Of a stretch of 64,000 nucleotides of DNA, positions 1 to 64,000 are shown piece after piece; position 1 is the first letter of the stretch; the number at the start of each line of letters is the position of its first letter. Made by a program: the position numbers and the translations under genes. The DNA is from Cyanophora paradoxa CCMP329 (taxonomy: Eukaryota > Plantae > Glaucophyta). The notes under the pieces were generated by a model. The model saw only the letters and a program-made list of their open reading frames with translations, was not told where the DNA came from and made no database searches. The stretch covers positions 1-64,000 of the forward strand of contig QPMI01000243.1 in the NCBI GenBank assembly GCA_004431415.1, given 5' to 3'.

Positions 1-2215
1 CCCCAACAGGCAGTACATGGTCACGGTCCGCGCCGCAACCCCCCCCCCCCCTCCCCCCCAATCCGTACCCCCGCCGACTCGCAGCTCCCGGCAGGTATCC
101 ATGCTCGAGATTTACAATGAGAAGGTCAAGGACCTGCGTGCGTGCCCCTGCAACCCGTCGGGCGCTCACGTACCCCCGCTGACACCGGCCCCCGCAGTGA
201 ACCCGAAGAGTGCGCCCTTGCACCCCCGCCACCCTGTCCCTCTCCCCCCCACCCCCACCCGCACCCGCGCCGGCACCTCTGCCGGCGTGACGCGGGGGCA
301 GTCAACCCGCCGGGGGGCCTGAACGTGCGGCAAGACAAGGTGCGGGGGGTGTACGTGGAGAGCCTCACGCCCATCCCCTGCAACTCCTACAAGGAGATCG
401 AGCAGCAGATGGAGAACGGTCCCCGCTCCCCCGCCCCCGCCCCCCGCCGCTGGCGTGCGAGGCGGGGCGGGCGGGGGGCGGCAGGGACGACGAACCGGAC
501 GGTCGCCTCGACGAACATGAACGCGACCTCCTCCCGCGCCCACACCGTCCGCCCCGCCCCCGCCCCCCGCCTCCACCGCCCCGACGCCCGCCCCCCCGGC
601 AGGTCTTCACCATCCAGTTCTCCATCGTCACGACCGAGGGCGGCCAGAAGAGCGAGATCGGCTCCAAGGCGCGCCCTGGATGCAGGGGGCCGTGCCGGGC
701 GGCTCCTGACGCTGCGCAGATCAACCTGGTGGACCTGGCGGGCTCGGAGCGGGCGGAGAGCACGGGCGCCACCGGCGACCGCCTCAAGGAGGGTCCGCCC
801 CGGGGGCCCCCGGGGTGCGGGGGCGGGGCGGGGGCGAGCGGGGCGGGGCAGGGTGCGCGATCAACCAGTCGCTCTCGGCGCTGGGCAACGTCATCTCCGC
901 CCTCGCCGACCAGTCCATGGGCAAGAAGGCCCGCACCCGCCCCCGCCCCCGCCCCCGCCCCGCCGGCGCCCCCCCCAACTGAGCTCCCCGCAGGGCGTCT
1001 TCGTGCCGTACCGCAACTCGGTGCTCACGCGGCTCCTCCAGGACGCCCTCGGGGGCAACTCGAAGACCATGCGCGCCCCGCCCCGCCCCGCCCCTCTCTC
1101 CTCGCACTGACGCGCGCCCCGCAGCATGATCGCGGCGCTGAGTCCGTGCCCCCCGCACCCCACGATGCCCCGGGCTCGGTCTGACGGGGGCCGGCGGGCA
1201 GGCCCGGCGGACATCAACTTCGAGGAGACGCTCTCGACGCTGCGCTACGCGGACCGCGCCAAGAAGATCAAGAACGCCGCCAAGAAGAACGAGAACCCCA
1301 CCGAGAAGGCCCGCCCCCGCCCCGCCCCTCCTCGCCCCCCCGCGGCTGACGCGCGCCGGCAGCTGATCCGGGAGCTGCGGGAGGAGAATGAGCGGCTGAA
1401 GAAGGCGATGGGCGGGGACGCGGCGGCGCTGGGGGGCGGGCCCGGGGCGGGCATCTCGAGCGAGGAGATCGAGCGGATGAAGAAGGAGAAGGAGGAGATC
1501 GAGCGGATGCTGCAGGAGCAGGCCAAGTCGTGGGAGGAGAAGCTCGCGGAGGCGAAGATGTCGGGCCTGGTGGGGGCCGGCGGGGACGCCGAGGAGCGGC
1601 GGGCCAAGCTCAAGAGCACGCCCCACATCAAGAACCTCAACGAGGACTCCATGCTCTCCGAGCAGGCCCGCCGCCCCCTCGCCCCCTCGCCCCGCGCCCC
1701 CCGCCCTGACGCCGCCGCCTCAGATCGTGTACTTCATCGAGGAGGGGAAGGCGATGCGGGTGGGGAAGAAGGACGCGCCGGAGCCGCGGCCGGAGATCAT
1801 CCTGACGGGGGCGACGGTGCTCAAGGTCCACTGCACCCTCGAGAACGAGGGCGGGCAGATCTTCGTCACCCCGGAGCCCGGCGCCAAGGTCACCGTCAAC
1901 GGGCAGCAGGCGGCGGGGCGCACGGGCCCCCTCCAGCACCTCTCCCGCCTCTTCCTCGGGCACCACGTGTGGCGCCTGCACGACCCGGCGAGCGACTCGC
2001 GGGAGGCGGCGGAGCAGTTCGACTGGGAGTTCGCGCAGCGGGAGCTGGCGGAGGCGCAGGGCCAGGGGATGAACCTGGCGGAGAAGGCGAAGGAGCTGGA
2101 CGAGGACGCGACGAAGAAGAAGGCGGAGATGGAGAGCAAGCTCTCGCGGCTCGAGGACGAGATCAAGGAGGCCTCCGTCGGCACCGCCATGGCCACCCGC
2201 CTCCGCGAGCTCCAG

Positions 2216-2251
<36 letters not shown>

Positions 2252-4508
2252 CGCCCCACCGGCCCCCGGCGGGGCGGCGCCGAGGCGCGGGGCGGGCAGG
2301 CGGAGCTGGAGAAGCAGAAGCACCTGAAGGAGGAGCTGGAGGAGGGCGCCATGAAGCGGAAGCGGGAGCTGGCGCTGATGGAGGACCAGCTGTCGCGGAT
2401 CATCCCCGAGGTGAACGAGATGAACACGATGGCGGAGGAGATGCGGCAGCGGACGGCCTTCGAGCTCAAGCTCGTCGACACCGTCCCCGAGGCCGCCCAC
2501 CTCTCCCCCCTCGAGGAGCTCCGCCAGCTCAAGAGGGTGCCCGGGGGGCCGGCGGGGCGCGCGCGCCCGGCGGGAGGCCCCGCCGACGGGCCGGGGCGCA
2601 GGTGGACGTGCAGCTGCGGGTGGTGAACGGGGCGACCAAGGCGGTGTGGACGTGGTCCCCCGACAAGTTCGACTCCCGCCTCCACATCGTCCGCGACCTC
2701 TACAACCGCTGGACCGAGGAGGGGCCCTTCCCCATCCCCCGCGACGAGAACGTCCGCCCCCGCCCCGCGCCCCCGCCCCCCGCGGGGCGCGGCTCAGGCG
2801 GGGGCGGGGGGGCAGCCGTTCTGGGACCCCCCCGAGGACACGCCGATCGGGCGGGCGCACCTCTACCTCGAGCCCCTCTCTTACCTCTTCGGTGCGCCCC
2901 CGCCCGCCCCGCCCCACGCGCCCCCGCCGGGGCCGGCCTGAGCGGCGGGGGGGCAGACATCGCGGAGACGCTGCCGATCGTGGACTTCAAGGGCAAGAAG
3001 GACGGCTCCATCCGCGTCGAGGCGCCCCGCCCCGCCCACGCGCCCCGCCCCCGGCCCCGCCCCCGCTCACGGGGCGGGCGCGGCGCGCAGATCATCCCGT
3101 GCACGCCCGACGGCAAGCACCTCGACCCCGAGCACGTCGGTGCGCCCCCGCCCCCGCGGCATCCGGAGCTGCGCGCGGGAGGCGATCGGGGGCGGGGGAC
3201 GGGGCAGAGGTGGACGACCCGATGGACCTCGTGGGGAAGCGCATGGACTTCATCGTCTCCGTCCCCGTCCTCCAGAACCTCCCCACCCAGAACTGCAACA
3301 AGGCGCCCCCTCCCGGGCCTTCCAAGCCGCCCCTCCTGGAGTCTCTAACGGCGGCGCGGGCGGTGGCAGGTGCGGGTGACGTACCGCTTCTACATCGGGG
3401 ACGACGACTACAGCACGGACTACTTCCCCACCCGCACCGCCAACCCCGCCTTCAACTACAGGCGCGCGCGAGCCGGCCCCTCCCCGCCAGACCCGCCAGA
3501 GCCGCCTCCGCCGCCTCCTGACGGCCTGGGGCGCGTGCAGGCGGCAGTTCACGATCGACCCCGTCACTGCCGACTTCGTCAACTACCTCAAGAGCGACGG
3601 TGCCTGCCGCCGGCCCCGCGCCGGCGCCCGTGGCTGCAGCTGACGCGCCCCGGGCGGCGCGCAGCGATCACCTTCCAGGTGACGGGCCAGCCGGACGCCT
3701 CGGAGCCGACGCCGTTCGACCCCAAGGGCGAGGCCGGGGGCGGGGGGCGGCCGGGCGGACGGCCGCGCACCGCCTCGACGCCCTTCGCGGCCCCCGACGA
3801 GGCCGTCCTCAGCGAGCTCCAGGCCCTCAAGCGCGAGAAGGTCCCGCCGCGCCGCCCGCCCCGCCGCCCCGCCCCGCCGAGCGCCCCCGCCCCGCAGGAG
3901 GCGATGCAGAAGGAGCTCGAGGAGGCGCGCCGCGCCAAGGCCGCCGCCGCCGCCGCGCCCCCGCCGGCCCCGCCCCCGCCCCCGCCGGCGCCGGCCCCGT
4001 CGGTGGGGAGCGCGGCGGTGAAGGAGGAGCTGGAGCGGGAGCGGCAGAGGGCGGCGGCGCTGGCTTCGGAGGTGGCCCGCAAGGACGCCGAGATGGCGAA
4101 GAAGGACGAGGAGCTCCGCTCCCTGCGCGCCAAGGCCGCCCAGCTCGAGGCCCTCGCGGAGAAGCTGCGGGAGGAGCAGGCGGAGAAGCGGATGGGGTCG
4201 ATGACGGCGGAGGACAAGGAGAAGTTCAAGCGGGAGATGGTCGACTCGCTCGCCAAGAGCAAGGACGAGCAGGCCCAGCGCAAGGCCGCCGCCTTCGGTG
4301 CCCCCCGCTCCCACCGCGCGCCGCGGCCGCCGGCGATGATCAGCTTCGCGGCTGACGCCCCCGGGGGGCAGCGGCGGTGTGGGAGCGGGCGGCGGGGAAG
4401 GAGGGGACGGCGCTGCAGCAGCGGGTGACGGCGGTGGCGGCGCAGAAGAAGGAGATCGAGGAGAAGCTCGCCCTCTCCCCGGACTCCAAGGTCTGCTCCC
4501 TCCAGTAG
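1..4508 (+). CDS. Kinesin-3 family motor (KIF28/KLP-6-like): motor, FHA, coiled coil, C-terminal CaaX; 5'-truncated by the window edge; ~23 introns
   Basis: Spliced translation gives [81 protein letters not shown], then PHIKNLNED (FHA lead-in), [11 protein letters not shown] and FWDPP. The last exon (4372-4508) ends SKVCSLQ-TAG. Confidence 0.93.
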
Positions 4509-5411
4509 GCCCCGCCCCTTCCGACATGTCAGCGGCCGCCGCGGCCGATGCCGCCCGCCTTATTCATCATTATTGCAAGTTTTCTATTCTCCGCTTCGCA
4601 ATCCCTCCTGTCCATGTCCTACGCTGCACCTGGCTCTTCTGCATCAACTCTCTGGCAGTATATGTGTTTGAATCTGCAATGTCTCGCTGATGCACTGATC
4701 AAGATCATGGGTTGCTCATGCAGCCCGCTGCTGCGCCCCTGTGCTACCTAAATATCCCGGCCCTCTAACAGGCTAGATTTTGCCATACTTACAGTTTGCC
4801 ATGATTTGTCAAGTTTAACGGTCGAGGCCTACAGCCGCTGATCATGACTTACCGGGGCACCGTGGCACTGGGGCATGAGCTTAGCTATCATAGTATCTAG
4901 ATCTCGGCCGCGGGGACGAGCCTTCCGAAGACTCACGCGGCCAGACGCCAGTGACGCGACGCGCCGCGGAGTCGATCCTCCAACAGCGCGCGCGATTGGT
5001 CACGGTCACGGTCCGAAGGTAATAGTGGCGAGCTCGAGCGTTGAGTCGGTGGCATGGCGGGCATCGGTCCCTCGAGGGCCTCCGGCCCGGGGGCCCTCTT
5101 CCCCCTCCGCCTGCTGCTGTAACCCCGCGAGATCGGCCAGAGCCAACGATGTCCACTCTCGAACAAACCGTGAACGTTGAACGCGCTACACGCGCGCCGC
5201 GCGCTCTCCCCGCTCTCGTCGTGAACGAGAACGCCCCGCTCTCTAGGTCGCCATCCCGATCGCGAGATAGGCCTAAATTGTAGAGGAGAAAGAAGTAAAT
5301 GAAGGAAAAGAAATCAAATGAATTGAATAAGAAGGGCGGACGCGGGGAGGAGGGGCGAGGAGGGGCGAGGAGGGAGGAAGGGAGGGGGGGGGGGGGGGGG
5401 GGGGCTCGGCG

Positions 5412-8400
5412 TCAGGCGGTGATGACGCTGAGGGTGGAGTGGAGGGCGGCGAGTATGCGCCCGGGCACCGAGTGCTGCCCCCCGCCTCAGCCGGCGCGCA
5501 GGCGGGCGAGGGGGCGGGGCGGGCGCACGGCATAGGTGGCGTCGGCGAGGGCGGCGGGGGCGCGGGCGGAGAGGGCGGAGAGGGCGAAGGAGCAGAGCCC
5601 GGCGAGCACCTCGGCCTCCTCGGTGGCGAACTCGGCGCCCTCGGGCCGGCGGTTGAAGGCGTGGACGACGCCCACGACGAGCCCCGGGCCGCCGCGCGCC
5701 GGGGCCCGCAGCGGGGCGAGCAGCATCGTCCGCAGCGAGAGGTGCTTCAGCGCCGCTGCGGGGCCCTCGGCGTCAGCTGCCGGCCCGCCCTCGAGCGGAG
5801 CGGCTGGCGGCGCACGGTCCTCCCACAGCGCCCGGGCGAGGCGCCTGCGCGGGGCACCGGTCAGAAGCGCGCGGAGGTGCCAGGCGGGGATGAGGGAGGG
5901 GAGGGGGCACCGGTCGGAGGCGGCGTCGCGGACGTTCATGATCTGCGGCGGGGTCAGCGCGGCGGCGAGGCGGGGGGGGGGGGGGGGGGGAGGGGGGGGG
6001 GATGGGGCGGGCCTGGCCGGAGGTGTACACGCGCGAGAGGATGCCCTCGTGCGCCGGTATCCTGCGGGGCGGTCAGGGAGGAGGGCACGAAGATGAAGGG
6101 GGTGCGCACGCGCGGAAGCCGGAGAGGAGGCGCGAGAGGGGGTCCACCAGCTGCTGCCCGTTCTGCGGCGAGGCGTGGGCGGGGAAGGGGGAAGGGGGGG
6201 GGGGGGGGGGGGGGGGCGGGCGGCGGGGGTGCGGACCGGGGGCGCGCCGGGCTTCTCGGCGAAGTAGACGACGATCTTCTCGCAGCGGAGGAGCTCGGCG
6301 GAGCGGGCGAGGAGCTCCTCGAGGGGCCGGAAGGGCTCGCCCCCCTTGAGGCCCGCCACCACGCACCGCGCCGCGTCCGAGGTCAGCTCCTGCAGGGAGG
6401 CGAGGGCGGAGCGGAGGCCGTGGTGCTGCGCCGCCCGCGCCGACGAGGCCGCGAACTGCTTCAGCAGGACGGTCAGCAGCTGCTCGTCCACCCGCGTGAA
6501 GCACGGCGGCCGGAGGCCCGTCGCCGTCCCGCCCTTGTTCGCCACCCGCACGACCCCCGCCACCCGCTGCGTCTCCGGGTCGAAGAACGGGACGTACATC
6601 ACCGAGGCCGGCAGGTTCCTGCCGGCGCGTGGGCGGGCGCTGCGGGCGGTGGCGAGGGGCGGGTCGGGGGGGGGGGCGGGCGCGGGGGCGGACCCCTTGA
6701 TGTGGTCGACGGCGGGGTCGAGGGAGGCGAGGGCGGCGGGCCTGGGCGGCCGCTGCGGCTCCCCGCTCGCCGCGCAGTGCCCCAGCCCGCCCCGCCCGAT
6801 CGTGACGGCCTCGGGCGCCGCCTCCGCCGGGTCGGCCTCGGGGCGGGCGTGGGGCGGGTAGGGGAGGCAGAGGCCGCGCGCGTGGTCCGCGAAGTGCAGC
6901 GACGCCAGCTCCGCCCCCGTCAGGTCGCTGCCGCCCCGCCCCTCAGCGCTCCCCGCCGCGAGGAGAACGCGGAGCGGCGGACCAGCAGCACTTCTCCATG
7001 GCGCGGCCGAGGTCGCCCCACTCGACCTCCTGCGTCAGCGTCTCCACGTGCTGCCGTCGCCCGCGTCACGCCGGCGGGGGCGGCAGGGGGGCGGGGGCCG
7101 GGGGGCGGGGCGGGCCCAGAGGAGGCGCTGGAGCTTCTCGACGGTGGTGGCGAGGGCGCGGACGGAGGGCGGGCCCCGCTGCTCGAGCGCCTCCCGCAGC
7201 CGCCACGCCGTCCCCAGCGCCACCCCCTCCACGAAGAGCTCCGTAAACTCCTCGTCCGGCACCCCGCCCGCCCCCGGTAGCCCCCGCCCCGGGCCCGCCC
7301 CCGCGCCCCCTCCCGGCAGCGGGGCGGGCCGGCGGGGAGGCGGCGGGCCGGCGGAGGGGCTGGGCGGGGCGCTGAGGCCCGGGATGTGGCCGAGGCGGGC
7401 GGCGAGGCCGGCGGCGTGGCTCTCGGCGTGCCCCGGGCCGTGCGGCGCGTGCCCGCTCTTCGGCGTGGCGGCCCCGAGGGCGGGCCCGAGGCCTGCAGCG
7501 AGCCGGCGCCCGGCGGGGAGGGCGAGGCGAGGACGGAGACGCGGCGCGGGGCGGCCCGGGGCCCGTGCGCCGGGGAGGCGGTGCCGGCGGCCGCGGGGCC
7601 CTCGCCGAAATCGAGCTCGACGGAGGTCTTGCCGCCGCGGAAGCGCAGGGCCTGCGCCACGCTCGAGTGCTTGGCCCGCACGGCGTCCTCCAGCGGCGTC
7701 GAGCCCCAGCGGTCCCGCGCGTTCACGGGGACCCCCAGGGCAAGCAGCTCCTCCACCATCTTCCGCTGGCCCTCGGCCGCCGCCACGTGCAGCGCCGTGC
7801 GCCGGTCGTAGTCCCCCGACTTGGGGTCGTACCCGCGGCGGATGAGCTCGCGCAGGCGGCGGATGTCGCCCTTGAAGGCGGCCTTGCAGAGGGCCTCCCC
7901 GGCCGACGTGTCCGCCGCGCTCTGCGCCGCCTCCGCCAGCTCCGCCGCCTCCGTCGCCCCCGTCGCCTCCGACGAGATCGACGCCAGCCGGTGCCGCCCT
8001 CCCCTGCAAGCCCCCGCTCGCCCCGCGCCCAGCGCCCGGCGCGGGCGGATGCACGGGGCGCACCGCGGCGGGCTGAAGACGGCCGAGTCGTGGTAGCCGA
8101 CGGAGCCTCTGCGGGCGCGGGGCGCGGCGGCCCCGAGCTGCCCCGCCGCCGTCGCCACCGCCGACGGGCCCGCCTTCAGCTCCGCGTACGTCACTGCGGC
8201 CCGCTCAGGCGGCGCGAAGAGACGGGAGAAGGAGGGCGGGGAGGGGGCGGACCGCCGCCCTTGGCGCGGAGGGCGGAGAGGACCTGGTGGTGCTCCATGC
8301 GGATCGCCTCCGTGACGGGGGTCTGGTTCCAGCGGTCCACGGCGTTCACGGCGGCGCCCTCCTCGAGCAGCAGGTGCACGACCTCGAGGAGGCCCTCGGT

Positions 8401-9978
8401 GGCCGCCGCGTGCAGCGCCGTCCGCCGGTCGTAGTCGGGCGTGTTGATGTCGAGCCCGGAGTCCATGAGGGCGTTCAGGGCGTCGAGGTCGCCCCGCTTG
8501 GCCGCCCCGATGAGGAGCCAGGCGCAGAGCGCGGCGTCCTCCTGCGCCTCGACCGCCGCCTCCGCCGCCGCGAGCTCCTCCCCGCTCAGCGTGGAGCGGC
8601 GGCGGCCGAGGGGGCGGTCGCGGAGGAAGCGGGCGGCCTCGGGGCGGCCGGCGACGACGGCGGCCATGAGGGGCGTCTGGCCCATCCGGTCCCGCGCCTC
8701 CGTGTCCGCCCCCAGGTCCAGCAGCAGGCCCATCGCCGCCAGCTGGCCCTCCCCCGCCGCCACGTGCAGCGCTGCCCCCCGGCCCGCCCCCGCGTCGGAC
8801 GGGGCGGGGGGCGCGAGGGCCGGGGGCGCGAGGGCGGGGCGGGCGGGGCGGACGGGTGCGGCGGTCGTAGTCGGGGCCGCTGAGGGGGACGCCGGCCTCG
8901 GCGAGCTCGGTGATGCGGATGAGGTCCCCGCTGGCGGCCGCCAGGCAGAGCTCCGACGCCCGCACCGTCGCCACCGTCACCGAGCCGCCCCCCTCCAGCC
9001 GCCCGCCCTTCTCCTCCGCGACGCGCAGGCGGTCGGCCAGCGACCGCACCCGCAGCCGCAGCGCGTCGTTCTCCTCCCGCGCCGTCTTCAGCTCCTTCGC
9101 CAGCCGCCGCTGCTCCAGCTTCGCCCGCGCCGCCTCCCGCCCGCCCCGCAGCCCCTCCTCCGCAGCAACCGCCGCCGACGGCCTGCACACGCCGCGCGGG
9201 ATCTTGGAGGGCGGCGTCGGCGGAGCGAGGGCGGGCGCGCACGGCTCGGGGCTCTGTGGGGAGCCGCCCTGGATCGGGGGCAGCCGGGCATCCTCCTCGT
9301 GCGCGAACGGCGCGGCGGCCGGCGCCGAGTGCGCCAGCGGCGCGCGCTGCCGCTCCGCCCGCGCCGGCCGCTTCGTCGGCGAGGCGGGGCCGGCGCCGGC
9401 GCAGGCCGCGCACGGCGGGCCGCAGGTGCAGCCCGGGGCGCGCTCGCGCTCCGAGGCCGGGGGCGGGCTGGGGCCGTTCTCAAGGCCGGCCTGGCGCAGG
9501 CGGTGCCGCAGGCTGGCGATGAGGCTGTCCTGCGCCTCCACCAGCTTCCGGTCGACCGCCGCCTGGTGCTGGAGCGCCGCCACCTTGTTCCTCAGCTGCT
9601 CGATCCCCCGCCGGTGCCGCTCCGTCCGCTCCCGGCACACCTCCGAGCACGGCCCGCCCGCCTCCGCGCCGGCGTCGGCGGGGCCGGGCGAGAGCGGGTA
9701 GGGCGAGAGCGGGTATCCGGGGGCGGCGCTCTTGGAGGTGGACGGCGTGGGCGCGACCAGCATCTCGGGGCCCGGCGAGATGAGCACCGGCATCGACATC
9801 GGCGAGCGCCGCAGGCTCGGCCCGGGCATCGAGAGAGGCGTGGGTAGCCTGCGGCAACCATTTAGAAGCGGCGGAAGGCTCGCAGCGCGGCTGGGCGACG
9901 AGGGGCTCGCCCATACGAATACGGGTCCGGCGGCGCGCCAGAGACCTCCACCGCCAGGCTCGTTCTCTTCCGGGGCAT
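5412..9978 (-). CDS. Coiled-coil + ankyrin-repeat + tandem GAF-domain protein; no catalytic domain recognised
   Basis: Three DYDRRT ankyrin units (two continuing ALHxAA.EG, e.g. AVNAVDRWNQTP and VPVNARDRWGSTPLEDA). GAF-like ends VAGVVRVANK...FTRVDEQLL and VVGVVHAFNRR...FATEEAEVL. Start ATG 9978 is inferred via an intron; stop at 5412. Confidence 0.8.
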
Positions 9979-10217
9979 GGCTGCTCGCTAAGAGCTAGCC
10001 GCCCGTGGGGGTGGCTGCTAGCTATCCTGGGCGCGGGCGCTGGCGACGCGCCAGGACCTCATACATGCGCTGCGCAGGCTTGTTTGATGTGACTAGGTGG
10101 ATCGCTGTTGCTAGCTATGTCTGGAATTTGTCGCCGAATTGTCGGGAAGGTGGGGCTACAACGACTTCGGTCCAACGACTTAGGGGGGTACTAGGCATCA
10201 GCGCAAAGCTTGGCGCG

Positions 10218-13200
10218 ATGGGGAAGGCGCGGTTCACGCTGCTGGACCTCGTGTCTGCGGTGCAGGGAATCAAGAGCAAGGTCGGATCCCGCCAGCCGCG
10301 CGTGCCGGACGCGCGGCCATCTGACGGCCACGCGCACGCTGTAGGTCCTCGGCGCGCGCGTGGCAAACGTTTATGACGTATCTCCGAAGGTCATCGCGCT
10401 TGCCGCCCGCCGCCACTTCTTACCGGCGCTCGCTCACTCGTGTGAACCCGCAGGTCTACCTGATCAAGCTCGCCAAAGGCGAGGAAAAGTTCATGCTGCT
10501 CATCGAGTCCGGCATCCGGTGCGCCCGCAGCGCTCGGCGGACTCGCGCGCCGCTGATCGGGCGCTCATTCAGGATCCACACGACCAAGTTCCAGGTGCGG
10601 CGCACATGCGCGGCGAGCTGGCTGTGCGCTCCAGCGCCGCCGCGGCCTGCGCCGACGGCGCTGCGCAGCGGGACAAGAGCCAGATCCCGAGCGGGTTCGC
10701 GCTGAAGCTGCGGAAGCACATGCGGACGAAGCGCCTGGAGGACATTCGCGTGCTCGGCTTCGACCGCGTCGTGGGTCCGCCAGCCGCCCCCGCCGGGGCC
10801 GGCGGGGCGGCTGACGGGCGGGGCAGAGCTGACGTTCGGCTCCGGGGAGAACGCGTGCCACCTGATTGTGGAGTTCTTCGCGCAGGGCAACGTCGTCCTC
10901 ACGGACAGCGCCTACGCCATCCTCTCCCTCCTCCGCACCCACGCCCACGACGAGTCGGCGCGCTTCGCGGTGCGGGAGACGTACCCCATGCAGGCGGTGC
11001 GCCCGGCGCTGGTGGCGATCACGCCGGCGGTGCTCGAGGGCGTGCTCGCCAAGGCCGAGGACGGGGGCGACCTGCGCGCCGCCCTCGCCGCCCCCGACGC
11101 CGAGACCGCCCAGTTCGGCCCCGCCCTCGTCGACCACGCCGTGCTGCGCGCCGGGCTGCCCCTGGGGGCGACGGTGGCGGACGGGAAGGCGGCGGCGGGG
11201 CCGCTGGCGCGGGAGCTCGAGGCGGCGGGGGCCCTGCTGCTGCGGGCCGCCCGCGAGGCCTCCCCGGCTACCTCCTCCTCGCCGCCCCCGCCGCCGACGG
11301 CGCCTCCAAGCGCGCCAAGAAGAAGGCCGCCAAGGCCGGCAAGGCCGGCGCCGCCCCGGAGGCCCCCGAGCCGGCCGCCGCCGCCCCGGGGGACGACGCC
11401 GCCGCCGTGCAGTACGTCTACGACGAGTACTCCCCCTGCCTCCTCGCCCAGGTGCCCGCCCCGCCCCGCCTCCCAGCCGCCCCCGCCGCCGCCGCCGCCG
11501 AGCCGACGGGGGCGGCGGGCAGCACGAGGGGACGCCGTGGCTGGCGCCGCAGGCGGCGCCGGTGGAGGCGGGGGCGGCGGCGGGGCCGGTGAGGGCGGCG
11601 CGGGAGGGGGCGCCCTCCTTCGCGACCTTCGACGAGGCGGTCGACGAGTTCTACTCCAAGGCGCGCCCCTCGCCGGCGCGGGCGCGGGGCCGGCGCGACC
11701 CCGCGGGGCGCAGGTGGAGAGCCAGAAGCTGGAGCAGCAGCGGCGGCAGCAGGAGCAGAGCGCGGCGAAGAAGCTCGCCTTCATCAAGGCCGACCACGAG
11801 CGCCGCATCCGCGAGCTCGAGGGGGCGCAGGAGGCGAACGTGCGCAAGGCGCAGCTCATCGAGGCGAACCTGGGGGAGGTGGAGGCGGCGATCACGACGA
11901 TGCGGGTGGCGGTGGCGCACGCCGTCGACTGGAACGAGCTGGGGCGGCAGATCAAGGCGGAGAAGAAGGCGGGGAACCCCGTGGCCGCCACCATCCACTC
12001 CCTCCAGGTGCCCCCGCCTCGCCTCGCCCCGCCCCGCCCCGCCCCGCGCCGCCTCGCGCCGGGCGCTGAGGCGGGGCGGGCAGCTGGAGCGGAACGCGGT
12101 GACGCTGCTGCTGACGGACCCGCTGGAGGACGCGGAGGAGGAGCGGCTCACGGCCGCCGCCACGCCCGTCGAGATCGACCTCGACCTCGGCGCCTACGCC
12201 AACGCCCGCACCTACTACGACCAGAAGGCGCCCCAGCCCGCGCGCTCCGCCCCGCGCCGGCGCGCCCTGAGCGGGGCGCAGCGGAAGACGGCGGCGAAGC
12301 ACGCGAAGACGGTGGAGGCGACGGACAAGGCGCTGAAGGCGGCGGAGAAGAAGACGCGCGAGGAGCTCAAGAAGGTCGCCATCACCTCCGAGATCAAGCA
12401 GGCCCGCCAGCGCGCGCCCCGCCCGCCGCTCGCGCCGGCGCGGGGCTCACGCGCGGCGCCCGCGGGCAGGTGCGGAAGACGTACTGGTTCGAGAAGTTCA
12501 ACTGGTTCGTGACGACGGAGAACTACCTCGTCGTCTCGGGGCGCGACGCCCAGCAGAACGAGACCCTCGTCAAGCGGCACATGCGCAAGGCCGGCCCCCG
12601 CCCGCCCCCGCGCGTCGCAGCCGGCGGGCTGACGGCGGGGGCGCAGGGGGACCTGTACGTGCACGCGGACATCCACGGGGCCGCCTCGTGCATCATCAAG
12701 AACCCCAGCGGGGCCCCCGTGCCGCCCATCACCCTCCAGCAGGCCGGCTGCATGACCGTCTGCCGCTCCAACGCCTGGGACGCCAAGGTCGTCACCTCGG
12801 CCTGGTGGGTCTACCACGACCAGGCAAGGCCCCGCGCCCCCCCCCCGCCCCTGTACCCGCCCGCCGGCCCCTGACCCCCACGGGGCAGGTGAGCAAGACG
12901 GCGCCGACGGGGGAGTACCTGGTGGCCGGCTCCTTCATGATCCGCGGCAAGAAGAACTTCCTCCCCCCCGCCCCCCTCATCATGGGCTTCGCCGTCCTCT
13001 TCAAGGCGCCCGCGCCCCGCCCCGCCCCGCCGGCCCGCTCTGAGAGGGGGGCGGGGGCAGCTGGCGGAGGAGTGCGTGGGGCGGCACGTGGGGGAGCGGG
13101 CGCCGCGGACGGGGGACGCGGAGGAGCACGCGCGGGAGCTCGAGCGCTACCAGCTCGAGGCCGCCCCCCGCCCCGCCGAGCCCCGCAGGGAGCCGGCCAG

Positions 13201-14854
13201 GGCCGAGGGGCCGGGACCGGCGGGGGCGGGGCGGGGCGGGGCCGGGGGAGGAGAGCGGGAGCGGGGGGAGGAGGAGGACATCTACGCGGCCATCGACGTC
13301 GCCCGCTCCCGCTCCGCCCCCTCCGCCTCCGCCCCGGGCCCCGCCCCGGCGGCCCCCCGCCCGCCCGCGGAGAGGCCGGCCCGCGGCGAGGAGGAGGAGG
13401 AGGGGCGGGGCGGGGAGGCCGGGGGCAAGGCGAAGCCGGGGGCGTACCTCACCGCGAAGCAGCGGCGGGACCTCAAGAAGGGCAAGGCCGGCGACGGCGG
13501 CGGCAGGGGCGGCGACGAGGCGGCCGGCGGGAGCTCGCCCCCGCCGCAGCCGCCCGCCCCGAAGCCGGCCAAGGGCAAGGAGAAGGAGAAGGAGAGGGGG
13601 GAGCAGAAGCCGCCCCAGCCGCAGCCGCAGCCGCAGGCGGCGGCCTCGAACGTGCGGGGCAAGAAGGGCAAGCTCAAGAAGATCAAGGAGAAGTACGCCG
13701 ACCAGGTGCTGCGTACCCTGCGCCTCCGGATCCCTCGTACCCCCCTGAGCGGGCTCCGGGGGCAGGACGAGGAGGACCGGGCGCTGGCGCTGGAGCTGCT
13801 GAAGCCGCATGGGAAGGAGGAGAAGAAGGCGGAGGCGCCGGCCCCCAGGCGCCCGCCCTCCGCGGGGCGCGGCAAGGCCCCCGCCCCCTCCTCCAACCTC
13901 GCCGACCGCACCTGCTTCCGCTGCGGCCAGAAGGGCCACCTCGTGCGCCCCGCCCCCGCCCCCGCCCCCGCCCCGCCCCGCGCCCCGCCGCGCCGACGCC
14001 GCCGCGCAGGCAAACGCGTGCAAGAACGCGGCCGGGGCGCACGTCTCAGCGGTCGCCCCGGCGGCCGCGGCGGCCGCGGACGGGCGGCCGCGAGCGATGA
14101 GCCGGCGGAGGCGGCGCCGGAGCCCGAGGCGGAGCCGGGGGCGGGGCGGGGGCGGAGAGCGGCGGGGAGGGCGCCTCGGGCAGCGGCAGCGGCAGCGGCA
14201 GCGAGGGCGAGGAGGGCGGGGAGGGCGGGGAGGGGGGTGCGGAGGGGCGGGCGGAGAAGGTGAGCCGGCGGCGGGCGGCGCGGGAGGCGCGGGAGCGGGA
14301 GCGGCGCGAGATCGCCGCCATCCTCGAGGAGGAGAACGTCGCCGAGCTCCCCGAGGCGCGCCCCCCGAGCCCCTCGCACCCGCATCCCCCTCACGAACGC
14401 AACGGGCGCAGGGCACGCTAACGTCGGAGCTGGACGCGCTGACGGGCATCCCCCGCCCCGACGACGGTGCCCGCCGCCCGCCCTGCCGCCCGGCCGGGGC
14501 CGGCCCCTCGCGCCTCCGCTGACGCCGGGGCCCGGGGGCAGTGCTGCTGTTCGCGGTGCCGGTGTGCGGGCCCTACTCGGCGCTCACGAGCTACAAGTTC
14601 AAGGTCAAGCTCGTGCCGGGGAGCCAGAAGAAGGGCAAGGGTGCGGCCGCGCCCCGCCCCGTCCCCCGAGCGCGGGCCCGGGGGCGAGGGGGCGGGCAGC
14701 GGCGCGGCAGGCGCAGGCGATGTTCGTGAAGCAGGGGGACGCGACGGCGCGGGAGCGGGACCTCGTCAAGGCGCTGGGGGAGAACGAGCTCTTCCAGGCC
14801 ATGATCGGCTCCGTCAAGATCGCCTCCCCCGGCGCCCACGCCGCCAAGAAGTAG
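10218..14854 (+). CDS. NEMF: Ribosome quality control factor NEMF/Rqc2 with an internal CCHC zinc knuckle
   Basis: [137 protein letters not shown]. One apparent 1-nt indel near 11260. Confidence 0.95.
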
Positions 14855-15753
14855 GCCCCCGCCTGGGCTCCTGTCGAACGAAGCAGGGCCAATACACGCT
14901 GAAGGCTCCGGGGGAGGTACTGAGGCAGGCCGCGTCTCTGGGGCAGGCCACTCATTTTTTGCGGGGGCTCGTTTTCGCGAATCTCGGTCCCTCCGGCCTC
15001 CTACCCGTAACCCTCGATCCGCGACGAAATTCGGGAGTCACTGAGTCCTTCCCGAGTCTGGGCGCCGGCAGTAGTTTTCCAACCGTTGAACTTTTTTGGC
15101 ACGCGCAAGCTAGCGCTTAAGAAGGGGCGCTGTACGTCACAGCCCCGCGTGAAATCTATGCAGCTGTCAATTACGTCGATCACGTGCACGCCGCGGTGAC
15201 GCATTTGCAATTCAAGATCATCGGATCCACCGATTGCGAGTCAAGACCGTACGCGTCGGACTGCAGTTCCAAGTTCATATGGGGCTGGGCCTCGCCGGCC
15301 CTCCCCCGCAGCGGCGCCTAGGCCTAGCCTATAGCTACTGCTCAGCGGCTGACAAAATTGAAACCTTTGAAGAAACAAATTAGTTGTGTGCGTATATACG
15401 TAGAAGGAAACTTGAACTCGAAAACTTCCTAGGCTCTGGAAAATTCCAAAAATTCTATTCAGGACAGTGCTTTGTCAACTTTCCTAAGATTCAAATGCAC
15501 TATGAAGCAAACGAACATTTGAAGGGGGCCTCTTTGAGGCTCTACGAAAGCAGTGATGACATCAGAGCCACACACAGATCTAGAGTGGCAGAGCGGGTCA
15601 ACTAACTGGACCTCCGAACTCCACGGAACTCGGGAGAACATTGCGAACTTTGCGGTAGATACACGCGCGCGCGGCCGCATAGCCGGCGGCGGCCGAGGCC
15701 GGGCGGCGGGCGCCGGCTTGGGGCGCGCGGGGCGGGCCGGGCCGGGGCTGCGG

Positions 15754-17374
15754 TCAGGGGCGCCGGAGGGCGCGGAGCTCGAGGGTGGCGGCGGCGATGG
15801 TGTCGGCGTGCGAGAGGGCGGCCTCGGCGGCAGCCCGCGCCCGGAGCGCCGCCGCCCGCACCAGCATCGCCTCCTTCTCCAGCTCCTCCGCCACCTCCTC
15901 CGCCCTCCGCTTCCTCTTCTGCGCACCCCCGGCCGCGGCCCGTCAGCAGCCGCGGGACTGCCGTCGCCGCCGCCGCCGCGCGCGCTCGGACCTCGCCGCG
16001 GGGGCCCTGGCCGGCGGGGCTGGAGGGGCCGGCGACGGGGGCCGCCTCGCCGGCCGGGGCCCGCGAGCCCGCGTCGTCGGCCTCCTCCGCTTCCTCGGGC
16101 TCGTCCAGATCCACCGGCGCCCGCCGCCCAGGCCCCGGCCCCCCCGCCCCGCCGCCCCCGCCCCTGCCCCCGCCGCCCCCGGCCGGCCGCCGGCGGCTGC
16201 TCGGGGGCCTTCCCCGTGCCGCCGCCCTCCCCTCCCCCTCGCGCTCGCCCGCGGCGGCCTGCAAGGGGCGTCAGGTCTACGGGTCAGCCGGGGGCGCCGG
16301 GTGGGCGGGCGGGCGCTGCGCACGGCGGGGGCGGGGGCCTCCTCCAGGCCCTGGCCCCGGCCCAGGGGGCGGGCGGGGGCGGGGGCCTCCTCCGAGGACC
16401 CGCGCCGCGCATCATCCGCGAACTGGACCTTCTTCTGCGCGCCCGGGGGCTTCGCGCCGGCGCCGCTTGCCGGGACGACCGGGGCGTCCGGCACGGCCGG
16501 GGGCGTGGCGGCGGCTGTCGCCGTCGCCGGCGCTGCCGGCCTTGGGCGGGGGTTCGGCGACGGCGAGAGGGTGATCACGACGGGCCGGTTTGTGCCGCGC
16601 TCCACCGTGCGGCCCCGCTGCGGGTCCGGGCCTGTCCGCCCCCTGTCAGCAAGGTGATTCCGGACCCGCGGCCATGCGACGAGGCGCACGCTTCGGGGTA
16701 GTGCACGTGGGCCCGGGCAGCTGCCGGTCGGCCTTCACGCTGCCCTGCTTCGCGGTGCACGTGAGCTGCAGGCCGAGGTTCTTCGCCTTCCTGACGATCG
16801 CGTCAATCGAACGCCGTCGTTTTCCGACAAGCATGTCCTGCGGATCGCGAGGCGCGAGCTCGAGTTAGAAGCGGCTTTGAGAATGAGCCCGCGCATGCAC
16901 AATGACGCAGACCAGGATGTCCGGATTCCCGCCGCTCAGAGTCATGTAGCGTCTGGCGAAGGCGGGGAAGCTCTCGCCGTCATTCCGTTTCTCTTTGAAC
17001 TCTTCAACCAGAGCCTCTACAGTCCTCTCGTCTTTAGGTTCGTACTTGCGAACTGCAATGGTATCAGCTCAGTGCCGCGAAGTGAATGCTCGTGTATATG
17101 GCAGCGCGTACATGTGCGCCCGCGCGCAGGCGAACGCACAAGTGAGGTCCGTCGACGTCGGCCCGGCGGCCGAGGCGCGGTTCTCTTGCTCTTCGAAGGA
17201 GGTATCGTAGTCCGACTCGCTGCGGGACGAGCGCTCAAGCGAAACTGCACAGGAGCCGCGCGGCCCCCGGGGCGGGCCGGCTTGCGCACGGTTCCGACTC
17301 GGTCGGCCGCGGCCGCGGCTTGCTTGGCGCTTTGCGTTGCTTGCTGGCCGACTTGACTTTTTGATGGTGGCCAA
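15754..17374 (-). CDS. Hypothetical nuclear protein: AT-hook-like motif, Myb/HTH-like segment, low-complexity region, C-terminal coiled coil
   Basis: Spliced model: MATIKKSS...RGRGRP...KYEPKDERTVEALVEEF...RRRSIDAIVRKAKNLGL...KRKRRAEEVAEELEKE...RALRRP-stop. Typical GTGCG...GCAG introns. The domain call is weak. Confidence 0.55.
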
Positions 17375-17843
17375 TCGCCTTGGTACGCGCCATGTATGCT
17401 GGTGTCGAGCGGAACAACTACGGCCTGAGCCTTCGCCTGGTCGGGTTTGCCGGTTTCCGCGGTTCGAGACAACCGGATTGATGCGCGAAGTCGCCGGGAC
17501 GAGCGGGGCGCGTCGGGGCGTTCTTTAGAATTCGCGGTCAGGCTGAGCGTGCGCCTGACTGCGGGGTACGCCGCCACGGTTTGCAGGGGGTACGTTGCGG
17601 AACTGGCTGATCAGGTGGCTCAGGTGGCCGACTCAGCAGCATATGCATATGCATGCACATGGACTGCAGCTGCATGCGCAGATCGTCGAGGCGTTGAATA
17701 GTGGGCGCTGCAGCTGGCGCCGGCTGTCACGAAGAACGCTGTACCACCCCTGTTTCGTTTTTTTTGAGGGAGCGCTTGGCCAGTAGCGGCGCAGGCACGC
17801 CGTCCCTTCGCTAGAGAGAGAGAGGCACGCGAAGCGAAGCGCG

Positions 17844-20800
17844 ATGGACCGCACGGACGACATCGCGGACGCTCTGGTCGTGTGCTTCCTCGCCGATGGC
17901 CGGTGCGGCGTCTTCGCGCGAGTTCGCGGCCCTCCAAACTCCAGCTAACTGTCGGCGCCAACGACAGACAGCCACCCGTGTCGCTGCGGACGCGGATCAC
18001 GACACATCAAGGGGAGCCCGGCAAGCGCGTCGTGCTGGGGCGGCGCGACGACGGCACGACCTTCGTCGCGTTCCTCACCACGCAGTGGTCGGAGTACCTC
18101 ACGGCGCTGGCGACCTCGGCGCTGGCAGCCGACGGCATCCTGGGTAGCTGGCTCCCGCGATCCACGTACTGGTGAACCAGCATTAGATTTACCTAACATG
18201 TTTGACGCAGAATATGCGCGTAGCGGCGACCTGGGGCACTTCCTCACGGTGCCGCGGGCCTTCCTCGTCGAGCTCCTCGAAACCTCGAAGCGCCTCGTGC
18301 TCTGCGGGCACGGCGCGGGCGGGGCGGCGGCCGTGCTCGCGGGGTCCTTCCTGGCGCTGGAGTGCGAGGATGCGTCGAAGGGCCTGACGCCCGAGGCGGT
18401 CGCCTCGGGGGAGGAGGCGCTGAAGCTGAAGGAGAAGCTCTCGATCGTGACGTTCGGGGGGCCGGCGTGCGCGCCCTGGGGCCCCCTCCTCGCGGGCCGC
18501 CTCCGCGACGTCGGCATCGCCGCCAACACCACCCACCTCCTCCGCGACGACGACCCCGTCCCCGGCCTCTTCTTCTCCGCCGGCAGCAAGCTCCCCGCCG
18601 CCCCCGCCTACCAGCGCCCCGCCCCGCCCCCCGGCCCCTCCCTCCCCACCACCGCCAAGGAGGCCGCCGCCGCCGCGCGCGAGGCGGCGGCGGCGGCGGG
18701 GGCGGAGGCGGCGCGCGTGGGCGACGCCGTCAAGTCCGCCGCCGTCAGCAAGAGCCTCGGGGCCCTCCAGAGCGGTGCGCGGCGCGCCCCCGCGCCCCCC
18801 CCCCCCCCCCCCCCCCCCCCCCAGCGCCCCGCGCCCCGCGCCCGACGCCCCCGCGCCCCGCGCCCGACGCCCCCGCGCAGCCCTCTACTCCTCGGGCACC
18901 CTCGCGGGGGCCTCGTACCCCCTGCTCGTGAAGCTCTTCACGCCGGGCCCCGCCCCCGCGGCCACCGCCTGCCGCGTCTTCCCCGGCAACGTGCACGTGC
19001 TCAGGTGAGCGCGCGCGGCGGCGGGGGCAGGGGGCAGGGGCGGCGCCGACGGGCGGGGGCGGCAGCGAGCGGGAGGGGGCGGCGGCGAGGTTCTTCCACC
19101 TGCCGGCGGACGAGGACGTGCTGCAGGCCCTCTCCGAGGCGCTCTCCCTCCTCCCCGCCTCCGCCCTCCACGCCGCCCGCGCCGCCGCCGAGAAGGCGAG
19201 CGTCCCCGCCCCCGCCCCCGCCCGCGCCGGCGCCCCGAGCGCCGCTCACCGGCAGCACGCAGCACTCGCTGCCGGCGTACGCGTCGGCCTTCCTCGCCGT
19301 CTCCTCCCCGCCGGGCGCCGCCTCCTCGCCCGAGGCGGCGGGCGAGGTGAACATGATCGCCGCGGGGCGCATCGCCCGCATCGCGGTGGACGCCGTGGAG
19401 ATCTCGGCGCGCCACACGCGCGACCAGTGCCTCGTCCGCGTCGCCGTCCGCGGCGAGGGCCTCTCCCAGGCGCGCCCCGCAGGAGGGGAGGGAGGGGGGC
19501 CCGCGCGCCCGCTCTGAGGCGCTTCCCGGCAGGTCCTCGAGGCGGAGCTGGCGCCGAGCCTGCCGGCCACGCGGGCCCTCCAGCGCGTGGGCTACACCCC
19601 GGCGGCCCCCGCCGGCGGCCGCTGCCTGGTGCTCGAGGCGCCGCTCCCGGCCGGCTGGCGCTTCGCGGTGGGCTCGGAGGCGGGCCCCGTGGCGCTGCGG
19701 CTCTCGGGCCCGTTCGCGTCGGCGGCGGTGGCGGTGACGGCGCGGTGCCTGCGGGACTCGCCTCAGCTGCGGGCGCGCGTCGGGCGCCTCTCTGCCTCGG
19801 CGGTCGTCGAGTGCGCCGCCTCCGTCGCCCTCCTCGAGCTCCTCTCCGACCCGCCCCCGCCCATCCCCGCCCCCGTCCTCGCCCCCGCCCCCGTCGCCGC
19901 CCCCGGGGAGGAGCCCCCGCCCCGCCTCAGCCGCTGGGCCGCCGACGCCGTCGAGAAGCTCGACAAGGTGCGCTCGCTCGCTCGGAGGCCGCTCCGGCAG
20001 CGCTGAGGGCGGGGCGGGCAGGGGCTGGCGTCGCTGCACGCGGAGGACTTCGCGACGTACTGCACGCGGCAGCTCTTCGAGTACCTGAGCGCCCACGACC
20101 GGCACCGCCAGCGCCGCGCCATGCAGGCCGCCGCCGCCCGCGCCGCCGAGGCCGCCCTCGCCGCCGTCGCCGCCGCCACCATCGCCGACCCGGGGAGGCC
20201 CCCGCCGAGCCCGAGCCCGAGCCCGAGGCCGAGGCCGGGCCCGAGGCGGAGGCGGAGGCGGAGGGCGCGCCGGAGCCCGAGGGCGAGGGCGAGGGCGCGG
20301 GCGCGGGCGAGGGCGGGGCCGCCAGGCCGGCGGCGGCGGCCAAGGCCAAGGGCAAGAAGGCGGCGGCGGCGGCGGCGAAAGGCAAGAAGGCGGCGGCCCC
20401 TGCGGCCCCTGCGGCCCCGGCGGCGGGGCGGCCGCGCCGGATGTGCCGCCAGAGCCGGCGGCGCCGACGCCCGAGTCCGGGCGGGACCTCGTCGAGGGGC
20501 CCATCGGCGCCCTCCTCAGGCGCCCCCGCCCCGCCGCGCCTCCGCACCCCCCCCCCCCCCCCCCCTCACGCGGGCGGCGGCGCAGGTCGCTGGCGTTCCT
20601 CTCGGCGACGCTGCCGGCGGGGCTCGTGCCGCTGCACCCGCAGGACCTCGCCGCCGCCCGCACCGCCTTCGCAGAGTCCGCCCCCCGCTTCCCTCCCGCC
20701 CGCCCCGCGCTCCGCCTGACGGGGCCGGGGCGGCGTGGGGCAGCGCGGCGGGGGCGCTGGAGGCGGGGGCGCTGCGTGCGCGGGTGGAGGAGCTGCCGCG

Positions 20801-21997
20801 GCTCTTCCGGGACGCCGGCGCGCCGCTCGCCTTCGCGGAGCGCGAGCGGCTGCTCGCCGGCCTCTCCCGCTGCTCCTTCGCCGCCCTCGCCGCCGCCCTC
20901 GCCCGCGCCCCCGCCGCGCCCGAGGCCCCGCTCCTCGCCGACGACTTCGTGTTCCTATCGGCCCTCCTCAACCAGGCGCGCGCGCCCCGCGAGCGATGCC
21001 GCCCAGCCGAACGAGCTCGCCCCTGAGGGGCCCCCGCGTGGCAGGTGCTGGACGGGAGCGAGTCGAAGTGGATCGTGGGCCCCGCGACGGGCGGCGAGGG
21101 GGCCCCCAAGGGCCCCAAGGCCTTCTTCAAGGCGCTGCTGGAGGAGGTGCGGGAGGGGGCGGGGCGGGCCTCGGGGGGGCCCATCACGGGCCCCTCGTAC
21201 ACCCACCGCCTCTTCGCCCTCGCCGGGGCGCACGGCATCCCCCCGGCCTTCGACGACTCCTACGCCGAGAGCCGCCTCATCAACTCCGCCCACTTCGGTG
21301 CGCGCCGCGGGCCTTCCGCCGGCGATCCGCCTGCTGACGCCGCGCGATCGCCAGGGGACGTGAAGCTCGTGTACCTCCTCCGGCAGGCCCTCTGGTCGGC
21401 CCCTGCCGCCACCCTCGTCGTCGGCGCCCCCAGGGCCGGCAAGTCCTCCCTCCTCCGCATCCTCCTCGGCCCCGCCGCCGTCCCCGCCGGCCCCTCCGGC
21501 GGCCCCGTGCGCGCCTACGTCGCGGAGGGCGCCGCGGGGGGGGCCCCGCAGGTCGCCGCCGAGCTCTGCTTCGACCGGCGCGCCGCCGCGAGCGAGGCGG
21601 CGCGCCCGCGGCGGCTCGCGCACTCGCTGCTGCCGGCTGCGGCGGCGGTGATCGGGTGGTGGAGTGCGGGGCGGCGGCGGAGGGGGCCGACGCGGCGGTG
21701 GAGGCGGCGGAGCTGCTGCGGCGCGCCGCCGGCCTCGGGTGCCCCGCGGTGGCGGTGCTGACGCGGTGCGACGCGCTGTACGCGCCCGAGGGGGAGGAGC
21801 GGGTGGAGCGCTTCCAGGCGGCGGTGCGGCAGGCGGCGGAGCGCATGCGGGTGCTCGCCGGCGAGGCGGTCCCCGTCCTCGCCGCCGTCCTCAGCGAGGC
21901 CGCCGCCGACGCCTTCGTCGCCCTCGCCCCGGAGGGCATCCGCATCCTCGACCCCAAGGCCCTCGCCCCCGCCCTCCGCTCCGCATGCTCCCCGTAG
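17844..21997 (+). CDS. Lipase class 3-like alpha/beta-hydrolase domain (nucleophile Ser replaced by Gly) fused to a C-terminal P-loop domain
   Basis: RLVLCGHGAGGAAAVLA, IVTFGGP and DDPVP are class-3 lipase motifs. C-terminal TLVVGAPRAGKSSLL (Walker A) and VAVLTRCD (G4-like). Probable indels near 20205 and 21655. Confidence 0.75.
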
Positions 21998-22217
21998 CCG
22001 ACCCACCTCCGATCCGAGCCCGGCTGTTCAACACCTGTTTCCTTTCTCTTACACACATGGCACTCGGGCGCATGGACTGACATTAAAAAGAATGGACTCC
22101 TATATGTAAAGAACGAGCGCGCGGGGACCGAAGATAGCTGGCAGTTGGACGCGCGCTCGCGGGCCGGCGGGGGCTCGCGCCGGCGGCCTCCCCTCTCTTC
22201 TGCGAGGCCTGGGCCCC

Positions 22218-24445
22218 TCACATGTTGCCGAGGCTCATCTGGGAGAACTTCATGCCGGAGCCGGCCTTCTTGAGCCACTTGAAGTGCGAGGCCAGGGCGC
22301 TCCAGAAGGACGGGTAGCAGTTGTACGGGATCCCGTACTCCTGCGCCCCGCCCCGCCTCAGAGGCCCGCCCGCTTCGCCCGGCGCGCGCTGAGACGAGGG
22401 GCGGCTCGCCTTGGCGGTCTTCTCGACGATGGGGGCGATCTCGTCGTAGTAGACGTGCGAGATGGTCGGGAAGAGGTGGTGCTCGACCTGCCCCGCCGAG
22501 CTCAGCGGCGCGCGCCCTGCAGGCGGCGCGGGGGAGAGGGGGGGGCGGACCTGGTAGTTGAGGCCGCCCGAGACGAACTTCCAGAAGGACGACTGCGGGC
22601 TGAAGTTCGCCGTCGTCGCCAGCTGCGCCCCCGCCGGCCAGCGCGTGAGCGGGCGGGGCGGGGCGGGGGGGCGGCGGGGCGGGGGCACCTGGGAGGTGGC
22701 CCAGTCGACCTTGACGCGGCGGCCCTCCTGGACCTCGTAGAAGTCGACCTGCTCCACGACGTGCGCCACCTGGAACATGAACGCCAGGCACCAGCCCGTG
22801 ATCATCTGCCCCCGCACCCCGCCCCGTTCGGCCCCGGCAGGAGGAGCGGGGCGGGGGCGGGGCGGGGCGGGACCTCGGCGGCGACGAAGAGGAGGACGAC
22901 GCGCCAGACGGGGAGGTACATCGACGGGATCACCAGCGTGTACGTGAAGAAGATGATCTGCGCCCAGCGCCCGCCCCCGCTCGCATCCCGCGGCCCGCCG
23001 CGGTGCCGGGGGCCCGCCCCCGCCCCGCGCACCTTGCCGCCGAAGAGAATGACCTTCTCGATGAGGGGCAGCGGGCCGAAGGTGATGCTGGCGGGGCCGG
23101 CTCAGGGGCGGGGGGCCGGGGTGGCGCTCGGCGGGGCGGGCGGGCGGGCGAGCGGCGCACTTGCCGATGGCGCCCTTGGAGATGGCGAGGAAGTCGTCGA
23201 AGAGGACGGACTTGAGGGCGAGGAGGCCGTAGAGGAAGGCCAGGTAGATGTGCTGGTACTTCTGGTACGACTGCCCCCCGCCTCGGAAAAGGAAGGGAGA
23301 GGGAAAGAAAAGGGAAGGCGGACCTGGTGGGGCTGCGCGAGGGTCACCCGCCGCACGTCCGGGTCCTTGACGCCTGCGGCGGGGGCGGTCGGGAGGGGCG
23401 GGGCGGCGCGGCCGGCCGGGTCGGGCCGCGCGCACGGATGTCGGGGTCCAGGCCGTCCACGTTGGTGTACGCGTGGTGGCCCACGTCGTGCTGCTGCTTC
23501 CACATGTAGCTGCTCGCGCCGACCTGCCGCCCACGCGCACGCGACACGTCAGCGGCGCGCCCCACGTGACGCGCCCGTCCGCGGCGCGCACCAGGTCGAG
23601 CGAGATGCCAGAAAGCCGGCAGAGCCAGGGCTTGTTCGAGTAACCGCCTGCAGCGATGGCGTCACCCAGGGGTCGCCGTCAGCCTCGGCACGGCGCGCAC
23701 CGTGGTTGCCGTCGTGCTGGATGGAGACGCCGACCTCGGCGAAGGCGAAGCCGAGCAGAACGGCGCCGAGCGCCGAGTACGCCAGGCTCTCGAAGGCGAA
23801 GAATGTGAGGTAGTAGCCGAGCGCGAGCATCCCGAAGATGGAGGCCGACTTCGCGTACATCTTAGGCGCATCCCGCATCGACTTCTGCGCCGCCGCGCGT
23901 CCGCCGCATGAGCGGCGGCCGGCGCTCGCGAGCGGCCGCAACGGACGACGCACCCCCTCCTTCTTGAAGTACGCCTCCACGCGCTTCTTGAGCTCGACGT
24001 AGAACTCGCTCTCGTCTTCATAGGTAATCGGCTTCTCACCCTTAGTCGCGTCCAGCTCGCCGATGCAGAACTTGCCCAGCATGTCGCGGACGTAGAGCGG
24101 GTGGTACGACTCGAACAGCTGCGTAACATCCCGCCCCGCCTGCAGATAGATGAGGTCTCCACCAGGATGCTTGGGGGCCCTGTGCAGCGCAGCGAGCACG
24201 CGCGGCGTTCGAATCTCAATCAGCACGCGGGCGCTCACGTGCGCGGGAGGGGGGCGCGCGGACCACTCGCTCATGTCATAAACCTTGCCCCGAACAATCA
24301 GCCAGCAGTCTCCCGGCGTGCTGTGCCGCCCGACCTCCTCCAGGGTGTACCGCTTCCCCTTCTCGCCAGCCTTGCGGCGGCTGGGGCTAGCCTCGCGGGA
24401 AGAGCCTCCCGCAGCCGACTTCCTGGGGCGCAGCTCCGGAGCCAT
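22218..24445 (-). CDS. Front-end (Delta5-like) fatty acid desaturase with an N-terminal cytochrome b5 domain
   Basis: HPGG heme motif and three histidine boxes: HDGNH, QHDVGHH, QVEHHLFP. Confidence 0.93.
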
Positions 24446-24679
24446 GGCGCCGGGGCGAACTGGGCGAGCGGCCGGCCTAGTCGAAAAAAAAGGGAGGAGG
24501 GCGTCAGCCCCACACAATGGGGAGCCAGGAGCGGAGTTCGTCTGCGCGACGAGTACGGCGTTCACGCACCTGCGGCGCTGTCTAGGAGCAGCCGGACGAA
24601 GGCGCTCCGCGAACTAAATGCGAGGGTACCCCTCGGCCAGCTCAGTTCAGCAGCGTGGAGCAGCACGCCCGATTCGAAG

Positions 24680-26281
<1,602 letters not shown>

Positions 26282-26947
26282 GCGGACCTCTTAGCGGCCT
26301 TCCGTCCGTCTATTCGCCCCGCCTTGGGGGCCCCACTGCCCCCAGAACTCGCCCTTGCACCGCCAACAACTCCCGGGGCTCGTCGCAGCCTCATTACTTC
26401 CCACTCCCGCTCTCCCCGATCATCGCTTCCCGCCCGCCCGCGCCCGCGGTCGCCTTCCGCTCTGTCGGGTCTTTTTCCTTCTAGTTCCCTTGCTAGTGTC
26501 GTTTCTTCATATGTAGAATGCAGTGTGTATCCTCGGACTGGTATTCGATCCGATTTGCGATATGGAGTCAGCTTGCCTCCACGCGCGAGGCACGCGCACG
26601 AGAGGCCGGCCTGGCCGCCGCGTGCCGGCGGACGTCCACGTCATTGGCAGCAAGGCCCGTCAGAGTTCCCCTGACCCATAGGCAACCTAGACTCCGCCAG
26701 GGCTCTAGCCCTGAGGTCAAGGCTCTACTAGGCTATATATCAAAGTGGCGACGTGCACGGTGCAACGGTGCACTGCGGCAGAAGAACGACTGAACACAAC
26801 CTCCATTTAGCGCGGCATGTCCTGTCTGCGTGGTAGGAAAAAGCTACTTGGGCCGCGGCCCGGCGAGTGGGTGGCCGCGCGCTGCAAAAAAGGCGAGGGG
26901 GCGGGGCGGAGGGGCGGGGCGGGGCGGGGCGGGATGCCGGGGGCCGG

Positions 26948-28628
26948 TCATGCGAGGAGGGCCTGGAGCTTGTCGCGCTGCTCGGGGGAGAGGTTGGCGG
27001 CGGCGGCGGCGAGGACGTCGGCGGGCAGGCCCTGCCGCATCGCCGTCCCGATCGCCTTGAAGCGGGCGGTGAGCTCCTCGTCGGCGGAGTCGGTGCCGAG
27101 GGCGGTGCCGAAGACGTAGAGGATTCGGGGCACGTTGGCGTTGCCGGCGCCGAGGACGCCCGGGTGGTTCGCCTCGATGAGGGTGCAGAGCTGGCGGTAC
27201 ACGAGGCGCGCCTCCTCGTGGTCCGACGTCAGCGGCATGTAGTTCACCCACGCCGTCAGCACCGCGTTCACATCCAGGCCCCCCGCCGCCCCCTGGCCCT
27301 CCACGATCTTCCCCACCGCCGAGATCGCGTTGTCCGTCGCCGACCCGTTCTCCTTGCTCCGGCTGCCCGCGCGTCAGACGGGACGGAGCGGGACCGGGTC
27401 GGGTCAGAGGGCCGGCGGGCCTGTCCGGGGCGGTGATGACGGCGTTGAGGCGCATGAGGGCCTCCTGGCAGTGCGGCGCGAAGCGCGTCCCGCCGAACTT
27501 GCCGGCGACGCCCAGCCCGTACACCGCCGCCTGCCGCACCTGCCGCGCCGCCTCGGGCCGGGCCCCGACCCCACCCCGCTCCCCGCCGGGAGGGCGCACC
27601 TCGGCCTCGGGGTCGGCGGCGTACTGCTTGAGGAAGGGCAGCAGCGCGTCGTAGTAGCCGTGCGCCGCCGCCCCCAGGTGCTCGATCTGGCCCCGCGCGT
27701 CAAGGGAGGCCCCTCGGGGAACAGCGTGGGTGGGGCCGGGGCGCACGATGTCGTCGGCGATGCAGACGCCGATGCGGCGCTCGGTGGCCCCCCGCTTGGG
27801 GTTCATCATGTCCATGAAGAGGTGCAGCAGCTCCTGCCGCCCCGTCAGGCGGCCCCGGGGGCGGCCGCCGTGCGGGGCGGGGCGGGCCTGGAGGACGGGG
27901 ACGAAGGCGGCGCGCGAGTTGCGCATGACGGAGCCGAGCGCCGCCGCCATCGTATCCAGGATCTCGTCGTCCCGCACCTGCCGGCACCAGCCCGTCGGTC
28001 CGCGCCGGCGGGGCGGGCCGGGGCGGCGCGGCGGCACCTCCTCGTCGTCGAGGGCCTCGGTCTCCTCCTCGTCGCAGTCCTCGTGCTTCCGCTTGCTCGC
28101 CCGCTGCTTCCGCCGCGTCCCGCAGTCCTGCGCCACGCCGCCCCGCTCGCCGCCGCCCCGGGCGCCCCCCCCGCGCGACCCGCGGCGGCGCGCCTTGATG
28201 ATCTCCTGGACGCCCTCGCCGATGAGCTTGAGCTGCTCGGGGGAGAGCATCCCCTCGCCGGCGACCTCCACGCACTGCGCGGGGGGCCGCTGAGCTCGGG
28301 GCGGGGGCGGGGGCGGGGCGGGGGCGGGGGCGGGGGCGGGCCTCGCGGAGGGCGTCGAGCATGGCCATGATGACGTCGGGCTCGGGCTCCGCCTTGATGG
28401 CCTCCAGCAGGGACCCCATGATGAAGTCCAGCAGCTGCTTCACCTGCCCGCGCCGTCGCCCCGCGCCCCGCCAGAGGCGCCCCGCCCGCGAGCGTGCACC
28501 GGCGTGCGGTCCGTCTGCCCGGCCTTCTTGAGGGCCAGCGAGGTCGCCTGCATGAGGTCCCCCAGGCACGAGACCGCCGCCGACCGCACCTCTGCCCCCG
28601 CCGCAGGGTCAGGCGGGGTCAGGCGGGG

Positions 28629-28670
<42 letters not shown>

Positions 28671-31600
28671 CCTCGGAGTAGTAGAACTTGGCGAGGGGCA
28701 CCATCAGCTTGGCGACCTGGTCGACGTAGGGCGCGAAGCCGTCCTTCAGCTGGTGCACGTAGCAGCAGATCATGTTGCACGCCGTCGCCTTCTCCTCCAG
28801 CACCTGCCGCCCCGCGCCCCGGCGTCAGCCGCCCCGCCCGCCCAGCACCGCCGCCTCTCCCCCGGGCACCGAGGTCTTGATGCCGATGCGCTTGTCGCCG
28901 ATCTGGATGGTCTCGAAGCCCTCGGCGGCCTCCTCGTCCTCCGCTGCGGGGGCGCCGGGGTGGGCGGGGGCGAGGGGGCGGGGGGGGCGGGGCGGGGCGG
29001 ACCGTCGCAGACGGTGATCTCGGGCTTGAGCTCCGCCGAGGCGATGAGCGGGGGCATCACCACCTGCCCCCGCCCCGCCGGCTCAGCCCCGGGGGGGGAG
29101 GCGGGGCGGGGCGGGGCGGGCCTGGAGGTAGGGGATGAAGTCGTCGCCGAGGCAGCGGCAGATGCGGGTCCAGGCCTGCAGCATGTACGAGACCTGCGGG
29201 TCGTCCGCCGCCATCGGCTCCGCTGCCCCCGCCCCGCCCCCTCAGCGGCGCGGCCGGGGCGAGCGGGGCGAGTGGGCGGGGGGCGGACCCTGGGTGCGCA
29301 TGAGGAGGTCCATGACCTCCTTGGCGTCGGGGAGGAACTTGGCCTTGCCGACGGCCACGCCGACGAGCGAGATGCACTCCATGGCCTTGCCGCGCAGCAG
29401 GCGCATGTCGCTCCCCGCGGCGTGCGTGAGGATGTGCTTGAACATCGGCATGAAGGTGTCGTAGTAGGGGATGAAGCCGTCCCCGACGCAGTCCGCGATC
29501 GACGCGATCGCCGTGATCGCCTGCTCCTGCACCTGCGCCCCGGCGTCGCCCCGGCACCGGCGGCGCGGGGCGCGGGCGGGCGCACGATCTTGGGGCCGCC
29601 CTGGAGGAGGGCGCCCAGCTTGGCGAGGAGCTCGTTGAGGTAGGGCGCGAGGGTCTCCTTCTTGCACTCCTCCGTGAAGTTGATCACCGCCGCCGCCGCG
29701 TGCCCCTGCACCCTGCGCGGGGCAGCGCGAGGCCCGGTCGGCCCCGCCCGCGTCGGGCGGGGCGGGGCGGGCGGACCGCATGTGGGGGTCGGCCATGGCG
29801 CGGATGAGGGCGGGGAGGGCGATGCCGTGGAACTGCTCCTGCAGGTCCCCCTGCGCGCGCGAGCCCGATCAGGGCGCGGCGGGCCCCGCATCGACGCGGC
29901 CGCCCGAGGGCGCACGCCGAAGTCGGTGCAGAGCTGGCCGAGGCAGTTGATGGCGGCGAAGCGGACGCGCGGGTGCGGGTCGCCGAACATCGTCAGCGCC
30001 ATGCTGCGCGCGCGCCCCGGGGCGTCGGGCCCGGCGCGCTGCGCCGGGGCGGGCGGCGGGGCGCACTGGACGACCTGGCCGAGGTGCCCCTCGATCTGCT
30101 TCTGGCAGCCCTCGCCGATCTGCCCGCCGGCGTCGGCCTGGGCGTGCCGGCACGGGGCGCGGGGCGCGGGGCCGCGGCGGACCTGGGAGATGGCCATGAG
30201 CGCCGCGTGGCGGAACCGCCAGTCCTGGTGCGTCTGCGGGGGCGCGGGCTGAGCAGCTGAAGCGTGGGGGACGGGGGCGCGGGGTGGGCGGACGAGGTGG
30301 CCGGGGATGATGGAGAAGGCGACGGGGAGGATGGTCTTGCCGCCGAGGGCGATGGCGAGGCGGTCGCAGCCCTCCTCGCCCACGTCCACGTTCGTGTACT
30401 CCTCGTCCTCCTCCTCCGTCCCCTGCTCGCCCGCCCCCTCGGCTCGCCGGCGGACCCCCCCGGCCTCTCCTGCCCCAGGCGGACCTTGTTCCAGGCCTCG
30501 TCGTCCTCGATGTCGAGCATGAACTTCATGCAGACGGGGAGCACGAGCTGCGTGAAGCTCTGCCCCCCCGCTGCCCCGCGCCTCAGCGCGAGCCGGCCTC
30601 GCACGCTCCGTCCAGAGGAGAGGGGGGGCGGACCCTGGAACTTGCGGCACATGCCGGGGGCCTTCTCGGCGAGCGAGAGGATGAACTCCAGCGCGAGGTG
30701 CCGCGTGTCTGCACGCCACGCGGGCGTGAGGGGCGGTGGCGGCGCAGGCCGCGGGCGGGCGGACCGTCCTCGAGGGTCTCAGTGGTCGTAATCATGAGCA
30801 TCGCCTGGAGTACCTGCGCGGGGGGCTAAGCGGCAGGGCGGCCGGGGCGGGCGAGGCGGGGCGGGCGAGGCGGCGCGTGCGGGCTTGGTTCTCACCTGGG
30901 GCAGCTGCTTCTTGAAGAACTGCGGGTTGTAGTCGACGATCTCGACGAACTGCTCCAGCGCCGAGCGCGCCGCCTGCTCTTCGTTGCTGTTCAGCGCCTG
31001 TTCGATCGTCTGCGGGCCCCGCCGTCAGGAGAAAGGAAGAGGGAAGGCGGGGAAGGGAGGGAAAGGAAGGGCGGACGGAGAGCATGTTAGGGAGGAGTTC
31101 GACGAAGGGGGCGAGCTGCTGCGGGTTCTCGTCCTCGATGGAGGTGAGGAAGTTGCCCGTCGCCCGCAGCGCCGCCAGCCGCACCTGCGCGGGGTCGGCG
31201 CGCGGCGGGGGCGGGGCGGCGGGGCGCGCGGGCCCCGGGCGCACGTCCTGGACAGGGTCGGCGAGCGTGGCCTTCAGAACGCCGAGGATCACGCCCATCA
31301 TCGGCTGCAGCTTCTCCGCGATCGAGTTCGCGAGGTTCGCGAAGATGCAGAGCGCCGACTCCCGCAGCTCCGCGCGCGGCGACTTGGTCCAGTTGAACAT
31401 CACCGGCAGCAGCTCCGGCCAGTCTCCACCTGCGCGCCGCGCACTCGGCTGCCCGTCCCCGCCCCGTCCCGCCCGACCCGGCACGCGCGGAACCGCACCG
31501 TGCTCGAGCACGAGCGCCGCGAGGTCAGAGAGGGTGTCGCAGATCTTGTTACGGATGTGGTGCTGCGGCTCGCTCTCGACCGCCGCCACCAGCTCGGTCT

Positions 31601-31973
31601 TCACGTACTGCTGCGTCGCCGCCTGCATCGCCGTCCACAGGGTCTCGTTCTCGCGGGTCATGATGCGCCGGATCAGCACGGCCGACATAGAACGGACCTG
31701 CGTGGTGCGCGGCGCGGGCGGCACGGTCAATCGCGCAGACTGTCGATCCCGAGGCGCCACGGGCGCACGCCCCTGCCGGCGGTGCCCGTGGATCTAGATG
31801 GTGCGCACCGCATCCTGCTGAGACACACGCATGGCCTGCGTCAGGGCCGAGGCCAGCGTGTCGGGGTGCTTCTTGGCCTCGTTGAACTGCTGTTCAGCGG
31901 CCCCCCGGACCGTGTTGTCCGGAGACATGAGGCTGCTGCATAGCTGCTCGAACTGTTGCAGCATGTTTGCCAT
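26948..31973 (-). CDS. IPO5: Importin-5 / karyopherin beta-3 (Pse1/Kap121 family)
   Basis: [128 protein letters not shown]. Confidence 0.95.
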
Positions 31974-32627
31974 CGCTGCCGTCGCGGATGGGGCGGTCGA
32001 AAGCGTGAGCTCCAAAAAAGTTGAACACGGGCCGCGCGAAGATTGAGGATTTGGATTGCGCACCAGTAGTTTAACTGCCAGCGCAGGGCGCGGCACGAAC
32101 GGGCGAGGGAAGCGGAGCGAGCACCTCCCGCCAAATTGTGCGACCTGCCGGGAGTCGAACCCTTTTACCGTTGCACAAGAAAAACCGCGCAAGCGTTCGA
32201 CGCGCAGCGCGCGCTAGCTTTCGAGTCGCGCAAGCGTTCGACACGTAGCGCGCGTACAGCGCCGCCGCCCCGCACGCCGATTTCGATCGCATCGTGTCGC
32301 GCGCGCGCGCGCTCCCCGATTTCCGAAGTTCCCGATATCGATGCCATGATAGCGATGTCCGAGATCATCGGATTGCCGTGCACATGATTAGACGCATACG
32401 TACGCGCGCGCGCCCGGCTCGAGCTAGAGCTCGATCGCGAGCTCGAGCTCCTGCAGCCTGCACAGCCTGCGCATGCGGCGCTGGCCATGCGCCATATCAC
32501 GACGGCCCATATGCATATCTGCCGCGCCCGGCCAGCATGCAGCTGCAATCCAGTACGTCCATGGCCAGACGGTCGGACCCCTTCCAGAGGAACTCGGGAC
32601 TTCGAATTTCGTTTATTTGGTAAAAGC

Positions 32628-32843
32628 AAAACCCGTAAGACGACCTGGGCCCCCACGCTCGCCTGGAATGAAGGCGGACGGGCGGTCATCAACGCCACGT
32701 CTCTGGCAAAGCCAGGGAACGTAGCCACTTCACGCTCAGGGACCCAAGTTATGCTTCAGCATCCGGGTTGAGAGGTTTGTCTTCTTTAGAAGACATGAGA
32801 GATTGACCGAACTGTACAATGATCCTGTACGAGTAATGGTCAA
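32628..32843 (-). ncRNA. U3 snoRNA, copy A
   Basis: Minus strand reads GACCAUUACUCGUACAGGAUCA (GAC box, A', A), then box B GAGCGUGA, box C UGAUGA, terminal stem AACCCG/CGGGUU and stem CUUGGGUCCC/GGGGCCCAGG. About 215 nt, followed by a T-run. Confidence 0.88.
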
Positions 32844-32871
32844 TTGAGTTTTCCACGGGCATCGATTTCTC

Positions 32872-32920
32872 TATTTATTCTGCGGTCGCGATCGGACTTG
32901 AAGGGGGAAGAACGTGGGAC
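32872..32920 (-). promoter_or_regulatory. Putative snRNA-type promoter of U3 copy A (USE-like element + TATA-like element)
   Basis: Minus strand has GTCCCACGTT (32911-32920; the plant USE is RTCCCACATCG) and AATAAATA about 30 nt upstream of the inferred start. Neither is clearly conserved in copies B and C. Confidence 0.35.
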
Positions 32921-33893
32921 CAGCAGGGCACAGGCCCTCTCCTTGCTCCCAGCCGCTGAGCGCGCGTCGAGCGCGCGCTCTGCACTTCAAGGCTTCAAGG
33001 CTTGAAATATCGATCGCACCTGACAGGATGGAAAGTGGGACGGGGGAGCTTCATGCAAGAAGCCCCTGAGCCTCGGAGGCATTCCGGGGATCCGCTAGCG
33101 CTCGACGTCGACCTCGAGGATGGCGAAATTCATTAAAGGAGGAGATCCAGGTCTACAGGCCCTGAGGATCTGGATTCGGATGAATTTTGAAGCCTGAGGA
33201 ATAATTCGGAATGGGACTCCGCGAGAATTCGAAATTGATTCAAATTCAAAGAGGAAATTAAAGACCGATCGAGGGCCGGGATTCAAAGAGAGGGGATGCC
33301 CAGCTGCAGGCCGATCGAAATTTGAGGGATTGGAAATCAAACTTGAAAGGAGAGAGGCCGCGATCGATCGAGGGGCGCAATATGCCCTCGGTCGCGGGGC
33401 GCCGGCCTTGCCAAATTGAACGGCTCTGCGTAATTAATTTACACAAGCAACTATGTGCGCCAACGTTAACTGAAAAACGAGCCGTGGAGCCTGCCGAACA
33501 AAGCACTTGCTCAACTCTCGGCGAGCTCAAAGGACATCTCAGTCTAGATCTCTGCCGGACTGCGGCAGTGCTGCCTAAGCGCTAAAGATAGCGTAGACTG
33601 TTGACATCTCACTCTACACAGCTAACGTTAACCGATTAAAAGTTTCGAGGTCGTTATCAGTACTAGTCACCGAGTACTACCGTAGTACGGTAATTCTTTA
33701 CAACAGCTGCAGCCTTCGCTGCAGCCTGCAGCTCAAGGAAACTCAAATAAGTACCGCGAAGAATTGAAAAAAAAGCTTATGCGAAGTATAAATACAAGGG
33801 GCTCGAGCGCGCGGGCTGTGCACACGCGAGGGCCCGGCGGGCTCAGGGCCCGGGGCGGGGCGAGCTCGAGCTGGAGGGGCGGGGCCTACTAGG

Positions 33894-36512
33894 CTAGAAG
33901 CGGGGCCCGGCGATGGGGGCGGCGCGCATCCAGGCGAGGAGGACGCGGCCGGACTGGAGCTCGAGGCAGTCGTCCGCCACCCGCGTGAACTCCTCGAAGG
34001 AGATCGAGCCCTGCGCCCCGCCCCGCCCGGCCCCGCTCGCATCCGAGCGGCGCGAAGCGAGGAGGAGCGTGGCGTGGCGGGCCCGGGGGCGCACGGAGCG
34101 GTCGCGGTCGGCATGGCGGAAGAGGCGCTCGACGTCGCGCCGCAGCATCGCCTCGTACTGCTCGTCCGTGATCTGCGGGGGCCCCCGCACGCCTCGGCCC
34201 GAGCTCGGGGCGCGGGGGAGGGGCTGGGTCCCCGCGCACGAGGGCGTCCTGGAGGTGCCGCGGGGCGACCGACCGCAGCGCCTCCGTCACCTCCTGCGCG
34301 GGGAGGGCGGGCCCTGGTTGGCGACTCCAGCCGGGGCCGGCCGGCGCCGGCGTCGGAGGGGCGCGGGGACCTGCGGGGAGAGGGAGCCGTCGCCGTTGCG
34401 GTCCATCGCGTCGAAGGCCTTGTGCTGCGCGTGCCGCTTGATCGTCCTGCGCCGGCGGGCGCGCCCCGTCGGCCGGGCGCGGGGGCGCGGGGCGGGGACG
34501 GGGCGGGGGCGGGGCGGACCCCTCGAGCTTCTCGGCGGCGGCGATGAACTCGTGGATGTCGAGTGTCCTGCTTTTGTCGACGTCCGCCACGTCGAGTGTC
34601 CTGCGCACCTCGCCCCGCAGGAACGACTCGTACTGCCCCGCGCTCATCGAGCCCCCGCCCCACTCCTCCCGCGGGTACGCCTGCGGGGCCCCGCGGGGGC
34701 GGGGCGGGGTGAGGGGCGCGCGCCGCGGGGCCGCGGGGCGGGCGGGGGGACCTGGGCGAAGGCGGCGCGGAGCTCGGCCTCGTCGAGCTGCCCGTTGCCG
34801 TCCCGGTCCAGCGCCCGGAACGCGTTCCGCGCCAGCTGCCCGCCCCCGTCGCCCGTGGCCCCCGGGGGCGGGCGCGGGGCGGGGGCGGCGGGGACCTGCT
34901 CGCGGCGGACGCGGGCGATGTGGGCGCGCGCCCAGCGCTGCAGCTGCTCCACCGTCGTGTACATCGCCATCCGGTCCGGCGCCGACGTCAGCAGGCTCGA
35001 CCCGATCCCCGCGTAGAAGCCCTGCGCCCCCTAAGGCCGGCGGCCGGGGCGCGCGGGCGCCGGAGGAGGGCCGCACGGCGGGCCCCTCGTGGAGGAGGGT
35101 CTTCCAGAAGGCGTCCAGCGGCCCCTTGAACATCGTCCCCTTCCCGTCCGGGCCCACCGGCTGCGCGCGGGGCGGGGCTCGGCGGGGCGCCGGGAGCGGG
35201 GGCGGGGCGGGGGCGGGGTGGGACCTGGCCGTAGAGGCGGGCGCGGACGATGTCGACGGGGTTGAGGATGGCGATGGCGGTGAAGGAGCAGACGAAGGCC
35301 GAGGCCATGTCCAGCCAGGGGCCGTCCCGCAGCCAGCCCCGCTCCAGCGCCTCCCCGCTGCCGCCCCGGTCACGCGGGAGGGGCCGGCGCGGGGCGGCGG
35401 CGCGCGCACCGGAAGACGCTGTAGGTGGTGGTGCCGATGGCGCACGAGGCCGCCGCCCGCGCCATCCTGCGCCCCGGCCCCGCCTCGCGCCCCGGGGGTC
35501 GGGGGGCGGGGGCGGGCGGGCGGACGTGGTGGAGGTGCCGCGGTAGAGCTTGCGGACGCCGCCCCAGCCCTCCTGCACCAGGCCCCTCAGCGCCCGCGCC
35601 CCCGCGCCCTTCTCCGTCGAGATCTGCCCCGGCCCCGCCGCCCGTCAGCCGGGGGCAGGGGAGCAGGGCGGGGGCGGGGGGGGGAGGCGGGGGCGGGGGC
35701 TGGCCTGGGTCTGGAAGCGGAAGACCTCGAGGGGGTTGGTGACGACCGCCGAGGCGAGCCCGCACGCCATCCCCACCAGGATCCGCTTCCACACCGGCAC
35801 CTGCCCCCGCCCGCCGGTGAGCCCCCGCCCCGGGCCGCCCTCGGCGCGGCGGGGCCTCGCCTTGCCGTCGTGGGCGGGGTGGACGAGGTCGAGGGCGGGC
35901 TGGATGCAGCCCATGCCGAAGGGCGTCGAGAACGACTCCTCGGCGAGGGAGCTCCCCAGCCCCTTAAACCACGCGCTCGGGCCCTCCTCCGTCGTCATCC
36001 GCCACAGGCAGTCCTGCCGCTGACGGTGAGGCCCCGGGGCCGGCGGGGGCGGGGCGGCATGCTGTGTGCGCACGAAAAGGCCCTTGTACTTGGTCTGCGT
36101 CGCGGCGGCGGCGGCGCCGGCCGCCGCGGCGCCCGTCGTCGCGACGGCGCGCATGCCGCCGGGCGGGGGCTTCTTGATCGCGCCGATGCCCTGGTTCTGC
36201 AGCCGCGTCTTCACCTGCGCGCCGCGCGTGAGCTCGCGCGCGGGCGCCGCGGCCAGGACGGGCCCCACCACGTCCAGCGGGTTCGTCAGGATCTGCGCGG
36301 GGCGGCGTCGGGGGAGCCGGCGGGGCCCCGCGGGGGAGGCGCACCTCGCCGACGTAGCCGCCGATCACGCAGATCGCCACGCCTGCCGCCGTCACCGGCC
36401 CCCGCCGTCAGCACGAAAAAACGGCCGCCCGAGGCTCCGAGCTCGATCTCTTCGCACCTTCCAAGAACGTCGGCTCCTTAGGGTGGATGCCCGCAGCACG
36501 CTGGGGATGCAT
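33894..36512 (-). CDS. Mitochondrial carrier (SLC25) protein with four C-terminal EF-hands
   Basis: Three carrier signature repeats: NPLDVVKTRLQ, NPLEVFRFQTQ, NPVDIVRARLY. YKGLFDCLWRMTTEEG. EF loops DRDGNGQLDEAE, DVDKSRTLDIHE, DRNGDGSLSPQE, DRDRSGSISFEE. Confidence 0.88.
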
Positions 36513-36895
36513 AAAGCGAAGCTTGAGATTACCCGTTCCGGCGTGCCGGGCGTTCGTGTCCTTCACATTCTTGCGCGACGGCTTCCGAGTCTAGACGGAG
36601 CACGTCAGCCCACGATCGGGGGGCGTCCGAGCCTCGCAAACACCGATCATCGAAACACGCACTTTAGAAGATGGCCTAGACGCCGACGGGAGCCAGAAAC
36701 TCCACGCTCTACTTGGGCGATCAGGCCGACCAGAGGACTCGCCAGGCTCGAAGTTCCGTGGCTTGACACGGCTGTGCGATGTGCAGGCCATGCTGGACTG
36801 ACTGTTGGGCCGCCTGCCAGGCTGCCCGCCAAGATGCTCGGGCTGAATTTTTCCGATAAAAAAAGTCCCGAGTCGGATTAGAACCCCGGACCACG

Positions 36896-39113
36896 ATGGC
36901 CGCCGATCCGGGCGAGACTGAGGCCGAGGCTGCAGATCTAGAGGAGGAGTTCGCCGCATGGTCGCTCTACAAGGTGAGCGAAGCTGCTGCAGCCGCCCCG
37001 AAGCTCGCTCTGGGCCGCAGATCGCAAAACTTCGCTGTCTAGGACCGGCGATGTGAAAGGAACGCGTGTACGGAATAAGAATAGCGGTTTTAATGGTTTT
37101 CCACGTTCTCCGGGCCCAGCCGATGCCAAACCTTGCGGACAAACCTGCTTGTGTGTCAAGTACCTCGAACAGTGGCCCGTATGCGGCACGGAACGAGAGA
37201 TCCTTGCTTACAATCTCTTATTTTGCGCTCTCACGTCGAGGCGGCTCACGGCGCGCGGCGCGCGCAGCTCCGGGAGCCGCTCGACATCAGCCAGAAGCTC
37301 TACGCCGTTCCGCTGCCGCGCGGGGGCCACGCCTGCATCGGCGTCGACTCCCGCTACCTCCTCGTGTTCGGTGCGCGCGCCGCGTCCTGCAGCTGGCCCG
37401 GCCGCTCCGCGCGCCGAGCGCCGGCGTCAGGCGGGGAGGGGACGGTGGAGGGCCAGCTGGCGAAGCTCGACGACCTGATGCTGCTGCACATCGCGGGGCG
37501 GCACTGGAGCGCGCCGCGCGTGAACCGGCAGCACGCCCCGGAGGCGCGCAGCGGGCACAGCCTCTCGGCGGTGGGCGCGGGGCCGACGCGGGCGCTGCTC
37601 TTCGGGGGCCTCGGGGCGCGCCGCCCGCTCAACGACCTCTGGCGCCTTGACGCCGCCGCCCTCCTCGCCAAGTCTGCCTTCCCCGCCAAGCCCTGGGAGC
37701 GCCTCGCCCCCGCCGGGCCCGCCCCGCGCCCCCGCTACTGGCACGCCGCCGCCGCGGTGTCTGGCGGCGAGCGGCTGTACGTGCACGGGGGGATGGATGT
37801 GGGCCCCCACGCGGCCAAGGCCGCCCTCTCCGACATGCACGTCCTCGTCCGCCGCGACGGTGAGGCCGCCGGGCCGGCCCCCGCCCCGCCCCGCCCCTCA
37901 GGCGCTGCCGGCAGGGGGCTACGCGTGGGAGGCGGTGGAGGGGCGGGGTCCGGCGGAGGTGCGGTGCAGACCGCGGTGCGGGCACACGGCGACGGCGGTG
38001 GGCCACGTGCTCTTCTTTCTGGGGGGCTTCGAGGGCGGGGAGGGCCCGGCGGTGGCCGGCGTGAGGCGGCTGCGCTACATCGAGGGCGTCGACGTCTTCG
38101 ACACCAGCACCGGCGCCTGGAGCAGGCCCTACATCCCCCGCACGCCCCACTTCCCCCCGCCCCGCTCCCGCGTCCGCCCCTCCCCGCCCGCCCCGCCTGC
38201 CCCCCCCCCCCCCTCCCCCCCTCCCCCCCCTCCCCACCCCTCCCCCCCTCCCCCTCTCCGCCCCTCCCCCTCCCCCCCTGCCCCCTCACGCTCGCTGCGG
38301 GGCAGCACACGGCGACGCTGCTGTCGAGCGGGGAGATCCTGGTGGTCGGGGGCTGGCCGGCCCCCGCCACGTGGCCCTCCGCCGGCTCCGGGCGGGGGGC
38401 TGCCGCTGCGGCGGCGGCGGCGGCGCGGGCGGCGGCGGAAGAGGTGCCGCCCCTGCAGGCGGAGAAGCTCGAGCCGCCCGTCGTGCACCTCTTCGACCCC
38501 AGTGCGCGCCCCCTCGCGGCGGCGGGCCGGGCGAGCGCCGAGGCGGGCCCGGGGCGGGGCGTGGGCGGGGCGCAGAGGCGCTGCGGTGGCGGGGGGTGGA
38601 GGTGCGGACGGTGACGGGGCGGTACCCGCCGCACCTGCACGGCCACGCGGCGGTGGCGCTGCGCGGCAGCGCCGCCCTCCTCTTCGGCGGCTGGGCCCAC
38701 GACGTCCCCTCCAACGTCGTCCGCCCCCCTCCCCCCCCCCCCCCCCCCCCCCAACTCCCCCCACCCCCCAACTCCCCCCTTGCTCCAGGCGTAGTCTAAC
38801 CCCGCGCCCTCCGCACGTCCAGACGTTCCACGTGCAAATCTTCGGGGGGCCGGAGGACCCGACGGCGGGGGCGGGGGCGGAAGAGGCGTCGCCGCCGGTG
38901 TCGCCCTCCAGCCCCGCGGGGCCCGCCGAGGGCTGGGGGGCGGAGGGGCCGGACGGGCGGGAGGCCTTCGTCACTACGGCGCTCGCGGACCCCGAGCCCG
39001 AGCCCGGGGCCGAGGCCGGCGCGCCGTCGCCGGGAGGAGACGGCGGCCTAGGCGGGCACCAAGCAGCCCCGGACCCCGATCCCCCTCCCGGACCAGCAGG
39101 GAGCTATAGATAG
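36896..39113 (+). CDS. Kelch-repeat beta-propeller protein
   Basis: Repeated PxPRxxH...hhhGG units: PRGGHAC, ARSGHSLS..LLFGG, PRPRYWHAA..LYVHGG, PRCGHTAT..LFFLGG, HGHAAV..LLFGG. The 5' exons are tentative. Confidence 0.82.
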
Positions 39114-39179
39114 TCCGCGCTAGCTGCAGGTACACGCAGACGCTGCTCTCACGCTACACGCAGTGGCGTTCGCAATCGA

Positions 39180-40062
39180 TCACAGAAGACCCCGCTCAAA
39201 CAGACTGAAAGCCCTTCGCGCGGCAGAGAGAGAGGTCGGTGACAAAGGAGAAAGGGGAGGTCTGTCCGACGCCGCCAGTGCGGACTGAGAAACCCACTGA
39301 ACCGCAGCGGCATCGTCACCGGCCACGGGAGTCTGCCCTGGATCCGCGAGGATCGCTACTGTCTGCGTAATTACGTAATGAAATTCCACCCTCCCCTCCT
39401 TGTCATGGATGATGGATTCCGAAGATCCTATTGTCTCAGGAAATACCTGTGCATGCAGCTGATCAAAAGCAGGCCCTAAGGTACATTGAATGCAACAGAA
39501 AGCAGAAAGTGGAGCACCTCAACGTCAAGGCCGGTCTCCTCCTTCACTTCCCGGACAGCAGCATCGGCAACTCTCTCGCCAAGGTGAACTCGGCCTGGTC
39601 ATGAGAGCGACAGTCAATACGAGCCAATGACGAGAGCCCACAGTCGTTCCGCCGAGCACGTCGAGATCTTTAGCTACGTCTGCGCACGCCGCACCTCCCA
39701 CGAGCGCCCAGACGCCTTTAGCGGGCTCTTTTGCCCGCTGTACGAACAGCACCTGCGCGAGCGCAGCAGAGCTGGCGTGAGGCTTGGCAATACGTATACA
39801 CGCATATGCATGTTCGCACCCGCGCCTCTGCAGCGCCCGCTTCTGGTCTCCTGTCAAAGACTACACAGGAAACTGCTACCATCGGCGCTGCTGGGAATCG
39901 CCGGCTGGTCGCCGTCGCCGTCACTTGAGCTTGGGCGGAAGTCGCGTGTGGTCGAAGACCGCGGGCGCCGTAGGTCGACGAGCGCAGCTGCAGTATGCCC
40001 GGCCTCGAGCCGAAGACGGCAGCAGAGCGCGAGGCTCCGATGCACGCTGCGAGAAACGCCAT
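39180..40062 (-). CDS. Nudix hydrolase with a putative plastid transit peptide
   Basis: VLFVQRAKEPAKGVWALVGG...GERVADAAVREVKEETGL (Nudix box), [16 protein letters not shown]. The N-terminus MAFLAACIGASRSAAVF is S/A/R-rich with no acidic residues. Confidence 0.88.
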
Positions 40063-40232
40063 TGCAGGGCACAGGGCGCAAGAGCAGCTTGGGGGCCAGT
40101 TGGCGGCGCAACTTGGCGGCGTTGGCCGCAAGGTTGAGAGAGAGAGAGCAAGCAAAAGACACTCCCAGGGTTGGTGGCAACTTGGTGGGAAGTTGGTGCG
40201 GCGGACGGGGTACGGCAAAGCAGCACAAAAAA

Positions 40233-41000
40233 ATGCTGTCGCTCGTCCGGCAGGCGTCCCTGCGCGCCGCCAGGCCAGTCGATGACGCAGTGTGGCTCGT
40301 AGCGATCAGGGAGTTCAAGCGGGGCAAGCCGCCGCCGCCGCCGCCGCCTCCTGAGCGCCAGATCTTCCAGCCCGTGCGCCTGATGCCTGGCGCGTTCCGT
40401 GATGAAGCGGGAGTCCCAACGATCAAGCTGGCCGCCGAGCCGAAGGACGAGAAGGGCTGGAAAACCGCGCGGGAGCTCCGACGCACGAACCGGAGTGCGT
40501 CTCGCCCCGCCGCGTGGCGCGGGACGGCGGCATTTGGCTCACGTCTGCATGCAGTACCTGTGCTCATCCAAGGCTGCGCCGCGACGCCGCCTGCGATGAT
40601 GTCGGTGAACCAGCGCGAGCTGTCGAAGATGCTGCGCTACGATCAGCTGTGGGAGATAAAGATCATATCCTGTCGCGCCGCCATCGCGTGTCGCTCGCGC
40701 GCTCCGCCCGCCCCGCGCGCCCTCCTTGACTTCGCGCCCCCACATCCTCGAGACACCGAACGCGGAGCCCATCCCCGTCACGCTGCACGAGGTCCGCCGC
40801 CGCCGACGCCGCCGACGCGCCCCCGCACGCGGCCGTCGAGGCGGGTGCGGTGGGCGCAGGTGCAGCGGCACTACCTGAACGACCTGCCGATGGCGGCCTT
40901 CTTCCTGCGCTGGGACAGCCCCAAGCAGCTCGAGAAGAAGAAGCACTGGAGGAGGGGCCGCCTGCGGCAAGCCGACCCCTTCGGCGAGGACGAGGCGTAG
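40233..41000 (+). CDS. Organellar (probably mitochondrial) ribosomal protein bL25-like
   Basis: Presequence-like MLSLVRQASLRAAR, then LAAEPKDEKGWKTARELRRTNR-VPVLIQG...VTLHEVQRHYLNDLPMAAFF, which follows the L25 pattern. Confidence 0.65.
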   Translation: MLSLVRQASLRAARPVDDAVWLVAIREFKRGKPPPPPPPPERQIFQPVRLMPGAFRDEAGVPTIKLAAEPKDEKGWKTARELRRTNRSASRPAAWRGTAAFGSRLHAVPVLIQGCAATPPAMMSVNQRELSKMLRYDQLWEIKIISCRAAIACRSRAPPAPRALLDFAPPHPRDTERGAHPRHAARGPPPPTPPTRPRTRPSRRVRWAQVQRHYLNDLPMAAFFLRWDSPKQLEKKKHWRRGRLRQADPFGEDEA

Positions 41001-41073
41001 TAGCTGCGCGGACCCCACTTCCCTTCGGCAGGCAGCGGTGCACATACAGCGGTACCGTTCGATGCGAGGGGGG

Positions 41074-44000
41074 TCAGGCGGGGGCGGGGCGCGGGGGGCG
41101 GAGGGCGGAGGGGGCGACGTGGTGGGTGGGGAGGCCGGCGGCGAGGGCGTCCCAGGCCATGCGGACGGCGGTGTTGAGGGAGGCGGCGTAGGCGCGGGCG
41201 TCGAAGAGGGCGCTCGCGTTGCGGCCCTCGGCGAGCGCGCGCTGCAGCTGCGCCGCGTCGAAGCCGGCCGCCGGCAGGCCCCGCGCCAGCGCCACCGCCC
41301 GGTCCTCGTACGCCTTCAGCGAGGGCGCCGTGAGCGCCGCCGCCGCCGCCGGCGGGAGGGCGGCGGCGGCGAGGGAGGCCCCCACGCGGGCGGGGAAGGC
41401 CTCGTGGGGCACCGTCAGCGCCGGCACCCCCGCCCACTGCGCGCGGCGTGAGGGCCCGAGGGGCGGGCGGGGGCCATCCGCGCAGCGCGCACGAGGGCGT
41501 CGGAGGCGGTGGAGTGGGCGTTGTAGGCGAGGGAGTCGAGGAGGAGGTCGGCGGCCGCGAGCCGCCGCAGGTGCGCCGCCTTGGGGACCACGCCGGCGAG
41601 CACGAGGCGCGACTCGGCGAGGCCGTGGGCGAAGAGCTCGGCCTGCAGGCGGGGCGCCGAGGCGGGCGGGGCGGCGAGGAGCCAGAGGACGGCCCCGGGG
41701 GCCCGCCGCATGACGGCCGCCCAGAGGCCGAGCGCGACGGGGTCCACCTTGTGCGCCGTCGAGAAGGCGGCGAGGACGAAGGGCGGGGGGCGGAAGGGGA
41801 GGCCGTAGTCGTAGCGCAGGCGGGCGCGGTCGCGGAAGGCGAGGGCGGCGGCGGGGGGCACGTCCCCGCAGCAGCGCCGGTGGTCGTTCGCCTGGTACGA
41901 GCCCGGCAGCAGCAGCAGCTTCTCCGCGAAGGCCCCCGCCAGCGACGGCGCCGCCGCCACCCGGTCCGCCGCGAAGAGGTCCGCCGGCCGCAGCCGCCCC
42001 GAGGCGCCCAGCGTCGCGGGGTACCCCAAGAACGAGACGGCGAGGGGGGCAGGGCGGAGGAGGAGGGAGGGGAGGCGGTTGCCCGCCGTGTGGCCCGCCA
42101 GGTCGAACAGCACGTCCTGGCGCCGACATCAGGGGGAAGGCAGGCGGCGGGGGATACGGGCACGCACGATCTCGTCGTCCTTCATCTGTTCGACCGTCTC
42201 CTCCGCTGCGCGGCGTCACGAGGGGATGGGAATGAGGGGGGAGGAGCCGGGCGGGGGTACCGGTGAGGCCGGAGACGTCGAACATGGCGTGGGCGTCCTC
42301 GGCGATGCGGTCGCGCACGCCGCTGCTGTCCTTCGCGTTCGCGCTCGCGAGCGAGTAGGCCACCAGCTTCGGGGGCGCCCCCGCGATCCCCCGCAGCGTC
42401 CCGAAGAGGCCCGCCACCAGGTGCCCCACCTGCGCGTGCGGCGGTGCCCCGTCGGCCGCCCGGAGGGCCGCGGGGGAGGGGGTGCCGGGGGTACCGGGTG
42501 GTCCCCGAAGTCGGCGGAGAGGAAGCCCCAGGCGGCGGGGGGCCCGCTCCGGGCGGGTGGTACGGCGTGCCCCGCGGGGGGCTTCGGCAGCTCCCCCGCC
42601 GCCCGCTTCACGTACGCGTCCGCGACCTGCCGCCCCGCTCGGACAGGAGCAAGACCCCGACAGGCTGGGGACACCGCACCTTGCGGATGGTGGCGGCGGG
42701 GAGGGGGTACGCGGCGGCGTGCAGGGGCCGCACGCTGGGGAGCGCCGAGGCGTTCAGCTGCGAGGTGCAAGGCGGGGGCCCGTCAGAAAGCCGAGGGGCA
42801 GGGGTGAGGAGAGAAAGGGGCGGGCCTGGGCCTCGAGGGCGTCGCGCAGCCTCGCGAAGACGGCGTCCTTCTCCCGCCAGTCGCACCTGAGCCGGGGCTC
42901 AGGGGAAGGAGGGGAAGGAGGGGGAGGGGCGGGGGCGGGCGGACATGTGGAGGCGGGCCTGGAAGAGGTCGCCGAGGGCGTCGTGGAAGGCGGGGTCGTC
43001 CTCCAGCGCCGCCGCGAACTGCTCCGCCGCCTCCTCCACCCCTGGCCCCCGGCGTTCGCGGGGAGGGGGGGGGGGGGGGGGGGGGGGGAAGAGAGGGAGG
43101 AGGGAGGGGTGCTGCGGCGCACGGTGCTCGGAGAGGAAGACGCCGCCGAGGTTCTGGGGGGCGGCGAGTGAGCCGAGGAGGGGGGAACGGGGGCGGGGGA
43201 GGGGCACGCGCATTGTGGGCCTCGGGGAAGTTGGGCCGCTGGGAGAGGGCGGCCCTGTAGTGCGCCACGGCCCGCGCCCTGCAGGGGCCGGCTCGAGGAA
43301 GGAGGGGCGCGGAGTGGGGGGGGGGACGAAGCTGCGCACCCCCTGCCGAGGTCGACGAGGGCGTTCGCGAGGTTCTGAGAGGGGAGGGGGGGGTGAGCGG
43401 GGGGCGCGGGGGGCGCGAGGGGGAGGGGCGGACGTTGTGGGCCTCCGGGGAGTTGGGGTTGAGCTTGATGGCCCGCTGGAGGGAGCGGGCGGCCTCCGCG
43501 GGGCGCCCCGCCTCCTTCTGCGCCGCCCCCAGCTCCGCCGCCGCCTCCCAGTTCTCCTCGTCCAGCTCCGCCGCCCGCCCCAGCGCCTCCAGCGCCTCCG
43601 CGAGGCGCCCCGCGGTGCGGCAGGCGAGGCCGAAGTTGTAGTAGGCGGAGGAGGCGCCCTGCTTGTCCGCGGGGGCGACGGCGAGGGCCTTGCGGAGCAT
43701 CGCGAGGGCGGCGTCGGTCTCCCCGCGGCGCCGCTTGAGGAGGCCGTAGTTGGAGAGGGCCACGAAGTGCGCGGGGGCCGCCCTCAGCGCCGCCTCGTAG
43801 AGCGCCCCCGCCCCCGCCTCGTCCCCGCCCCGCTCCACCAGCGTCCCCAGCTGCGCCGCGAAGTCTGGGTTCTCCGGGCTGCGCGGGCGGGGCGAGGTGA
43901 GGCGGGTGGGGCGGGAGAGGGGGCGGGGGCAGACTCGAGGCGGTGGGCCTCGCGGGCGGCGGCGGTGGCGCCCTCCACGTCCCCCGTCTTCGTCAGCGCC

Positions 44001-44952
44001 AGCGCCAGGTTGTAGTGCGTCAGCTCGTTCCTCCCGTCCACCGCCAGTGCCTTCCTGCACGCGAGCCTCAGCACCCGCGCGCCCCCCGCCCGCCCGCTCG
44101 CTCCCGCCGCACCGGAACTGCGCGGCGGCGCGGGCGGCTTTCCCCAGCCGCAGGAGCATCACCCTGGAGGCTCCGCGTAAGGCGTGCCGAGGATGTGGAT
44201 CAGGAGAGGGATGGAGGGGTACAGACGCGCCCGTAGTTGTTGTGTACCCCGGTGAGGGAGGCGCGGGTCTCGGGGCGGGGGGGCGAGGCGAGCTCGACGG
44301 CCTTCTCGAAGGAGCGGGCCGCCTCCTCGTATTTGCCCTTTGCCTCCAGCGCCGTCCCAAGGTTCGCCTGTCGGCCCCGGTCGGCGGCGAGGGCCGGGGC
44401 GGGGGGAGGGGCCGGGGGGTGCGCACGTATATCTCGGGCATGCGGGGCGCGACCTTGCTCGCCGCTCGGAAGGCGGCGATCGCCCCGTCCGTGTCCCCCG
44501 CGCGCGCCCTAATGCAGAGCGCTCCCCCATCAGCGCTCCGCGCGCCGGCGGCGGGGCGGGGCGGGGCGGGACAGGGGCGCGGGAGGGCGCACAGGGAGGC
44601 CCCCACGTAGAAGGCTTTGACGCCGTCCGCCGGATCCTTCGCGCTCGCCGCGCGGAAGCACGCGACCGCCTCCGCCATGTCCTCCCGCCCCTGCGCAGCC
44701 TCCCCTGCCCGGCTGCCGCGTACGCGTCATTCAGAGGCGCGCGGACGGCGGGCCGGGGGCCGCGCACAAGAGAGCCGCCGCGTCCGCGTCCTTCGGGGCC
44801 GTCGAACACTCCGACGCAGCTGGCTGAGCCGCAGCGGGCTCCGACTCCTGAGCCGTGTGCCCCGCCGCCGCGGGTTTCTTTGCGGAGGTCGGGCCCGTAC
44901 ACGCGAGCAGCGCGGCGAGGACAAGGAGGGCCCTCAGCCTGAAGCCCTTCAT
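41074..44952 (-). CDS. TPR + GT41 O-GlcNAc transferase-like protein with an N-terminal signal peptide
   Basis: MKGFRLRALLVLAALLACTGPTSA, multiple TPRs (..PEAHNNL), then GFLSADFGDHP, DLAGHT, RPAPLAVSFLGYPATLG, FSTAHKVDP, ADLLLDSLAYNAHSTASDALWAGVP. Confidence 0.88.
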
Positions 44953-45274
44953 TTCGTCCCGCCTCTACGAGCGAGTCGCGATGGGCGTCGTCGAGCTGCT
45001 GGCGCCGAGCGCCTCGGCTGAAGTCTGAAAATTTTCGAGTGCTGAATCACTGCTGATCAGTTGGTCTGGAAACGAAGTCTCTAGCCTAGTAGGCCGTTGT
45101 CGATCTTATCTATTCCCAGGCGAGGGCAGGGGACCCGGAAAAGCGAGAGCTGAGTGGGGGGATTGGGCCTGCCACGGGTACGCAGCGACTCGAACGTTAG
45201 GCGCGTCTTCCAGGCGCGTGTATTATCGACGCCCGAGCGGAAGTAGGCTTCGAAATCCCGTTTCAAGCATCGGA

Positions 45275-47246
45275 ATGGACTCCCCGGCCCCTCCTCCACC
45301 TCCGCGCCGTCCTCTGCCGGTCCCTGGGACGCCGGGCAGCGCCCCGCCTCCAGTTCCGGCCACGCCGCCTGTAGCTCCGCCGCATCCGGCCCCGGCGACC
45401 CCGGCGACCCCGGCTGCTCCCGCTCCGGCCCCGGCCGCCCGTCCGGCTCCTGCTGCCCGCCCTGCAGCAGCTCCCACCGCCCAGGTTGCGATCACCTTAT
45501 GCAACCCTCAGAAGTCCGGCGAAGGCCTCAAAACGCACATTGTGCGTCATGATACAGAAGTCTTCGGACGCGTACATATGACTGACCCGGCGCCACGCAC
45601 CGGGTCGGCCCGCAGACGTTCGAGGTGCAAGCGAAGGCGCTGGTGCCCGAACTGGCTGGCGTGTATGGCTCGCCGCACAGCTCCACTCGCCGCGCATTTA
45701 AGGACTTCGCCGCGCTGCGCGACCTTCTCCAGAGCATGTTCCCGCACGGTCAGTTCCCGAGCGAGAGCTTTTCAACGCTTGACCTCCATGTGCAGTCATT
45801 CTGCCGTTCCCTGAGAAGACGACGGCCGACGTTGTGCTGGACAAGAAGCACGGCTACACGGACGAGTTCATCGAGTGCGCCTCTTTCTAATTGTCCGTCA
45901 TCGCTTGGGCATGACAGGAACCTCGCCCAGGTCGCGGCGAAAGAAGCTCAGCAGGTCCGCCTCAACCGCCATCGTCTATACCGCCTCAACCGCCATCGTG
46001 GCCGCCGACGCTGCCGGCGCGCGCGCGCAGGTTTATGAACCGTCTTGCTGAGCACCCGGTGGTCAGCAAGACAGCCGAGTTCCAGGCCTTCCTCACTAAC
46101 CAGTTCTTTCCTTTTCCGTTCTTTCTCGCGCACGCGTGGCCGCCGACGCCGCTCGGCGGCAGGGACGCGAGCCTGCCGAAGGGCGGCAACGTGATGGACA
46201 AGGCGGCCTCGATCGGCGCCGGCCTCCTGAAGAAGGCCACCGTCGGCGTGCAGCAGGCGACGCGCGCGCCCGTCCCGAAGGACGACCCCCTCCAGTCGAC
46301 CATCGAGTGGTACTGCGCCGCGTCCCGTCGGCGTCCTCCCTGTGCCCGACGCGCGGCCGGACAGGTTCCGCGGCTTCCAGCTCTCGTGCGAGAAGGCTGC
46401 GGACTCCTCGAAGAGCCTCGCCAAGCAGAAGAGCGGTGCGCGGCCCGGATCCCCTCTCCGGCGGGGCGCCGTTGAGCGGGCGGCAGACATGGCGTCGTGC
46501 GTGGGCCAGCTGGGCGCCATCCTCGCCGACCTCGGCCGCGGCGAGCACGCGCACGTCGGCATGGTCGGCGCCCGCGCCCGCTGCCCCTCGCCCGCCCCGG
46601 CGCGGCTGAGCGCGCTCGGCGCAGCCGCTACTGGAGGCGTTCGGGGAGACGTACCAGGCGCTGAACGCCGTCTCGGTGGGCCTCTCCGCGCAGGCGCAGA
46701 TCGACGACGAGACCGTGAGCGACCTCTTCAAGGAGTACCTCCTTTTCTGCGAGGGCTTCAAGGCCGTCGAGATGCACCGCGTGCGGCCCCTCCCTTCCTC
46801 CCCTCCTCGGCCCCTCCCCGCTCAGCGCCACGCAGGAGGAGCTGTACGGGGCGGTGGACTCGCTGCGGTCGCAGGTGGAGAAGGCGAAGGCGAGCCTGCA
46901 CACGCTCCAGGAGACGGGCCACGCCTCGCAGACCGACAAGATGCTCGGCCAGGCGATGTCCCTCTTCGGCGGAAAGAAGGAGAAGAAGGACACGACGGCG
47001 CAGGAGGCGCAGATCACCGGCGGCATCGAGAAGCTGCAGGCCGAGCTGGCCGCCGCGCAGAAGGAGTACGAGGAGTTCGCGGGCAAGGTGAAAGAGGAGG
47101 TGGCGCGCGTGCACAAGGTCAAGGCGAAGGAGTACAAGGCGATGCTGCGCGAGTTCGCGGAGGCGCAGATCGCCTTCCACTCCCTAAGCCTCGCCACCTG
47201 GAACGCCACTCTCCAGAAGATCGCCGCCGTCCCGGACGAGCCCTAG
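45275..47246 (+). CDS. PX-BAR sorting nexin (Vps5/SNX1-like) with a Pro-rich N-terminus
   Basis: VAITLCNPQKSGEGLKTHI...RRAFKDFAALRDLLQSMFP...FMNRLAEHPVVSKTAEFQAFL (PX domain), followed by a helical BAR-like region ending FAEAQIAFH. Confidence 0.8.
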
Positions 47247-47644
47247 GCAGCCCCCTCCCCGCCCGCCTCCCTTCGGGTTCCTCCCCTGTCTGAATTCCAC
47301 GTGCTGCGTGCCACGGTGATGAGAGGACCGGGGGGCAGGCCAGCCCGTGGGCCGGAAGGGGCCCGTCAGAGTCGGTCGGACTGTGGCCGAAGTATGCCTT
47401 CGATCGTGAACAAGCTAAAAAAGCTGAAGGAAAAGGCAGACCGGGAGGACGGCAGCGGCAGCCGAAGCTCGAGTTCGCGCCCGCGGCCTACAAATCTTCA
47501 ATGGAACTTCGGAATTCATGTACACTTGGCCATGGGGTCTTAAATAAGAAATACACTAGGAAATCCTGTGGGACTGTGGGCTTCGAAGGCTTCACAGCAC
47601 GCTCGGCCGGGGAGGCCAGGGGGGGAGTCGGGGCCTCGGGGGCG

Positions 47645-50357
47645 CTAGCCGCGCAGCAGCGCCTCCGCGTCTGCCACGAACTCGGAGACCTGCCCGGAGC
47701 TCAGAAACGGGGGGAGAAGGGGCGAAACGACGGCGGACGCGCCTTGCGCTGGCGCTCGCGGTCAGACTCGACGACCAGCGCGCGCGCGCGCTCGAGCTGC
47801 GCCCGCATCCCGTCGCTGAGCTTGCGCCAGCGCGCCTCGGCGGCGCCCATCTCCTCGCGGTGCTGCGCCGCCAGCAGCGCCTTCTCCCGCTCGGCGCCCT
47901 CGACCCGCATCGCCAGCTCCTTGCTCTTCACCTCCAGCTCCCCCATCTTCTGCACCTGCTCGGGGGTGAGGGGCGGGCGGCCTGGGGAGAGGCGGCGCCG
48001 GCGTAGGGGCACCTGCTCGCGCATGGCGGCGAGGGCGCGGTCGGAGGCGGCGCGCTCGGCCTGGGCGACGGCGAGCTGCTGCTCGAGGCTCATGCGCTCG
48101 CCGCGCTCCGCGTTGCGCGCGATCTCCATCGTCGTCAGCCGCTCCTGCACCTCCGCCACGCGCTTCAGCAGGTCCGCCTGCGTCTTCGCCGCCGACTCCT
48201 GCGCGGCCCGCGCCGCCTCCTCGTGGCTCCGCTGCAGCGCCTCGAGGTCCTTCTCCAGCTGCCGCGCCCGGCTGTCCGCGTCCGCCGCCAGCCGCGCCTG
48301 CCGCTCGGCGTCCCGGTTGTGCTCCTCCACTGCCTTCCGCAGCGCGTCCCGCTCCCGCGAGAGGCCCTCCAGCCGCGCCGTCAGGTCCCGCTCCAGCGCC
48401 GAGAGCTTCCGCTCGTACTCCGCCCGCGCCTCCTCCCGCCGCAGCGCCAGCTCCTCGTCCTTCCCACGTGCCGTCTCCCGCGCGCTCTCCAGCTGCGCCC
48501 GCAGCGAGGCCAGCTCGCGCTGCGCCGAGCCCTCGCGCTCCTGTGCCTCCGCCCGCGTGCGCGCCGCCGCCTCCTCCGCCGCCTCGGCGCGCGCCGCCGC
48601 CCGCTCCGAGGTCGCCACCGCCGCGTTGCGCTCGCCCTCGGCCACCTCGCGAGCCTTCTCCGCCCGCTTCAGCGCCGCCTCCGTGCGGCCCCGGTCCGCC
48701 TCGAGCTCCGCCGCCCGCGCCTCGGCCCGCCGCAGCGCGCCCTCCGCCTGGATCCGCCCCAACCGCTGCTCCTCCGTCCTGTGCGCCCTCGACTCAGCCC
48801 GGCGCGGCGCGGCGGGCAGCTCCGGGGCGGGGCGGGGGCGCGCCGGTCCTTCTCGGCGGTGAGGGCGACCTCGAGGGCCTGGGAGGCGTCGGCGCGGGCG
48901 GTGAGGAGGGCCTTGGCGTCCTCCAGCTGCGAGACGAGAGCCTCCAGCTCCCGCTGCCGCCGCTGCAGCTCGTCGTGCACCCGCGCGTTCTGGCGCCGCC
49001 GCCCTCAGCGCCGGCGCGGGGGCGAGGAGGAGCGCGGGGGCGGGGCAGCGCGGACCTCAAGGAGGGTGCGGTCGAGCTCGACGTTCTGCTCGGTGCGGCG
49101 GCGCTCGTCGGCCGCGCGCAGGGCGCGGTTCCGCTCGAGCGCCGCCTGCACAATCTCCACCGTGTCCTCCAGCACCCCGTTGCCCCCGATCTGCCCGCCC
49201 GCAGCCGCTGAACGGTGGCGGCGGGACGAGGGCGCGGCGGAGCGGGCGTGGAGGCACCTTGAGGTCGGTGAGGAAGCTGTTCTGCGAGACGGCCTCCGCG
49301 ACGGCCCGCCCGCCCACGACGCCCAGCGAGTTCCAGCGCAGATCGCAGCTCCGGATGCCGAAGTTGAGGGAGAGGACGGCCGCCAGCTCCAGGCCGCCGG
49401 CCGGCCCGATCCGGTTGTTGCGCAGGTCGAGCTGCCGCCCGGGCGGGCGCGTCAGCGAGGCACGGCGAGAGAGGAGGGCGAGCAGTGCGGTTCTGTCGCT
49501 TCAGCGGTAGTCTTTATCACGAGCCGATCGACGGCAACGCGGCACCCAAGGGGGCATGTTCGCGGGCTTATTGTTCACTGGCAGGCGGGTGACGGGGGAA
49601 CAGTCACGCGCCGCCAGCGCCGCGGTTGATATATTCCGGGTGACGGACGAGCGTCGCCTGATTCTATCGGCTGCCTCGGCGAGAGAGATTCCGGAGGCGC
49701 TCGGGAAACGCCGCCCAAGGGCGCGCCTCGGCCGACGGCTCTCAGATTACAAAAAATTGGCTTTCTTCCATCCTTAGCGACTGAGCTGAAGGCTAGATTC
49801 CCGCTCGCACCTGGTGTATCGTGTTGGATTTTGCCAGCACCTGGCACATCAGCTTCATGGCGTCTTCGCTGAGCCCCAAACTGTTCCACTCCAGCAGGAG
49901 AGACTCCACGTTGGGGAACGCCTGCAGGAATGCCAGAATCGTCTCACCCCTGTGAATGTTGCACCCTCTGCGGAATGCTTCAATCTTAGCTTTCTGGCTG
50001 ACCTCAAATCATAGCTCCATGGCCGAAAATTTGAATGTGGCCGTCGCACGCGCACCTTAAGTTCAAACTCCGAATCGCCGTCACATTCGACGACAGACGC
50101 GCTTCACTCAACCGATCCAGCAGCGCGGTGTCCCCGAGGCACGAGTCCGCGAAGCTAAGTACGGATGGGTCATCGGCTTGAGGCGTGGAGGAGCTGCCGG
50201 AGGCGCCGAGCGAAGCGCTAGCAATCCCCGCGGGCTGAGAGGCGCTCTCGCGCATCGCCGCTGTTGCGAGCTTGGAGCCGGACGCGCCCAGCGTCGGCAG
50301 CCCACGCGCCGGTGCTGCCTGCGCCCCGATCGGCGGCAGTGATGCCACCGTCGGCAT
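47645..50357 (-). CDS. LRR + long coiled-coil protein, LRRC45-like
   Basis: LLLEWNSLG, LDLRNNRIGPAGGLELAAVL, CDLRWNSLGVVGGRAVAEAV, then a long heptad-rich region. Confidence 0.78.
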
Positions 50358-50820
50358 TTTCGCCGATTTCCGGGTTCCAGCTCAGACTGCTGCTGCAACG
50401 TCTCGACGAGCCCTGTACCCGTGACAGTGACAGTCGACGTCCCGGCACGAGCTCGAGCCCCGGCCCCGGACCCCGCACCGGATCCGGACCCTGAGGCGCC
50501 CGGCTCCTCGTCGGCGGCCCCGCCACCGGCGAAGAGGCAGCGCCTGCAGTTTAGCTAGCTATACCTATGGCTAGCGCTAGCTAGCGCTAGCGCTAGCTCC
50601 TCGATCGCGAGCTAGCTCTCCGTTGGTTGACCACCAACCTCTTCCGCCCACAGTCTTGTGCGGCGCCGGTTAGCGCGTAGACCGGATAGAGGGGCTCCGT
50701 TCCCCAGGACTCTCCCGGCCCTTTGTTCACAGCGTCGAAGTCGTACCATATACACGTAGTGTGTGCTGTACCCGTAGACGCGTGTCACAGGCCGAGTTTG
50801 TTCAATTGCATCGATGCATC

Positions 50821-52109
50821 ATGGCATGCGTTCGTGCCGACCCCTTTCGTACAATCGAGGTGCGCCGACCGTCGCTCCACCTCGCACGGAGCACGCGCCT
50901 CACGGAGCAACGGCGCTCGCAGCATGGAAGTCAGCCCGCTCCGGATAGCTTCGAGCTCATACAGGATATGCAGACCGATTCGCACGGGTCCGCTCGCCGC
51001 AGGCCGGCGAATCGAGCCGCGCTAACCCCGACCGCCGTGCAGTCGCGCGCGAGGACTACCAACCGATGCGCTGCAACTCGTCTCCTTCCTGCAACTTCGA
51101 AGCTGGTGAGCCAGCTGCTTTGGCCGCGCCGATCCGGTCCTGTTCCGCGTGCTCGCCGCACGCGACGATGCCCGCTGAACGCGTCCCGCAGAGACGAGCG
51201 CGGCAGCAAGGAGATCTACAGCATCGCGCTTCGTCGCAGCGACCGCATGCGCGGCGCTGGTCGCACTAGGATTCGCCGGCAGTTCGGCCCCCGCATACGC
51301 CAGCGGAGTCGCAGTGTCAAAGAAGGTGCGGAGCGCCTGCGCTCGCATCCTCCCTCGCGCCCCCGACGCGCGTGGCCGCCAGGCGATCGCGGTGCTGAGT
51401 GGAACGATGAACAACGAGAGGGTCAACGGGATCTTCCGGTTCACGCAGGAGAAGGTGGCTCCGCTCCCCCCACGCGCCGCGCAGCGCCGCAGCCGCATTC
51501 GCCGCCTCATGCGCGTCGCGCGCAGGAGGGCGCACCGGTGCACGTCATCGGCGAGGTCAACGGGCTGACGCCAGGCGAGTCGCGCGTGTCCTCGTCGGCG
51601 GCCGATACAGCTCTGCTGAACTTGGCGGGGGCGCGCGCAGGGCTGCACGGGATCCACATTCACGCTCAAGGAGACGTCTCGTTTAAGGTGCCGCGCCGCT
51701 TCTCTGCGCGAGCGCCGGCCAGGCCGCGCGCGCGGGCGGCCGAGGCGTGGCGGCAGGACGGGTCGGGGGTCGGGGGCCACTTCAACCCGTCGGGGAGCTC
51801 GCACGGGGACCCGGACGGGAAGGAGCGGCACGCGGGGGACCTGGGGAACCTCGTCGCCGACAACCGCGGCATCGCCACCATCGACCGCGAGTACGACACC
51901 GGCATGCAGGTCCGCCCCCGAGGGCGCGAGCTGCCCGCCGCCGTCCCCTCTGCTTCACTGACGCCCGGCCTGTGCAGCTTTCCGGCTCGAAGTCGATCAT
52001 CGGGCGGGCGCTGGTCATTAACACCGACCCGGACGACTACAGGACGCAGCCGAACGGCAACTCGGGCGCCGCCATCGCCCAGGGCGTCATCGGCATCTCC
52101 GTCAACTAG
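50821..52109 (+). CDS. Cu/Zn superoxide dismutase-like protein with bipartite plastid/thylakoid-like targeting; start region frameshifted and catalytic residues substituted (possible pseudogene)
   Basis: GLTPGLHGIHIH, GGHFNP, RHAGDLGNL, SIIGRALVINTDPDD, GNSGAAIAQGVIG. The upstream exons splice in frame to AFVPTPF...RR...AALVALG...AYA. Confidence 0.85.
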
Positions 52110-53129
52110 CCCCGCGGCGCCCGCCCGGGGGCCTCAGCCCGCGGGAGCCCCTCCCGAGCCAAGCCCGCGGCCGGCCCCTTCTGGGGCCCCGGTGGGCAGT
52201 CGCCAAGCGTTCAGCCCGGAGGCTGCCCGGCCCGGGGGCCCTCTGGCCTGGCACCTGCCCTCGTCGTCTTCCCTTTTTGCCCAGCCGTCCTTCAGACTTT
52301 TCGGTCCATCGCCACCACTTTCGCGTGCATATGTACCAATTTGGTTACTGTGATACGTATACGTTAGTTCGAATCTTCAGAAGGCTTACTTGCAAATGTG
52401 ATGAATAGGTATACGTGATATTGGTGCATGTCGTAGTCAGTCTAAACATTCAATTTTGCAATCGCGATGCATTAGCCTTCATGATCAAAATCACTGGTCA
52501 GGAATCGAAGCCGGTGCCCCGGCTGCGGCGGCCGCAGATGCAGGGCCGCGGCCGGCGCGCGCGCTGGCGCCGGCGCCGCGCCGCGGCCGGCGCGCGCCGC
52601 CGGCGCCATGCGGTGCGGCGGCCAGACGGCCCATGGGCCATATGCATACGGCATCCGATGATCTCGATCTAGATCTCGAAGTCTGCCGCACGCAGCTGCA
52701 TGCGCAGGCCAGACCGTCGGACCCCTCGCATGGCCAGAGGAAGTCGGACCTCGAATTTCGTTTGTTTGCAATTGGTAAAAGCAAAACCCGTAAGACGACC
52801 TGGGCCCCCACGCTCGCCTGGAATGAAGGCGAACGGGCCGGGCGGTCATCAACGCCACGCCTCTGGCAAAGCCAGGGAACGCAGCACCTTCACGCTCAGG
52901 GGCCCAGGTTATGCTTCCGCATCCGGGTTGAGAGGTTTGTCTTTTTAGAAAGACATGAGAGATTGACCGAACTGTACACTGATCCTGTACGAGTAAGGTC
53001 TTAATCGTACAATTCGGCGGAATCGCTTTTTGTACTCCCGCGCGGAGCCGATCGCACCACACGTCGCGGAGGCCGCGGGGTCCTCCCAGCGCGCCTCGAG
53101 CGCTCTTCCGCGTCGCTGCTGTGCTTTCC
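52087..53129 (+). repeat. Direct duplication, unit 1 (SOD-like 3' end, 3' flank, U3)
   Basis: Near-identical to 54238-55308 at an offset of about 2151 bp. Confidence 0.95.
52783..53002 (-). ncRNA. U3 snoRNA, copy B
   Basis: AAGACCUUACUCGUACAGGAUCA..., boxes B and C and stems as in copy A; carries a 5-nt insertion relative to copy C. Confidence 0.85.
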
Positions 53130-54237
53130 TTCGCGTCGCTTTGATTGCGGGGTACAGAATTGCCTCAGGGCTGGGTATAGGTTTCGCTCCGCTCCAACGC
53201 TCTGACGTACTGTTCGAGCAGCAGATTGGCGTAGTTAAATCGCTGTCGGGGAGATTGCTGCTTGCGTGCCGCGGAGATCTCCGCCGCCAAGCGAGAAGGA
53301 GGCCAGAGGCGACCCATGGCCAGCGACATCAACTGCGACCCAGCGATCCAGCGACATCCACTGGTGATGCCGCAGATGTTAACCGAGCTGCAACTGCAAC
53401 GTTCGGCAGCTGAAGAGAGCTGGCGGTCCGTCGGACGCCGGGCACGCCGCCAGCTCGTCGGCATCGAAGGCTAAAGCGGGACGCATCGGAGGCTGCGGTG
53501 GAGTCGTTGGTGTTCTAGTCCGCCGATGCCTCGCGGAGGACGAAGCCAGACCGTCCCGCAGCCCCATCCCGGTGATTCAGGCCAGTCGCCCGCGCACATG
53601 AGTCGGCTGAAGTGGGAGTGCGAGGACCAGGCACGGTCACGGGCGGCAAAGCTGTCGCAATAAGCGAGGTGCGGCTCCCGGCGCTGGCGGCGCAGGGGTC
53701 GCCGGAGCCAGCCCGGGTTCGGGCGGCGCAGGAGCGAGCAGCGGCGGCGGCGACGAGGACGGGACGAGGTATGCGGCAACCTTCTCGCCGAGTGCAGCGC
53801 CCGCCGCGCCACCGAGTCCCGTGCCGCCGGTGCCGCCTGCGTCCCGGCCCCAACCCCGCTGCGCGGCGTCGAGGGGAGCGGCCGCAGAGCTCAAGGCGCT
53901 TGGCAGTCGTCGGCCTGGACCTCCGCGTCGAGGAGCGGGAGGTCGGCCCCCGCCCCACTGCCCTACCACCAGCCACCCCGCCCTGCGGCGGGCGGCGCTC
54001 CCAGCCCCCAGCACCTCCCTGCACGACCCCGCGGAGGCCGGCGCGGCAGCAACGGCGGTAGCAGTGGCGGCGGCGGCAGCGGTGCGCGGGTCGGACGTGG
54101 ATGGCTGCCGCTCGCAGGCGGTGAGTGGCGGCGTGTCGCTCAACGACGGCGGCACTCGCGGCTGCTGGTACAGAGGCTCGGAGGAGGGCGATGCGTGCCA
54201 CAGAGAGGAGGCCCCCTGCAGGCAGCCCTGCAGAACT

Positions 54238-55308
54238 TCATCAGCATCTCTGTCAACTAGCCCCGCGGCGCCCGCCCGGGGGCCTCAGCCCGCGGGAGCC
54301 CCTCCCGAGCCAAGCCCGCGGCCGGCCCCTTCTGGGGCCCCGGTGGGCAGTCGCCAAGCGTTCAGCCCGGAGGCTGCCCGGCCCGGGGGCCCTCTGGAAC
54401 TGGCACATGCCCTCGTCGTCTTCCCTTTTTGCCCAGCCGTCCTTCAGACTTTTCGGTCCATCGCCACCACTTTCGCGTGCATATGTACCAATTTGGTTAC
54501 TGTGATACGTATACGTTAGTTCGAATCTTCAGAAGGCTTACTTGCGAATGTGATGAATAGGCATACGTGATATTGGTGCATGTCGTAGTCAGTCTAAACA
54601 TTCAATTTTGCAATCGCGATGCATTAGCCTTCATGATCACAATCACTGGTCAGGAATCGAAGCCGGTGCCCCGGCTGCGGCGGCCGCAGATGCAGGGCCG
54701 CGGCCGGCGCGCGCGCTGGCGCCGGCGCCGCGCCGCGGCCGGCGCGCGCCGCCGGCGCCATGCGGTGCGGCGGCCAGACGGCCCATGGGCCATATGCATA
54801 CGGCATCCGATGATCTCGATCTAGATCTCGAAGTCTGCCGCACGCAGCTGCATGCGCAGGCCAGACCGTCGGACCCCTCGCATGGCCAGAGGAAGTCGGA
54901 CCTCGAATTTCGTTTGTTTGCAATTGGTAAAAGCAAAACCCGTAAGACGACCTGGGCCCCCACGCTCGCCTGGAATGAAGGCGAACGGGCGGTCATCAAC
55001 GCCACGCCTCTGGCAAAGCCAGGGAACGCAGCACCTTCACGCTCAGGGGCCCAGGTTATGCTTCCGCATCCGGGTTGAGAGGTTTGTCTTTTTAGAAAGA
55101 CATGAGAGATTGACCGAACTGTACACTGATCCTGTACGAGTAAGGTCTTAATCGTACAATTCGGCGGAATCGCTTTTTGTACTCCCGCGCGGAGCCGATC
55201 GCACCACACGTCGCGGAGGCCGCGGGGTCCCACCCATTCGGGAGCGTCGCCCCTCTCCTTGCTCCCAGCGCGCGTCGAGCGCTTTTCCGCGTCGCTGCTC
55301 TGCTTTCC
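54238..55308 (+). repeat. Direct duplication, unit 2
   Basis: Near-identical to 52087-53129; retains ~30 nt upstream of U3 that unit 1 lacks. Confidence 0.95.
54935..55149 (-). ncRNA. U3 snoRNA, copy C
   Basis: 215 nt, same boxes, perfect stem CCUGGGCCCC/GGGGCCCAGG, ends CGGGUUUU. Confidence 0.88.
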
Positions 55309-55479
55309 GGGGCGCGCGGTCGCGCCGGCGCGCGGCAGCCGCGGTCCAACCGCCGCCGGCGATCGGGGCGGAGCCGGCCGGTTCGAAACGATGATGTTGA
55401 TGTACTGGAGCCAGGTCCGGCTCGGCAGGTCTGCGCGCGCTGCGCTAGCGGAGATCGGCCGGGTCGATCGCCACGCGAT

Positions 55480-56495
55480 CTCCGGGAAAGGGTTCGACTC
55501 CCGGCGGGTCGCACCTTTTGGCGGGAGGATCTCAGCAACCGGCTGGGCCACTTCGAGTCTCGTTTGAGCCTCCCTCGCCGGCTGCGCTGGTAGTTAAAAC
55601 ATGGAGATCCGCGGCGGCATTGCGGCAGCAGCAGCTATGCAGCAGCGTCATGTCTCCGGACAACACGATCCGGGGGGCCGCTGAAAGCACTTCAACGAGG
55701 CCAAGACGCACCCCGACACGCTGGCCTCGGCCCTGACGCAGGCCATGCGTCTGTCTCAGCGGGATGCGGTGCGCACCATCTAGATCCACGTGCACGATCG
55801 CCTCGGGGTCGCTGTTCTGCATTTGACCATGCCGCGCTGCGCCATGCGCAGGTCCGTTCAATGTCGGCCGTGCTGATGCGCGGCCGCGGTCGGCGCATCA
55901 TGACCCGCGAGAATTCGAACGAGACCCTGTGGACGGCGATGCAGGCGGAGACGCAGCAGTACGTGAAGACCGAGCTGGTGGCGGCGGTCGAGAGCGAGCC
56001 GCAGCACCACATCCGCAACAAGATCTGCGACACCCTCTCTGACCTCGCGGCGCTCGAGCTCGAACACGGTGCGCCCCCGCGCGTGCCGGGCCGGGCGGGA
56101 CGCGTACGGGGCGGGGGCGGGCAGCCGAGTGTGCGGCGCGCAGGTGGGGACGTCGAGTGGCCGGAGCTGCTGCCGGTGATGTTCAACTGGACCAAGTCGC
56201 CGCGCGCGAAGCTGCGGGAGTCGGCGCTCTGCATCTTCGCGAACCTCGCGAACTCGATCGCGGAGAAGCTGCAGTCGATGATGGGCGCGCGTGATTCTCG
56301 TCATTCCGAAGATCTGAAGGCCACGCTTGCCGACTGTGTCCAGGACGTGCGCCGGGGCCCGCGCGCTCGCCCCGCCGCCCCGCCCCGCCGCGCGCCGACC
56401 CCGCGCAGGTGCTGCTGGCGGCGCTGCGGGCGACGGGCAATTTTCTCACCTCCATCGAGGACGAGAACGCGGCCCTTCCGAAGTGTCGACCTCCT
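55480..56495 (+). pseudogene. Importin-5 5' fragment pseudogene (DNA-level inverted duplicate, introns retained)
   Basis: Aligns to the reverse complement of ~31095-32170. The start region is deleted, it has frameshifts, and it is truncated after TSIEDEN. Confidence 0.92.
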
Positions 56496-56938
56496 CTCGA
56501 AATTTACATGATCTCCATCTGGCGGAGTTCTTCTACTGAGAATTCGTCTTTAATTTTCCCCCTTCTGACCGATCGTGCACGGATCCCGGCCCCCGTCGAA
56601 GGCCTCCCCTCCGCATTAGTTCCCCTCTATCCTTTTTTTTCTGGATCCTTGAATATTGGATCTGATGATCATGATCACGTACGCGTGTGCTGATAGTTTG
56701 ATCGTGATCATGATCATGATCACATTCAGCTTAAGCCCTGCGCCGCGGCGCGTTAAAAATTACAGCCCTGCCCTTAAGCCTGCTTACATGCAAGCTCTCG
56801 AGAGCAAGCTTAGCTCGAGCTCGCTGATTGCAAGCCGGCAATCATGAAATCTGGTATTGAACGTATACTGACTCATGATCATGGGGGGGGGGGGGGGGGG
56901 GGGGGAGAGGGAGGGGGAGTGTGTAGCCTGGGTTATAG

Positions 56939-59900
56939 CTAGCTGGAGAAGAAAGGGGAGGCGAGGTACTCGTAGGGGGGGTAGCGGAGCTTGTCGAGGC
57001 CGTCGATGTGCGTCTGCATGCAGTGGCCGACGGGCTCGTTGACGAGGACGCGGGACTCGTCGACGAGGAAGGCGGAGAAGAGGGAGAGGGCGAAGAGGGC
57101 ATCCAGGTTCGCGTAGGCCCCGGCGCGCAGGACGAGCGAGCGCGCCGCGGGGCTCTGCAGCCGCTCCACGAGGAGGTACGTCGCGAGCTCCTCGGGCGGC
57201 GCGTTCTGCAGCGTCGTCGCCATCTGGCGCCCGAGCTGCTGCGAGCCGTCCTCCTCCTCGTAGTACGTCGTGAGGGCGAACTTGGAGGGGTGCTTGACGG
57301 CGCGGGCCACCTGGGCGCCGTTCTCGTGGCCGGCCTGGAGGGACCAGCGCCCGAGGACGGCCTTGCGGAGGCGCTTGGCGCGCGTCGGGTCGGCGACGAA
57401 GCGCTCGAGGACGCCGGGCTGGTTGAGGAGCACGTAGTGCATCCAGCGCGAGCCGAGCAACTGCAGGCCCACCGGCGGGCCCTTGACCGCCGCGCTGCAC
57501 TCGAGCGCCGTGCGGACCTCCCACTCGCGCTGCGTGGGGTAGTCGTCGGGGTGGTGCCCCCCGCGGAAGAGGACGACGGCGACGTGGCGGCCGGCGACGC
57601 GGAGCTCGCCCCCGGCCGGCTCGACGCGGAGCTCCTCGGGGGCGGCGGCGAGGGCCTGGAGGGAGCGGCGGACGCAGGGGAGGCGGTACTGCTCCCAGAG
57701 GAGGAACTCGAGCCAGCGCTCGTCCACCTCGTCGTGGGGGCCCCCGGGCACCACCATCAGGACCGCCGTCTGGGGCGTCCAGTGCTGCTTCGCCGGGGCC
57801 TCCTCGCCGGCGGCGCGGGCCCTCGCGGCGGGGGGCACGAGCCCGCGCTGCTCCTCGTAGAGCCGCGCCGCCCGCGCGACCGCCGCGGGGACGTTCACCA
57901 GCAGCGGGTTCGGCGGCATCACGACCCCCGCGTACGCCTCCACCCCCGTCCGCTGGATCACGTGCCTGCGCCCCGCCCCGTGAGCGCGGGAGGCAGAGGG
58001 ACGGGGGCGGGGCGGGGCGGGGCCGCACTGGTGCATGAGGGTGGCGAGGCCGGAGAGGGCGAGGGGCGTGCCGTACGTCGAGGCGTGCTTGACGCACTTC
58101 ACGGCGGGGCCCTGGGCGCGGCTGGTGTCGACGAGGAAGTCGAAGCGGTGGAGGGCGAGGGCGACGGGCTGCCGCGGCGCCTCGTCCGCGTAGGCGGCGC
58201 GGTAGACGCCGAGCAGGCCCGCCACGAACGAGTCGACCATGGCGTAGCCCTCGAGCTGCGAGGTGACGAAGTCGAAGTCCCGCGAGGCGCGCCAGAGGAG
58301 GAGCGCCAGGTCGGGGGCCACGCCCCGCGCCGCCGCGTAGCCGGCCTGCGGGAATGGCTGCGGGAGCACGGAGACGGCGGCGTGCATGGCGTGGCCCCAG
58401 GGCCCCGGCACGTCGCGCCCGGGCCCCGTGCCGGCGCCGAGCGAGGCGGCGGCGGTGGCGCCGCTGGAGAGGAGGCCGTGGTGGAGCATCCACTGCGCCG
58501 CCGTGTCCGCGAGGGACGCCGCGAGCCGCGGCGGCACGTGCCGCGCGAAGTGCACGGCCGCCTCGTAGGCGGGGAGGATCCAGGGCCCGCCGGCGGGGTC
58601 GGCGGGGGCGGCGCCGAGGCGGGCGAGGGTGCGCTCGCCGAGGGCGGAGGAGGCGCGCTCGTCGCGGACGGCCTTCAGCGCGCGGAAGCCGCGCTCGATG
58701 CGCTCGGCGAGGGCCACGCGGTCCTCGGCCGCCCGCTTCGCCGCGGCGAGGAGCTCCTGCATGCGCGCCGCGACGCGCTGGCGCTCCTCGGCGACGTCGG
58801 CCTCGAGGCGCTGCTGCTGCCGCCGCATCGTCCCCAGCAGCGCCTCGTACTCCTCGCGGAGGGCGGCGAGGCGGCGGCCCTCCTCCTTCCTCACCTCCAG
58901 CTCCACGTCCACGAGGCGGCGCTCCAGCTCGGCCTTGGCGGCCTCCGCCTCCGCCAGCTGCCGCTCCACCTGGCTCCGCTTCAGCCGGCTCACGGCGACG
59001 ACCTGCACCCAGCGCTCCATGTTCCGCACGCTCGCCGCCGTCAGCCGCGCCTCCTCCGCCTCCCGCACCGCCCCCTCCCCCTCCCCCGCCTTCCACGCCC
59101 CCGCCGGGGCCGGGGCGGGGGCCTTGGGGGCCGCGGGGGCGGCGCGGGGTGCCGGGGGCGGGGCGGCGCGGGCGCGGGACTCGGCGAGCTGGCGGGCCTT
59201 GCCCTCGAGCTCGGCCGTGGTGCGCGAGAGGGCGCCCTCCAGCGCCGAGAGCTCGTCCCGCTTCGCCGCGAGCTCCTTCTTGGTCATGCGGAGGACCTCG
59301 TCCTGGTCGGCGAGGCGCGCGGAGAGGGCGGCGACCTTCGCCTGCAGCTCCGCCTGCGCCCGCGCCGCCTCCTCCGTGAGCACCCGCAGCCGCCGCACCT
59401 GCCCGGGGGGGTCAGGGGATGGGGGCGGGGGCGGCGCGGGAGGACGGGGCCGGCTCGCCTCGTAGCTCTCGGCCTCGGAAGTGGCGGGGGCGGGGCGGTC
59501 GGCGGGGGCGGGGGCGGCGGGGGGGACGACGCCGGAGCGGAGCTGGTCGATTTTGAGGGCGTAGACCTGGGCGTGGGTGCGGAGCTGGCCCTCCTTGGCG
59601 TCCAGCGCGTGCACCCGCGCGAACAGCGCCTGCAGCTCCGAGAGGGCCCCCTCCTCGGGGCCCCCGCCCCCCTCGCCCCGCCCCTCCGGCCCGCCCTCGG
59701 AGAAGCGCGCGCTCCACGCGAGGAGGTCCTTGCGGAGGGCGCGCTTGATCGCCAGCACGCCCCGCAGCTCCTCCTCCGCCCCCGCCAGCAGCCGCTGGAG
59801 CGCCGGCACCTCCCACGGCGAGCTCGCCATCAGGCCCTCCACCGTCGGGCCCTCCTCCTCCCCCGCCCCCGCCCCCGACGCCGCTGCCGCCGGGGCGCCC

Positions 59901-61588
59901 TCGCCGTCGCCGCGGCTGGCGGGGCGCGGGGCCGGCTCGTCGCGCTGGGCGGCGTCGGCGAAGGCGGCGAGGGCGGAGCGGAGGGCGTCGACGCGGGACT
60001 GGAGCTCGGCGCGCTCGCGGGCGGCGCCCTCGCGCAGCTTGCCCCCCGCCTCGCGCTCGAGGGCGAGCTCCTCCTCGGCCGCCGTGAGCCGCCGCGCCAG
60101 CCGCTCCTTCTCCGCCTCCGCCTCCTCCCCGGCCTTCTGCAGCGCCTCCATCCGCCCCGCGCCGCCCCCAGCTCCGCCTCCGCCCGCGCCGCCCGCGCCG
60201 CCTCGGCCTCGGCGGCGGCGAGGCCGCCGACGCCGCCGGCGCGCGCCTCGAGGAGCTCGCGGGCGGCCGCGTCGGAGCGCTCCTGGAGGGCGCCAGCTCC
60301 TCCCGCAGCGCGGCGGCCTCGGCGCGGGCGGCGCGCTCGGCGGCGGCGGCCTGGCGGGCGGCGTGGGCGGCGTCGGCGGCCTCCTCGAGGGCGGCGGCGA
60401 GCTTCTCCTGGAGGCCCTCGACCTCCTCGACGAGGGCCCCGATCTCCGCCTCGAACGCCTCCTTCGTCTTCCGCTCCGCCGCCTTCGCCCGCTTCGGCAG
60501 CTCCCGCGCCAGCGCCGCCGACGTCGCCACGTCCTGCAGCGCCCCCTGCAGGTCGAACTCCGCGGTGCGGGCGACGAGCGCCTCGAGGCGCGCCGCCTCG
60601 GCGGCCGCCGCCTTGCGCAGCGCCGCGTAGCGCCGCGCGGGGCCCTCCTTGGCCTCCCGCAGCAGCTCGTCGATCACCACCTGGGCCGCCTTGTCCCGCC
60701 CCGCCTTCTTCTTCAGGAAGCGGTAGTTGCCCCGCACCGTCTCGATCAGCCACACCAGCCCTGCGCGCCGCCTCGGCCGGGGCCGCGCCGCCAGCGGGCG
60801 GGGCCGGGCGGAGGGGTGCGCGCACCCTCGCCGATGCGGGGGTCGGGGCGGTAGTTCTTGTTGGAGGGCGCGTCGGAGGCGCGGGCGACGGCCTCGGTGC
60901 CCATCACGCGGTAAACGAGGCCCTCGCGCATCTGCGAGACCCCCAGCCGCTGCTCGATCTCCTCCGGCGTCAACGCCCCCGGCACGTCCTGCTTCGAGCA
61001 GAATCTGCACCACCCGCCGTCAGCGCGCCCCGCCGCCCGGCCGCCACGCCTCGCCGCACATGACGAAGGGCTTGGCCTGCGTGCGGGGCTCCCGGACGAG
61101 CTTGAGGAGGAGGCGGCGGTTCTTCTGCAGGTTCGCCTCATCGCTCGAGTCCACCACGAAAATGAAGCAGTAGCACTGCGCCGCTGGCGTCAGAGGGCGG
61201 AGGGGCAGCTGGCGGCCGCCGCCGCACGTCGATGAGGTAGTTGGCCCAGACGCTGGGCTCGATCTTGTAGTTGTGGCCTATCTCGAAGGAGGCCGTGGTG
61301 TAGCTAACGGGCTCTCCGTCGCACAGCACAGTCTCTGGCCGCTCTGCGCCGCGGGCGCTCAGGGAGGACTCGGACCCAGAACAGCCGCCCCGCTCACCCT
61401 TAACGAGCTGGCCGCAGGAGAACTTCAGCGCTGGCAGAAGCGACCGCTTGCCGCTGCCGATGCATCCCACCTGCGCCCGGGCGCTCAGCTATGCGGCTCG
61501 ACCGCCGAGCCTCCGCGACACGCACCAGAGCGATGGGCAGCCAGGTGGGTCGCGCCACTGGCGCATCTGGTCTGGCCTCGGCAGCCAT
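56939..61588 (-). CDS. Fusion protein: degenerate ARL13/Arf-like GTPase + long coiled coil + degenerate eukaryotic glutathione synthetase domain
   Basis: IALVGCIGSGKRSLL, FIFVVDSSD, FCSKQDVPGAL, DPRIGEGLVWLIETV; a coiled coil of roughly 600 aa; then HAAVSVLPQPFP, LALHRFDFL, VAVVLFRGGHHPDDYPTQREWEVRTALECSAAVKGP, QPGVLERFV, YLLVERL. Two apparent 1-nt indels (~60290, ~60155). Confidence 0.8.
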
Positions 61589-61764
61589 GCCGGGCCCGCT
61601 GCTCGCTGCCGTCGTTGCTGGTGTGTTGCGCTTATTTTGCTTTTGGGGGGTGGGGTCGCAACGGGGTACAGTGCAAACTCTGCGCTGTCCGAGCCCCGAG
61701 ATCTGTGTCGATCAATACGGGCCTCTCGAAACGCGCCTGCGATGCAACGCTAGCCGTTGCGAGG

Positions 61765-64000
61765 ATGCCGGCCCAAGAGCAACTCATCTTGAGGCTACTG
61801 CTGGACGCCTGGCAGTCCAGGCGCTCGCCGAAAGCATGGGAGAAGAGATGCCGTGCGCTCCTCGCGTCCGGCGGTGCGTTGGAGGAGGAGCTGAACGGGG
61901 CCCTCCAAGGTACCACCGCCTCCGAACGTCGCCGCCCCTCGTGGACGCGCTGACACGCGCCGGTAGATATACTACTACAACAGCTGCTGTGCGGGGCGCA
62001 TCCGAGCCCACAGATCCAGTCCTACCTGCGCTACGGGCTCCATTCCGGCCTTATCTCAGTGCCGGCGTTCGTGGAGCGCGTGTGCAATGGTTCGTGTGCC
62101 CAGGCGGTTGTGTGCTGCTGCGTATTGGCTGACCGCTCCCTGCAGTGGAGCGGTGGCGCAAAGCGCTCCTCGACCCGCGAAGGCCCCTGCACTTCAACTT
62201 CGTCCTGCAGCTCCTTGAGGAGTTCCTCCCGAAGCTGCCGGCGTCGGCCCGCGGGCCGGGTGCGCTGGACCGCGCCAGGACAGCGCCTCTGCCCCGCAGA
62301 ACCTCTTTCCCGCAGACCAGCGGATCACGACGGAGCGCGCGCTGCGCGTCGCTGCGGTGATGCTGGAGGCGTGCGTCGCGCTCGCCGAGGGTGTCGCAGA
62401 GGCGAAGGACGGCACACCGTGCGCCCCGCCGCCGCCGCCGCCCCCTGCGCCCCCGCCGACGTTCCTGCGCAGGGGCGACGCGGACCGGCGCTGCAACAGC
62501 CTGCTCGAGAAGCTGCTGTCTGATCCGTCCGCGGCGTCGCTCATTGCCGTCGCGAGCCGCGAGCTGCCGGGTGCGCGCTGCGCGTGGCCGCGGGGAGGCG
62601 CGACGGGCCGACCGGGGACGGCAGACGCGTGGGAGCGGTTCCAGCGCGCACGGAGGAGGGCGGCGGGCGATTCGAAAGGCCCTGCGCAGGAATTGCCCTC
62701 GGTGTGGCCGGCGTCGGCGATGTGGCGGCTGGCGGGGCCGGAGGCGGGGATCAGCGGGCACGCGCACAGCCTGGCGGCGGTGGATTGGATGCTGGCGAGC
62801 CTGGCGAGCGGCGAGGCGTGCGTGGCGGCGTGGCTCGGACCCGAGGAGCGCCTCGAGCGCGTCGAGGCCGCCTGCAGCGTCCGCGGCTGGCTCGCCCACG
62901 GGCCCCAGGCTGCCCTCGCCCTCTGGACCGCCGCCCTGCGCCTCGCGCCCCGTCCGGGTTCCGACCCCGAGGCCCCGCCCTGGCCCCGCCGCAGCCTCCT
63001 CCTCTCCGTGGTGCGTGTCCCGGCGCCGGCTCCCCGCGCCCCGCGCCAACTGCCGTGCAGGTGCCGGCGATGGTGCGGGGGCTGCGGGAGCGGTGGCCCC
63101 GCGGGGCGGCCGCCCCTCACGCTGAGCGGGCCCTCGAGGGGGCCCTCCACGCCCTTGGCCTCGCGTGCGCGCGCCCCCACCCCGCCCCCACCCCCCGCCC
63201 CTGAGCGAGGGCGGCGCAGCGGCACGCCGCTCGCCGGCGAGGTGGTGGCGCACGGGCTGCGCGCGGGGCCCTCCGCCGCGAGCTGCTGCCGGCCTCGCTG
63301 CTCGAGCCCGAGCCGCGGGCCCCCGAGGAGGCCGGCCTCGAGCAGGCCCGCGCCCGCCTCCGCTCCGACGACCCCGCCGAGCGCGCCGCCGGCCTCGCCG
63401 AGGCGCTCGAGGCCGCCGCCGGCTCGCCGGCCGCGCCCCCGCGCGTGGCGCACCAGGCGGCGGCGGCGCGGCTGGTGGCGGACGCGTGCGACCCCGCGTG
63501 GCACGGCGGCGACGCGGGGCGCGCGGCGGCGGCCGCGGGGGCCCTCGTCGCCGCCCAGGGCGCCCTCGCGGCGGTCGCCCTGCACGGGCTGCTGCGGCCC
63601 CTCGCCGCGGGGCTCGCGCGCGCCGCCGAGTCGGCGGCCGAGGGGCCCGACCTCACCGCCGCCTTCGGCGCCCTCGTCGGCGTCCTCGAGCGCACCCTCC
63701 CCGCCGCCGCCGCCGGCGACACCAACCCGCCCGAGGCCGAGGCCGCCGCCGCCGCCATCGAGGCGGCGGGGCGCCCCGCGCTGCCCGGTGGTACCGCGCC
63801 TGGCGCAGGGGCGGGGTCGACGCGCTCGGGCCCCTCTCCGCGGAGGCCACCGGGCCTCGCCGAGCGCCGACGGGGCGGCCGCCGCGGCCAAGGCCGAGGT
63901 GATCGTGCTCGACGGGGACACGCCCACGGCCTCCCCGCCCGCCGCCGAGGCGCCCGCCGCCGACCTCGCCGCCCCGCCGCCGACGCCGCCGCCGAAGCAC
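61765..64000 (+). CDS. Mediator subunit MED24/Med5/MED33-like; 3'-truncated by the window edge
   Basis: LLLDAWQSRRSPKAW...ILLQQLLCGAHPSPQIQSYLRYGLHSGLIS resembles the MED24 N-terminus (LLEQAMIGPSPNPLILSYLKYAISS, recalled from memory). Confidence 0.65.

Follow-up and report, generated by a model that had tools for sequence, protein, structure and literature searches.

An expressed Cyanophora paradoxa gene joining an ARL13-type pseudo-GTPase, a long coiled coil and an apparently dead glutathione synthetase fold

One expressed, spliced nuclear gene was recognized on the minus strand of the analysed window, i.e., the whole stretch of 64,000 nucleotides of Cyanophora paradoxa DNA. Its product is probably an ARL13-derived pseudo-GTPase joined through a coiled coil to a dead glutathione synthetase (GSS) domain, acting as a non-catalytic, parallel dimeric rod with a scaffold or tether role. 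The fusion ends in a fold never before reported with an ARF-family domain. In pseudoenzyme biology, it is a rare case in which the whole eukaryotic GSS fold appears to persist after loss of the ATP pocket, with a second putatively dead domain in the same chain.

The gene (61588-56939) has seven exons, from the start ATG at 61588 to the stop codon at 56941-56939, and encodes 1,435 residues when two missing bases are restored. The first-pass annotation had proposed one spliced model between these points, broken by two 1-nt indels, and the reading frame and splice sites agree with it. The features are as follows.

61526..61588, minus strand: exon 1, start ATG at 61588 and the first 21 residues
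61471-61525, minus strand: intron 1, GT-AG
61398..61470, minus strand: exon 2, P-loop G-C-I-G-S-G-K-R-S; an RNA contig of run X19 links 61398-61461 to 61230-61343
61344-61397, minus strand: intron 2, GT-AG, spliced in RNA contigs
61228..61343, minus strand: exon 3, both switch regions, with E-I-G-H-N replacing DxxGQ in switch II
61176-61227, minus strand: intron 3, GT-AG
61060..61175, minus strand: exon 4, beta4/alpha3 portion of the G domain (FIFVVDSSD...); the coordinates of RNA contig 18 allow 116 nt
61005-61059, minus strand: intron 4, GT-AG, spliced in RNA contigs
60826..61004, minus strand: exon 5, G4 S-K-Q-D, degenerate G5 and a 14-residue insert; RNA contigs 13 and 18 link 60825-61004 to 60175-60759
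60761-60825, minus strand: intron 5, GT-AG, spliced in RNA contigs
58029..60760, minus strand: exon 6, G-domain end with the GLVWL helix, roughly 740 residues of coiled coil and the first 171 GSS-like residues; contains both assembly errors
60287..60288: assembly error 1, a plus-strand G absent from the window; the restored protein reads ...REELAPLQERS...
60154..60155: assembly error 2, a plus-strand C absent from the window; the restored protein reads ...AARGRMEALQK...
58541..60758, minus strand: coiled-coil middle, residues 184-923, from heptad analysis and composition
59399..59458, minus strand: intron annotated by EukProt, 60 nt, would be GC-AG; in frame and encoding a Pro-rich 20-mer
57966..58028, minus strand: intron 6, 63 nt, GT-AG, within the GSS-like domain; skipped by RNA contigs 9 and 15
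56939..57965, minus strand: exon 7, last 341 GSS-like residues, then the stop codon
56942..58540, minus strand: putatively dead GSS domain, residues 924-1435 of the corrected protein, from Pfam, alignment and AlphaFold

The frameshifts were checked in contigs from independent short reads, i.e., two runs regarded as RNA-derived because their contigs are spliced, and one DNA run. The contigs (runs X15, X17 and X1) carry an extra C behind 60154 and an extra G behind 60287. Because both RNA-type and DNA contigs carry the missing bases, the indels are read as assembly errors and not as gene lesions. GC at the third codon position is 0.97-1.00 in a single phase from 60800 to 56942, and the phase changes only at the two indel points. 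Four of the six introns have been spliced out in the RNA contigs, and one of these contigs links the entire GSS domain to 59068, within the coiled coil. RNA contigs that run unbroken across 60175-60759 and 59826-60204 speak against a split into two genes near 60150-60300, which had been considered. Coverage of the coiled coil by the listed RNA contigs is interrupted at 59069-59130, 59394-59521 and 59680-59825, so a single full-length transcript is probable rather than strictly proven. Since contig breaks in the RNA coincide with those in the DNA (60175/60201), they are taken as graph breaks caused by repeats rather than transcript ends.

It is highly improbable that the locus is an artefact or a dying gene, i.e., two neighbouring genes joined by a predictor or a frameshifted pseudogene. 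Such a reading could draw on the two frameshifts in the window, on the odd introns that the EukProt model requires to bypass them, on the coiled-coil bases missed by the listed RNA contigs and on the long chance ORFs yielded by very GC-rich DNA. However, neither frameshift is present in the independent DNA and RNA contigs, the GC phase is unbroken, the transcripts are spliced, no stop codon interrupts the 1,435 codons of the corrected gene, and the fold is conserved in a paralogue. The reading is thus largely refuted already, and so is the concern that the indels are real and the locus silent. The EukProt model of the locus (tig00001030_g6465.t1) has 1,336 residues, and its two introns bypassing the assembly errors are false, as refuted by the RNA contigs. 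The 60-nt stretch 59399..59458, covered by none of the listed RNA contigs, is tentatively read as exon rather than as the intron in that model.

The C-terminal domain was recognized by Pfam search of the two eukaryotic GSS families (PF03917 and PF03199). GSH_synth_ATP scored 136.6 bits against a cut-off of 25 (E 1.2e-39), and GSH_synthase scored 67 bits against 20.9 (E 2.5e-18), both far outside what chance would give. The AlphaFold model of the domain has pLDDT 90.7 and pTM 0.91. In Foldseek, it matched potato GSS1 (5OES) with TM 0.79/0.91 and E 2e-37, and the TM scores against the listed human, potato and ligand-bound yeast GSS chains were 0.79-0.81 by query length and 0.85-0.91 by target length. 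The proposed end-to-end homology to GSS is upheld by these searches. The eukaryotic GSS fold (human 2HGS, potato 5OES, yeast 1M0T) is, as modelled, complete in the C-terminus.

The residues needed for catalysis are largely replaced. The domain keeps 4 of 22 ligand columns and 32 of 67 conserved columns, whereas the medians among 229 sequences (227 GSS homologues and two dead Cyanophora domains) were 22 and 65. In alignment to human 2HGS, the ATP and Mg ligands are changed (E144K, N146A, K305W, K364T, E425L, K452H, and GGGNN to EDGSQ in the G-loop), as are the substrate ligands (S149Y, S151T, E214P, N216D, Q220E, Y270H) and the catalytic Arg (R450Q). All five motif replacements reported earlier were found in the alignment, i.e., ExNT to KHAS, GTKKVQ to GSRWMH, KPQREGGGNN to TTYYEEEDGS, SELG to FALS and RTK to QTH. 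With the ATP lysines, Mg ligands, glycine-rich loop, R450 and K452 replaced, ATP-grasp chemistry has no visible basis. The C-terminal domain appears, from these ATP-, Mg- and substrate-binding positions, to be catalytically dead. Of the nine positions tested, eight substrate ligands and the catalytic Arg, just human R125 and R267 appear to have retained equivalents. Glu368 (human numbering) may be kept as well, which would leave room for binding of a small ligand. Unlike eukaryotic GSS, the domain has 18 of 22 ligand columns replaced and sits behind 923 residues of other protein, and its branch in the tree is very long compared with eukaryotic GSS.

Two other GSS genes of Cyanophora bear on this domain. 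A separate intact GSS, for which a search had been suggested, is present (P0043, tig00021489_g21677.t1) and keeps 64 of 67 conserved columns. A second dead-GSS paralogue, P0018, is 40% identical to the dead domain of the fusion. The two form a clade (SH-aLRT 99) and have in common eight identical derived residues at positions conserved in normal GSS. This identity, clade and set of derived residues suggest that the dead domain is maintained and not decaying.

The N-terminal domain was assigned to the Arf family by a Pfam profile search, in which PF00025 matched residues 19-164 with 61 bits (cut-off 22.3, E 1.3e-16). The motifs of a working small GTPase that were looked for in the fusion protein (P-loop Ser/Thr, DxxG with the catalytic Gln, NKxD) are none of them intact, and the altered G1, G3 and G4 noted in the first-pass annotation were recovered. 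In the P-loop (GCIGSGKRS), Arg30 aligns with Arf1 Thr31, the Mg-binding Ser/Thr position. Switch II is E66-I-G-H69-N70 in place of D-V-G-G-Q in Arf1, with a three-residue deletion directly before it, and G4 keeps Lys and Asp of NKxD and has lost Asn. The domain appears to be a pseudo-GTPase in which the Mg-binding P-loop Ser/Thr, the DxxG glycine and the catalytic Gln are all missing. P-loop Lys29, G4 Asp129 and possibly a switch I Thr are still present, so some nucleotide binding is possible. The motif and ligand-column comparisons together bear out the idea that both enzyme-type domains lost the residues for their chemistry.

The ARL13-like assignment stands in part. It agrees with a published phylogeny (PMC8358228), but Arf1 and Arf6 score higher than ARL13B among solved structures (55-56 against about 50 bits), and the GLxWL helix is shared across the Arf family rather than peculiar to ARL13. 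A single-sequence fold prediction of the N-terminus had pLDDT 41.7. The first approximately 270 residues are letter-identical to CpxArl13L2a, published in 2021 (Vargova et al. 2021, Genome Biol Evol, PMC8358228), which the published tree places in the glaucophyte-specific Arl13L, "a highly divergent offshoot of Arl13". That entry was a truncated model from an older assembly, listed without extra domains (PMC8358228, supplementary dataset 1). The model leaves the frame after about residue 270, and neither the complete coiled coil nor the dead GSS domain is seen in it. The real protein is five times longer than the published one, which matters for the ARF field. CpxArl13L1, L2b and L2c and GwiArl13L1 and L2 also lack the DxxG glycine, and a canonical Arl13, distinct from these and retaining DVGGG and an intact P-loop (GLDGAGKTT), is also present in Cyanophora (PMC8358228). 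Complete Gloeochaete Arl13L sequences bear long coiled coils (PMC8358228), but those shown have no GSS-like end, unlike the Cyanophora fusion.

ARL13B/ARL13, a ciliary Arf-like GTPase (Chlamydomonas 4M9Q and 5DI3), has the same order of an Arf G domain directly followed by a coiled coil and Pro-rich stretches. Both proteins lack the catalytic Gln and an N-terminal myristoylation site. By inspection, the N-terminus of the fusion has neither Gly2 nor an N-terminal Cys. Unlike ARL13, the fusion has also lost the P-loop Ser/Thr and the DxxG glycine, and its tail, about fivefold longer, terminates in the GSS fold. The palmitoylated N-terminal Cys of ARL13 has no counterpart, with no Cys before residue 24. 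As for the VxP/RVxP ciliary motif, the single RVEP sits at residue 1207, within the GSS fold, against a chance expectation roughly estimated at about 0.5.

The middle of the protein is rich in Ala (25%), Glu (14%), Arg (12%) and Leu (11%). Heptad-rich stretches lie at residues of about 224-596, 635-717 and 775-920, with Pro-rich linkers at about 601-650 and 711-740. The heptad signal exceeded that of shuffles 6-fold at the 95th percentile and 10-fold at the 99th. Weak Pfam matches to coiled-coil families (ATG16, FPP, HMMR_N) were found, and a low-confidence model predicts a long helix from residue 206. With the heptad signal starting at about residue 224 behind the G domain and a Pro-rich region present, the layout is that of the Arl13L type.

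Pairing of the GSS-like domain was modelled. The homodimer reached ipSAE 0.70 against 0.00 for the best control, a score that may reflect memory of solved GSS dimers, with at least 80% contact agreement between runs and partner pLDDT of at least 79. Among solved structures, the dimer mark was reached in microbes by 21 of 30 one-chain-pair proteins and 0 of 23 single-chain proteins; the corresponding eukaryotic counts were 17 of 29 and 0 of 30. The predicted interface comprises residues 839-848, 870-877, 996-1000 and 1075-1091. A GSS-type homodimer is tentatively supported by this model, and the predicted interface is of the type in eukaryotic GSS, which uses the N-terminal and R221 regions.

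The fusion protein would perform neither GTPase switching nor peptide ligation. Two chains could be joined by the coiled coil and the GSS-type interface into a parallel rod, on which both dead-enzyme heads would act as binding modules. The whole may serve as a tether or scaffold, akin to what ARL13-type proteins form with coiled-coil tails.

Other roles of the dead head were weighed against this rod. Dead paralogues that bind live relatives are a common pseudoenzyme theme, and the head might heterodimerise with active P0043, placing or tuning glutathione synthesis where the ARL13-like head and coiled coil sit. An intact GSS is present in the same cell, the region of the dimer interface is kept and predicted to pair, and homodimerisation is obligate among eukaryotic GSS and GS-like proteins (PMC5919673). 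Such an anchor or regulator is nevertheless unlikely: the dead domain is just 34% identical to P0043 over matched stretches, the two lie on long separate branches, and the coiled coil would favour homodimers. It is quite unlikely that the GSS-like domain gained a new activity, whether in sensing thiols or peptides or in catalysing a new reaction. In its favour, the model shows an intact fold with good confidence, the R125 and R267 equivalents are kept, and nematode GS-like effectors without GS activity are apparently still enzymes (PMC5919673). However, the nematode proteins retain 13 of 15 ATP-pocket residues and the catalytic Arg (PMC5919673), whereas in the Cyanophora domain the ATP lysines, Mg ligands, glycine-rich loop, catalytic Arg and K452 are all replaced.

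The scaffold or tether rod may also be extended, in a speculative and rather doubtful form, to a private glaucophyte family of long dimeric tethers derived from ciliary ARL13. The distal dead-GSS head of Cyanophora would capture live GSS or sense glutathione or thiols, linking local redox chemistry to flagellar or cortical structure, although the analysis found nothing that locates the protein in the flagellum. If so, the pseudoenzyme pair would be a localisation device.

Among related systems, TRIM23, a ciliate Arf-RSP3 fusion and Arl17 likewise carry lineage-specific extra domains on an Arf-family G domain (PMC8358228). The survey describes 75 multidomain ARF-family members, none reported with a GSS domain, and the word "glutathione" is absent from its text and from the supplements searched (PMC8358228). 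Cyst-nematode GS-like effectors (Lilley et al. 2018, PMC5919673; 5OEU, 5OEV, 5OET) likewise go back to a housekeeping GSS that was duplicated, gave up its canonical activity and took on another use, and they are dimers. They are secreted, single-domain and thought to be enzymes, whereas the Cyanophora domain caps a coiled-coil protein as its C-terminal head, internal and without a signal peptide, with ATP pocket and catalytic Arg lost. Among 1.84 billion representative proteins, no Arf-coiled coil-GSS fusion besides that of Cyanophora was found. The claim that no protein of this architecture is described holds for the fusion itself, which was found described nowhere, but not for its GTPase part, already published as CpxArl13L2a. 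Nor is the architecture uncatalogued, since EukProt holds the fused model with four Pfam domains as an automatic prediction.

In the C. paradoxa assembly, one-base deletions in G/C runs look like frameshifts, and public gene models mask them with false introns. Other "pseudogenes" of this species need an equal check against reads.

The gene was read on the minus strand from an ATG to a terminal stop codon, in a region with a G+C content of 66-82%. Six introns, all of GT-AG type, were placed in it.

Features of the gene (position, strand, feature)
61588, minus strand, start ATG, from the sequence
61525-61471, minus strand, GT-AG intron
61397-61344, minus strand, GT-AG intron
61227-61176, minus strand, GT-AG intron
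61059-61005, minus strand, GT-AG intron
60825-60761, minus strand, GT-AG intron
58028-57966, minus strand, GT-AG intron of 63 nt, excised in RNA contigs 9 and 15
56941-56939, minus strand, stop codon, from the sequence

The frame was described in the first-pass annotation as broken only by two 1-nt indels in GC runs. Both sites were found, and the missing base was supplied by RNA and DNA contigs alike. In public-run contigs over 56700-61800, an extra C stands behind 60154 and an extra G behind 60287, in the DNA run X1 and in runs X15 and X17, whose contigs are spliced and therefore RNA-derived. The restored reading is REELAPLQERS at one site and AARGRMEALQK at the other. Between about 60800 and 56942, G+C at the third codon position stays at 0.97-1.00 in a single phase, and the phase switches only near 60290 and 60155, which is the signature of a continuous coding sequence minus two bases. 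The script-built model with the two bases restored has 1,435 codons and one stop, which is terminal. Both frameshifts are errors of assembly. The assembly loses single bases in G/C runs (60154-60155 and 60287-60288), and public gene models then add introns to hold the frame. Other "frameshifted" or "pseudogene" calls in the Cyanophora genome need a read check before they are believed.

The sole database relative was the EukProt protein P0001 (EP00741_Cyanophora_paradoxa_P006684, tig00001030_g6465.t1, 1,336 aa). It matches the window in ten exact blocks and is therefore an automatic model of the same locus. P0001 bypasses the two frame breaks with two "introns", i.e., 60422-60283 and 60231-60137. 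These are contradicted by RNA contigs continuous across 60175-60759 and 59826-60204, so P0001 is short of 47 and 32 residues. A third gap of 20 residues (59458-59399) is a candidate intron, whose ends would be GC-AG. The exon ORFs and P0001 served as queries for searches and folding, and the joined spliced sequence was used for length, composition and heptad counts.

Exons 5 and 6 are joined in RNA contigs 13 and 18, both of which extend to 60175. Contig 18 includes exon 3 as well, and by its record coordinates there is space for exons 1, 2 and 4 and a leader of about 40 nt. Contigs 12 and 17 share 60175-60204 with this pair and extend to 59826. In contigs 9 and 15, the entire GSS-like domain is continuous with sequence to 59068, a point some 180 codons inside the coiled coil. 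Three stretches, 59069-59130, 59394-59521 and 59680-59825, are left uncovered by the RNA contigs listed. X1 DNA contigs end at similar spots (59636/59665 and 60175/60201), where repeats leave many loose ends, so the gaps are read as graph breaks in low-complexity sequence and not as transcript ends. From the contig joins, the gap pattern and the unbroken codon phase, the locus is very probably a single gene. The spliced model first proposed for 61588 to 56939 kept its start and stop. Upstream of the start codon, X15 and X17 RNA contigs were also found at 61663-61800, where they mark either an extended leader or the transcript of a neighbour. The plus strand has an ORF with importin-beta-like repeats (55861-56511) immediately past the end of the gene.

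The N-terminal domain matched Pfam Arf (E 1.3e-16; score 61 bits, cut-off 22.3). The top solved relatives by sequence were Arf1 and Arf6 (55-56 bits); Chlamydomonas ARL13B scored about 50 bits over a longer alignment (14-198). Alignment to Arf1 bore out the altered G1, G3 and G4 motifs reported earlier. The P-loop reads GCIGSGKRS, with the Lys retained and Arf1 Thr31 replaced by Arg. Switch II reads EIGHN against DVGGQ in Arf1 and is preceded by a 3-residue deletion, and G4 reads SKQD. After an unrecognisable G5 come a 14-residue insert and then the GLVWL helix. A PDB search with the C-terminal part of the G domain gave only Arf6 fragments (E about 0.3) and no ARL13-specific match. The AlphaFold model of residues 1-290, made with no alignment, reached a pLDDT of 41.7. 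Among protein-atlas look-alikes of the N-terminus, ARL15 and ARL16 came nearest (0.92), with low counts of shared features; these are leads only.

This domain has been published. Vargova et al. 2021 (PMC8358228) give it in their supplementary data as CpxArl13L2a, whose first 270 or so residues are identical to this N-terminus and whose remainder is out of frame. That entry derives from the older assembly and carries no mark of an extra domain (PMC8358228). The group to which the paper assigns it, Arl13L, is confined to glaucophytes, comprises several paralogues in each species and is called "a highly divergent offshoot of Arl13" (PMC8358228). The label "ARL13-like" thus agrees with this placement of CpxArl13L2a, although Arf1 and Arf6 outscore ARL13B among solved structures. 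Read by eye, the published Arl13L paralogues also lack the DxxG glycine, the P-loop Lys is Arg in CpxArl13L2b and L2c, and canonical CpxArl13 is intact. Two Gloeochaete Arl13L proteins, also read by eye, have long coiled coils as here, but without the GSS-like end. Accreted extra domains were reported in 75 of more than 2,000 ARF-family proteins (PMC8358228).

The middle of the protein, residues 184-923, is composed of 25% Ala, 14% Glu, 12% Arg and 11% Leu. By heptad placement of L/I/V/M/F, 31% of its 28-residue windows exceeded the 95th percentile of shuffles and 10.5% the 99th. Pro-rich linkers were found at residues about 601-650 and 711-740. Pfam ATG16 scored 35 bits with the raw ORF and 25.6 bits, short of the cut-off, with P0001; the match was read as coiled-coil composition, and homology was rejected.

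The C-terminal domain was recognized by Pfam as GSH_synth_ATP (1.2e-39) and GSH_synthase (2.5e-18), and by PDB sequence matches to potato GSS (4.7e-40) and human GSS (2.8e-35). The AlphaFold model of the domain, with 75 aligned sequences, reached a pLDDT of 90.7 and a pTM of 0.91. Against potato GSS1 its TM score was 0.79 when normalised by query length and 0.91 when normalised by target length, and all other solved eukaryotic GSS ranked well above any other ATP-grasp protein. The residues that bind ATP, Mg and substrate are known from solved GSS structures. This domain and its paralogue P0018 were aligned with 227 normal-length GSS homologues (229 sequences in total), and in 67 columns conservation among those 227 reached 90% or more. 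The domain retains 32 of the 67, against 64 in P0043 (tig00021489_g21677.t1), the separate intact GSS of Cyanophora. Only 4 of 22 ligand columns are retained, where the median of all 229 sequences is 22. Relative to human 2HGS, the replacements are E144K, N146A, S149Y, S151T, E214P, N216D, Q220E, Y270H, K305W, K364T, E425L, R450Q and K452H, with the glycine-rich loop GGGNN changed to EDGSQ; R125, R267, E399 and perhaps E368 are retained. GSS homology with replaced catalytic motifs, as first described, was thus confirmed by Pfam, the fold model and the ligand columns, and on these residues GSS chemistry is judged to be lost. An RVEP at residue 1207 (about 57620), in a loop of this domain, has the same form as the motif that targets ARL13B to cilia; it was given no weight, since about 0.5 chance matches are expected by rough estimate.

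The dead domain is not alone in Cyanophora. P0018 (tig00021043_g17623.t1), a 5'-truncated model, is colinear with P0001 residues 1006-1312 at 40% identity and has as few ligand residues. The two share eight identical derived residues where normal GSS is conserved, and they group together as a clade (SH-aLRT 99), with a long stem separating them from all canonical GSS. From the clade, the equal ligand loss and the common derived residues, the dead state is considered to be old and retained through duplication. The P0018 model begins mid-domain, and its low-complexity inserts resemble intron sequence read as protein. A further Arl13L2 fusion, with CpxArl13L2b or L2c, may have P0018 as its tail. 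The free tree left the dead domain unplaced. In the AU test a clade with glaucophyte GSS was not rejected (p 0.61), with which local duplication as its origin is compatible but not proved.

The homodimer model of residues 831-1330 reached an ipSAE of 0.70, while the best of three controls gave 0.00; such a pass may reflect solved GSS dimers that the predictor has memorised. Contact agreement between runs was at least 80% and partner pLDDT at least 79. The dimer mark was reached in microbes by 21 of 30 proteins solved as one-chain pairs and by none of 23 single-chain ones, and in eukaryotes by 17 of 29 and none of 30. The predicted interface (839-848, 870-877, 996-1000 and 1075-1091) coincides with the one that known GSS dimers form through the N-terminus and the R221 region. 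GS and GS-like proteins are obligate dimers on purification (PMC5919673). On these grounds, the fusion protein would form a parallel dimeric rod whose two heads are non-catalytic, and act as a scaffold or tether. A flagellar placement is an idea drawn solely from descent from ARL13.

Among the rivals to this rod, pairing of the dead head with the live GSS is the likeliest. Next comes a new ligand-binding role for the GSS-like domain. The GS-like effectors of cyst nematodes re-used the GSS fold, as here, but the ATP pocket is lost here, unlike in those effectors (PMC5919673), which weakens this reading. The least likely is an artefact or pseudogene, and this is largely refuted: that the indels are real and the locus silent, a possibility raised at the outset, is contradicted by the contigs that supply the missing bases and by the spliced RNA contigs.

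HMMER, run exhaustively against 1.84 billion representatives, gave 1,352 GSS relatives. Besides P0001, the closest were of ordinary length at 33-40% identity; none exceeded 40%, and there was no second long fusion. Word-index searches for long relatives with the GSS part and the GTPase part returned only the locus's own model, which is weak evidence alone. In the literature searched, no account of the fusion or of "tig00001030" was found, nor any description of a GSS fold retained after loss of the ATP site. The claim that no such architecture had been described therefore holds for the fusion and fails for its GTPase part, published as CpxArl13L2a. The parts are known, and the fusion is so far limited to one species. 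Other unusual GSS homologues were seen. P0095, a 548-aa protein on a 7.5 kb ENA metagenome contig, is partly degenerate (9 of 22 ligand columns kept) and apparently unrelated to the glaucophyte pair. P0133 (Synstelium, 800 aa) combines GSS with a Cpn60/TCP1 domain, and P0262 (774 aa) with epimerase/dehydratase domains; each may be a real fusion or a merged gene model.
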